Below, piece by piece: positions 1 to 64,000 of a stretch of 64,000 nt of DNA (position 1 is the first letter of the stretch; each line of letters opens with the position of its first letter). The translations under genes and the position numbers were made by a program. The notes beneath the pieces were generated by a model. The model worked only from the letters and a program-made list of their open reading frames with translations, searched no databases and was not told the origin of the DNA. This DNA is from Pavona decussata (taxonomy: Eukaryota), in assembly GCA_977016875.1 (NCBI GenBank), contig CDRNST010000175.1, forward strand, positions 868,001-932,000. The letters are read 5' to 3'.

Positions 1-381
1 CATACATGGTAAAACACAAAAATAATTGTTCATTCTTGGCGATTAACACGGAGTCTTGGGGGTCGCCTGGCCTCAACACATTTCATGTTGATTTTCTGTA
101 CAATCTGACTTGGCACAGGGGACTCTGCTGAATACTTTGAACAAACTTTGCCTGCATGAAAACAAAAGAAGATTATTAGTTTATAGTGAAGAGTATCCTT
201 CCATTTAACAATATTAGGCCAAACGTACTGTCTCTTGACATAACCATTTCAATTTCTGATGAAAAGTATTACTATGACATCCAACCTTTTCACTAGCTGT
301 GAGTGAAAGCAATTATTTCCCCTTTTCCCCACATTTTTTTTTGTTGTTGTCATATTTACCAATGCAACCAACCAGATTTGA

Positions 382-623
382 GATCCAGTTATTCTAAGCC
401 TGATTAAGTTTATCCTGGATTAACTTGACCTTTGATTCAAGTATAACTATACTAATCAATGAAAATACTCCCAAACGATTTTTGTCCCTCAGTTTTGACT
501 GAGACGTTTCTTTAGATTTACCTTAAAATTAAGCTTTAAAACCATTTTTAATGAGCAAATTGAAAACCTCAATGGACTTTTAATCATGGATTAGCATTAA
601 TTGGTTATTGGATAACCGGGCTT
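382..623. mobile_element. Degenerate Harbinger-type MITE in BEN gene intron; same family as 34898-35136
   Basis: Ends ccagttattctaagcctgattaag / ggattagcattaattggttattggataaccgggc and internal taaaaccatttttaa match the 34898 copy. Confidence 0.6.
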
Positions 624-991
624 CAGGTCTCTAAAATGTGGCTTTTATATTTTTCTTAGTTTCACTGTAAGTAGTAAGTAAAATTTCAATGTACCAATGA
701 GAGCTTGGACAATCAGGGTGTTCAAAGGCTGGTGGTTGCTGCTGTTTTTGCTCTCTTTTTCATTTCCTTTTGCACAGGAGATAGCAAGTGTATCTTTTGA
801 GAAGAACATGTCTATTGCAGCATTGATGTAAGCAGGCCAACTCTTGAAGGCTGAACAATAAGCCCGCTGGTGCGGGTACCAGAAAACTCCAGAGCCCTCC
901 ATTACTTCTACCATCTGTAATAAATATTACAAAAATGTTCAAAAAGTCAGTAAAGCTAGATGTAATCTGTCATTTCTTATGGGACTATGAC

Positions 992-1156
992 CAAGGCTGC
1001 TGCCTGACAGAAGCCCAGTAACCTAGGGCACCCAAGAAAATGATCTTGGTGCCTACATTTTTCCCAACAACACCTATCACTTCACGTGTTGGGCTCCTAA
1101 CCTCTTGGCTTTTGGCCTTGTGGGCTCCATGAAATTTTTCTTGGGCAACAGCCTTG
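992..1156. mobile_element. Short MITE-like element with 13-bp terminal inverted repeats
   Basis: caaggctgctgcc ... ggcaacagccttg (1 mismatch). No target-site duplication recognised. Confidence 0.4.
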
Positions 1157-2229
1157 ATGCCCCAGACAAATTCTTCCTCACAAGATCAAGGAAAAGGAAG
1201 TTCTTTGTTTAAATAAACGTGAAACACCCATTTTTGTGGAAAATGATTCTCCCCTTATGTGTAGTACTTTGTCCCCGTGAATAGAATACTTCTGACAAGT
1301 ACTGGTAAGTATATTACCTTGAATTCTTCAGCCAATGTTCTGTCCAAAACCCCAGGCACAGGTCTGCTGTTGACCACTTGCTCAGTTGTCTTTGCCTTTA
1401 CTGTGACATGAAATGAACATGTACATAGAATCAGCAGTTCCCTTTAATTCATTCTATTATTATCAAATTTTGGGCATGCATCTTCAGCAAGAGAATTTTT
1501 AAAGATTTTTGTGTAGGTCTAGTCGTCGATTTTTTTAAATTTGTACAATTTACTCTATAAACTTAATCAGTTTATTTTTCAAAGTAGGTTTCTCTAACAT
1601 ACATTTTAAAAGAACTGATTGATTCATGATTTAATTTGGACTACAACTTTGTATGAACAAAGTTAGTTAATGAAGCATTAGGGACATTACAAATGTAGGC
1701 AAACAACTTCAGCCCTACAAACTTCCATGACACATGCTGATCATCAACCTTCGACTCTAAGTTAGGATATAGTGAAACAGAACTTACAAGCTATGTTAAG
1801 TCTGCGGTGGGTTTTCTCCAGTCGTTTCCTTAGTGCCTCATTCTCCAGCTTTTGTTCCTTGCAGCAGCTGCGACAGGAACCACTTGGAATTTCACAGCCT
1901 TTACCAAAGTTGGCCGGATCTTTATCATCACTGCTTTCATCACTAACATGCTGAAAATGCAATCCTCTCCTTGGTTCAGTGGCATTCTTTGTTTTCCTGG
2001 ATATCATGGGGGTATTATCTGCTTTCTGCTGGGTTGTCGCTGCTTCTGGGACACTGGTAGAACAGTTTGTACTTGTTTTCAGTTGGTCAGTCTGTGTTGG
2101 TGATCTGTCAGAAAGTAGAACTGTTTCAGCAGGAGTAAGTTGTGCTGATGAATGGCATGAAGCAACACTGGGACAGTACACATCATTGTGTAGTGGAGTA
2201 GAAGACCTGATGGGGTTGCTTGGCCGTGT

Positions 2230-2540
2230 TGTTGAAGTCAGCTGAGTTGATAATTGGCAGGAAGGAGTTGAACTTGCTTGGCGAACTGGTTCAGGTGTGA
2301 AGATTGGAGGTGGAGTCCTAGCTGTTGAAGTCGGCCATGCTCTTGAAGTTGGCTGAGTTGATGACTGGCAGGCAGGATTGGAATTAGCCTAATGAACTGG
2401 TTCAGGTGTGAAGATTGGAGGTGGAGTCCCAGCTGTTGAAGTCGGCCGTGCTCTTGAAGTTGGCTGAGTTAATGACTGGCAGGCAGGATTGGAATTAGCT
2501 TGGCGAATTGGTTCAGGTGTGAAGATTGGAGGTGGAGTGA
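2230..2540 (-). repeat. Coding tandem repeat, 111-bp (37-aa, Pro/Ser/Thr-rich) unit, about 3 copies
   Basis: ggtgtgaagattggaggtggagt recurs at 2294, 2405 and 2516. Confidence 0.9.
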
Positions 2541-2597
2541 CAGCTATAATGTCAGAATCTGTGTCATCACTGGAGGAGGCAGCCCACCGGGATCTTG

Positions 2598-2758
2598 CTT
2601 GCCCAGTCAATCACATAGTTCCTCTTTGCAAGCCAAAGGAGAACATACTTGACATAGTCAATATTCAAGAAATCATAGATGTTTGTGTTTACATTAAGTT
2701 TACTGACAGCGATATAGGTTATGCGGCACATTTTCCAAATCATCTTGAAAAAGACTGA
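2598..2758 (+). pseudogene. Extreme C-terminus of an EnSpm/CACTA-like transposase
   Basis: CPVNHIVPLCKP...IQEIIDVCVYIKF...YAAHFPNHLEKD* resembles the tail of animal CACTA transposases (from recall). It is followed by a 3' UTR and a CACTA-like terminus at 4337. Confidence 0.5.
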
Positions 2759-3829
2759 GTTTTCACTAGAATATATTTTCAAATCGACTGCATAAGGACC
2801 TGTAACTTGATATAATCTGTCAAAGGACCAACACTGACTGAAAGTTATGATATTGTGAAATTATAAAGTGATCTTGTTCTGTTATTTAAATATAGGCTGT
2901 ATTCATTTTTTTTTTTGGTTATGTTTTTAAATTTTGACAAGCTTTTCATCTCATGATGTGCAGGCTATAAATTAAAGGAATAAGTTGCCATTAAAAAAGT
3001 GAAGATCCATATGTGCTAATTAAGCAACTTCAGTCTTCCCTCAGTAGGTTAGCACAAAATTAATGCAATGCTGATACAGCAACTAAATGACTGAGGATTA
3101 CAAAGTTTCCAGAAACTTTTGCAATGGGTATCAGAGTTAGCCAAATTAAGCAGTGATCTGAAGCAATTTTTGAAAAGCTCCATGCAAAGTAGGCGACTAC
3201 TGGAGTTCTAATAAGTGTTGTAAAAAGCCTACCGATGAAACTACTGGGGGTACTGAACAGGTGTACAGTTCAGGTCAGAATTATGGGAAATGAGAGGGTG
3301 TGATTTTTCAAATAAGAGTGATGAAGTACAGCCTGATCATAAGATTTTCAAGTAGCTAGATTTGACATAGGAGACAAAATCTGCAATATAAGATGCTAAT
3401 TAAGTAAAAATTATACTTCCATGTTATTTTAGAGAAAGTTATTTGGTAGCAGATTTGGCAGTTTAGCTTGGTGTTTTTTTAACCAGGGTTATATATGTTC
3501 ATGAAGATATTTTTGTTCCTTAATTTACATTAAATTGAGAACAAAGAATGTTACTGTGAATGGCAACTTTCCTGTCTATTCTTGTTAGTAGTAAATTCCA
3601 CTTTATGTCACAACACTACATGAATGTGTTCATGTGCCTTCAAGAACAAGTAGGAGTTTTCACCCAAATGACGGCACTTGAAGAAAACTTGCAGTTTCAG
3701 CCCGTCAAACTTTCCTCCAGTAATGCTTTTTTGCATAAGCCATTTATTGCCAAGATTTAGTTTTTCTTCAGTTGGTCATTTGATAATGGACTGTACACAT
3801 ATAAAAAGAAAAAAAATTAAAGAACTTTA

Positions 3830-4337
3830 ATTCCCAAAGAGTTTCCATAGAGCTATCATATGGAAAATCTATGGGTAGCAAAAAACAAACTTTAAACTTA
3901 TTAACATACCTGACAACCTGCCTATCCCCATAGAGTTTCCATATAGCTATCATATGGAAAACCTATGGGTGGCAAAAACTAAACTGACAACCTGTTTAGC
4001 CCCATAGAGTTTCCATAGATGTTCCCTGTCAGCTGGTATGGAAATTCTATGGAACATTGGGCTCTCAACAAGCCATATCATTTCCATAGATAAGGTAGAG
4101 TGTGGTCATGTCCCACTGCTATGGAATATCTATGGGTATTGATTTCCCATAGCTTTACCATACATTGGCTAGCATGGGATTTTCTTCCCATATGATTTCC
4201 ATAGCTCAAAGTTTCACCAAAACAGACCCCATATCAGTTCCATATCATCCCCCAACCTTTCCATACCTTTCCCATATATGGGACAGATATGGCCCAGTCT
4301 TTGCCATATCATTCCCATAGTTTTGCTTTGGTAAGGG
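3830..4337. mobile_element. EnSpm/CACTA-like right end with dense subterminal direct/inverted repeats
   Basis: Many copies of (tt)ccatag / ctatgg / cccata motifs ending abruptly at ...tttgctttggtaaggg (CCC terminus on the other strand). Confidence 0.6.
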
Positions 4338-4438
4338 AATAATGCTAAAGCTTAACAAAAGTATCAGATTTGCATAAAATGAAATACAAACAAGTAAACA
4401 TATTCTTCTTAAGAGATCGGAGTTGTTTTAAAAACTGA

Positions 4439-6348
4439 TCAGCAGTGTAGCATCTTGATGAAAATGTCTTTGCTTTTTAATTTCTTAAAACGTTTTTTCA
4501 ATGTTTTGCTGTTTTGGAACAGCAAATTGGCCAGCACTGTCCATGGTGACAGGGCCATAAAACACACAAGAGATGTGAACATCATCAGGGTCATCCCGGC
4601 TGGGCCAGTCAAAACCCTTTGCACCCACTCCATAGAGGAACTTGAATTTTACAAAGCTATTGGCTTGACTGAGTCAATTGTAGTAATTTTCCACATATTC
4701 AACAGCATAATACTGCTCTGGTGGGATTGGGTGCAGCTTTCTTTCATACAATTCCAACAGCATGAGTTTCCTGAAATTTGAGATGCTGGCATCACTGATC
4801 ATCTCACAATGACCAACCAAGCACTTTGAATACAAACAAGTGAACACTCCACAGTTATAGTCATTGGTCTGTCCTTTTTTGTTGACTATGAGCTTCAACT
4901 GATCCAAGTTTATACTGCTGTTGACCTTCTTGAGAAGGACACACATCTTAGAAATAGCATCAAGACTTGTTTGTTTAATATGGTTACTTGGCATACTGTC
5001 CAAGACAACAACAGATTTCTCTTTGGGCAGAAAATCCAGTGCTCAGACTCTGAGGTATTGCATGGCACAAGGACTACATCCTGAAGCAGAAGTGGATTGC
5101 TACCTTTCAGCAAGCAATGCACTGGCAGCAAACCAACTGTTCTCTCAAACAACTCCCATGGCAAGGTTTCAACTGTTGTTAGCAGCACAATACACTTGAA
5201 TAAGCCTCAGGTATTCAACAATAATAAAGTTGTATAACCATTTCTCTCAGCTTTTCTTCCTCCTGCCAAGGAAACCATTGAGATCATCAGTTTGTATGAT
5301 ACCACCTTCTTCAAAGCTGATCCAGCCATCAGAAACTGCATTTATTCGACAGTCTAAATGATATGGAAGGCTGAACGAAGTGCATCCTTTGAATAGTGAT
5401 AGGAGCTTGTTAGGAAGGCCCTGCCGAGCTTGGATATCTTTCTCCTCTGGCATCTCTTCCTCATCACTCGAACTTTTATTTGGGTGGCTGGCTCTTTCTT
5501 TCATATCTGGACCACCTGAACCTTTATTTCTAGTCAAACCATCTTCTTCACTTGAGCCACCCTCTTCACCATGACTTTCACTGTCTTCCTCACTGCTCAC
5601 TTGAAAGTTCTTTGTACGTGTAATGGCTGTTTCTTGGAGCATTGCTGAAACAGTCTCCTTCCTCTACACTGGAATCGTCTTTATCAGCACTGCTGGTACT
5701 GTTGCTTCCTTCGCTTAGAAAAGATGAATTCTGATCATCACTATCGCTTCTTTTCAGGTCTTCATTTTCTGAATGAGGAAACTGGACACCCAGTTCAATC
5801 CAGGTATTCTGGTAAGAGTATGTGCGTCAGCGAATAAGACCATTCCTGAGTGGTTCTAAGCTGTGAAATGTGGCAATACCTGAGATTACTGGTGGAACAG
5901 AGAACAATTTCTTTAATCCAAGTAAGTCTGCAGTAGCTCCTAATTCTTCAGATCCAACAAAGGTCACCACAACAGATTTGCTCAACTTATTTGCAACACC
6001 TGTAAATGAGCATGCATCTTTGACTGCTTCCACCTTTCTTGTGGATACAACATTCCAAACCATGCGCTTCACAGTTCCCCAGATACCATCGACAGCCCCT
6101 TTCCCATGTGATGTAGCAAAGTAGTTCCACTGGATGTCATGACCTTGATCTTGAAGTATATGGAGCAAATGGGCAATGTACCTCTTCTTGAACTGTGAGC
6201 TTGGTCCATCTGAAAATATCCAAACTCGAATTATGTTTGGGTTATTTTCCCTTCACAAGGTCGTTGACAACTTTGTACATAAACATGGCAACAGATGTTT
6301 TGTGGTGCTTCAAATCAACTGAAACAATGACATGAGATTCACAGACTT

Positions 6349-6411
<63 letters not shown>

Positions 6412-7080
6412 CAACTTTATTTATAGAGGGTAGCGCACAACAGTGATCACTGAAAGACTAGTGGCCTTCATATAAATATATACAGAATAAAAGTAGGCGT
6501 GTTAAAAATTAAAATAAAATATTCACAAATAAGCAATGACAATAAAAACTAAAGATATGAGACACTAAAATGTTAAAAGCAACACCTTGGATCAAGTCTA
6601 GCAAGTAAGACAAGAAAATTAAAAATAAGACGATAAAATGGTCCAATTCATCATAACTTTGTCCAAATTGCAACAGTGAACAAGGTACTTGGTCTTGGCT
6701 CCAATGTGCAGACTGAACTTCCCCCTGGTACTTGCAGTTGTAATTTTCCCAAAATCAACCTGCACCACTGCTTCTTCTTCTGTCAGATGTTCCAACTTGT
6801 CTTTGAAAAATCTTGCCTGTTGTTGCTTTATAAACACATGTTCCAAGAAAGGTGGCAGCTGAACTTCTAGACCTTCCAGTGCATCATCAACAGTACCCTC
6901 CTTTAGAACTTTCTGAATTTTCTTTACCCATTTCATGCTTTTTCCTCTCTTTGCCTGCAACATTTGTTTGATATGTTCCCACTGATACCTTGTTGCATGC
7001 TCATCAAAGTTAACTGCACTCTTTATTTCTTGCAACCAGCTGGAGCATTTTGCACACTTTTTACATTTTCTAATAATTTA
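4439..7080 (-). pseudogene. Sola2-type DDD transposase with C-terminal Ulp1/C48 SUMO-protease domain, frameshifted
   Basis: Transposase motifs VQVDF..NY, EVQSAHW, IFSDGPSSQFK, WNYFATSHGKGAVDG.. TVKR. Then an acidic linker and Ulp1 motifs SEHW, DSMP, QTNDYNCGVFTC. Confidence 0.75.
6351..6650 (-). mobile_element. 5'-truncated L2/CR1-like LINE 3' end with (TAA)n tail, inserted in the Sola2 transposase
   Basis: About 20 x TAA at 6351-6411 adjacent to actttatt (AATAAA on minus) and an imperfect gagggt...ggccttc stem. It interrupts the transposase between IWTK and CESHVIVS. Confidence 0.6.
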
Positions 7081-8019
7081 GCAAATACTATGACCTCTAA
7101 TTCTATGGTATTTGTGGTACGTTGATTTACCATGCAGTTCACCTCACACCATTAGGAGGTTTTTTTTATCAGTATTGAAGTCTTTATCACCCAGCACCTT
7201 AATGGTAATGACTTTGCATCATTATAGATATTTACTGCAACCTCTGATGGATGCTTTCTTTTTCGTGATTTTTTTTTAGATTCAACAATGATTGGGTATA
7301 TTCTTTATTTCGCAATGATTCACTATGGTGAGCCATTGGGATTCTAGTAGTTTATGATTGTGGAGCTCCACTTTGTAAATTTAACCCAGTTTTCTGCGTA
7401 ACATTTTGATGGAATGCTTCTGTTGTACCTTAACCCCTGCTGAACACTTGACGATTTGTATTGGCTATGACTATTGTATGGAAATTGAGGATTTTTCCAA
7501 AGGGTTATCATCTGCTTAATGATGCTTAATGAAAAACGCATCACAATGCCCTCAGCATCTAAAATGTCTGGTATTTGTATTGTAGACAATATCTTTGCTC
7601 ACTGGATAGTGTGGAGTATGTACATGTAGAGTTCTGGCAAGAATTGGTCACAAGGTTTGTTTAACACAGACAACATTGTCAACTCTTCCAGTTCTAAGAG
7701 AAACTACTGCTCATGTGCACCAGAACTAGATTAGGAGTTGTCAGATTCTGTTCTGTATGTCGTTCACCTTGGTGGGGCTGAATTCAAACAGGTTATCAAG
7801 GTATCAGCAAACCATGGTTGTTTTGGCATAAATTCTATGGACCATATGTATATTTTAAAGCTTAACAATATTCTAAGAAACCACACAACACTTTACAGAA
7901 ACTTCTGTCATCTTTAGTGTAAATTACAAAAGACAGACGTTGAATATATAGTGTAAACCAAAATGCTAATTAACTATAAGCACAAAGGAAACACGACAAT
8001 GTAAAATATTACAGAGAAA

Positions 8020-9110
8020 GTTTTAAATTAACATGATAAAGTTGATGATTAAGTGTAGGTTTTTCCCATTGAATATGAATGGCTTCTTTTATCTTAAGTA
8101 AAAGAAGCTGGCCTGACCTGGATGTCTTTGTGCAGCTGTCAAGGCACTTCCACACAGATCACCTTGGCTTGACTATGGAACAAAACAATCTGGTCAGTTC
8201 TTCCCATGCTTCCTGTAGGCTCCAAAAAGCTCCTGGGGCATAAGATATTGAATTGACCTCTTGAGATTTAATTTCACTGTAGACATTCTACCTACAGAAG
8301 TACTTCCAGAACTTGTACTGGAATGATCCTGATAAGACAAGATGACTGCACTGTTGAGGCTATGTCACTCGAACTAGTGCTTGGAACATGTACAGCTTCT
8401 GGAATATCTGGCAATGACAACTTAAGGATGCAAAACAGGACATGTAGATGGAGGCATGTTTTCTTGTTCTTTATCTGCTTGCTGTTGCTGGTTTTTCTGT
8501 TGGTTGTGCTGTTGGAACATAACCATGGCCATCTTGCTGCCTTTGGAATGGCAATACCTAGTGGGGTTTACTGTCGATGGCGCAGTAAAAACCGCATAGC
8601 GATGCTCTGAAATCTAAACCCTGTGCCTAAAATCTTGTGGTGGGTTTATGCTCAACAAAAAATCCCTTGAAGAACTGTCACATTTATACATTAAAATATC
8701 TTCATGTGTCATTTTCTTGGCTGAGGATGGGTCAGAAAATGACATCATTGCCTCTGTATGAGTACATGAAGAGCTGGTGCTACTTGCCACGCGGCCTGCT
8801 TTGTTCTCCTTACATTTCTTGTGATGGCAAACTACATCAGTTTTTGTTTTAACAACAGTCGTTCTGTTGTCACTAGATTAGAACTCAGCTTAACAGAATA
8901 TATCTCCAGATCATTGCTTTTAACTATTATAACACAGCCATCTGGTGACTCTAGTCAAGGCTTCTTTCACTTTGGTACATATGAGCCACCAATTTTATTT
9001 AAAGCCACATTCCTTGCAGTTCTTTGGTTTCCAAGCATTGGAATATACAAAAGAACAACAAGGGCATTGTCCACGACCCTGAGATGTCCAGGTTGGAGTT
9101 TAACTCTAGA
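8020..9110 (-). pseudogene. Highly decayed Cys-rich / SWIM-like zinc-finger gene, probably the N-terminus of a KDZ/HMGXB3-like transposase
   Basis: Fragments across frames: WKPKNCKECGF, IGGSYVPK, EIYSVK, KNKKTCLHLHVLFC. Confidence 0.35.
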
Positions 9111-10559
9111 GGTAAGTAGTTAAGAAAAATGTTAATGAAAAAAAGTAATGATTAACAGTAACAAAAAAAGGGGAAACCAATACTTATTTATCGAGCGATT
9201 CCATTGGTTTATTGTGTAATTACAAGTAGGTACGGGAAGTGCCTTGGAAACCAATGAGGAGGCCGCTTTGGAAGAGTGCCGGACTGAAGCGCTTTTAATT
9301 ATTACTAATAATAATCAGAGATTAGGCGTTCGACCATTTAGGAAAAGGAAATAACATCAACTGCCAGATATTTTTCACATGTAAATCGCATTTGATTTAC
9401 AGACCAGGAGGTCTGGCCAGTTCTGGCAAATGGAAAACACTCTAAGACATACACACCTGATTAATGTTTTATCAATGTATAACTTTTCTCTTGATTTATT
9501 CAGCGCAAGGCAGCGTTGGTTTCTTGTAGTGAAACAGGTAAACAACAATAGGCCAAACTTATTCATGTGTCTTCGCAGTCGCACACTCTTCGTGAAGGCG
9601 TCGATAAATCTCACCCGCAAGGTTTCTTTCTAACTGAAACAATGCAACTTACCTAAGCAAGCACACCAAATGCGATGCAAGAACGTGAAACTTGACTCCC
9701 GCTAGAAATGGAGGAAATGAACACTGACAAGCTTTCGCAAGATTCCTAATGCCAGCAACTCTTACTTCAGACGTAAGCAATGCAACTTACCTGATAGCAG
9801 CCCACACAGCAAGAAAGCACAGTCCAGGATTCGACAAGCAAGCACACCAAACGCGAAGAGAAGGTAAAACTCGACAAGCAAGCACACCAACACTTGAGTG
9901 AAAAGTGAAAAGACGTGAAAGTCGACTCCCACTAGAAACGCAGCACATGGTTGATGGGAATGACGTGATTCGCACCTGAATAATTTTTTTTTGGGGGGGG
10001 GGGGGGAATTTAATTAAACATGTTTTGTTGGTGTGAGTGGGGCTTTATTTACAAATACTCAGTTTCGTCTTCTATGAAAAGAAAAACATGACCAATCTTT
10101 GGTATACTCCTTTATATGGGGATTGGAACAAACCGAACTGCCATCATATATTTACTTGGGAATTGCAACCAAAAGAACTGCAGTCACACATTTACATACC
10201 TTTATTATCCTTTGGAACCATTGACAATGAGACAATCTCACAAAGTTCTCGCCTTCTTTGACTCCTCCTCTTGTTTATGCCAAAGGATGGACACAGTGCA
10301 ATAAGAATGGCATACATGCCTTGTGCTGTCTAGTTGGAAAGTGTGGCTGAGCTTGAGGTTGCGTGGTTGCAGTTGCCTGTGTTGCCACATTGGTGCTAAA
10401 TTCCCTGCTTCAAATTTCAGTTGGCTATTGCGTGGTGGTTTCCACGGTCTCTAACTGCAGAGATGTTATCAGTTTGACGTCAATGACTTCTTTGCCAGTT
10501 GTGTCTTCTGGAAAGGCCGTGTTAACATCTGTGTTGCGATTTGGAGGGTCGACTTGTGA

Positions 10560-10935
10560 TTCAGGCTTCTGATGCATTTGGTCAACATGGAGTGTCCATC
10601 ATAGAGCTCCGACAAGATTTTCATAAGACTTGGGACCAGTCTGCTCTGTAAGGGTTCCCTTCAAGCCATTTTGGTTCTCCTTGGAAGTTTTGCACTACAA
10701 CTTGTTTCACAAGTGTGGACTCTCCTTTTTTGCTTCATTTATCATGCATGGTTTTCTGATCGCTCTACCTGTTGAAAACCTTTCAACCGAGGTCCAAGCG
10801 CATAAAATCTAACCTTTTCCGTAATCAATGATTCAGAAATGACTGAGCTGGCGTTTGGTCTGTCATTCTATTTGGCATTGTTCTATAACTGAAGAGAAAT
10901 CAAGCTAAACCTTGCTTCAAGCTACCCATTTACAG
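10560..10935 (-). pseudogene. Gypsy LTR retrotransposon integrase C-terminus relic
   Basis: Minus strand reads GLA*FLFSYRTMPN..TDQTPAQSFLN..LRKRLD...VQNFQGEPKWLEG...HVDQM across stops and frameshifts. Confidence 0.7.
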
Positions 10936-11608
10936 AATTCTGAATTATTGCTATCTATAGGGTGTCAGTTTTGAGCCTTAAAAGCGGAGGGTATCGATTT
11001 CATTCCCCTTAAATAGGGTCACTCAAGACCACTTACAGCACACACGTTATACATTATATGCAAAATTGACAATGGTACCCCCTGAGAGCAAACTATGCAA
11101 AAAATAATTAAAAACGTTAAGCTTATGTTGAAACAATGGTTACAGACAAAACGTATGAAGTCAAAAAATTACAGGGTAAGAAAATTAGGTAGAAATTAAC
11201 CAACAAACAAAACAAACCAAATAACTTGTAGCCTATTAGCTTGGCTCCACATATCAAACTAAATTACAACAAATTAACATATTTATGTCTAATATTTCGT
11301 GGACTTAGTAACTTACCCCGCTCTTTCATAGTCAACTTAAGTTCAGCAATGTCTGCCATGCTGAACCAGGGAGCTTTGTTTGTAGCTTGAAGAACAAGCA
11401 CTCTGTCTGGAACATTCATGTGTATTTCTGGAGACAGAAGTTCGGACAAGCCCTTCGTGGACCCCTTTGACGCTCCTCCGAGCTTTGGCCGTCTTTCCCG
11501 CCAAAAGAGAAGTCCTTTGCATGACCGGCAAATCTAATGTGACAGAGTTCAGTAGGGTTATAGTTGGTACAGATCGTGGCAAATCAATAAGGCCGTTTGG
11601 TGGAATGC

Positions 11609-12360
11609 TACCCTGGGTACCAGAGGTTTTTTCCTCACGTGTGACAAGGACCTTTGTTCTGGTACAGATTGCCTTGATTTGCCGTGCTAGATGGACCTTG
11701 ACCTTGTTTCTGATCTGTCAATCAAACTGGCGGTTTCCTACGGTGATCATATGCACAAGCAAATGAAAACCGCAACTCCTTCATGTGCGATTCAATAAGT
11801 GCATTCAACAGGCAAATAACTAAAAAAATGGCTTTCTTTGGGTAACTCGTATATCCCATCATATCGGGTGCAGGGCATATGCCAGGTAGTAACTGGAACA
11901 GTGATTTTCCATAGCCAGTCGGCAAGACTGCCAATGCCCTCTCTTTGTTCCGCACTTATTTCCTCTACACTATCGAATGTTCCAATGACTTCAGCTATTG
12001 CCATATCTAAATCTTCCCTTTGTACAGCGATTTGATATTTCCAATTCTCTTTTCAAGTAAAAAGTGAAAAACGTTTGTGTCATTTGCTTGGATTGTTTGG
12101 AATCGATCTTTGTCACCGTCAAACCAGCCACGTCCCGATCACATGCCTATTGTGATTGTTATCCAATCAGAGGGTTTGAAACATTCAAAGTCTCCAAGGA
12201 ACCAATCATCAAAACATCCAGATTCTGGATGTTTGGGTATAAGCAGGGTTGTAAATGGGTCGGCGCTATCAAAGGGATCGCGCTCTGGCCCAGAGGCTTT
12301 TCGTGCTGGTCACTTTGAAGACTTGAGACAGTTAACCGTGCATGAAAAGCCTCTGGCACC
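11609..12360 (-). mobile_element. Non-autonomous Academ(H)-like element carrying the 5' fragment of a RecQ-like helicase
   Basis: Inverted ends ggtaccagaggtttt / aaaagcctctggcacc. Minus strand has a Q-motif-like ISAEQREGI, Walker A AVLPTGYGKS and motif Ia VICLLNALIESHM. Confidence 0.65.
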
Positions 12361-12419
12361 AAATTTAGTGGAATGCCTTTCTGATGAAGACAATGAAACC
12401 GAATGTGGAAGCAACATAG

Positions 12420-12610
12420 ATGGTACTAGGCATCCTGTTAAACTCCGTGGTAGCATACACCGATTTTGCAGTTTAAAATTCCCTACTAACCACACTTCGT
12501 ACTTTGGCAGGAAATCTCTTAAATATTTTGTTTTTGGAAAAATCTGTCAGACGGATGCCACAGATTTCTTTCGTGAGGACATACCAATGCTGTCGAGGGT
12601 GAAGTAATGT
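12420..12610 (+). mobile_element. Possible LINE (CR1/L2) ORF2 C-terminal relic
   Basis: LRG...KFPTNHTSYFGRKSLKY resembles the conserved end of CR1/L2 ORF2. Confidence 0.35.
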
Positions 12611-13285
12611 ACTTGTAACCCTTGAAAGACTCGAAATGTTGAACCAGAGTAAGGCTCCCATTGACGGTCTGACTGCATCAATGACTTTACTTTGAATGGT
12701 TTAGAAATCAAAACTATGATGTTATTCAATTTGAAAGGCATGCCCAATTAGAATATTAGTTAAGAATTAAACTCTGATGCATAGTTAAGAATTAATCTCG
12801 GATGCATGTTCCAGGTTGTGCGTTCACTTTGAATCCCATAAGAACAAAAAGTTTGACCATGATAACAACGTAAACAATGTCAAGTCACCTTGGCACGGTA
12901 CTGGAAACAAATGCATGTGGTGTTACTTGCACATCACACGAAAACATAAATAAACTCTCCACCAGTGCGTATTGCTGTTTAATAGCTGGCCAAGCAAATT
13001 TAGTGGCAAGCAAAGTGAAAAATGGTGTTTTGAAGTATGGGGGGCTTGTTCGGTATGAAGTGAAAACAAGATCTCTAGACTGTACATAAATGCAAGGCAG
13101 TGTCAACTATTGTCCCCAAGATATCAGACAAGATTCAGTGAGAAGTCAGCGTTTTATTGAACATTATTAACATTTAATCATTCAACAAATTTTATGGCTT
13201 TGATTTTTATTAACAAAAAATGGTTGCCTTTTTTCACTTGTGTTGCATTTCATTCAATTACTCGTCCCTCGCAAACTGTTTACAG

Positions 13286-14520
13286 CAAACCTCCGCGCCG
13301 CCGATGTGAGCTAGAAAGCGAGGAATGGTGAGTGCCTAGAGGCCTAACATGCATTTTTCGCCTCCGACATTGGCATTTTATCCGTTAATTTTATCAAGCT
13401 TGAACGTGTTTGCAATGATTTTTTCCAACATCTTTAATAAATGTAATTTATCCAACTAACAGTGGGTGTTGAATTTTGTTGGTTACGTGATATGCTTTGC
13501 TAATCGCGCAAAGTAATATGTCAACATGAAATATCATAACCTTGGGGTCGTTCAAGTTCTACGGGCAAACGCTAGGACGTATGCCTGAATTTATCCTTGT
13601 AATACAATTTGTAAGTCATTTCTCTTAGAAGAGGGAAATGAAATTGACTTGATTGTATTTCGTGTGATGTAAGCAATACATGAGTTCTTGTACAATTGTC
13701 ACCCACGTTTCTGTTCGGCTTCACAAATTGTGTAATTTAATTTCCTTGCCTTTCACAAAATGCTTTCATTAAAGTATTTCCCAGCTATTGTGCTAACCCT
13801 TTTAAGTGGTTGTGTTCTGCTAACATGATCGTCATTTTCAAGCTGGAATAAAAGCATTAGTTTGCTTCTTCAAAAATTCCTTTTGTACTAACTACCCTGT
13901 AATGTGATGACTTCCTTTGTTTAGCATACCAAATAAGCGCATAAATGAAATATTAACCTGGTTAACGAAGCCAAAGAATTGTTTCTTTTCTTTCGCTTTT
14001 TGTTGGAAGCTGTTTGGCAACCCAGTCTAAAGCTAGGGAAATAGTTCTCACTAGCCCTTCATAATTTTTTAGATAGTGATTATCATTGTTTACAAGGTGC
14101 CTGTGTGGGAACTGCCAGCAGATGTGGAGAGAGGGAGAGAACATCTGTTGCAGAGAAATCGATGCTGTGTCACGTAAAAACGTAGAGGCTGTTGAGGTAG
14201 AGCAGCTAGAAGAGCCCCCACATTGCATAGTACATCACCCTGGGTTCCATGCGGTCTGCCTTAATTACTGGGTATTGCAGGCTGCATGGCTGCAATATAA
14301 GCAGCAATATGGCACCTCGGCCTATGAGGGACCTGACCATAAAAAGCGTAGGCATGTAGCCTACAGGCAGTTAGTTAGGTGGTGTTGGGGAGCTCTAGGA
14401 AAGGAAATCAGAGTTCCTTTACCTTCTTGTGCAGTAAACTGTATCAGAGCACATTTCCAAGAGCCAGGAAGGTCAGAAGATGACATGGTCTTTGCAGGAT
14501 TTCAATATGCAGATGAATAG
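13286..14520 (+). CDS. KolX protein (P2X7 ballast-like Cys-rich domain); exons 13286-13327 and 14097-14520, upstream exon missing
   Basis: Splice TG|gt...ag|G restores EW-CLCGNC. Motifs ENICCRE, HPGFHAVCLN, RHVAYRQLVRWCWGALGKEIRVPLPSCAV. Confidence 0.85.
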
Positions 14521-15056
14521 CCTTGCCTAAAGTCCATATCCTTTTTTCTATGATAATGAAATGAGTGGAATTGGGTGATGTAAAAAATATACATTGTATT
14601 TGGAATGGCTGCCAACTGGACAGCTTGAGTTTGCTATGTACGGTATGATTGATTTTGTGACATGTAAATTATTGCACTTACATTCAAAGTAGTTTAGCTA
14701 AATGCCTTTCTTTTTTTCAAAACAAACAAGGTGTCACATTGGGATTGATGGGTGTGAGAGTGCGTTTCAGGTTGAAAACGTTTGATTTCAAGGACTGTGT
14801 TTGTGTCATTTCTTTCTACAGCATTTAGATATATATAGTTCCAAAATTTTCGCTTGACTTAAAGCCAATTTGAAAACAAAATGCTGGATATATATTATGA
14901 TAATAAATGGTGAATATTATTAAATGTCTTTTGTGCCTTTGTGATAGATTGTTCGGCCAATCATCAAACCAATCAAATTGTTAATTAGTTCATCACATCT
15001 TATCGATATATATTACACATCAAAAGAAATTGACATCTGTTGAAGCCAGTTTTCGT

Positions 15057-18000
15057 CTAGTTTACAAGACTAGATCGGTTGTATCTGCTGACAAAACTCC
15101 TCACTGCTTCTTCACTGTCAGGCCTGTGTGCTGTTGCAGTTAGGGGTGGTGGTGTGTTGATTTGCAGATTACACATGTATTCCTTCAGTGCCTTTGAGTT
15201 TTCCTCATAGGAAGCAAACAGTCTTGTAATGGCATTGGAGCAGTACCCTATGAAATGATAGGATCTTTTAGTTATCAACCATTTTGTAGCTTATATGAGG
15301 CGATGTCTCATGTATATGTTGTTGTGGTTTGTGGTGGGTTTTCTTTTTACCCATGGTCAAGTTTTTTGTGGCAATTTTATGATGAGAACAATGAAACAAT
15401 GGGAAAGCACACTTGGCGACTCGATGAAGTACAATATATACAGTGGTCTATTAGATACGATTTTGAAAGTAGAATTCCATATTGGGAACTTCCAGCTTAC
15501 CATAGGTTGCTTTAGTTTTAATTTCTCAAACTGCATGCCCTCCTTGTTTAGCTTTGGGAAACCGGATTGAGTAGTATGGCCCTCCATCAACTGTCACTGC
15601 TTGCATGCTATCCGCATTTTCATTGTAGTGTAGTGCAGAAAGGCACAATCTATTTAAAAATAAAAGCGTGTGTAGAGAATTATATTAAAATATTAAATTT
15701 GTTTAAAATTCAAACCAAGATAAGAGTCGACAAATGCGTTGCAGTTGATATAGATTACAACCTTGTGTACATTCCCCAGTACGAGAACGCAGTATGCTTA
15801 GGAACAAACTGTATATCCAGGCTATGTTTCGCTTCGAGGGTAGAGGTCTGGTACTTTGGAGATAGTTTAGCTACATCTTTTAGCAGATGAGGCTTGAGTA
15901 ACAATTCCTCAAGTTTTACAGCAGCGGTAGAGCATGTGAATTGAAACATTACTTATTAATACACCGGAACCATTACTGTTCTCGTTTGTTTATTTCTTTA
16001 TTTTTGGTTCTTATTTTTTAAGTTTGTTTTCTTGATGTTGTATGGATATACCAGACTAATGTGCACACTACCTTCTACAACATGTGCTGTACTTGTTGTA
16101 TCTGTTTCTTCAAATGCTGCAGAAAGAACGTGGAAAGATCCTATGTTTATTAATTTTAACAACAGTACTGTAAGTGACATACGAGGCTAAAGCCAAAGTC
16201 TATCCCTGGCCTCCCCTTCTAGCTCTCCATGCCCACATTCAGAGTATACATCACTGTTGGGGTTATTGTGAATGTTTTGGACGTGGAGAGGTAGCATTTT
16301 CCACTATTCCTGCATCAATTTTCCATTGCCATCTGGAGTTGATGCCGCACACCAGTACATGTGATTCGAGATAGACTGGCGCCACTGACCAACGTCTTCG
16401 CATTCTTTCTTTTTGGCAAGCTTGTCAATCTTTTTTACTCAAACCTGTTTGAGTAAAACACGAACTAAAAATGACAACGAGTCGAGGAAAATAGATGCGA
16501 CTAACATAACATAAGAGTAAGCGTAATACGTGGTAGCAGTGCCTGCATCCCCCCCCCCGATTCCTTTACACGTAAGAGAATTGTTCCTTTACCTTTAGAT
16601 ACATGCCAAATGTCGCAGTAGTGGCAAGTGTCCAGCAAATTTCTTCGAATCCATGCTTCATTTTGTTTATGCCTGTCTGTAATGATTTGGGCAATGTTCG
16701 ACCCAGCATTGTTGATTAGTCCAACCGCTCGCACCAACCCTTCATGTTCCATCCAGGCGGTATTTCTGGCTTCATTGCTCTACAAAGAATAAAAAAAATG
16801 TTGTAGTGGTTTACAGAACCGTAAAAACAGAAAAGTTACTTGGGATGTTGTCGAAATTTGTTGTACTGGTTAAAAAAAATTGTCACAGGGCTGCCGGTAA
16901 CAATATGAGGGACGATATCAGAAAAATACGGTTGATCTACTTCAAGTACGTGATAACACTTTGGGTCTGTTAGTGGCAAAGTTTTAAAGACAGATGAAAT
17001 TTACACAATCACAGGCTTTGATAATGGATGCCCACGGAGGGCATATTTGCTCATTATTTTATGGCAGTGCCCACAATAATTGCCTTGGAAGTTCAAAGCA
17101 AGAAATAACTCATACCGTTTCCAAGGGGGGACTGTGCTAACCTGGACTAGTTGAGAGTCGTCCACCCTGTTAATCTCCTCTTCAATAAAAGTAAACGAAC
17201 CAAATTTGGCGCAGTACCCAGGGGAGTCGCATCTGCCATGGCCAGCCAACACCAACCCACGTTCACTTTCACTTAGTCTTTCTAGGAGACTCTGCTGATT
17301 TGCTCTCCACTGTTGTATTATGACAGGATTGACATCCGAGCTCGTGTGCCGGTAGAATGTGCGCTCTGAGATGCTGGCAACATTCATGATTTTAAGCATT
17401 CTCAAAGTCTTAGCTGCACTCGATCCTGTAAGTAAAGTAAAAGTCAATTTAGACAATCACATGTGAACGAACCCTTGCCAAGTTTCTCTACTAACCACAC
17501 CCCACTTACAGGTTTGCATCGTTAAGAACTTCACCCCTAAAGGTGTAGCTGTCGTCATCAGATGTTGTAGTTTATTTATCTTTTCTTGTTTATTTGAGGG
17601 GTTTTTTTACTTTCATTTCTTACTATTCTGCTGGTTGATTGGGTTGCTTTATCCATATTTCGTTTGGGTAAAGTTTTGTAATTTTCTACAGCTACGCTCA
17701 CTAACCTGAGAGCAGAATAGAAGACAACAATAACAAGTTTCCCACAGGCATCTTTCCTTTGACAAGTGGTTGGCTGCACCACACATTGGTGTACTTGCAG
17801 TTTTCTTCCGTGCACCAGTAGAGAATTTTTACCAATGAACCGATTTCCTTTAGAACTCGCGCCTCAGCAGAACCAGCACAAATGGGGCAAGAGGCAAACA
17901 AGCTGAGAAGGTTTGTCTCAAAAACAATAAATTTCCTCTCCTTGTGGGGCTTCACATTTTCTTTACTATCTGACGACCTAAATGTATAAAGATTGTTATT

Positions 18001-19416
18001 AGCGTACCAGTAACTGAGTTGTTAAAAGAGAAAATGCAATGAGGTAATTTGTCAGAAATTGCACGACCCATAGTTTTGACACTTAACAAAGAGTAATGTA
18101 TTAGATGCGAGGCTGTTATTTAACGTCAGACAATACAGCCTGCAGGAGCCGCAATTTTAAATTGTTGAAATGTCGAAAGAAAATTTAAACGACGGACACT
18201 ACAACATTTCTCTTACCTTACAGTTGTTGTGACCTCTTTGTCATCCTCATCTTCCTCTGACTCAAGGGATGGGTTGTAGTCTCCATCATCAACAGCTAAG
18301 TCTTCGAAAGGTTCTACATCATTACCTTGAAGGAGTCTATCCTCTGGTGTTTCATCTGGTGCGTTCTCATCCAGATCTTTCTTCAGCAATTTCAAAGGAG
18401 CAAGATTCGCAATGTTGCACTGAGAACCATTGTCCACTAGAATCTTTTTCTTTGTGGATATTTGCGTACCTGGGGTGATGAATTGATGACAAAGTCAATT
18501 AATACCGGATTAGTTAACAAGATAATATATAAAGTATATCCGGTGCTGTGTAAGTTAGTGTTTATAAATACCTTTACTGCAACAAATTGGGCGTCGGAGT
18601 CCTTTCTGGGTGCCTTTGTTTCTTTTGTTTGCCTTTAAACTGGATTCAACACTTGGAGGTGTGGAAGCTTCATCCTCGACCATTACAGGTAGCACTTCCA
18701 GGGGGTCATTTTCCATGTTAATGTAGCCTGCACTTTTAGATGGCTTTTCCTGAGTATTAACCATTCGCTTGTCATGCATCCCCTCGAACTCGGCAACGAG
18801 CTGTCATCAAAATAGATCGCGATGCATGATTAATAGCAGCCGAAGTGAAGATAAAATCACAAATCAAGAATATTCCATGGCGTATTGAATTGTAGTTGAA
18901 GTTTCGCTTAATTATTTGGCTATTTGGAACTCACCCGATGTGCAGTTAACTTGGAAAGGGCCCGGCTGGGTCTTTTCCGTGTCTTGTAGGTTTGCAGATC
19001 GTCAGGCTTATTTTTTCATCCAGTTTAGTTTCCATGGGAGGAAGTTTTCTGTTCAGCCGACGGGCATCCTCAAGCTGTTCAGGTGTGGGATTAACCTGAA
19101 TCGCTGGCACAGCTGTTTTCTTCAGGGGCAGTTTCGAAACAAATCCGGCCAATTTCGCCCCCATTCCCTCAAAGCAGTCTGGAGAAAAATGATTACTGCA
19201 AATATGCCCAGAACCTGGCTTCCAGTCATTGTCTCTTTTTCTAAGCACGAACTGAATCCATTGTCTTCGCAGTGGATCATGTCTCGGAAATTGGTGAAGA
19301 CTAACGTCGTCTGCGTTGGTATTATTACAAAACATTACGGCACAACGCTTGCCAGGCTCTCTTTTTTTCTTTTTGCCCTTTGGAATAGCGGCCAAATTTT
19401 TATTTTCCTCATCCAT
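15057..19416 (-). pseudogene. Multi-exon Kolobok transposase with N-terminal THAP domain; inactive
   Basis: THAP: CAVMFC...LHQFP...W...ICSNHF...AVP. Core: LAGHGRCDSPGYCAKFG, ITDRH, HYCDIWH, QTSTLEAKHS...VPK, ALHYNEN. In-frame stops near 16187 and 15525; first catalytic Asp appears as His. Confidence 0.85.
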
Positions 19417-20369
19417 TACGCTGCCTATCCACATGCGCCAAGGTAAGTACAGGTAAATTCTATTGAAATCTGTCTAGCGGGATAAACAACTTCACACCGA
19501 CATCTCGAATGACATTTACGCATGTATGAAATCTCACTAGTTCATTACACGCAAATTGGTTCACAGAACGTTAGTCAAAATTGTATTTGCTCAATATATT
19601 TTTCAGTTTACTTCCTTACACAGAAATTTGAATTTTCTTTTTCCCTTATTGCTGGAGAACATAAGCAGTATTTAAAGGGCTCGATAAGTGATGGGAAAAG
19701 ATACCGCAAAGGTTGCGCTAGCCGGCCGCTTGAAGTCTGTTCTTCGAAACACAGACAAACCAGTAAAAAATTGATTTCTACTCGTGAATTACAAAACAAT
19801 AAGGAATAAACTAAACTCGCTTACATTTTAAAGCCTTTTTATTTGCAAACTTCCCAGCTTCCAATATGACACAATATGACACATCATATGCCTTAATAGA
19901 ATTACAACAAAAGTGACTGATCTCAACAGCGCGATCTGAAGGGATCCTTTCAGTTGACGGACGCAAAGAATGTAACAATATAGTAAATTTTCACAACTTT
20001 AGAATCTGTAGTTTAACATTCTTGCATGTTTATTTTATTCCTATTTTATTTAAGACATCTGGCTACTCACGCTGTAACATTGATTTGTTTCGTGAGAGAT
20101 CGAAGCCTACTTAGTTATCAGAGCTGATTGTTTGTGTCTTACACACCTGTGACGTAAAGAGATTGCGTGACCTTAAAACCAAATGTTTTCAAAATGGCGG
20201 CCAAATGAGCGCGGAAAAAAATTCCTATTTAATTTACTTTGGCCGATACAGTTAAACATTTAACGGAGAATGAGTCTTTATGCTAAGAAGAAATCATAGG
20301 AATGATAAAAAAATGTACAAATTTTCCCGTCAATTGCCCTTTAACATTATTCTAGGTGTGTATTTAAAT

Positions 20370-21100
20370 TGTCGGAAACGAGACAAATAGAAGTCTGCTT
20401 GAATGAATATCGGATGTATCAACCGTTAAGTCCACAAAGATTTCTTCTCTACAATTTGCTTCTAGATTGCACGATCTTCTTTCTTCAATCAACTACAGTG
20501 TTCATGAAACCTAACCTATATTATTGTAAGATGATTGACATTTGGTATTACGCCAACGAGAATCAATTAAGAAATACATCTTATCTCGGATTACTTCGTG
20601 ACTGTCGCTTAAACATTCCGGAAATCCTAAGCTAATTATTTGTAAATCAACGTTGCTATCAACTTGAATGTAATAAAGTGAAAAGATAAAGTATACTATG
20701 AAAATATGTAAACACTATTTTCGCACAGTTCCCAACACCCTCCCCTGTTTGTTTTCAAAGAAAAGACACACTGGAATTGTGCGGAAATAAACGATTTCAA
20801 CTTCCTACAAATTATTCGCAATCAATGTTCTCAACGGGTAGTTCAGTGTTTGAAATTCTACAGTTTTCCTTTGAGGCTTTGTCTAGTCCGTATCTAACGC
20901 AATGTTCTTGATCCTGAAGTTTGCAGCCACCGCAGCATCTCTTTGAGGCCTGAATGCTGGGGCTTCTGGATTAAGTGTCACTGATCTCTCCGTCGTTTCT
21001 CTGTCGTAGGATAGCTCTAAGGGATAGAGCTGCTGCATCCCTCTCTCGAGAGTTGACTTCCCGGCTCGCAACTTGGCGACTCTTACGATTCCGTCACTTT
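20370..21100 (-). mobile_element. BEL/Pao retrotransposon 3' end: LTR 20370-20737, polypurine tract, end of pol ORF
   Basis: TG...CA bounded segment preceded on minus by AGGGGAGGG (20738-20746). ORF VRVAKLRAGKSTLERGMQQLYPLEL. Confidence 0.8.
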
Positions 21101-21107
21101 CTGCAAT

Positions 21108-21372
21108 TAGATCCTCTACAAAAGTCCAGTAAACATTCTATTGTATTGTATGTTATGAACCACTTGAATGGTTCCCATCAATCCCTCTGGGTGGGTCGGT
21201 TCTCCTTGGTAGGCTATCCAATCAGTTGTGGCAAATGGATTGAAGTGTTCTTGTTTTCGTCCAATTTGCATTACGCAAACTGTAAAATTTTTGTGTTGAA
21301 AATTTCCGTCCTTGAAGTAACAGTGTCGTGCCCTGTGATGGTTTCTTTGAGTTTCATGTGATTGACAGCGTT
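21108..21372. repeat. Orphan partial copy of the 27.7-32.9 kb satellite unit
   Basis: atgaaccacttgaatggttcccatcaatccctct...gtgattgacagcgtt is near-identical to 27713-27930. Confidence 0.9.
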
Positions 21373-23687
21373 GCCCCCGCTGGGTCTTTGCCCAGAGGCC
21401 AAAATGCGAGGAGGCACCTTAGGATTCCCTGCGTTTATACATATAAGGAATTTCAAAGGAGTAAACGGTGCAGCAAAGCCAAGAGGATCATAAATGGAGG
21501 ACACGGTCGATAGTATTCCTCTTCTTGTTAGTGGCTTCGAGAGCACGTTGGACTGGCAGGTCATCGTAGTTGAGGTCCAGCGTTTTCACGTCTTTTGAAT
21601 GCTCTTCTTCCGGAATTGACTCAAGGACACTTCTATGGTTGCTGATAAACTTTGTGAGCCACGCATCTGTTTGTAACTTTCGTTGCTTTCTCCTCAGAAG
21701 CTTGCCTTTGGTTAGTATCTTCCCCTTTGGCCACTGTGAAGCCTTCTAGATGAAGCAAAGTAGGGTGAGGCTTGTTACATCTCTTACAAACTCTCTTCTT
21801 CCTCCAACTTAATGGGTGGTCATTATCGCCGCAGCAAGTGAAGGAATGTCCTCCTTTCGTTCACTGTTTTCTTCTGGAAGGCTTTGCATTCATCTAAATC
21901 GTGTGACCTTTCACGCAAATGGCATCTTTGGCTATTGACGTTTTGGCGGGAAAACCCGGCCCCGTGTGAAGAGGGGGGCTTGGCAGCCGTACTCAGGTTG
22001 GTGGCAAAACTGTAGCTTTTCAGTTTGGATGGCAGGAACTTCTTATTGTCCTCTGTGATGCCGCTAGATCGTAGCTTAGTTTTGATGAGCGCGTCTTTGC
22101 CATAAACAGATTCGTTTGCCGTTTCAGCTGCATATTCTACAAATTCCACCAAGTCACCAAAGCCTGCAACAGTGTTGTCCTTACCCCTAGTTCTGACTAC
22201 GGTTTCACGCCACTTGGTTTGCAGATTGGTGGGAAGCTTTAGAACTATGGCTTGCAAGTTTGGTGCGTGATCCAACACTGCCAAGTGTGCGATGGTCTTC
22301 ATATCTTTATGGCATTTAGTTAAGAAGATCGAGAAACGTTTTAGTACAGGGCTATCGTCATACTTGAGGACTGGCTAACCTAAAAGCTTCTGCAAGTAGG
22401 CTGTGGAGACCTTGTACACATTGCCGTACTCCTTTTCAAGTAGACTTTGGGCTGCTTGATGACCTTCGTCAGGCGCAATGTAAAGGCACCCGCTGATCAG
22501 TTCCTTGGGTTCGCCTATCAGGTGCTGGTCGAGGTAATAGAGCCTGTCTGCGCTGCTTATTACTTTTGACTGAACGTGGGCGTCAAAGGCCACGATAAAC
22601 GTTTTGTAGTCCATGGGGTTGCCCTTGAACTTCGGTACCTCAGGCTGAGGAAGAGTCATTGCTGTGACGAGCTGGTGTTGCAAGGATACCATCCGTTGTA
22701 TCTGCTCTTGCTGCATCTTTAAGACTTCTTTTAGAACTTCTTTGTCACATACGTCACGCCGTTCGGTTTTAATTTTGGAGAAAGGGGCAAAAACTCTGGA
22801 GCTTGAGGGTCTCATGGGGACAGCTGCTGATAGTTTTCACTCTCTGCCTTGAAGTTATCTACGCCACGGTCTTCGTGGCATGGAAGAAACAGTAAGGACA
22901 ACCTTTCACGTTTTGGTTCTGGTAACATTACCTGTGACAGAGATGGCGTTACATGTTGCTCCGACAACGGCGTTACATCGTGTGGCGGAGTTGGTAGTGT
23001 TACCGGGAGAGTAGGTGGTAAAGTTTTGGCACGGTTTTCGTTAAGGTTCCTATCATCGTCTTGTTCTATTTCAGCCAGAACACGTTCCCTCACTCGCGCT
23101 TTAGCAATCTTAAGGTCAAGACGATATTCTTCCTCGGCAACCTTGAGTTCAAGCCTCTGTTTTAGCATAGAGCGTTCTGCGATTAATTCAGCAACTTTGG
23201 CCTTTTCTTTTGCTCCCAACGAATTGTTTGAGATTCTGGAGGAGCGTGACTTGTTTGAATGATGACCGGACAGGTTATCAAATTGATCGCTGAGGCGTTC
23301 TTCACACGCGGTAATCCAATTAACTACCATATTGCAGTACTCGAAAATGTCACTTTCTTTAAACCCAAAATGCGCCAACGCTTCTTCTTTGTGTTCCAGA
23401 GATGACAGCGCATAAAGGTACTCGTTTTGACAATCTTCAAAGTGTTGACATAATCAGTCAAGTTCCGTTAACTGATACTTCACGACCTCCAGATTGTTTT
23501 CATTGTTCATAAGTTTAGACATGTCAGTTCTTTTGCGGGTAACCGCCGATAAAGCGTTTGTTCGTTTTTGTTTTAGTCGGCGAACGTTTGAGGAAAAGCT
23601 AAGTAACTACAAAGGACTATAGATAGAATAATTGAAAGCATTGTTTCGTTGCTTGTATGTGGGCAAAGATATCCGTTGGTTTGACCA
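21373..23687 (-). mobile_element. BEL/Pao internal region (PBS, gag, deleted pol)
   Basis: PBS-like TGGTCAAACCAACGGAT at 23687-23671. Gag LPQPEVPKFKGNPMDY...RLYYLDQHLIGEPKELI, KLPTNLQTKW, zinc-knuckle relics. Pol LTRRGILSTVSSIYDPLGFAAPF. Confidence 0.85.
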
Positions 23688-24677
23688 CAGAAACTTAAAC
23701 TTAATGACAACAATGAAACTCTAAAGTCTAGAAAGGAAATACAAAAACCATGAAGAATAATTTGGCAGCAACAACCTTCATTGTAAAATAAGATAAACCA
23801 CGGCTTTTTACACTCCTTACTTAGTACAACATTTAGTGAATTTCTCAAAACATTGCCTTTTAGGACAATTAACTAATTGTTCTAATGTTTTTTGGCGTGT
23901 GGAGAAAAATGTTCCACACACCATTATAATTATGCTTAACAGATTAGCTCCATATTTACTTGGGAATCATTTTCTGAGTGGTTAGGCTTTGGTGAGATGG
24001 GCAGTGACTGAAAAAGTGAGACTTTTGCTCTTATGTGTGGCGTTTGGTAATCTTTAAGATGTCTTTAGCGTTTCACTTGTGGCAGACGCAAAGGGGAAAC
24101 AGTAACCTGAGATGGACTTCCCTCTGCAACAGATCTCTTCATCTCCAAATTTTCAGCCAGAGAATCCTTTTCAGCAGACCTAGGCTTATAGATGTTGGTG
24201 ACCTCCATTTTTCCACAATAACCCTCACTAGTGAATAACATGCTCGTCATGTTTCAGTCAAAACAGTACCAATGTCCTCCTCTAGTAAGTGTTTCCATAC
24301 TTGTAAACAGCTTCAACAATACCTTCTTCTATTGCTATTTCGTTAAAGCTGACTGATATGATGATTTTTTCCTAAAATTATTTCTTGCAGCAGCGACAGT
24401 AATCAGGTTACGCTGCTTGCATTTTGCTGTGTTTTACCGTGGTACGATGGTAGTGGCAAAAATCCCATGCTAAAATGGCTGATTTTAAGTTGGTTAGAAA
24501 CTGTCACAATTCAAAATTCGTCTTTGAGATATTTGTTTTTCTTATTTTTTTGGTGTGCTTTAAGTTAAGGGTAAAAAGAGGTGATAAAAAAGATAAAAAA
24601 ACCCAAACACACACACAAATTACAAAACCCGAGTTTGACATTTCAAATCTTTTTTCCCAAAACAAGGAAGTTGGTTG

Positions 24678-25350
24678 CAGGGTTTCCGGTTTGGTTAACT
24701 TCTGCAAAGGACTAACGTACTTCTGTTGGACCTCCCATTGTTATGCAGACAACCAATCAAAACAATTATCTTTTCCCATTATCTTAAAGTCTCTCCTGGT
24801 GACCCCCTGGGTAGGGGATTACGTAGACATTGAAAAACATGAAAACAATTTTCTTATGCAAATGGCCTATTTACAACTAATCTTACTCTTATAAAATGGC
24901 CCTTGAGGTTCTTTTGATGACACACTCCATGTGGCCACAGCTGCCTGCAACTGGATCAAACTTGCTCAGCGGAGGCCCTTCTGCTAAAATGCAGATCAAA
25001 TCGTCAGTGATTTGTGTCACAAGGAAACATGGTGACAGTTCTTGATTTGGTTCTGTGTTAACATTTCTTGCTCACATTATGTAGCGAAGGAGACACATGC
25101 GGAGAAGAATCTTGATCAAGAACAGGACATTCTTCAAGTCAACCTACAGGGAGCCTTTGTCAAATTGAACAAAGGTTGCTGTAAGCTTTATACAGTAACT
25201 TCGAGTGGACCAGAACTTTCATGGAGAGCCTTTTGTTGTTGTAAGCTTTATCCATGAACTGTGAGGACCCAGGACTTTCACAAAGCGCTTCTTTAATGGA
25301 ATAACAACAACAATCCACCTCCCAGTTTTCTCAACGAACTTAGGCTTACC
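24678..25350 (-). mobile_element. hAT (ZNF862-like) transposase C-terminal dimerisation-domain relic and probable terminus
   Basis: Across frames LKNVLFLIKILL, CEQ..TQNQIK, DDLICILAEGPPLSKFDP. cagggtttccg at 24678 is a typical hAT end. Confidence 0.55.
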
Positions 25351-25354
25351 TTTG

Positions 25355-26225
25355 CTCCTCGATAAGCCACTCAATCAATGGTCACAAGTGGATTCAAGTT
25401 CTCTTCTTTCCTTCCAGTTTGCATTAGACAAACTGAAAAATTTTTTTGGGCTTGATTTTTTCACTCCATGAAGTTCACAGAGTCTTTTAGTCTCATGTGA
25501 TTGACAGCAGCTAAACATGAAACCGATCGTTGACTTTTAATGATAAAATTGGATAACATTAGTTACAAAGAATCATGTGATGATGTAGTTGTTAAAAAGA
25601 ATTACCTCTCTGTGAAGAGAATTGTATTTGAAAACGTTTGTCAGTTACACCAAGTGAGGAGGAGAGCCTATTGTGTCACTTGGTTAACATCTTGTTGCAA
25701 GAATTTGATCATGCTTCCACTTTTTGTTGTCAATTCTCAAACATTACGCCCATAACAAAGTTTTGTTGCAGTTACTTATCAGGGGGAGACAAAAAGATCC
25801 AGAATGTCAACAAAATTGAATAACATGACAGAATTTTACTTTTTCCTTACTGTTAAAGATTGTTACCAAGTGTTGGCATTTTCCAGGTGTGATTTTAGCA
25901 ATGCTTAATACATGAGTTAAAGATTGTAGTGCTAAATGAAAGTAAACGCATACTTTTTTCAGCCTCTCCCCCACCCCGTTCAAGTACACCATAGAACGAT
26001 GCAAAGTAATTTAGTGTTTCTGTCTTCTAGTGTGCTTTTAAGGCTTACTGGTTGTATATGTAGTCTACTTAAAACTCGGTATTAATTCGCAACTCTTAGG
26101 GTAGTTTCCTTTGATCAGCTTTGATCAGACTGGTTATATCTTTTATACGAATCAGTCATGGATTGTTTATCATGCCTCAGTGGATGCGCTGAAGTTAATC
26201 CCGACAGCACTGCTACATTGTGCAT
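25355..26225 (-). repeat. Diverged paralogue of the satellite unit (decayed coding sequence)
   Basis: Collinear with the array unit: AVLSGLTSAHPLRHDK..RYNQ, KFLQQDVNQV, ILFTER, VCLMQTGRKEENLNP, ending at a gtaag donor. Confidence 0.7.
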
Positions 26226-26394
26226 AGAAGTTACTAACAAAAAATAATTTCGCCAAAAATATGCAAAAAATTTAAAATATGCATTTTTCAAATTCCAGTC
26301 GTGGGCATGGTCATTTGGTGTGGTCACTTCCGCCGGAAGGGTGTGATTATTTCCGGGAAGCGATGTTATGATGATTGACAGGTCACGTGGTTTA

Positions 26395-27480
26395 AAGGTC
26401 TATGAATGATGGCTCTTTATCAGCGGCATCTGTTGTCGTTTTAATTCCATTATTGCGGTGCCATTCTGTTAATAGCTTTACACTCCCTGTGATGCTCATT
26501 GTTTTTCCGGGGCGTGTGGTCAATTAATCTTGGATGCCATCTGTCGGCTATTCTTTCAATGCGATTAGCTTCTAGAGCACGTTCCACCTATACTCCAAAG
26601 TCCGGTAGAGTTGCATGCAGATGTGTGTTTTTGTTGGTTATAGCTGCTTCGCTGCCCATCCCCCAGCTGTTTCTCATTGATTTCTTTGCTTTGTTCCAAA
26701 TACGTGCGTATTTGCTGAAAGGTCTTATTGGCGGGTTGCAGTCTTTTGTCTGGCAGTTCTTCATTCATGGTTTGGTTTGCTGCGCAAGTGATGCTTTTAG
26801 CATATGCTGGAACATTCTCTGCATGGTCAAGCAGTTCACCATCAAAACATCCGCTTTCAGCAAGGGAAACGAACTCTGGACTGTACGCTATCAGCATGCT
26901 TGGATAGTTTTTTTTAGATATAATGAATATATCCATGTATTGATTTTACTGTTTTGCAGCTGACTTTGGGGCGAATTTAGGTTTATGCGTTTGTTTGTTC
27001 AACCATTTCTACATGTATGCTTGGGATGGTTTAACAAATGATCTAGCTTTGCTGGTCCAATTGGATGTTAGTAATGTGTGGTAGTGGTTTCCACAGCATG
27101 CTTCAACTTCATGATCTTTTCTCTGGTCATGGAAATGGGCGTAAACAAGATAGCTGCATGACTTACGGTTTTGTAGGAAGTCAATCAGTACCATGAATTC
27201 TGTTCTGCTTGGATCTGTTTGATAGCAACAGCTACACCATTTCCGTTTTTTTTTAACTTTCTTTGTTGTCCTGTTTGATATTTGTGCTAGGTGGCGGTTC
27301 GATGGTGAGGGCGCCAGAATTACAGCCACAAATACAGCAGATGTTACCTGTGGCGCTTTCTTTTGCTGCTTTGGCAAGTGGCCCTCTCACTGCTGATATA
27401 GCTGACGCATATGGTGATTCTTCTCCCTTTGACTCCTGATTTATTTTAGTAATTTTGATCCAGTTTAGACATGCATGCAT
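26395..27480 (-). pseudogene. Parvovirus/densovirus NS1-like (HUH endonuclease) endogenous element, truncated before the helicase Walker A
   Basis: Ordered rolling-circle-like motifs KWCSCCY, NHYHTLL (HUH), VKSIHGYIHYI (Tyr motif), then MSITGSVKLLTEWHRNNGI resembling the pre-helicase helix of densovirus NS1. Intronless, with stops and frameshifts. Confidence 0.5.
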
Positions 27481-27526
27481 AAAATAACCTCTAAGAACTT
27501 CCGTTTGAGGTTTACGTACCCATAAC

Positions 27527-27554
27527 CATATATATTTAGAAAGGAGACACGTCA
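27527..27554 (-). promoter_or_regulatory. Putative CRE (TGACGT) plus TATA-like box upstream of the NS1-like ORF
   Basis: Minus strand reads TGACGTgtctcctttcTAAATATATAT; motif match only. Confidence 0.25.
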
Positions 27555-27689
27555 GGGTTTCCAAAACGATCATTAACTATTACAATAATAATAAATTCAA
27601 AATGGCAGCCCAAGTAGCCAAAAAATGCCTTTCTCTGCAGAACATTCTTCCATAAATTATCAGAATAAAATGTGCAGTAAATATTTTAT

Positions 27690-30600
27690 TGTATTGTATT
27701 GTATTGTATGTTATGAACCACTTCAATGGTTCCCATCAATCCCTCTAAGTGGGTTGGTTCTCCTTGGTAGGCTATCCAATCAATTGTGGCAAATGGATTG
27801 AAGTTTACTTGTTTTGTTCCAGTTTGCATTACACAAACTGTTGAATTTTTTTGTTGAAAATTTCCGTCCTTGAAGTAACAGTGTCGTGCCCTGTGATGGT
27901 TTCTTTGAGCTTCGTGTGATTGACAGCGTTCAAAACTAATAATTATGGTGTAGTCTACTTTGCGTTCAGTGTTAATTTACAATTCTCAGGGTAGTTTCTT
28001 CGATCAACCTGGTTATATCTTTGTTACGAATCAGTTGTGAAATTTTTTGTCATCCCTCAGTTGATGTGCTGAAGGGAATCCGGACAGCACTGCTATATTG
28101 TCCATATACAACGTTCATCCCCCTAGTGATGTCAATGATAACACTGTTTTTCATGAGAGCGTATGAAGTGGTTATCGTTATGTGCAGTATGTTAAAGTTT
28201 CCATGTTAGATTTGTGCCCAAAAGGCCACTAAACATTGTATTGTATTGTATTGTGTGTTATGAACCACTTGTGGTCAACTACAAAGCCTTTGCTACTTTG
28301 ACCACCACACATATTTTCTAATTTGCACTGTATTTATTTTTATCTTGTAATCATCTGTTGTAATACTTTTCTTTCTATGTTAATGTTGTGTAAATAGTGT
28401 AAAATAAATGAACCAACCACTTGAATGATTCCTGTCAATCCCTCTGAGTGGGTCGGTTCTCCTTGGTAGGCCATCCAATCAATTGTGGTAAATGGATTGA
28501 AGTTTTCTTGTTTTCGCCCAGTTTGCATTACACAAACAGTTAAATTTTTGTGTTGAATATTTTCCGACCTTGAAGTAACAGTGTCGTGTCCTGTGATGGT
28601 TTCTTTGAGTTTCATGTGATTGACAGCGTTCAAATTAATAAAACTAATAATTATTATTGGCTTTTAAACTTACCTTTTATAGAAAACATGCGTTACTAGC
28701 AAGGAATCATGCGGGGATGCAATTGTTTCAAAGAATGGTCTCTCTGTCAACAGAATTTCATTTGGAACTTTTATCAGTTCAACCAAATGTGAAGGAGTTT
28801 ATGGTCTCACTTGGTTAAGATCCTGTTACAAGAATTTGAACACACTTCACGTTTTTGTTGTGAGGCCTCACAAATCATGTCCATAAGGAAGTTTTGTTTC
28901 AGTTAGTTTGTAAATTATTATTTGAGGGGGAGAAAAAATTCTTAGAAAGTCAGATGTTGTTATTGAAAATCTATGGGAAAATTTTAGTTTTTCAGTACTA
29001 TTATAAATCGTTGGCAATTTCAAAGTTTGGTGAAGGAAAGTTTGGTATGTGAGTTGTAGAGATTGTTGGTAAAGGAAATTAAGTGCATAGTTTCTTTGGC
29101 CTCCCCCACCCTCACTTACATCTTTGAACGACATGAAGTAATTTTGTGTCTGTTTCCTGGCATGGTTATAAGGCTGAGTAATCTGTTACACGCATGCAAT
29201 TAAAATAGAACACCCCTATGTCTACATAAAATCATGTAATTCGTGAAAAACATTATATTAAACTAATGTAGGTGTAGTCTACTTTGAGTTCAGTGTTAAT
29301 TTACAATTCTCAGGGTAGTTTCTTCGATCAACCTGGTTATATCTTTGTTACGAATCAGTCGTGAATTTTTTGTCATCCATCAGTGGATGTGCTGAAGGGA
29401 ATCCGGACAGCACTGCTATATTGTCCATATGCAACGTTCATTCCTCCTAGTGATGTCAATGATAACACTGTTTTTCCTGAGAACGTATGAAGTGGTTATT
29501 ATTATGTGCAGTATGTTAAAGTTTCCCTATTAGATTTGTGCCCAAAAGGCCAGTAAACATTATATTGTATTGTATGTTATGAAGCACTTGAATGGTTCCA
29601 GTCCATCCCTCTGAGTGGGTCGGTTCTCCTTGGTAGGCTATCCAGTCGATTGTGGTAAATGGATTGAAGTTTTCTTGTTTTCGTCCAGTTTGCATTACAC
29701 AAACAGTAAAATTTTTGTGTTGAAAATTTCCGTCCTTGAAGTAACAGTGTCGTGGCCTGTGATGGTTTCTTTGAGCTTCGTGTGATTGACAGCATTCAAA
29801 TTAATAAAACTAATTATTGGCTTTTAATATTACATTTTATAGAAAACGTGCGTAAGTAGCAAGGAATCATGCAAGGATGCAAGTGTTTGGAAGAATGGTC
29901 TCTCTGTGAACAGAATTCTATTTAAAGCATTTACCAGTAAAAACCAAATGTGAAGGAGAGTCTATGGTGTCATATGGTTAACATCTTGTTAGTGGAGTGT
30001 TAACACACCTGAAGTTTTTGTTGTGAAGCCTCAAAAATCACGTCCATAAGGAAGTTACTTCTTGTTGCAATTAGTTTGTAAATTGTTATTTGAGGGGAAG
30101 AAAATTCTTCAATAATCAAATGTTGTTTAAGAACATCTATGACAGAATTTTAGTTTTTCAGTACTATTAAAAATTGTTGGCAATTTCAAAGTTTTGTGTA
30201 AGCAAAGTTCGATATGTGAGGTGTAGAGATGGTTGATAAACGAAATTAAGTGCACAGTTTCTTCAGCTTCTCCCACCCTCAATTACGTCTTTGAACCACT
30301 CGAATAAATTTTGTCTATTTTCTATCATGGTTATAAGGCTGAGTAATCAGTAACGTGGATGATATTAAAATAGAACACTCCTATAACTACATAAAATCAT
30401 GTAATCCGTTAAGAAAATTATATAAAACTAATGTAGGTGTGGTCTACATTAAGATCAGTGTTTATTCACAATTCTAAAGGTAGTTTCCTTTTATCAACCT
30501 GGTTATATCTTTGATATGAATCACTCGTGATTTTTTTCAAAGAATGGTCTCTCTGTGAAGAGAAATCTCTTCAATCGTTTATCAGTTCAACCAAATGTGA

Positions 30601-32950
30601 AGGAGCTTATGGTCTCACTTGGGTAACATCCTATTACAAGAATTTTAACACACTTCAAGTTTTTGTTGTGAAGCCTCACAAATCACGTCCATAAGGAAAT
30701 TTTGTTTCAGTTTGTAAATTATTTGAGAGGGAGAAAAAATTCTTAAAAAAGTCAGATGTTGTTATTGAAAATCTATGGGAAAATTTTAGTTTTTCAGTAC
30801 TATTATAAATCGTTGGCAATTTCAAAGTTTGGTGAAGGAAAGTTTGGTATGTGAGTTGTAGAGATTGTTGGTAAAGGAAATTAAGTGCATAGTTTCTTTA
30901 GCTTCCCCCACCCTCATTTACATCTTTGAACGACATGAAGTAATTTTGTGTCTGTTTTCTAGCATGGTTATAAGGCTGAGTAATCAGTTACACGCATGAA
31001 ATTAAAATAAAACACTCCTATGTCTACATAAAATCATGTAATCCGTGAAAAACATCACATTAAACTAATGTAGGTGTAGTCTACTTTGAGTTCAGTGTTA
31101 ATTTAGAATTCTCAGGGTAGTTTCTTCGATCAACCTGGTTATATCTTTGATACGAATCAGTCGTGAATTTTTTGTCATCCCTCAGTGGATGTGGTGAAGG
31201 GAATGAATGGTTCCAGTCCATCCCTCTGAGTGGGCCGGTTCTCCTTGGTCGGCTATCCAGTCGATTGTGGTAAATGGATTGAAGTTTTCTTGTTTTCGTC
31301 CTGTTTGCATTACACAAACAGTAAAATGTTTGTGTTGAAAATTTCCGTCCTTGAAGTAAGTGTCGTGGCCTGTGATGGTTTCTTTGAGTTTCATGTGATT
31401 GACAGTGTTTAAATTAATAAAACTCATTATTGGCTTTTAATCTTACATTTCATAGAAAACATACGTTACTAGCAAGGAATCATGCGAGGATGCAATTGTT
31501 TGGAGGAATGGTCTCTGTGAATTTATAGAAATCTATTTCAAAAGTTAATCAGTTCAACCAAATGTGAAGGAGAGTTTATGGTCTCACTTGGTTAACATCT
31601 TTTTAGAAGAATTTTAACACACTTCAAATTTTGTTGTAAAGCCTCAAAAATCACGTCCATGAGGAAGTTTTTTACAGTTAGTTTGTAAATTATTATTTGA
31701 AGGGGAGAAAAAATTCTTAAAGGGCCAGATGTTGTGGTTGAAAATCTGTGGCTATCCAGTCGATTGCGGTAAATGGATTGAAGTTTTCCTGTTTTCGCCC
31801 AGTTTGCATTACACAAACAGTAAAATTTTTGTGTTGAAAATTTCCGTCCTTGAAGTAACAGTATCGTGCCCTGTTGTGAATGATTCATGAATCAGTCGAG
31901 AATTTTTTCAAAGAATGGTCTCTCTGTGAAGAGAAATCTCTTTCAATCATTTATCAGTTCAACCAAATGTGAAGGAGCTTGTGGTCTCACTTGGCTAACA
32001 TCCTGTTACAAGAACAGTTGCACACTTCAAGTTTTTGTTGTGAGACCTCACAAATCACGTCCATTAGGAAGTTTTGTTTCAGTTAGTTTGTAAATTATTA
32101 TTTGAGGGGGAGAAAAAATTCTTAAAAAGTCAGATGTTATTGACAATCTATTGGAAAATTTTAGTTTTTCAGTACTATTATAAATTGTTGGCAATTTCAA
32201 AGTTTGGTATGTGAGTTGTAGAGATTGTTGGTAAAGTAAATTAAGTGCATAGTTTCTTTAGCCTCCCCCACCGTCGATTGCCTCTTTGAACCACATGTGG
32301 TAATTTTGCCATTTCTGTTTTCTAGCATTGTTAAAAGCTGAGTCATCAGTAACACACATGAAATTAAAAAAGAACACTCCTATGTCTACATAAAAATATG
32401 TAATCCGTTAAGAAAATTATGTAAAACTAATGTATGTGTGGTCTACTTTAAGTCCAGTGTTAATTCACAATTCTTAGGGAAGTTTCCTTTTGATCAACCT
32501 GGTTATATCTCTGATACAAATCAGTCATGAATTTTTTATCATTTCTCAGTGGATGTGCTGAATGGAATCCAGACAGCACTGCTACATTGTCCATATTCAT
32601 TGTCATTCCTCCTAGTGATGTCAGTGATAACACTGTTTTTGTTGAGAGGGTATGAAGTGGTTATCAGTGTGTAAAAATTTCCATGTTAGATTTGTGCCCA
32701 AAAGGCCAGTAAAGGCTATCCAATCAATTGTGGCAAATGGATTTATTTTTTGTTTTCTTCTAGTTTGCATCACGCAAACTGTAAAATTTTTGTGTTGAAA
32801 ATTTCTGTCCTAGAAGTAACGGTCTCATGGCTTGTCATGGCTTCTTTCAGTTTCATGTGATTGATAGCATTCAAATTAATAAAACTGGTTATTGGCTTTT
32901 AATATTACAGTTTAAAGGAAATGCGTTAGTAGCAAGGAATCATGCAAGGA
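27690..32950. repeat. Complex tandem array, full unit about 1.17 kb, with several complete and internally deleted copies
   Basis: ttagatttgtgcccaaaagg near 28206, 29530, 32686. gg(c/t)atcca block near 27770, 28469, 29636, 31251, 31749, 32714. gaatggtctct near 28733, 29893, 30542, 31506, 31913. Confidence 0.95.
28272..28414 (+). mobile_element. Short 5'-truncated retroposon 3' end inserted in one satellite unit
   Basis: Flanked by direct repeat aaccacttg (28263-28271 and 28415-28423). Ends aataaatgaacc; absent from the other units. Confidence 0.7.
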
Positions 32951-32952
32951 TT

Positions 32953-33700
32953 TGTCGCGAATGCCCTAGGGCCGAACTTCACGATATCACAGAATAAATT
33001 TGATTTAGGATGATTTAATATCACGGTTCACAGTTCTCAGGTACAGTACTCTTTCACTCTCTAGGCGACTAAACTATGTCGTACAATACAATGTTAAACT
33101 AACGATCTGTCAACAACGGTCTCCTGTATCTAAGTCACTCGATCAAGCTGTCAATCAATATGAAAATACTTGGAACGTGTCCATCTTTGATTTCTGACTG
33201 TGATTGACATATAATCTAAATATCCATTATCGCATGTTTAAAAGGTCTCACTCGGAATAATTATCTTAAATGTTTATATTAGTCACACAATCTCTGACAC
33301 ACTCCCCCTGTTTGTCTCCGGAGGAGAGAAACACTAAAACTGTGCGGTACTACTAGTAACAAATAACTTGCACAAATCAATTACGGTCAATCAAGTGTTC
33401 TTAATTACAGTTCAGTGTTCCTTGAAATTTTGTCTACTCCGTTTCAGTAGCAATGTCCTGGATTCTCAGGTTTGCTGCCACTGTAGCATCTCCTCGTGGT
33501 CTGAATGCGGGTGCACCTGGCTTAAGTTGTACGGGACTCTCCACACTAGCTCTGTCGCACGTCAACTCTAACGGGTAGAGCTGTTGAATTGCTCTCTCTA
33601 GGGTCGTTTTCTCTGCTCGCAGCTTGGCGACTCGCACAACCCCGTCTCTTCCAGCAATCAGGTCTTCTACAATGCCAAGTTTCCACTTGTTTCGCTCTCA
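32953..33700 (-). mobile_element. Second BEL/Pao 3' end: LTR 32953-33299, polypurine tract, end of pol
   Basis: TG...CA segment with AGGGGGAG tract. KWKLGIVEDLIAGRDGVVRVAKLRAEKTTLERAIQQLYPLEL. Confidence 0.8.
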
Positions 33701-33958
33701 AGGGCTCAATTGAACACAATTCAATTCCAAGAAAGTTGAAAGTTGCCATATAGCTTGTCTATGAGAAAGAGGAAAAAGGATCTACTTCTGCTCTTACCAC
33801 TGCACTCTTGTTAAAATTTATTTCAATATAAAACAGTAATTCCATCCCGCTATGAGTTCGTAACCGCAAGCTCCAACAGTGCAACCACTAATTGAATATG
33901 ATGACGGCTCCTAAGCAGATATGTGACGTCACCCCTTACCAACCAGAATTGGCCAATA

Positions 33959-34634
33959 CAGCACTGTGCAAAAGTAATGAGAGCGAAATTCGTCGAAATG
34001 CATCCTTTCTTCTCACGAATTTTCAAGGAAATTTCGAACAATATTTCACGATCTTTCTTCGAAAATTCAAAGAACTTTTGAAGAGATGTTGCGTGGAAAT
34101 CGAAAATTCGGAAAAGGACTTTCTGTTTCTGTTCTGGGTTAATGTTTTGTCATATTAAAGTTTGCCAAACACGTTGGTAAGATGTGGAATCCTCCTCAGA
34201 TAAACCGGAATAAAACAGACTGCGTGACGTTTTGTTTACATTCATGTGAGCGATGGTATGGTGCCCAGACTTCTCTCTTGAACTACGGTTGCCATGATTA
34301 CGTACCCATCTATTGTTGTTGAGATGAAACCTCGAGTGAATTGAATATATTACTGCAGCTTAAAGCGTCATTTTAAGAGAATCGTTTGCTGAAAATTCGA
34401 TACCTGTCTCTCGAAAAATCGAATTCCTCTTCAAACATTCGAGACTGACCTTCCGAAATTTCGAAATGCTGACAAGGCCGTAATTTCGAGCGTGTCAAAA
34501 CAATAGCGGCTTCTAAAATTCGCGGAACATTTATCAAGTTTTGTGTCCTTCGAAATTTCGCGGTTTTCGCTGCTTTTCGCCAAATTTCGACGAAATTCGT
34601 CGAAATTCGCTCTCATTACTTTTGCACAGTACTG
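33959..34634. mobile_element. Tc1/mariner-type MITE
   Basis: TIR CAG(C/T)ACTGTGCAAAAGTAATGAGAGCGAA (29 bp, 1 mismatch), TA on both flanks, internal ttcgaaa-type repeats. Confidence 0.9.
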
Positions 34635-34897
34635 TATTTCCACATCCGGCATCTGGCTCGTGATGAGGTGGTTAAATTCAGTTAAACTGATGTTTGTTCA
34701 TGCTTCTTCAAGAGGTAACAGAATGTAACGTAGGGGAACCCTGTGAAACTAGAAGGAAATTAAACTGTTGCATCACTTAAAATAATAAGATAAAAGATGA
34801 CTTTGAACTGGAAAGTGAAAAACAACAGTCATAGTTAAGTTTTGTTACCAAAAGGTATATGGCTGTACTGAAACTACTTATTTTGGCTGTTGTTCTG

Positions 34898-35136
34898 AGC
34901 CCAGTTGTTCAAAGCCCGATTAAGCTAATCCTGGATTAATGCAAACTTTGACTCGAGTTTAATTGCTAATCGATAAAATTTCTTCCAAACAAATTTTGGC
35001 CGTCAATCATTACTTAGACCTTTCTTTACCTTGAGCTCTAAATAAGCCTTTAAAACCATTTTTAACAAGTGAACTGAAAGCCTTGATTAAAATCTAATTG
35101 TGGATTAGCGTTAATCGCTTTTTGAACAACCCAGCC
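34898..35136. mobile_element. Harbinger-type MITE
   Basis: Imperfect TIR agcccagttgttcaaa / tttgaacaacccagcc with 3-bp ctg duplication on both sides. Confidence 0.75.
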
Positions 35137-35261
35137 CTGGATGATAAGGATTTGAAGACATCGCCAAAATTGTATAATGGTTTAATGGTCTCCCTGCTAA
35201 CATTCAGGAGGAACTTTGAAGAATCAGCATACAGTACGTTTAGGCACACTGCATGGCTGTT

Positions 35262-35409
35262 GTTCAAAGTTCTTCCTTTTTTTACCTAAAAATAGCAAAA
35301 CCCCTGTGATAGTACCCATCCCACCACCGAGAGGTGTTCAAAGTTCCTCCTCTTTTGACCTAAAAATAGCAAAACCCCTGTGATAGTACCCATCCCATCA
35401 GAGAGGTGC
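35262..35409. repeat. Tandem duplication, about 74 bp x 2
   Basis: acctaaaaatagcaaaacccctgtgatagtacccatccca occurs twice. Confidence 0.9.
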
Positions 35410-36259
35410 ATTGCAGAGCTTACTTCTTATCAGTTCTCTAGGAAGGGCGGTTACCTCCTTATCTGTTTCTTCAAATCGATAACTACTACATGGACTGCAA
35501 AAACAAGTTTATCCTTCGTTTTTGTGCTCTCCTTGTTAAAAAAGGAATGTTCAGGAATGTTCATCTTATCGTGGAACTCGGTGTTGTTTGTGCATTAAAG
35601 TGTAAGTATGTTTGTGCTTGTTGCTTATGGGAAAATCCTAAGAGAATGTCATTAAAATTCTGATGCAGGCTCAATTATCGTTTATAATGGTGGGCTACAC
35701 TCACAAAATGTAGATCAGGGTATGCAAGTTTTGCTCTACTCAATAAATGAACTTGTAGTATTGGCTACCAACAGGATACCAATGCAGGAGAATTAACTTT
35801 TTCTTGCCATCATTGAATAATTTGCTTGTAAAATTAGCGCTTGGCTACAAAATTAAAATTGAGATACTGAGGCAACTGTAAAAATGCGATTTATCGTGCA
35901 AAAGTTGCGATTGAAGTTCACTTTGAATTATTTTATCAGCGGAATTTCAAAGTGACTAAGAAGAATGAACAGCCTGCAGATTTCATGTTCAACTTCATTT
36001 ATCCTCATGCATAAAGTGGCTTCCTGAAGGATCATGTCTCGAAGTACTCTCCAAACAAGCTGAAGATATGATGCCACTTGTGCATCTAGATACCAAGAAA
36101 ATGACGACAGTTGACGTGTTGGCTGGTTTTGTGAAAAAAAATGCAAGCTGTTGACTGCTGATCAAAGAAGAAGAATGGTACAGGGACAAATGGAACACTG
36201 ACACACCATAGTTGATGATAATAATAAGACGATTAGCACGCTTTTTCAATTTTTTCAGG

Positions 36260-36596
36260 TGTTTATCTGCTTATCCAATGTTTTGAAAGAATCTCAAATT
36301 CTTTTACTTTGATGCCTATAAAATCGTCTTCACTTTGGGATTTTACACAAGCTGGATTGTTGGACGTCCACATTTTAATGCTTCTTTCACAGCCAAGAAT
36401 TGAGTCACAACAAAAACTCACAGCAACTGGTGGCTGTATTGTTTCTTTGCAAATAATGCACTCAAATCAATTTAGAATCTCTTTAACAATCGCATTTTGC
36501 ACTGCACTGCACTGTGCTGCAATGTATTTTGGCAATTTGTGAAGGATAGCTTCTGTCACTGCCATGTTCACTACCTCTGATATCTTGCATTAATAT
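36260..36596 (-). pseudogene. Decayed RING-finger exon
   Basis: After a ctgcag acceptor: ...ILN*FECIICKETIQPPVAVSFCCDSILGCERSIKMW..NPACVKS (two ligands mutated to Ser, one stop). Confidence 0.5.
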
Positions 36597-37249
36597 CTGC
36601 AGAAGACAATAAGCCATGACATAAAGTATAGCAGAAACCTTTGCCTCAAATGGCCTTCATTTTAATAGTTTTGAATTGATATAGGGTTGGATAAGTTCCG
36701 ATAAAATTGTAATTAATCAATGTCTTCCCCAAGAGTTGCATTTGTATATTGTGAACCATTTGTATATTCAGAGTATGGTGGTAGTTTTTAAATTTTTGTG
36801 ATTTCTTGTAGAATATGTTTGGTACTCCTTTGGGCATTCACTTTGGCAGCTTCGAAGAATGGTGCAAATAAGTTTGTTTTTACTTGGTTGAGAAAATGTG
36901 AGAACTTTGCAGGAAGGTCCCAAAGTGGATTGAAAAGACAGGGACAATAGCCCAATTAAGCAGCCTTAAGCCGTGAAGTTGTGAGTATATTCCTTTGTTC
37001 TTGATATGTGTAGGAACACCGAAGAATCACTGGAAACATTTCATGGTTTAAATTCTTAGCAAGATACTTTAAGCCCTCATTTATATTAAAGAACAAAGAG
37101 TCTTATGAGAGCTTTAAAAAGGATCCTAAACATTGTGTTTTGATCACTGTAAGCAGAGTTTCAATATTTTTCATCAAGTGGCACTTAGAATATCGAAGTT
37201 ATTAAGCTGAATTAAATGTGTCCATGGCATCATCTTCCCGACGCGTGTC

Positions 37250-38808
37250 AGCCTGGTTTACACTGCTAGATAAGCATAGGCATTGTAAACATTTCCATTT
37301 TCTTATGCTTATGCTTATGCTTGTGTCGCTCAAATAAGTGTGTAAAACGGGTGTTACGCAAGCATTAGCAAAATCCCAAGGAAGCAGCTGTTTGATGCTA
37401 GCGGATTTTCAAGTCAATAGTGTCCAAAATGGTGTCTGAGAATACCGTTTTCTACGAAAAATTTGCTGAGGTAGTTCGCAATTAGGGAGCTTAAGCATCG
37501 ACGACGAATGACACGACAACGACGGAAGTATGACGTCATGTCTGTAAAGGACTGGGTAGCGGGTTTAGTTCTCGGCGGGAAAAATAAAAACTTAAGCAGA
37601 AGCCCCAAATGACGACGACCTCAAACTTCTCGTTCGAATATGTCGTTTAGAGATATGCAGACCTTCTTCTCCTGATGTAAAATGATGGTGTGATTGATGA
37701 TGAAGAATTAATATCACTGTATCTTCAAGCAAACTATCCATTTCTGATATTTCCACATGAATTCCTGATGCTTTCTACTCGTCCCCTAATTTTTGGGCTT
37801 GTTTTGCAGTCAAGAGAGAGTACCTGTCACAGACAGCTCTGGCAGAGTCTCTGAACTTTGGCTGGTCAATGACATTCAGCCGCTGGGCAATAGCTTCCCA
37901 AACCTTTCCCCTTTCCGGGCTCCTTGGTTTGAAATTAAACGGTTCCGAGACAAGAACTTCACGACACATGATGACATCATGCTCCGTTGACCACTGAAAA
38001 TATTTGTTATTGTTCAATAATAGAAAAATAGAACTTTAAGGCCAAATTTTTAGCAACCTTTAGCAACAATTTACTTCACTTATAGCTGATGTAAGTTAGT
38101 GGCAAACTACCGAAGAATGGCATCTGTAAAGCCCTGATACTTACCCTTTCTTCGAAGTGTCTCGCGAAGAAGCCATGTTGGACTGCCTGGAAAAATACAC
38201 TCGTAAGTGGCGCGTTCACAGAATAAGTTATAAATAACAAAATCCGATAAAAACAGGCTTTATCAACCAATAACGAATCAAATAATCCATACAAAATAAA
38301 GGCAGAGTATACACCAAGTTTTCGCGAGTTTAAACAGATTAAATTACTTACGTTTTCGAGAGAAAGCCAACTCACTCAAAATTCAGTCGTCGAGGTACGC
38401 ATGACAACGGCTTGACTGAGACTGACATGCGCAGTTCATTCAAAGCATCACGAATTTACTTCCGGCCGTTGTTGTTCTGTCGTTTGTCGTCAATGCTTAA
38501 GCTCCCTATTATCCCTGCCTCTACGACAAATCCTCAGATGATTTCAGCAACAGGACCTCTTTCTGTTTACACGTTCTTGTTCTTGTCGCTGTGTCGTGTT
38601 CGTCTGCGGAGCAGCAATAGCAGCAGCAGAATTTCATCTTCGTCTGCCATTTTGAAAACGTGAATTGTCCCATTCTCCTGCGGCTTCATTCTGGAGCTCA
38701 TTGCGCTTGAGTATGTCACTTTCCTTGTGCTTATACAACAAGTGTGAGCTTTTGTTATGCTTATGGTTATGGTTGTGCTTATGCTTATGTCGCAGTGTCA
38801 ACCAGGCT
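37250..38808 (-). mobile_element. Harbinger deletion derivative (outer element)
   Basis: TIR agcctggtttacactgc / gcagtgtcaaccaggct with (cttatg)n subterminal repeats. Minus-strand start MADEDEILLLLLLLRRR is typical of Harbinger transposase N-termini. Confidence 0.75.
37484..38507. mobile_element. Harbinger deletion derivative nested in the outer element; retains Myb/SANT-like exon (37775-38017, -) and transposase 5' stub (+)
   Basis: TIR AGGGAGCTTAAGCAT, ATT duplication at 37481-37483 and 38508-38510. [14 protein letters not shown]...[14 protein letters not shown]...AVCDRY. Confidence 0.85.
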
Positions 38809-38840
38809 GTATTGTGCGGAAATCAATACCATCCGTTTAA

Positions 38841-39927
38841 CCCATTACGCACTGTGCCAGCCAAAACCAGCCGTGATTTTGTGCACAATCGCGCACACTT
38901 CGCGTTTGGAGCCTACCTACCCTAGAAGGTTTTTTGTCCCCTATTGTTCTTATTGTCTTCAGAAAGGACTGACCAATCTGCACATATATTTTTAGGTCTT
39001 AGGGGGACCTAGACAAAAGAGCTTTTTGTCTATCGAAAGCCGTGTCTTATTTCAATTTTTTTTGCCCCGTGGGCAGTGCGGCTAAATTGTTAGTTGCAGA
39101 TTCTCGCATTTTCCGAAGGAAAACACACCTTGTTGAAATGGTAAATCGAAAGAACTACTAAGGAATACTCAACAGTTTTGAAAGCGGAAATCTGAGAAAT
39201 AACAGCGAAGAAATTGTGCTTGGAGTACTAATTGTTGTTTTATCCAGGCAACAAGCGAGCAGATAGCTCAAATCATTATTTAGGCCGCGGACTTTCTGCA
39301 AAATTTTCGAGTACCTCTGGGAATTCAACAGCCAAAAAGTTACAGGTTTGATTTTGAATTTGTACTGAAATACCATTCTAATTGACCGATTTTTTGTACT
39401 CTGAACAGTTTTTGCGAAATATTTGAAAAATGTGCCCCACATGGGTCAATAAATTCGCTTAGAAATGAACTTGTAGTTTCTTCAAATCGCTTGCGCGTCT
39501 CTCGTGTTGCAGTTATAATTATACGCGTTTTTTGCTAAGGCGTAAACAGACTTTTCTAAATAAATCTTTCATTAGGAATGCTTTCTGTGTGTTTTTGTTT
39601 CTAATTACATTGAGAAAACCTGACAACTGTGTAATCTTGCGTAAACAAACACATGGTCTCGAGACGGGTCAAATTTCACCCATGTGATGCACGGATCAAA
39701 TTTCATCGAAATTTTTACCTTCAAGTTTGTTTTTTGGAAAAATTTAAATTGGCAACTAGTGTATTTAATTCCATAATTAGTAATTTTAACTATCGTAGAC
39801 CAAAGGGGTGTTGTTTTCTTTTGCCCTGTAAGTTATGTATTTTTACTGCACATGGGGTAGGAAATAACCACTTTGCCAATTTTGCTGAATTTTGGAAAAC
39901 CTCTGGAAACGGCTGGTGCATAATGGG
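38841..39927. mobile_element. Non-autonomous piggyBac-like element
   Basis: TTAA|CCCATTACGCAC ... GTGCATAATGGG|TTAA. Confidence 0.85.
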
Positions 39928-40562
39928 TTAATGAAATTTTTTTCGTGAAAAAGCTAAAAGATTGATTTGTATTCCTTAAAGAAAGCGTTTTAGGAGCTGT
40001 GAAAAGAGTTCTAAGCAAACCAGCATTTGATGTTGAGTGCTTTGTTTGTTATGAAAGAAGACAGTCAACCGTAAGTTTATGTTTCTAAAATACTTGCTCC
40101 TAGTGAAGAGATGCCGGAAAATCAACCCAAAAAAAGGAAGAAAATAGAAAAAAGAAAAGATGAAACTCAACATGGAAGTCGCATTCTGATTTTACTTAAT
40201 GCAGCATTGACAAATTACATTTAGCTCTTTGGCCTGTAATAAAGAATTACTTTTAAGCTTTTTTACAACATATGATGATACTAAGAGTCAGAGAAATGGA
40301 CCTGCTCCCCGTTTTCAGTATTGCATCATCTTTAAAGCACAGAAATTGAAAAATGCCCACAGTTATTGGTAAAAGAAAATTTCAAGCTGTTGTGAGCACT
40401 TGCATGCGAAGAAACGCAAAACTTTAATATTAAATCAGTGATGCACTGCTATTCTTTTTCAGCTGTAGTTGATTGCATCAGATGTGGTACGGCATCATCC
40501 CTGTATAATTTAACATTTTTGATCACAGGCAAAATTTATCATAAATTACATGTGGTGAATAC

Positions 40563-40845
40563 AAAAAAAAAAAAAATTAAATTTTAATACTTATATAGCG
40601 CCCTTTAACATCTAAATGATCAAAGGCGCTTTACAATCCAAGAAAGCTAATTACAAATCAAATCAAATCAAATCAAATCTTGGTTTTTGAGGAGAGGGGA
40701 AAACCGGAGTACCCGGAGAAAAACCTCTCGGAGCAGAGTAGAGAACCAACAAACTCAGCCCACTTATGACGCCGAGTCCGGGAATCGAACCCGGGCCACA
40801 TAGGTGGAAGGCGAGTGCTCAAACACTGCGCCAACCCTGCTCCCC
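40563..40845 (-). mobile_element. tRNA-derived SINE with V-domain-like core and L2-like tail
   Basis: A box TGGCGCAGTG, B box GGTTCGATTCC, core TTCTCCGGGTACTCCGGTTTTCCCC, (ATTTG)n, tail gtaaagcgcc...gggcgctatataa. Confidence 0.85.
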
Positions 40846-41049
40846 ACTCACTGTATTCTCCAGCCAAATGTTTATATTTTATTGCCATTTAGTGAGAAAT
40901 GCTATTTTAATCATTACAAGGACTTAAAGTAGCAAAACATCAGATCATTTTTTGGTCAAAGCAAACAGATTTTCATTGACCAGAAGCCTTGCTGCTTGGA
41001 AATGGAGCAGTAATTATACATATCCTTCAATAACTTGTTTTCTGTAAGC

Positions 41050-41325
41050 ATGGTGACCTCATGATTAGCGCGCTTGTCTCCGGATCAGGTGGTCTGCTGG
41101 CCTTAGCCAGGGCCACTGTTTTATGTTCTTGGAAAGACATTTTACTCTCACAGTGCCTATCTCCACCCAGGTGTATCAACAGGTTTTGAGGTTTTTAATG
41201 CTGAGGCGTAACCCTGAAGTGGACTAGCATCCCGTCCAGGGGGGTGACTATAAATAATTGCATTTTTTTCAGGCTACTGAAACTGGAGGTAGACTGCAGC
41301 TTGGTGGACCACTTGGCTCATATCT
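41050..41325 (+). mobile_element. Older tRNA-derived SINE (CORE/Meta-like central domain)
   Basis: Decayed tRNA head, then ttcttggaaagacattttactctcacagtgcctatctccacccaggtgtat and ggactagcatcccgtccagggggg. Confidence 0.6.
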
Positions 41326-41798
41326 TTACAACTGATAATAATTTTTAATTTCCACTGGCATTTAATATTAATGTCCATAATCCATCAAATATTTTCGCTT
41401 GCACATGGTTGAGCTAAGTAATGCAGTAACCAAATATTCCAAAATTCTGGAATATCCAAACCGTGCATGTTGTGAAAAATATTTGAAGGATAATAAACAC
41501 ACTAGCCTGCATCTGATGCAATTATATGCTCAGATATTTTTCCTTGGACATTATCTGTTCCCCGAAGCTTAAAGTTTTCCTCGAGCTACACTCTTGGAAA
41601 CTTTTTCACTTACTGGAATACAATGTCCGTCGAGAAATATCCGAGCATATTTCCACACCAAATGGAGACAGTTGCTTGGATCTTTTTAGCTATTACCACA
41701 GACATTTGAACCACATTGACAAAAGTATGTTGCTACTTCCAGCGCTGTGAATAATATATGAAAATTTAAAGTGCTAAGTATTTCTGTAAGTTGTAACT

Positions 41799-43160
41799 CT
41801 AGTTTCTGTTTGAAAGTTCTTGTTTATGTTTGTCAAGCCACTGATGAAATTCAACAATGTTTAAGTACCTGAGGGGGCATCTTTTGATGTCAGCAAAGCT
41901 GTTATTGCATCTTTCAGGCACTCTTTGGAAAGGATCCAATTGTACAAAATCTTCAACCATCTCCTTTTCATCTTTGAGAGAATCCCGAGTGGTATGTTGG
42001 ACAGAAGACTGGTGAACACTAACAGAGGTATCAAATTGTTCCGTAACCTCCTTGATGCCTTTTGTTGCCTTGCAGACCTTGCTTATTGACTGGAATGTTT
42101 TGTTGGGACCCATTCTCTGGACAGCAGACTTGCTTAGTCGATTAAAGATTTCCTGTGCCATGTCATCTTCCATGTTGTTTCCAGCACCACCCCTCCAGCT
42201 GACAGAGAAACCCCATTTAAATTCCTCTGACACGCGTGGGGTTAACATGCATTTTATTTGAGCAATGCGTATAAACATCTCAAGGGCATACTTGCTGTAA
42301 GCACCGATTGATTTAAAAACTGACAACAGCAGCTTCTGATTTATGAGGTTTCTTTCACCATCTGCCTCTGCTGCAGTGTCTTTAAGTTGCAAAATAAGGA
42401 TGGTGAGGAAGATGTAACACATGGCATAATTTGAGACATAATCCTCCTTTCCATTTGCAGTGACATTTCTTTGCAGAAGATACTCATCCATGAATTTTTC
42501 AAAAACACTGTCAAAATATCTTTTCTTGTCTTCGTCTGTTTGATGGGCAATGTTTGAAGGGAACTTGTAAAGGGAGGGAACATCCTCTGGACTTGCCATT
42601 CCAAAGAAAGTAAGAGCTGCAGTGACAATGTATGCTCGACCAACACTGAGAAATAGTTCCTTACTTCTTTCAAAGGAATCCAGTACTTTGGCTGGGGTGG
42701 CATTCCGGCGATTAAATTTTTCTCTAATTTTAGAGTTCCAATTTGGTTGACTGATTCTGCCTTGTACAGGAATGAATAAGAGTACTGCAGCAATGATGCT
42801 TTTGTGTGCCACATGACTGGTTTGAATGGGGAACAATGCTCAAAACGATCTGATGGAGTGTGGGAGCTTGAGAGGAAATCTTTCGCACCAGCAAATCTAA
42901 CTCTGGTCAACTGGTCATCAGCAAAAATTATCTTCATTTCCCTCATAGGATCAGCAGGGGTATCCTCCTTGTGAGCATTTTGTTTGGCCAGGTGCTGCTA
43001 ATCCCTCTGGTACTTCAGGGTTGTCAACATGTGGTACTTCATCTGCTTTGACCTAAATCTCTGAAATCCACTGCTCGTATGATCTCAAAATGCTGACACA
43101 ATCTTTATATTTAGCTTCATTGGCATTAAGAAGAGGTAAGCTCACAATTCTGCTGTTGCA
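41799..43160 (-). pseudogene. Academ transposase C-terminal half (DUF6589-like), frameshifted
   Basis: [19 protein letters not shown] (GDQLT motif), [39 protein letters not shown]. ORFs 42341-42946 and 41799-42836 join by a frameshift near 42730. Confidence 0.75.
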
Positions 43161-43189
43161 AACTAAATAACAGCAGAATACAGTTTATG

Positions 43190-43442
43190 AAGTAGAATCC
43201 ATATGAAAATTAGCCATGTGGAAATTTTCGTGTTGAGCCAATGACGTCACATCCTGTAATTTGAGCCTTAACTTCCGGAACAAGGCCAAGTAATGGCGGC
43301 TGTGAAAATCTCGAATAAAAAGCTAAAAAAAAATACTTCCAATCGCCGTAAAGGATTGAAATTTGGTAACATGAGTAAGAAAGTAATATTCTACACGAAA
43401 ATGCAAAAGGATGGAAAATGAAATTTTCGTCCCAGGGGCACT
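43190..43442. mobile_element. Kolobok-like terminal fragment
   Basis: Ends ...aaattttcgtcccaggggcact|TTAA, a similar layout to the 20340 terminus. Confidence 0.45.
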
Positions 43443-43656
43443 TTAACAGTATGCTAAATTTAGTATTATGTTAAATCGTATTTTATAGTTGGGGGGGGGG
43501 GGGGGGGCATTGAAATAATTCCCCAATAGAATAGGGGGTCCTAAATTTTTTTTGGCTTTATTGAGGGGGGTCTTGATAAAAAAAGGAGTTTTTTGGAATT
43601 TTTCACCCAGTCCCCACCCCCCCTCCGATAAATAATGAACAGTCCCTTATACCCCA

Positions 43657-43736
43657 GATCAGAGGTATGGATGTTATACCATTAACCTGAGGTATGGATG
43701 TTATACCACCGATCTGAAGTATGGATGTTATACCCG
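43657..43736. repeat. 27-bp minisatellite x 3
   Basis: ga(g/a)gtatggatgttatacc at 43662, 43689 and 43716. Confidence 0.9.
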
Positions 43737-44451
43737 CATATAGAAGGAGCTAATTTTCCTAACCAATAAAAAGCCATCTATATCCAAGTATTTTTTACTG
43801 AATTTAACGATACAAAAGTTAACAAAGTTCATTTATAATTTGTTACTAAAGTTTCTATGATAAATATCAATAGCATTTAATTTCCATAATTATACCCGCA
43901 ATAACTGCAGTTCTGGAATAAATTATTGCACTCGCTTATTTAATTTCTTGAGCAAATGTATTTCTAAAATAATGCACTTGTAATTTTTCATTTTTCGAAA
44001 CTTAGCTATACAAGAGATGACACAAAGAAATTACTTCAATCGATCATATATGGCTCGATTACTCAGACAAACTCAAACACCCTGTGTCAGTAGATGAAAC
44101 TATTCAGTAGAAAGTACTGGGAAAGCGATCTACATCCCATCGCTGTAACCGTGTAGTTGCCAGGTAAAAATGAAATAAGAAAAAGGCCAAATATGAAGTA
44201 GTTAGCTGACAATGATCATAACTTACAGTAATTTTTTCTTCCAAGGTCTAGATATAGTAGTCACACGCACTTACACTAGCAACCTAAACCAAGGTCAGGC
44301 TGGGTTGCCGCAATTGTCCCCTTAGCTAAATAATTTTTTTTTCTGCAATAAAAAGCTGATATAATGCCAGGCAAGTCTTACATTTAATTATTGAAAAGCA
44401 ATGTCAGCATGTTTTTCTTTAGAAAAGAAATCTATTTGTGTGCAAATTGAG

Positions 44452-46567
44452 TCATTCTTTAATTGTGCCACCCGTGCTTTCAGTGTCGACTTCATCTTTG
44501 TATGCTCGTATTTTCCGCAGAACCCTGTCTCTAAACAGAGTCTTTTCCTCTGTGTATATGCAATGCCTCCCCAGGCTAACTACAGCCTTTACTGCTGAGC
44601 CTATAGAAAAATATACAAAATTGGTTAAGTGAAATATATGATAAAAGGTCCTATAAATGGAATGTATGACAAAGGTGATTCACTTTGATTATAGTATATT
44701 TATTTTCAAAAGCAAAAAACGAGCTCATATTTGGCCTAAAGTGAAAGCTCAAGCTCTGAGCTCTCATTTCAGTTCACAACTTTCAAGAAAACACTTCAAA
44801 TGTAATTTAAAACGTATCCTTAATATACGGTTTATCATACTGTATCAACTGTATTCAGTTTTGTTTGTGTCAAATATTATGGCCGCAATTTATGTTGAAA
44901 CCACCCGACTTCCACGCACATTTTTTTCACGTTTGCACGATACTGTTTGCGAATGAATAGCTTGACAGAAACTTTACTCAATTTTACCACTGTCGCACAA
45001 TTTGAATATATAAGCGTAACATTTTAACTGGCTTTCCGTGCTTAAATTCAGTGATTGACAGGCGAAGTATGAATGGTTTAAGTAAACACCAAGTTTAACA
45101 TGCTCTACTTGCAAACTGTTCATACATCGCCTCTCATTTTATTTATGAAGATGAAACTGGACAATGTTTTGTACGTAACAATAGCACAACAATAGAAATA
45201 CGCTTGATTGTGAGTAATATTAATTTTAGGCAGATCAAAAACATCCTCAACAACGTGTAACAAATTAATTTTTCAGACCTCGTTAAAGCAGCGTCATTTA
45301 CAGTGACAAAACAAAAACTGATGAACGGGTTATCCCTGAAACTCTGTTTGTTTTTCCAGTCTTGAGCACTTAATTGAGTGCTATGCAGCAATTGGTATAT
45401 TCAATTAACCATTATCTTTAAGAGCGATTTCCAATTGTGTCGTATATCCAAAACTAAAGTAAATATTTTGGCCAATCACAGTAGACACTGGAAAGCAATC
45501 AACCGATCATAACTCAATGCAAATACATGTAACCCGTGCCAAGAGTGGAAAAACAAGAAAAGGTGTGCAATTGAGCCACGAATGGTGTTGGTTTTACCTA
45601 GTTCTAATGGGTTGATAAGTATCACTGAAGGAAGTAATGCAAATCTACAACTACTCTATTGACTATGCTATTGGTGAATTAAGGTATATCTCACCTGTTA
45701 AGCTCTGCAGGACAATAACATAATCTGATGGTTGACTGTAATGGCGCACAATGTGTTGGAAAAGCTGCAGTGATCTTCCTTCCGGAAAGGACCACAGGTT
45801 ATGTCGGCAGTCTTCTGGCTCCCAACAACCACAAGGTCCACTGGAGGGCTTTTCCCTAAGCCAGTGCCCAAGAACCACCGATGTCACAGTCTTTGTTAAC
45901 GCGTTTGGGTCTACAAAGGACAATAAATAAATATAAACCGTTTTATTATTTAACTGTTCGAAACTGTGCTGGGAAGAGTACAAATAACACCCAAAACGTG
46001 TACAAATCTCACGATATTTGTGCTCTGCAACACTGGTTTCTCATTTCTCTATATATTTTGTCATTTCGCTACACCCAGTCTAATAAATCTCTGCTAATGA
46101 GATGGTTTGCTCTATAGTATCTCGGGATATTTTTACTCGTCTCTTGTATTTTGACTCACCCTTCGAGAATGTCAGGCCTCAATGAAAGGAACAGTCTTGT
46201 ATGATATTCACGCACTTTTAAAAATGAGACCCCGTGTGAACAAAATGAGCAAAACCAGTGAACGCAATTTTGCCATCAAAGTGAGCTGTTTACTGGGATG
46301 CAGTAGCTTAAGGATTGTATGACATGTAAACATATATAAGCCAAAATCGACTGTTATGGGTACTAAGAGTTTACCTCTGTCCTTTTTGTCCTTCTTGTAG
46401 TAAAATGCATTCTCCAGGTCGGGGCAAATCATCCTTATGTAGTGTTGTACTCGTTTTTGCTGAGCGAAGGAGCACAAAACAACGACGCTGTAACCACACA
46501 GTTTGTTTCTACAGTTGGTGGTGTTCAGAAAGGCTCCGATGGGTGCAACTTGTTGTTCAAGCCTATC
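44452..46567 (-). CDS. 3' exons of a spliced gene resembling a beta-class N4C/N6A DNA methyltransferase (degenerate SAM motif); exons 46567-46375, 45910-45695, 44600-44452
   Basis: Three exons (193, 216, 149 nt) join in frame with GT-AG sites into 185 aa with no stop: ...YSVVVLCSFAQ...AFYYKK...RHNLW...LFQHIVRHYSQPSDYVIVLQSLTG/SAVKAVVSLGRHCIYTE. Confidence 0.55.
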
Positions 46568-48512
46568 CTTTACAGGAATGAAAAAAAAGTGTCGAGCAAG
46601 TAAATTATACACTGTGAGAAACTAATTACAGACAAAATAGCCAACTGACCGCTTAATAAAGGTCAACAAGCTCAAGTTTACGGTAAGTAAAGTTGACAAT
46701 ATCAGGGGAAGTAATTTATTTTCCGGTATTTGACAATTGACCTAAATAAAGGGCGACAGCTTAACAGAAGGCCGCTTAATATAGGTTTCTCGTAAGTCTC
46801 TTTTTCACCTTACCAATTGAAATCGTAAGTTCAATGATGAAAGAGTGAGGCCAGCATTTCCTCACACTTATACGTGTCATCTCAGCGAGGTCGATTGTGA
46901 GCAACACTCTGATTGACATACTCAACGAAAATTTAATGAACCAGTAAATATTTTTACCACCGAGCCACTCTTACCTCCTGAAAAAAAGGAACTAAACTAA
47001 TATATGTCCTGGATAATCTATCCTAAATGCAACAGAGAAATGGGTTGTTATTCATTGCGGTAACCATCAGACATGTTAGAAAATCTCAGGCACTTGGTCT
47101 GGTATAGCAAGATTGACGCAGTGCCATCTTCCCCCGTCCCCTTCCCTCACAAAGACCAACAGCAGTAAGGAGAACGTTAAACATTAAAAATTAGTTGGCA
47201 ATATTTGAACTTTGTAGTTGCCAATAATTGCAGAAATAAAGTATTAATGGAAAATGGTCTGGAACTGCTCCATGTTGTGCCTTCACCCTCCTTATCCAAC
47301 AGTAAAGGTGAGCCTATGCTGAGTTTGAATTGTGGGATCGTCACTGAAAATTTTGCAGACTTTTTCATTTCTTACACATTTGTACATTGCTGTTCTTACA
47401 TGCCATCAAGAGAGTAAAACATGATATCAAAATACACAGCTCTCAGTACTTGCCTACCGTTGTTACATAGTTGACAACATGTCATACTACCATGTTTAGC
47501 ATGAAGTTGAACTTCTTAAGAGCTCGCTTCCATAGTTAAAGTCTTTGTGAAAGGCAGAGATGTTTCTTAAATTTTACATTCAGAGATAGAACTGTTAGTT
47601 AATAGATACTTTCTTTAGATTGCAAATGTAATCAATATGTGAACTTAGGAGTATGCTAAGGAAAGCATAGGTACAAAAACAAGTAATACACAACGATGCA
47701 ATAGGAAATGAAATAACCTTCATTTTAGGGGAAAGCTACTTGCAAACACAGAGATAAGAAATGCACTGGTCACAAAAAATTGCTGTGCCTCTGGCTCTTT
47801 CTCAAACTTGAATGATATTCCCCTTAGGTAAAAGGTCAAAACAACTGCCTCAAGTCATGACCCAGCTTTTTTTCAATGATAAAGTTGGTACTGCTGTTTA
47901 CCTCCTCCTAAACAATGGTATACGCCACCTTGTGATGCCCTGCCTTATTTTATGAGGACCCAGTTTTGGGGCATAATTTCGATACCCTCTCACCCCTTTC
48001 TCACCGATTCCAGAAGCCCGTCTCCTCTTACTAAGGGATGACAACTTCACTCAAGCAACCCTTACTATAAATGGATGACAGCTACAGTAATTACGCTCCC
48101 CCACCCTCTGTAATAAATGTGCGTCTATAGAAACTCAACAATTTATGGACATCAACACACATGAATGAGATTAATATTATGGAGAGCTCACATTGTCTCT
48201 CCATCTTATATCAGACCAGCAGGATGCAAATTTATGATTTAAAGTAGTCATTAAGAATTTCCAAGATACTTCTCTCTATGAATGCTAAAGTCTTAATATT
48301 TTTACTCATTTGACCCAGGGTCACGTGAACAGACGCGAAGAAACTTAATCTGTTTATGTGTCAATTTTTATTGTTTCTTGTGCATGGCAAATGTCGTTTT
48401 TCCCTGTATTTCATTCTGACTACAAAAAATTCAATTCTATCTGGTGGCTACTTATTGCGTCACTATATCTCTGTATCTATCGATTTTGGGGAAGTAACGA
48501 TGCTGGAGGTTA

Positions 48513-49420
48513 TCACTGCCAAAAGGTTGTAAGCTTACGTACCACGCAGTCAAATATGGCGCGAGTATAAGCTGAAAACAGCTTCTTGTTATCTATCAGA
48601 TCTTTTGTTAGGGCAAGGAGATCACGCGCCTGTTCCTCCATGAACTTTCTCCATAACCTTGATGAATCAGCAGATACAGATCCCGAAGTATGAGCTATGG
48701 ATGGGTCAGTTGTTGGTGCTGATGCAAATGTCTCTTCTTGAGGTGGAGAATCATTATCTTCCACGTGTTGGTCTCCTATCCTCCGGAGCTTTAAGGCCAT
48801 TGCCTTCACGGAACGATCTTGTGGAAAGTTTGTTGTTGACAACTTTTCCTTTACTTTATACCCCTCAATAGCTCCTGTCTCGAGGTCTTCTTTGCAGAGT
48901 TGTTTCAGCTTTTCCGTTTCCCTTGCTGTCTAAGGTTTAGGTGTTGTTTTGTCTCCCTTTGCCGCTTGACCCTCTTGAATGCTGGCAGTTTTCAGGGAAA
49001 CAAGTTTGCTGACTGCTCTACGACCTAGATCATCCTCTCTAACCTTATCATGAACACAGTAATACTTGGCTTGTGGTTGGGTTTTGTGCTGTGCTAGGGC
49101 AGCAAGATGATCTTTTTCATCCGGAGGGCCATGGGGAAGTGCATTCCTGTTGCAAGAGACTTCCTTATTGTAGTTGCGCATATTCTTCCTCCTGTCTCAA
49201 TGCCTTCTCTCTGGAATGTTCTCCACAGAGATGTTGATACCTGCAAAGGCGTCAGTGACACTCCATTACTTGAAACAAATAGTTGCTCAACCTGTGGGGC
49301 AATTGCAGTGAACTGGCTTCGTACAGTTCTTAGGTATATGTCTATCAATTTGTATAAATCAACGTACACCCAGACAACTGCAGTGCCATATTTGTCGGCT
49401 GTTTTGTGTTTACCCTTTTA
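48513..49420 (-). pseudogene. Tyrosine recombinase C-terminal half plus helical tail, inactive
   Basis: HKTADKYG, LFVSSNG, ICATTIRKS, LAALAQHK..QAKYY (catalytic K, R, H, Y pattern). Frameshift near 49135; TAG at 48930 is in frame with ORF 48513-48842. Confidence 0.75.
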
Positions 49421-49422
49421 AA

Positions 49423-49625
49423 CTGAGCATGCATCATTCATACATGATTTATGCATGGATGAATCATGCACGAATCATGTATGCAAATTAGCACTTTTGC
49501 ATGCATGCATGCATGATTGCATGGCAGCATGCATGAAAAAGATGACATGCATGCAAGTTCTGGTTAAACTGACTGGCATGCATGCAAAGATTTCATGTAT
49601 GCAAGATTGTCATGCATACATTCAC
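49423..49625. repeat. CATG/ATGC-rich palindromic repeat block, probably the subterminal region of an EnSpm-like element truncating the recombinase
   Basis: Dense catgcatg motifs begin exactly where the recombinase similarity ends. Confidence 0.5.
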
Positions 49626-49781
49626 CACCTCTTCAATTCTGCTCTTTTGAAGCGTATTTGAATTAGATAACATACATTGCTTTAAGAATTAGTCATATTT
49701 CTAGTCAGTCTAAATTACTTTCTGTAGCTGAAAAGTAGTCAGGTGGAAAAGAGGACTTAGGATTTTACAAATGATTAATTT

Positions 49782-50165
49782 AAAATTGTTTTATTGTTTG
49801 AAACCTCTTACAACTAAAATTATGTGGACAAGAAAATTAGTTGTTGTGTAAAAGGGGTAATAGGAACCTGAACTGAATTAAACAGTATTAAAAACATTAT
49901 AATTAAAAAAATACTGAACTTTGCCTAAGTTTTGAGATAAAAAAATTTCCTCTTCTGAATTTAGAATAAAATTGTTTGATTGTTTGAAACCTCTTACAAC
50001 TTTATGTGGACAAGAAAATTCATATTTACATGGTGGTTTAAATCCTGTTGTAAAAGGGGCTAAAGCAACCTGAACTAAATGAAATAGTAGTAAAAACATT
50101 GTAAAGAAAAATAGTGAACTTTGCGTAAGTTTTGAAATAAAAACATTTCCTCTAATGAATTTAGA
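49782..50165. repeat. Tandem duplication, about 190 bp x 2
   Basis: ttgtttgaaacctcttacaact, tatgtggacaagaaaatt and gaactttgc.taagttttga each occur twice. Confidence 0.85.
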
Positions 50166-50169
50166 GTTT

Positions 50170-53100
50170 TGGTAAGTAAAGGACTATCAGGAACGTTCAA
50201 GTAGGGAGATGACAACAGAGTCAGCAGTGGAGTGTCTTCCAGGTCTTGATTCTATGGCCACTTGTCCTACTATCCGATTAACCTCAGGATATGCATACAT
50301 TTTGGGAATGTCTTGTTCAAGAAATCTAAAAGAAAGAAAGACAGTTTTTAGCTCCAAATATAAGCCTGTCTGAATTTTGAAGTGCCTCTTAGGAAGACCT
50401 CACTCAACAGACATGGAATCTTGTGTTTTTATGATGGAAATTATTGAAATTTTATGCAGTGTTAACCCTGAGGGAATGAGCTGACTTTCCACAAATAATC
50501 AGAAAATTTAAAAGCTTACGCGAGTGTATTGTTGAGTAAGACTCTGTACCATGCTTATAATTTTCGTCCTGTTCCATCAGAGGGCATGCTCAGTAATGAG
50601 CTCTTTTCCGTCTGGAAATTTTTGAAAAACAGTTTGCATAAACATTCAACATATTCCAAGTAAGTACATTAAATTATAACAAGGTTATACATGAATTGTC
50701 AATAATAATATTGTTACAACAAATTATTCCAACGAAAATGGCCATCATAATTACAAACAAAAAAGGATGGGTCTTCATGAGTGCATTATCATTTAAGATT
50801 ACCACTTACTCTCAGGAAGCATTTACTTTGTTGTGTTTGCCGCACCGTGACATGTGAGAGTTGATTTGCTCCACTTCCTCACCTGCGGAACAGGCACTTC
50901 CCTCCTGCCAACGGCCTCCCCATATGACCTGTATATTAGGAGCTTCATTGCAATTCATAGCAATTTCTCCAGGTAAAAGCTGCCAAGAATGTACATGTAA
51001 CTTGTAGTTCATTTTCAAGTACTGTTGAAGACTTTGTGAGATTACAAGTATTGATTATTACCTGACAAGTCCAGTTGTGTGCCTTAGCATGCATTACTGA
51101 CAAGGCAGGTTTCATGTCACTTCTATCTAGACCACCAGTCTTTCTTGCCCATTTCCAATATTTACAAACTGTATCCTCCCAAAAAAATTGACACCAGCAG
51201 GTATCATTTTTTTTAGATGTATATAGTTTGCATAACCAAACAATTCCCCCTGGAACATATTCACAGCCCACTGAGCCAGACCATGCCTGCAACCTATAAC
51301 AAGAGTTTTCACTCAGAGGAAGTCTATCTACTAAAAACAGCTACAGTATGTGATAAACTTTAAAGCATGGGTGTAATATTTTGTTTAAAGTATATTTTGA
51401 CCTGCTATTTCAAGTCCAGTCTCATCAAGTTTGGCTGACTTTCCTACTTTAGTGTTTGCAGCCCTCCAGTGTGAATTGCCACATCTATTATCACCATCCT
51501 ACAAAAACAAAAGAAACCTTGTTGAAGGCAACATGCAATTTGAGTAAGCTTCAGAAGACATTCTCAGAACACAGGTATCAGTTGTCACATTGCCTGAGGT
51601 CATTTATTTGTTGCTGAAACTTAAATTCGTTTTAAAAAGAAACTTCATAGCAAAATATGAGTTATTATTAAAGTGTCTGAGTTTGTGAATATGGACATCC
51701 TCTCAATTAAACATACAAGCAAGTGATTTCAAAGCAAAAAAGGGGATATATTCTTCAAAAATACCCAAAACTTCAATATATACATGTATGATAAGTAAAA
51801 CCTGAAGAAAATAAGCTACCCCAACGTTGTACTGTACAAGAGAAACATTTCCTGGGTAAACAACTAGGAATATGTAATAATGGGATACACAAAGTGTTCC
51901 CAATAAACCTTAGATTTGGACTGTTTTGCATAGACCGTCTTCAAGTGACTTTCAACATTGTCCTTATTGGCAATGAAGAGATCTCCGTAGTAGGATGGCC
52001 TTTGCTGACTGTGAACGGAAAAGTATTGAAAATCAAAGGCTCCTAAGAGCTAACTCATTCATCCATATAACCAAAATTGTGGTGAAAATGTGATCAGTTG
52101 TTGGAGATGTTGAAGCTACACTCCTTATCCCATGCAACCAAAATCGAGATTAACATTAAGGTCTCTAGCTGTAATTACAAAAAAGTTTGTTGTTGGGTTG
52201 ATTAATTGATATTGGGGTTTTACGAGATAGAAAATGTTTTGCTATTTTTGTCCCATGAATGGGAGTTTGAGGAAGGAGACACAAAACAGAGTATTCACTG
52301 CAAAACCTGTTCAAGCAAGTAGAATGCTACATCCTAACACAACATCTAACTTTATTTTCCTCAAATTGAACAATACTTAATGTTAACAAGCTTAATCTAT
52401 AAAATGTTTGAAAGTTGCTCTTTAACTTTATTTATTAACATAGTTAACACTCAGATGCAGTGATTAAATAGGAAAATATGCAATTATACATACTTTCAGA
52501 TATACCTGATCAAATCTTACATAGAACTGAAACTAAATGCTAGCAGTAATCTGCAACAGATAGTGGAAATCGACAAAAGGAAATGCAACCTCTATACAGT
52601 TCCTACAACTACAAGATTGAGGTTGTTATTTAATTGTAAGTAACAAGAACACAGCATTTCTTAACAACAATCAAGGAAGTGTTAATTTTTCTGTGGCAAA
52701 TTTTATCTTCTTTATGGGTAGAAGTGTTGCACATATCTTGCTTGTATTTAGTTTTGTGACATGTGCTTTGATAGGGAAACTTTGCAAGTATAGTAACATT
52801 CTAAGGGCCTCTTGACATTAGCTCGGTAACCAGGACGAATTCTGGGGTGTGTTCATATGGGAATTTTAAGCCCGGTTTACCGGGATGAATTCAAGAAAGA
52901 CAATCAAAATTGTGGAACATAAATTTGTATTGTTTGCAACTTTCAAAGCTTTCTCTACCCTTGGAACTTTACTAATAAAGCTAATTCACATACTTGTAAA
53001 GTGGAAATACTTCCAAGATCAAAACTATGCCACTTCGTTGGCCGCTATGTTTTGAGAGCGAAGCTATTTTGTTTAAAAACTTTCATCATTGTCACTGGGC

Positions 53101-56100
53101 TGGAGTGTTCATATGGGAAAATTTTCATCCTGGTTACCGTGATGTGGGCTGCAAAAACTGAGATCTCGGTTACTGGGCCAGCTCAGCCTCTGTACGGCAA
53201 TTGTATCGCAGGGCCTTGTACGGCAATCTGTATAACACATGTACGCGCGACCGTGGAACCTGATCGAAATTTGCGCTGTAAAAACAGATTTAGCCAGATT
53301 GTAGGTCGCTTCACTTTTTATGTATGTGTTGTAAGTTTTAAAGCAAATGAAATAATCGTCAACAGAGAGAATTTACTTACCGAAATGACGTGTGAAAGAG
53401 AGTCAAATATTCCTACCAAAAATGGCTTCCTTCTCTGACACGGAACACGAGGCGATGAGACCCAATGGACAAAAACAGCCCCTGGAGGGGACGGTACGTA
53501 CGCGGGCTCATTTTCAGAGTAAAAAGAATGTCTTGGACTAATTTTATTTACTGAATACCCACCTTAAAAATATAAATTCCCTCACGGTGTTTTGCAATCT
53601 TTAATTAGGCTTGTTTTGTTTGCTATTCGTGGCAAGTTGACTTATTGGTCAGCGGTTGCTCAAATCAAAGTTTTACGTCACTTCCGCTATTTTCGCTAAC
53701 GACGTCACATCCGTCTACGCAGATTTTGCTAACGCCGTTTTGCCCATCTCTGCAAAAACTCATCCATTGCTTCGCAAGCTCCGCAATGAATGAGTTAAAA
53801 AGAACGTATCAAATCCTTGCTACAATGTAAGACAAAATTACAATATGCTCAGCCAACAACTATTATAGTTGAAAGTGTATTCACATTAAATTAATGCTAC
53901 AACATAAAAAGCACCTCAAGAAATTTAAGGCAAAATGTGATGTTTAGAAGAAACCATAGACTCAGAGTAAAAGTAAACATTTCTATGCATGCAGGTGTCC
54001 ACTTCCACTACTTCCTGTTCAATAAATCTTTATACTGACCTTCCTGATGACTTAAAACGAGTAAGTTTCATATTGCCATCCACTTGACAAGAATGCTGAG
54101 AAATGGAGCAAGAAGGACAATGCATCCAGTTCAGTCCTTGAAGACAGTCTAACTCATGCTGGCAGAACTTCCACTCTTTAAAGGCACGACTAAAAGTCGA
54201 ATAGTTAATAGTTGGTGCCTGTGAACACAATGGGACATTGTTTTATCAACATGGTGCAGTACAACAAACAAAAGAAACAACAAACATTAATTTTGTACTC
54301 ACTGCAACTGAATACTATGCAAATTTAAATCAGAATAAGAACAATACAATTGAACATAAAAACAGAGTTTTGGTACAATTTAAGGATACTTCCTGGGTTC
54401 GCTGGTGTCCTTTGGAAAAAAATTCGTACGCGCGCAAGTTTTAATAAACCTCTAACAAACTATATATGATTATAAAGCTTAATAAATGTAGTTTCCTATA
54501 AAAAATATAATTTAGCGATCTTTTCCTTTTTTAAGTGCCAGGAGCCAGTAGAACCTCGAATTGACCGATGGTCGTTCCATTGAATTAATCGGTTATCGAA
54601 CGCTGTGCGAAAAAGGAAATCACTGCACAGTGTTATTCACAAGGCATCAATCAACAAAAAGGTGTCAGGCTTTTTCAAAATTCTGATTGGTTATTTAGAT
54701 ATCCACGTTTAAAGTTTGAGTAGCAAAAAATATTTGAGGCGTGTTGCGTAAACAGTCACCACGGAAAAAATATTTTGAAAATCAAAATTCCCTGACACCT
54801 CTTTGTTTGTCAGTATTCCTCGAATCTTCTGGCCAAATTTCACGACAATCCGTCAAAACTACATACCCTGTTAATTCGTTCAAAGTCGACATACTCTGCC
54901 AAAATTCAAGTGCGCGTTTTCGCTCGATAAAGGTTTGCAAGAAAAACAAGCCTCCACAGGAGATTATGACACCTCATTACATGGCGAGCCAATCGAGCAA
55001 CAGGACCCCATGGCGTCAACAACAATAGCACAGAATTTTGCGGAAAAAGTATCGCGTTGCAGACACGTTTTAGACTCCGCTGATGTGATCGAGCGAGATG
55101 GGGAAAGTGGCGAAAGGCAAACGTAAAAATCAACCAGGAAAACTTGGAAAAACCAAGGCAAACGAAACCGAAAGCGCGTCAGCGGAGAGTTTGAGGAGTG
55201 CACTGATATCAGAGATGAAATCTATTGGGTGGGTTGTGCGTTTTGATTGCGTGTTATGTAATTTACGCTTCAAGCTAAGGCGATTATTCATTTCGTATCA
55301 AAGGAAATGTATAATGAAAGAAAATCGCATTTTTACTGTTATTTAGGTACGATAGTGATTTCTTCGTAAGAAATCTTTAACATAGCGTGGAGCGGAGCAA
55401 AAAGCGAGAGAAAGGGCCACGCAGAACGCGCCATCTCCATTATTACACATGGGCTCATGCGCTTCTGGTGAGTTCAATTTCATCGGTCTAATTCTTGCTG
55501 ATTTATGTTTCATTACAAACGCGCAGTAAAACGTTATTTGGTTTTATTTCGCTGCAGAAGAAAGAAATCGGCCCAGAGGATGCAGAATATGATATTTGAT
55601 ATTTTCACAGGACGCTTGCAAAGTTACCCTGCAGGACTTTTGCACGGCAATCGACCTCTGTGTACTTGATCCAATAACAGAGGATAAATTTGAAGGCCGC
55701 TGCTCCAGTTCTTCCTGATCACCTTCGACAGAACCCTTAACGTTGATTAGAGTTTCTTGGTCGAACCAAGAGCCTTTGTTGCTCTCTGCAAGATCACGTT
55801 TTCGATCTTCGCAGAAACCTATCTTTCCCTTTTTCTTAGGCCCCACCTTCTTCCGGGATTATATCCACAGGCTCTTTTCGTTTTGTTATGACTTTTCCAT
55901 GTGGGAAGCACGAAGAATATAAAATTCGAAGTGAGAAATTTTGTGCAGGCGAGATGTAAACAAAATATGCTTATTTCTGAAATAAGAGCTCCCGGATGAA
56001 GCGTTTTGCCGCGAAAATTCATCTGGGGCGTCTCGCACTAAGAAGATTATGACACCTGTTCTATTTGTTTACTTTTATATGGAAATACGTTTTCCTAAAT

Positions 56101-58180
56101 ATCTCGCGCTTTATTTAATATTTTTCAATTTTTTTTTCAGTAAATGTTAGATGAAATCCCCAAATTCTATTTGGTCGAAAAAAATGTTTGTTCACTTTTT
56201 CACCCTATCGAACCCAAAAAGTACCCTTAAGTAATAATCAATTATTGTTAATTCGGTATTGGTTGATTCCTTTTTATGATTTTGGAATGTGGATTGACAA
56301 TCAAATTAGTTGTTTAAAGGGATAGCCTTACCATTACTTTTTTAAACCTGCCTTGGTGTGGGGTATTATAACAGTACTCTTTTACAGATTATCCTTAAGA
56401 GTTAATATCAATCTTTTTATTTTACTTCAATGTGACATTACAAAAAAAATATTAAATTTATCTTTACATGTTGAAAACTTACTCTTCCCTTCAGAACTGA
56501 AACATCTTCAAGAGCTCTTACAAAGGAGGTTTCAGAGGTCCCTGGCATTCTCTTTTGCAAGGAATCCCACAGATAAAATAACTGCTGGTCAAAGACATAA
56601 CTTGTATCTGTGGGACTCCCTGGCCAATATCCTGGATGTACCACATCATGTTTTGCACGCACTGCACTGGACAGTAAACTTGTTTAAATCAAATCGTCCT
56701 AAAAAATCAAGAACAATGACAGGTGATAAAGATAACAGTGCATAAGACAAAAAAACACTTCTGCAGCATACAACAAATACCACGGCTGCTGACCCTGTAT
56801 TCCCAGTAAACTTGTGTGTACAGGGTGTGGTTATTCTAAAGCCAACTAACACTAACATCATGGTATCCAAAAACAGAGTATTTTCAAATGTTTTAAAACT
56901 TAATAGGAGACAGAATGTAAATAAAATGAATTAAATTTACATAAACATAACTTTAAGAAAAGGAAACACAATTTTCAATGTACTGTTTAACTTAAACAAA
57001 GAAAAAGGGATTAAACACATGACAGACTGATGGTTGTTCTTGTACCTTTCTCATTTACAACAATTATTGTTCCAGAAGCTGGAAGTTGGCATGAAACACC
57101 AGGTTCTTTACAGGCTGGGCAACAAGCTGGCAACACAATGTCTGGAAATTGCTTCACTTTAAAAAAGAATGAAATAATAGAAACATTAGTCTTCAGCATA
57201 AAAAGTATTTAGTATAACATCAAAGTTTGCTTAGAATGGATGAATAACAACAACAGTGACCAATCAATGAAAACACATTTCAATGGCTCCGTGTAAATTC
57301 AATTTACCAAAGAAAAATAAAAAAAACCCCATTAAAACCAGAGAGAACATCAATGTTGTTAGAGCCTCTCTTTAAAGCGACCACCCCCATAAGCAACCGT
57401 ATCTACTTTTTGGACAAGAGGTTTGAAATTTTTTTTCGGCTACTAACCTCCATAAGCCACAAATTGAAAGGCAATACTAACTTATGACTGGTGCTACTTA
57501 GATAATTTGAAAGAGGCTCATGGCAGTTGCTCACACCCTACCTTACAGTGTAGGTAAATAATAAGGGAAACTGTGTGCGCTTTGGTGATCATACTGGCAT
57601 GTTGAGACTTAGTATTGCCACTAAAATGGTACTGCATCAATGTTTGGGTTACTCGGCTGGGTACATTTGTGTGTAGGCTGCTGGAAAAACCATGTACTGT
57701 ACCACAGGTTAATGACTGGAGTATAATATTATACCACCTGTGATCTGATCTCTAACAAGGGACCACCTCAAACTTAACATTTTTCCATGGTTGCTTCTTG
57801 TATTTGGGTGGTTGCTAGTGGTGTTAGGAAGTGCTTACCTATATTTTTCTTGTCTCCATTTTCATCTACTGTCATAGTTGGTGGGATAGCTTCAAAGAAA
57901 CCATTGACATACCCATCTTGGTTGTGAAAAGGCAATAATGAATGTATTTTGTTGTCACAAGAGGGTCAAAAGAACTTCTTAGAGGCAGTTATGGCATCTG
58001 ATACGGACCTTTCCTGACAAACGTGCTTGACACTGTTCAGGTGAGGGAAGGCTTTCACAACTGAGGACTGCCTCCAGCAACAGCTTTCGTGTGCTGTCCC
58101 AGTTGGATGACAAATTTGTCATACGTGTCTCCCAGTTTTTGGGTGATGGAATTTTTAGAGAGGTAAGAATATCCTCACAC
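50170..58180 (-). pseudogene. Multi-exon CxC3-KDZ (Kyakuja-Dileera-Zisupton) transposase, frameshifted
   Basis: Exons: IRCHNC..HSLLPFH; CCPAC..IIVVNEKG/RFDL; GYWPGSP..YVFDQQLF..WD..QKRMPG; CPSC..VDGNMKL; LDETGLEIA/GCRHG..AVNMFQGE; EDTVCKY..MHAKAHNWTCQ; WGGRWQEG..AGEEVEQINS. Confidence 0.85.
54384..56226. mobile_element. Internally deleted Kolobok element in a KDZ intron
   Basis: TTAA|GGATACTTCCTGGGTTCG ... CGAACCCAAAAAGTACCC|TTAA (15/18 match). Convergent basic ORF stubs MGKVAKGKRK (+) and GPKKKGKIGF (-). Confidence 0.8.
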
Positions 58181-58792
58181 CTGCTCAAGGCATTTTAAAA
58201 AACCCAAGCCACTATTTGAAATGTATTGAGGACATAAAATGGCCAATGTTTGAACTCTGCCCTTTATCAACGGCTAGTGGGGTATGTACACCAGTATCAT
58301 TTTCTTGATAAAAAGTGCGGTTAGTCTTAAGTTGATAGCCACAGATCTCCAAGGCTTAGTTCGAGATAAATGTTCTTTGACTGTTATTGCAATACATACT
58401 TTGTGGGGTTTAAATATTAATCTCAAGAAAAGTAAGATTGTCACGTACTAAACTCTACACGTATTTGCAGAAAGCTGTAATAATTACAACTTATTAAAGC
58501 TACCTTGTTGTAGAATTTGCAGTGCTTGCAAATTCCTCTTCACTGCAGCTTGATTGGATTCATATTGCTACAACAAAAAAAAGGAAAGACGAGGCAAACT
58601 TATAGACTTGCTGCCATAAACAACTCCTCAAACTAAATCAAGACTGTTCTTCTCTTGCCATTGATCCAGTCATGCAAGGACAAATAATATTTATGAAAAT
58701 TGAAAAACATAAAACCTTGGGGTGTGTCAATCTTGCTGAATCATTTACATAATGGGTTTCTGTAAATTGCATGGCTGTTATTAGTGTTAATT

Positions 58793-59417
58793 TTACGCAT
58801 GTTGTGGCCACCCATGTTCATTCCAGTATCCATAATAAAAGTCTATGGTCACAATTTCTTTGTTGTACGAATATTTCATTCCAAGTTGATGGTCCTGATT
58901 AATGATTGCCTCCACTCGCTTATTTCTCTTGACCTTTCGTTTCAAAAAACTTGCATTATCGAGGGACTCATCAGTGACGTCACAAAATACCTTGCTTACC
59001 CGGCTTTTTGATTTGAAAGCATAGACACAATTCTTGGGCGTTCTGGCTTTAATGACCCCAAAATTTGTCTGCGATACAATGGCTGTGAGTACATTGAACA
59101 CTTCTTTTGGCAGCTTATCTTCCACCATCACCTGCCTTGGATGTTTGACAGAACATCTGGGAGACATCCACTGCAAAAAACTGCTTCATCAAACCCTTGG
59201 CCTGCCTTTGCAACATGGGGTAGAAATCCCCAACAAGGTGTTTATACCCAAGGCGTTTAACAAAATGCTGAGTGGATAAAGGCCTCAATAAACTTCTTAA
59301 GTCGTCTAGTGCATCTCTAATGCTATTTATTTGAACTCCCTTTCTTTCAAGCTTGGCTTCCACAATCACAAGAGCGTCTTGAACAGAAATCAAAAACAGA
59401 CCACTTGTATCCGCCAT
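58793..59417 (-). pseudogene. Intronless ~208-codon gene of unknown function upstream of (or nested in) the KDZ gene, one frameshift
   Basis: ORF 59115-59417 (aaaATGGCG start) continues into 58793-59176 through a slip at the A6 run near 59177. Ends DFYYGYWNEHGWPQHA. Confidence 0.55.
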
Positions 59418-59774
59418 TTGTTTTTGTTTTGGAGCCTGATTGGGGTCAACCGCTGACAGATTGACTGCGACCGGCGTTTGGCCACTTTTAGATAAAAAAA
59501 TCCCTTGAGTGATCTGTTAATTTGATGTAGTGCATCTCTTGAACCAACCGCAAAACAGAAATCCCATTTTTACGCAAACCTACGTGAGAAACAAAAGTTT
59601 TGACTCACACTTTCAACTCCCAAGGTTGCCATTAGCATTGGTCCTTCTATTTGGGTTATTTTCTCTCAAAGCATGTCTATGTTCTACAATTGAAGAACCA
59701 GCAGTAAATTACGGACAGTGAAATTTTCAGCTCCAGGGTCATTGTTAAGAAGTACACGCACTTTGACATGTTTA

Positions 59775-60483
59775 CCTTTTCATAATATTTCCATTGCTCT
59801 TCCTTTCTATCAACTATCCCCGATATTTCTTCTTCTAACTTTTGTTTATCCTGGAAGGCCTTGATCAAACATTAACAGCAATGACAGTTAATTATACATT
59901 TTACCACCTCGTCCTTGTTACATTGCTTAGGAAACGAGTGATATCAGTTCATCATTGGATGCCGATCTGAATGGCTTAGAGGCTAAGGTTTAGTTCTCAA
60001 AATACTTTGCTAGAAAACAAGCAGACAAGATATCGTCTTTTGATAGTTGCAAAATGAGATCAGCTTCAAGCAGAACATTTCTTGGTTGTCTCAAGTAAAA
60101 CAATTATTTCACTTGCATTTGTTGGATTTTGGACGATTATGTATGCGCCACATACTTCATGGGCTATCTATCATGCCATTAGTTCCGCGTGCGTTCTGCG
60201 TTGTTACAGGCAGGGCATGTAGCAAATCGAGTTTCTCCATGTTTTGCCACTTCATGGGACTTTGGTATTAACAACTACTTAGTCCTACCTAATCCAAAGG
60301 TTGTTAGCTAATAAATGTGTTCTCTTTTGGAAAGATATTCACAACTTGTTTACTTACCATCTGAAGAGATGTCTGTAGTCCTTCATTAGTCTCAATCTCT
60401 GTGTGGAGATTTCTTCGCAGTGTTTCACAGCTCTTTGGCTCCTCTGCCAATTCTTGCTGTAGTCTTTCAATTTCCATTTGCTT
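59775..60483 (-). pseudogene. Coiled-coil exons probably belonging to the KDZ element
   Basis: Exon-like segments QMEIERLQQELAEE...LQM|gtaag and AFQDKQKLEEEI...YYEK|gtaa. Confidence 0.35.
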
Positions 60484-60844
60484 CAAACAAAAAGACGAAG
60501 GACACTGACTGACACACGTTTTTATTTTGACAGAAAATAATTTTTTAAAAAACATATCATTTATTCTTCTCAGGAAAAGTGAATCACTGCTATTAATGCT
60601 AATTTGAAGTAGAAAAAAATAATGGCAAAAAATGACTAAATTACCAACCAAATCTACAACATCTTGATCTGTTGGAACAGCTCTGGCGTCTTTCTCTTTA
60701 TCACTTTTTCTGGCAGGGGCATCATCCTTTTAAATGAAATATTGATATTTTTCACAATTTTTCTGCTAATAGTATTCAATGATAGCTTTACTTTATATAA
60801 TGGGTTCTTACAACGGATTTACTGGGGGGGGGGGGGGGTATGGT

Positions 60845-60941
60845 TAAAAAACCCCAGCCGCTATTTCAAATCTATTGACGACATAAAATGGCCGATGTTT
60901 GAACTCTGCCCTTTATCAACGGTTAGTGGGGTATGTTCACC
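60845..60941. repeat. ~95-bp dispersed repeat, second copy at about 58197-58292
   Basis: gacataaaatggcc.atgtttgaactctgccctttatcaacgg.tagtggggtatgt is shared by both copies. Confidence 0.85.
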
Positions 60942-61276
60942 TTCAGTAAGCATAGGAGCCCAAGTTCCTTTGCAAGCTTTCCCCACTAGACCCTCCCAGT
61001 AAATCTGGCAAAGTCATTAATAAATGCATATTAAAGCAAATCACGATCATGAAAATTTTATGTTCAAAGCTTTTAAAGTCGCCCCAATACCCTGAGCAAT
61101 CGTTATTTCAAACTTTGGAGGCCAGAAGGGTTTCCACTGTCCACAAATTTGGTTTGGAAAAACATGCACTTAGCAAGCATCCAGATGTCAGGTCGACAGG
61201 AGATTCCTTTGCTCTTATTATTTATGGTAAATTAAGGTTACTTTTAATCTTGAAGCTCCGTGGGTGTTCGTCCGGT

Positions 61277-61301
61277 TAATAATAATAATAATAATAATAA
61301 T
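61277..61301. repeat. (TAA)n microsatellite
   Basis: About 8 TAA units. Confidence 0.9.
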
Positions 61302-62904
61302 ATAAACTGTATGCACTGTTTTGTAGAAACCCGCGAAAACTGCATAGCATCTTGCAGCTAATTAACGAAAAAGTGAGTGTTTTCTTCGACTGAATTACCA
61401 GCCCTTGCTGGAATAAACAATTCCCCAAAAACTTGAACTGCCTCTCCCACTTTTTTCTCACCTTTTCTCGCATTCCCTTTCCCTCTGCCTCCTGGCCTAC
61501 AACCGCCTCGCAGGCTACATGATACTTAAGAAATAAACAAAACATGCTAACGATATGTAGTAAAAGCTCCAGTGTAAACCTGTCTGTCGTGAAAAAGGCT
61601 GTCAGGGGTAGTTCACACAATTAGAAGATTATGGCACTTCAGTGATAATTAAATTCTATTTCAAGAAAACATTTTTCTCAGTTAAGATTACGAGATTATC
61701 AAATCAACAAATCAATTTAGGTTGAAAAGTAAAGCCTTGACAACACTCCCTCTCTTCTGTTTGTTGAGATCCTCAATTGTTTTAGCGCCAGAAAGCACCT
61801 CCTTAAGAATGTCTTCTTTTTCGCTATTGGATAGCGAAGGTAACAAGAAATGAAAGGAGTAGCTGGTAATCCTTTGAGATTTGGTGTATCTCGCTGGATC
61901 AGCAGGTATTTTTGTGACAAGAGCAAAACAGCCCAGACTCAGTCTAGCAATTTGCTGAACCTTGTAGACGTTCTGTAAAAGGAGAGGAACGGAAAATACA
62001 CATGCTACCTCCCCAGAGATGTGTTACTTTCATAGAACAAAGAACGCCTAAAAAAAAAAAAACAACGAGCAGAAAAGACAATAACAAAACTTGGATGAGA
62101 CTTACGTTTCTTGTATGGTTTTTCTAGTGTCTTTTTATCAGATAGGACACATCCTGGTCAAATCTTCTGTTTTGTCCTAATTTTGATATGCATGGCCCTG
62201 CACGTTTGGGCTTATTTTGATTCATTTTTTCTCTAAGAATGGTCACTGTTGACCAGAAATCAGGAGTGTTGTAGGGTACACTTGCACTTGAAGTGTCTTC
62301 CTTTTGGTCAGCATGGGAGTGAGACGGAAGGATTGGAACATAATATGGGTACTCACTCTTTTTATAAAAAGTGAAGAAATCTTGTGCCTAACGTAATAAG
62401 AGGGTTGTGTTGGCAGTGGCAGAGGCAAATAGAGTAGCTGAAGAGCCTTCTGCTCTTTTTATAAGTGATAACAACTGAAGGGCGTGTACGTGGGAGGGTG
62501 CTTAGGATATTCTTGTCCAAGACGTAGACGTACACACCATGATTTTTCTGAGTTGCAAAACCATTATATCTGGGGGTTTCAAAATCATCGGATATTTCCG
62601 TTTTTTAGGAAATATTATTTATTCTTGTGTCAAGTTAGTAAATGGCAAAAATTTTTTTTTTTCCCAATTTTTTGTAAAAGTCATTAAAACCCCACTTTGG
62701 ACAGTTTAACATGCAGTCAAGACTTTTTTACTCTTGGTAAATTTTAATTTTTGCTCTTTAACTACAGTGAAATTAAAAGCTCGTGAAAGCTCTCTACAGG
62801 TTGGGGGATAGAAGCAGAAACAATAATAGAATGCAAGTGCTTCACTTTGTTTAACTGTCAAAAATCCTGTGGAGCCACCTTAATATAACAATATTATTGA
62901 TTCT

Positions 62905-64000
62905 TGTGACACACCCTTGGTGAGATCAACAAGCCTCCGAAGAAAGGCCTGACCTGGTAGAACAACTGCACAAGTAAAATTCAATAAGCCAATCAAAGAT
63001 TGAAATTCTTTCAGGGTAGTTTTACAGCGTTTGTGGATGTCCAATAACCGAGCATTGCATTTTTTGAAGCTTATCGTCCAGCAGACGCGCTTCCATATTA
63101 ATCGTGTCGAGTGTTATCCCAGCAAGTTAAGTGGTTGAAGGACCTTCTGTTTTTCATGTGCTATAGGTACCCCTAAACGATCACATAGGCTCAAAAAGTT
63201 GTGTAAATCGGAGGCACTTGTCCCTTGAGATATAGCAATAAACAAGAAATCATCTAGAATATGCAAAACACCAGAAGCACAGAGATAATGTTTAGGAAGC
63301 CACTCGAGCGCTGTGCTAAAGGCTTCAAATATAGCGCAAGACAAAGAACAGCCCATGGGCAAACACCGGTCAAAAAAGTACGAATTATTCCATGTCATAC
63401 CCAGTAAATGGTTATCGTCAGGGTGAATCAAAAAAGATACGGAAAGCTGATTTTATATCGGTCTTGGCCATGTAGCAACCCCTACCTAACGACTTAATGG
63501 GTGTGATAGCATGACGTATTGAAGCATAGTGAACCGACGAAAATTGGTCCGGAATAAAATCATTCACAGACAAGCCATCTGGGTATGACAAATGATGTAT
63601 AATACGAAATTCACCTGGGGTTTTCCTCGGAACTACGCCTAAAGGTGAGGAAATAAAATTATGTAAAGCTGGATGAGAAAATGGACCTACAATTTTCCCA
63701 GCACGCCATTCTTTCTCAAGTTAAGCAGCTAAAATTTCCCGTTGGTCCTCTGCACTGCGCAAATTTGAAGGAAGATGTAAGCGGCTAGTACTAACAAACC
63801 CGACGCGAAATCCAAACGAAAAATCATCAATCAAAAATTGCTTTAGATGAGGGTCATATTGTTGTAAAAGAGAGCTAAGTGTGGATACTTTTACCGGCGT
63901 TACTGGCAAGCTGTTTATTATGTGATGGAGTTGCGATAGCTCTATCCTCGGCTAGTTGGGAATGTTTGAGGCAGAGTGACAAGACATAATGGCATTTAAC
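62905..64000 (-). mobile_element. DIRS/Ngaro-type retrotransposon reverse transcriptase relic
   Basis: ISSPLGVVPRKTPGEFRIIHHLSYP, MAKTDIKSAFR, DRCLPMG, HILDDFLF, LGVPIAHEK, QSLIGLLNF; frameshifted. Confidence 0.88.

Follow-up and report, generated by a model that had tools for sequence, protein, structure and literature searches.

The window, i.e. the whole 64,000-nucleotide stretch of Pavona decussata DNA that was analysed (contig CDRNST010000175.1, positions 868,001 to 932,000), carries three coding exons, A, B and C, on its reverse strand (Table 1). Their GT/AG borders and phases are compatible, and when joined they yield 185 codons and a stop, in agreement with the first-pass annotation, which had noticed a stop-free C-terminus of 185 residues made of three exons splicing in frame. 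The stop codon is located about 30 residues beyond the strand beta2 motif. Locus L010 is devoid of exactly intron 1, which lends indirect support to the A/B junction, and the position and phase of intron 2 are common to the paralogue described below, to the distant homologues L011 and L012, and to the L108/L008 subfamily. Three sequencing runs that were guessed to be RNA cover the introns and contain no exon joints, i.e. they behave like low-coverage DNA.

Table 1. Coordinates of the gene and its surroundings, given as positions within the window.
Feature	Position	Strand	Description
KDZ transposase relic	54242-50815		upstream of the gene
Speculative start exon	47345..47368	(-)	8 codons; ATG at 47368, donor TCA/GTGACG in phase 0; would, speculatively, splice in frame to exon A; sequence reading only
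Exon A	46375..46567	(-)	193 nt (64 codons and one further nucleotide); opens in phase 0, with an AG acceptor at its 5' end
Intron 1	45911..46374	(-)	GTAAAC...TTGTAG
Exon B	45695..45910	(-)	216 nt; family-specific VxGHW strand, motif X-like helix, strand beta1
Motif X to motif I segment	45695..45803	(-)	HNLWSFPEGRSLQLFQHIVRHYSQPSDYVIVLQSLT; within exon B
Intron 2	44601..45694	(-)	GTGAGA...CTATAG; phase 1, interrupting the last Gly codon of motif I
Exon C	44452..44600	(-)	149 nt including TGA at 44452-44454; equivalents of helix alphaA, strand beta2 (GRHCIYTE) and helix alphaB
Possible polyadenylation signal AATAAT/ATTAAA	44383..44392	(-)	60-70 nt past the stop; read from the sequence only
27-bp minisatellite	43647..43746	(-)	lies about 0.7 kb beyond the stop
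DUF6589 relic	42946-41799		frameshifted; downstream of the gene

Since exon A opens with a phase-0 AG acceptor, which is kept in four loci, the gene must have, or once have had, one or more coding exons further upstream. Such an exon had been suspected at 47345-47285, but this candidate had to be discarded: it is conserved neither in the paralogue nor in a related contig, it does not match the methyltransferase profile, and its best donor (AGG/GTGAAG, about 47288) is in phase 1, so that splicing to the phase-0 acceptor of exon A would give rise to a stop. When the window was compared with the paralogue by tblastx, and both with locus L014, no conserved exon was found upstream of exon A, i.e. 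none 5' of exon A in two subfamilies. The best upstream pieces in these comparisons correspond to the KDZ transposase relic and a retroelement tail.

Only two close copies are present in the genome, the window gene and one paralogue on another contig (C11). They share 77-78% protein identity (78% for exon A) and have identical intron positions and phases. The introns themselves are not alignable; the counterpart of intron 1 in the paralogue measures 370 nt and gives no alignment with that of the window. At a dS of about 1, dN/dS amounts to 0.10 for exon A and 0.14 for exon B, and the first 45 codons of exon A alone have a pN/pS of 0.18. The least conserved stretch between the paralogues is the motif I loop, with a pN/pS of 0.58 over only 6 codons, compared with 0.19 for exon B outside this loop. 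The paralogue search and selection analysis that the first-pass annotation had recommended thus yielded one paralogue in which the junction positions are kept. Taken together, the shared intron positions and phases, the unalignable introns and the dN/dS of about 0.1-0.14 argue that the reading frame has been under purifying selection.

The gene belongs to a larger family, as yet without annotation, whose members come from corals and other assemblies. Distant relatives occur in the genome at 12 or more loci (at least 12 of the L091 type) or as three identical loci (L108 type), and copies from other assemblies (L010, L013 and L014, the latter on a contig of 1.2x coverage) are disrupted by a stop or frameshifts. 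A search for exon C in L011 and L012, two distant homologues, found none. An exon B profile was run with HMMER against 1.84 billion representatives and retrieved neither an annotated protein nor any enzyme of bacteria; the matches were short genomic open frames of relatives as well as WD40 false positives. Word searches had the same outcome, again without any annotated protein. A feature-based atlas search with a protein language model was also tried, which led to unrelated families with scores below 0.9.

The neighbourhood of the gene is indeed broken, as had been noted, with a KDZ transposase relic upstream and a frameshifted DUF6589 relic downstream, neither of which is common to the paralogue locus. 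Around the two copies the flanking DNA is unrelated, save for a rare 27-bp minisatellite that is confined to three genome loci. Two of these sit 0.6-0.7 kb 3' of the paralogues, and a search of the third (C148) revealed no gene copy. A search for inverted repeats near the gene gave nothing relevant, and terminal ones are absent as well. The idea that the gene is borne by a mobile element could therefore not be upheld for the two ancient copies, since their flanks are unrelated and lack terminal inverted repeats, and only distant relatives are multi-copy. One could still regard the exons as a decaying relic, i.e. the 3' part of a transposon- or virus-borne gene whose low dN/dS stems from past element activity and whose copies are now unexpressed. 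Transposable element relics on both sides, the multi-copy relatives and the disrupted copies elsewhere would be in line with such a history, as would the lack of an upstream coding exon, of an annotated protein and of transcripts in the three DNA-like runs. We nevertheless consider it unlikely, because both copies retain 185 stop-free codons, every splice site and the same phases despite unalignable introns and a dS of about 1, and because there are only two close copies, which have unrelated flanks apart from the minisatellite, and no terminal inverted repeats around the gene.

The first-pass annotation had assigned the gene a bacterial-type beta-class amino-DNA-methyltransferase fold, and had suggested a comparison with the PF01555 profile. 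In Pfam scans covering 24,736 families the window gene, searched exon by exon, has no match at E <= 10. In family members, PF01555 is the only, or the only recurrent, Pfam match, with a best E-value of about 0.01 (L014, 0.014 and 15.8 bits; L091, 0.08; L012, 0.13), and in another Pfam scan it is matched by 4 of 12 family members (best E = 0.0097). No family member reaches the gathering score of 26.7 bits, and the natural A+B frame of L010 has no Pfam match. A six-frame PF01555 scan of the genome gave nothing over the cut-off and two sub-threshold loci, neither of which is the window gene. The ParB_N family (PF02195), scanned in the same six-frame manner, has no match in the genome.

More sensitive comparisons point to the same family. 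A family profile (A3) that was built without any methyltransferase sequence was run against all PDB sequences, and the top matches were M.RsrI (E = 0.0027), TTHA0409 (E = 0.015) and M.MboIIA (E = 0.33), with alignments that fall on motifs X, I and II. Using hhalign against 38 PF01555 enzymes, exon B scored P = 7e-5 (z = 9.2) and exon C P = 0.0045 (z = 5.5), and in neither case did any of 100 shuffles score as high. The two exons occupy neighbouring template columns, 215-255 and 261-298, and the gap that separates them consists of precisely the five FxGSG columns. The register from the hhalign and PDB profile alignments bears out the earlier observation that the tail follows the N6_N4_Mtase consensus. 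For exon A the similarity to methyltransferases is not significant, also when more family members are added, and PDB sequence searches with exon B alone or with A+B of L010 gave no matches. For the B+C region of the distant paralogue L091, which is contiguous, AlphaFold predicts a helix-strand-helix-strand-helix order at low confidence (pLDDT 52.5). The top 15 Foldseek matches of this low-confidence model are all beta-class DNA methyltransferases, albeit with E-values of only 0.03-0.2; the A+B model of L010 (pLDDT 55.9, also low confidence) has no meaningful match. These data indicate that exons B and C are remotely but significantly homologous to the cofactor-binding, C-terminal part of beta-class N6A/N4C DNA methyltransferases, where motifs X, I and II are found. 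The proposed relationship is supported by profiles and shuffle controls for exons B and C, but not for exon A.

The cofactor loop is altered, as the first-pass annotation had stated. The last five residues of the motif X to motif I segment and the intron-split Gly occupy the F-x-G-x-G place of the enzymes, where the window gene reads Q-S-L-T-G and the paralogue R-N-W-T-G, so that the last Gly alone is kept, its codon being split by the phase-1 intron. In the window gene the loop lacks the conserved Asp, the Phe and two of the three Gly. Across the family it takes the forms QSLTG, RNWTG, KNLTG, FPSNG, FSHNA and GSETG, and other family members of the genome have kept a glycine-rich loop (LCSGAGT in L009, IRSGNG in L008). 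The acidic residue that ends strand beta2 is kept (IYTE, IFLE). From the GHW strand to motif X, the interval that houses the target-recognition insert in the enzymes, there are only about 25 residues. A DPPY motif had been expected upstream, but [DNS]PP[YFWH] is absent from all frames over 17.4 kb upstream in the window, and a DPPY-type motif is likewise absent from 13.6 kb upstream of the paralogue and 6 kb upstream of L014. When all open frames were scanned with a methyltransferase profile, the only piece that came up, at 52800-52633, was not significant (E = 0.7).

An active DNA or RNA amino-methyltransferase with odd motifs, whose catalytic N-terminal exons lie farther off or are too diverged, would account for the phase-0 acceptor of exon A, which requires upstream coding sequence, for the retained acidic residue and for the relatives with a glycine-rich loop. 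Yet this reading is improbable given a cofactor loop that has lost most of its characteristic residues and differs between the paralogues, the failure to find a DPPY-like motif or a conserved exon upstream, and the short stretch in place of the target-recognition insert. With motif I degenerate, the earlier suggestion of a possibly catalytically dead protein is the most economical one. That the methyltransferase likeness is mere chance or convergence in a short helix-strand-helix of an unrelated fold is very improbable, even though each single score lies under curated thresholds, the Foldseek E-values are 0.03 or worse for a low-confidence model and the language-model search gave unrelated families, because Pfam, the PDB profile, hhalign with shuffles and Foldseek agree on family and region (the tests are not fully independent, as the same few sequences were used throughout), and because exons B and C, tested separately, adjoin in exact register.

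We consider it probable that the locus holds the three C-terminal exons of a low-copy stony-coral gene whose putative product ends in a diverged, non-catalytic PF01555-type derivative retained by the host. The protein is most likely non-enzymatic, in view of the degenerate cofactor loop and of the lack of a detected catalytic motif. The exon structure, the selection and the homology of exons B and C are shown by the data above, whereas we infer that activity was lost, how the protein works and where it came from. The domain derives, with strong divergence, from the SAM-binding half of a beta-class (permuted, PF01555-type) DNA amino-methyltransferase. Purifying selection has kept the scaffold of this half, which comprises the motif X helix, beta1, alphaA, beta2 and alphaB, and the glycine loop that holds S-adenosylmethionine is replaced and varies between paralogues. 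The replaced and variable loop, the scarce room for target recognition and the lack of an upstream catalytic motif point to a pseudo-methyltransferase that may act through binding, either to a partner protein or to nucleic acid. Beta-class methyltransferases act as dimers, so the coral protein might bind a partner protein. As some family branches are multi-copy in the genome, the family could have originated on a mobile element or virus, and this branch would then have been retained as a host gene.

The prevailing view is that amino-methyltransferases of the PF01555 type occur essentially in prokaryotes and viruses. With enzymes of this type (M.RsrI, M.PvuII, M.MboIIA, TTHA0409 and CcrM) the coral gene shares the order and spacing of the C-terminal elements, i.e. 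the P..L...I helix, the GD-V strand, the loop, alphaA, the GR..I..E strand and alphaB, all near the end of the protein. In contrast to them it has a replaced FxGxG, no detected (D/S/N)PP(Y/F/W) and almost no target-recognition insert, it contains spliceosomal introns, and it scores under the Pfam gathering threshold. Such genes slip past both Pfam thresholds and present protein catalogues.

Inactive methyltransferase paralogues are known as partners or scaffolds, as exemplified by METTL14 with METTL3 and by a domain of the DIRS1 retrotransposon (PMC4738411). METTL14, DIRS1 and the coral gene have in common that the fold is kept and the cofactor or catalytic motifs are disrupted, and DIRS1 is linked to a mobile element. 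However, METTL14 and DIRS1 belong to other clades (MT-A70 and PCIF1-like group 2), and a partner or binding role of the coral protein is putative. In the text passages of that survey of eukaryotic adenine methyltransferases, Cnidaria is not matched (PMC4738411).

A further parallel is N4CMT of bdelloid rotifers (PMC8885841), which, like the coral gene, is an intron-bearing animal gene from a bacterial-type PF01555 methyltransferase. In N4CMT the motifs are intact, and the protein is recognised by PF01555, carries a fused chromodomain and was shown to be active; no further eukaryotic homologues were reported in the bdelloid study (PMC8885841). Compared with it, the coral family has diverged much further and probably lacks activity. 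It is conceivable, if rather doubtful, that corals and perhaps other cnidarians harbour an unannotated intron-bearing family from bacterial or viral beta-class methyltransferases, with this branch being a retained non-catalytic pseudo-methyltransferase and other branches, some with a glycine-rich loop, residing on mobile elements, as a second independent metazoan case. If true, a second animal lineage would possess a PF01555-type fold, via a diverged coral family with old conserved introns, and an enzyme scaffold would have been retained after apparent loss of its cofactor loop; the practical weight of the finding is modest for now. In the Foldseek list of the low-confidence L091 B+C model, the N4CMT structure (8s9o) appears at rank 35.

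Three exons of the window gene, A to C (see table), lie on the minus strand; their borders carry AG acceptors and GT donors, with phase 0 at the start of exon A and phase 1 at both internal junctions. Joined, they give 185 codons plus stop with fitting phases, and the exons and peptide proposed in the first-pass annotation are thus correct. Further support for the predicted A/B junction comes from L010, a related copy on a JGI contig, which lacks intron 1 precisely at this site. Three runs presumed to be RNA gave no splice joints and covered introns as well as exons; they therefore behave like low-coverage DNA.

Features of the window gene, its surroundings and selected related loci (window coordinates unless a contig is given)
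Feature	Position	Strand	Remarks
Exon A	46567-46375	minus	193 nt, starts in phase 0
Exon B	45910-45695	minus	216 nt
Exon C	44600-44452	minus	149 nt, TGA at end
ATTAAA/AATAAT	60-70 nt 3' of stop	minus	putative, read from sequence only
KDZ (Kyakuja-Dileera-Zisupton) transposase relic	~54242-50815, upstream	minus	frameshifted; PF18758 E = 0.0027 on 50948-51340
DUF6589 relic	42946-41799, downstream	minus	two overlapping frames across frameshift; PF20231 E = 5e-16 and 4e-5
High-copy repeat	48100-48700		depth up to ~13,000 vs ~30 in flanks, DNA run
27-bp minisatellite	43647-43746; G000:C11:1243257-1243726; G000:C148:2021006-2021662		only three loci in the genome
L009	G000:C56:834652-834780		motif I loop LCSGAGT; single locus
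L008	G000:C195:2843335-2843427		motif I loop IRSGNG, then GT donor; single locus

Exactly one close paralogue is present in the 602-Mb assembly, on contig C11. Conservation of the junctions, on which the three-exon model had been staked, is borne out by its three matching exons with identical intron positions, phases and GT/AG borders. Exon DNA is 79-80% identical between the two copies, and the introns cannot be aligned (intron 1 measures 464 nt in the window and 370 nt in the paralogue). dN/dS, a measure already proposed for this gene, was computed per exon from Nei-Gojobori counts: exon A gave 0.10 and exon B 0.14, both with dS ~1; in exon C synonymous sites are saturated, with pN/pS 0.33. 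Taken alone, the initial 45 codons of exon A show pN/pS 0.18, from which it follows that translation crosses the phase-0 acceptor of exon A, and that an upstream coding exon must exist or once existed. An unexpressed relic would match the state of several related copies, namely L010 (frameshift and stop), L013 (stop) and L014 (frameshift; contig coverage 1.2x); both window-type copies, by contrast, keep a stop-free frame and all splice sites in the same phases, and we regard this explanation as unlikely.

From sequence profiles and one structure model, we take exons B and C as established homologues, at a remote level, of the cofactor-binding half of beta-class DNA amino-methyltransferases (PF01555). 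The methyltransferase assignment made earlier thus stands in this form, but not as a Pfam match: the exon-by-exon search of the window gene returned none, and a whole-genome scan reached the PF01555 cut-off at no locus. When diverged members were scanned against 24,736 Pfam families, PF01555 was the sole match, or the sole recurrent one (E = 0.014 for L014 exon B, 0.13 for L012 exon B and 0.08 for the contiguous B+C frame of L091, a locus in the same genome); it was found in four of 12 members scanned (best E 0.0097), always at profile positions 154-210 of 221. A profile of family sequences only (contiguous frames of the L091 type, with fragments of exons B and C added) had as its four best matches among all PDB sequences M.RsrI wild type and mutant (E = 0.0027-0.0028), TTHA0409 (0.015) and M.MboIIA (0.33), all beta-class enzymes aligned over the motif X, I and II region. 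The hhalign template consisted of 38 aligned PF01555 enzymes (YhdJ of E. coli and others taken from viral contigs); exon B matched its columns 215-255 with P = 7e-5, and exon C matched columns 261-298 with P = 0.0045. The five intervening columns coincide exactly with the FxGSG loop; the four C-terminal residues of exon B and the split Gly codon fill them. Column shuffling gave z = 9.2 and 5.5 for exons B and C, with 0/100 shuffles reaching the observed score, and reversed profiles scored at background. In a MAFFT alignment without any methyltransferase, the exon B and C fragments fall on the contiguous L091 frame, one column apart. An AlphaFold model of the B+C region of L091, a distant paralogue, is of low confidence (pLDDT 52.5) and predicts helix-strand-helix-strand-helix. 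Beta-class DNA methyltransferases account for all 15 of its best Foldseek matches in the PDB (E = 0.03-0.2), among them M.RsrI, M.PvuII, TTHA0409, M1.HpyAVI, M.MboIIA and M.BceJIV. N4CMT of bdelloid rotifers, a PF01555 enzyme stated to have no other eukaryotic homologues (PMC8885841), ranked 35th. These five separate tests converge, while drawing on the same few family sequences.

The family departs from the enzymes at several points. In profile register, D-P-F-x-G-S-G is replaced, and the reading differs among branches: V-L-Q-S-L-T-G in the window gene, V-A-R-N-W-T-G in the paralogue, V-K-N-L-T-G in L014, H-L-F-P-S-N-G in L011, D-L-F-S-H-N-A in L091 and D-I-G-S-E-T-G in L108. Within exon B, this loop shows the lowest conservation between the paralogues (pN/pS 0.58 vs 0.19, six codons only). 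From the conserved VxGHW strand to the motif X helix there are only ~25 residues, in the stretch where beta-class enzymes place the target-recognition insert. Exon A has no significant similarity to these enzymes (z = 1.3; 9/60 shuffles equally good after adding members). For the natural A+B frame of L010, a model with pLDDT 55.9 contains helix-strand-helix and a later strand, an order compatible with alphaD-beta5-alphaE...beta7; a search of the PDB with this model found nothing. The catalytic motif IV, sought as [DNS]PP[YFWH], is absent in any frame from the upstream 17.4 kb of the window gene, 13.6 kb of the paralogue and 6 kb of L014.

An active enzyme whose 5' exons escaped recognition, for which the translated acceptor of exon A leaves room, is improbable. 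When 6,837 open frames were scanned with a methyltransferase profile, exon B of L014 and of the paralogue ranked first, and the sole N-terminal candidate (52800-52633) was non-significant and not conserved. The possible upstream exon at 47345-47285, noted in the first-pass annotation as lying where the DPPY motif is expected, is not conserved and its best donor gives the wrong phase; a start exon of eight codons at 47368-47345, followed by a phase-0 donor, would be a purely speculative alternative. In a second subfamily, compared between this genome and another species, conservation likewise sets in only at the counterpart of exon A, and none was seen upstream of it. Chance resemblance to methyltransferases would fit the missing Pfam match of the window exons and is, next to the shuffle controls, very improbable. 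We favour, with moderate confidence, a low-copy coral gene for a non-catalytic beta-class derivative, one that selection has retained to bind or to act as a scaffold and that probably descends from a mobile element or virus. We infer inactivity from the degenerate loop and from the failure to find motif IV in the upstream stretches searched, and from inactivity in turn the mode of action.

Same-strand transposon relics flank the gene on both sides. The KDZ relic retains CPSC...DGNxKLxRF, H..H...C and GEEVEQ-type pieces, and the DUF6589 relic is a disrupted gene whose family occurs in repeated elements. Neither these relics nor the high-copy repeat is common to the paralogous locus, and no inverted repeats flank the window gene. 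The only shared flank is the 27-bp minisatellite, ~0.6-0.7 kb 3' of both genes; within the 10 kb examined near its C148 locus there is no gene copy. Two open frames on the minus strand lie upstream: 48516-48929, overlapping the high-copy repeat, has a BH3-like LRRIGD string that is probably incidental, and 49097-49417 contains 'IRKSLATGMH', resembling C-terminal motifs of tyrosine recombinases (Crypton/DIRS-type), without a Pfam match.

Profile searches revealed at least ~20 related loci in the genome. Two of them are of the window type. At least 12 belong to the L091 type, in which no intron separates the equivalents of exons B and C; several of these are 92-96% identical across the last 77 residues. 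In the L108 type, with three apparently identical loci, a phase-1 intron splits the last Gly codon of motif I; the window type has this intron too, as do the distant homologues L011 and L012 from another assembly. L009 and L008, with glycine-rich loops, are candidate cofactor-binding relatives. Public data contain relatives only as unnamed open-frame fragments, in ENA, JGI and Logan assemblies, and the searches found no annotated protein of the family. A literature search turned up no publication on a coral family of this kind; a survey of eukaryotic adenine methyltransferases describes three permuted clades, and its text gave no match for Cnidaria (PMC4738411). G000:C214:1191652-1192056 (L091/L107), G000:C104:3325240 and 3335964 and ~10 more loci form a multi-copy subfamily of this methyltransferase-like domain without the motif I intron; most copies have just the last 77 residues in common, as if cut short or captured by a repeat. 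In L012 (2809-5385), a reverse-transcriptase gene (RVT_1) lies inside the apparent intron that separates its exon A-like piece from the exon B-like one.
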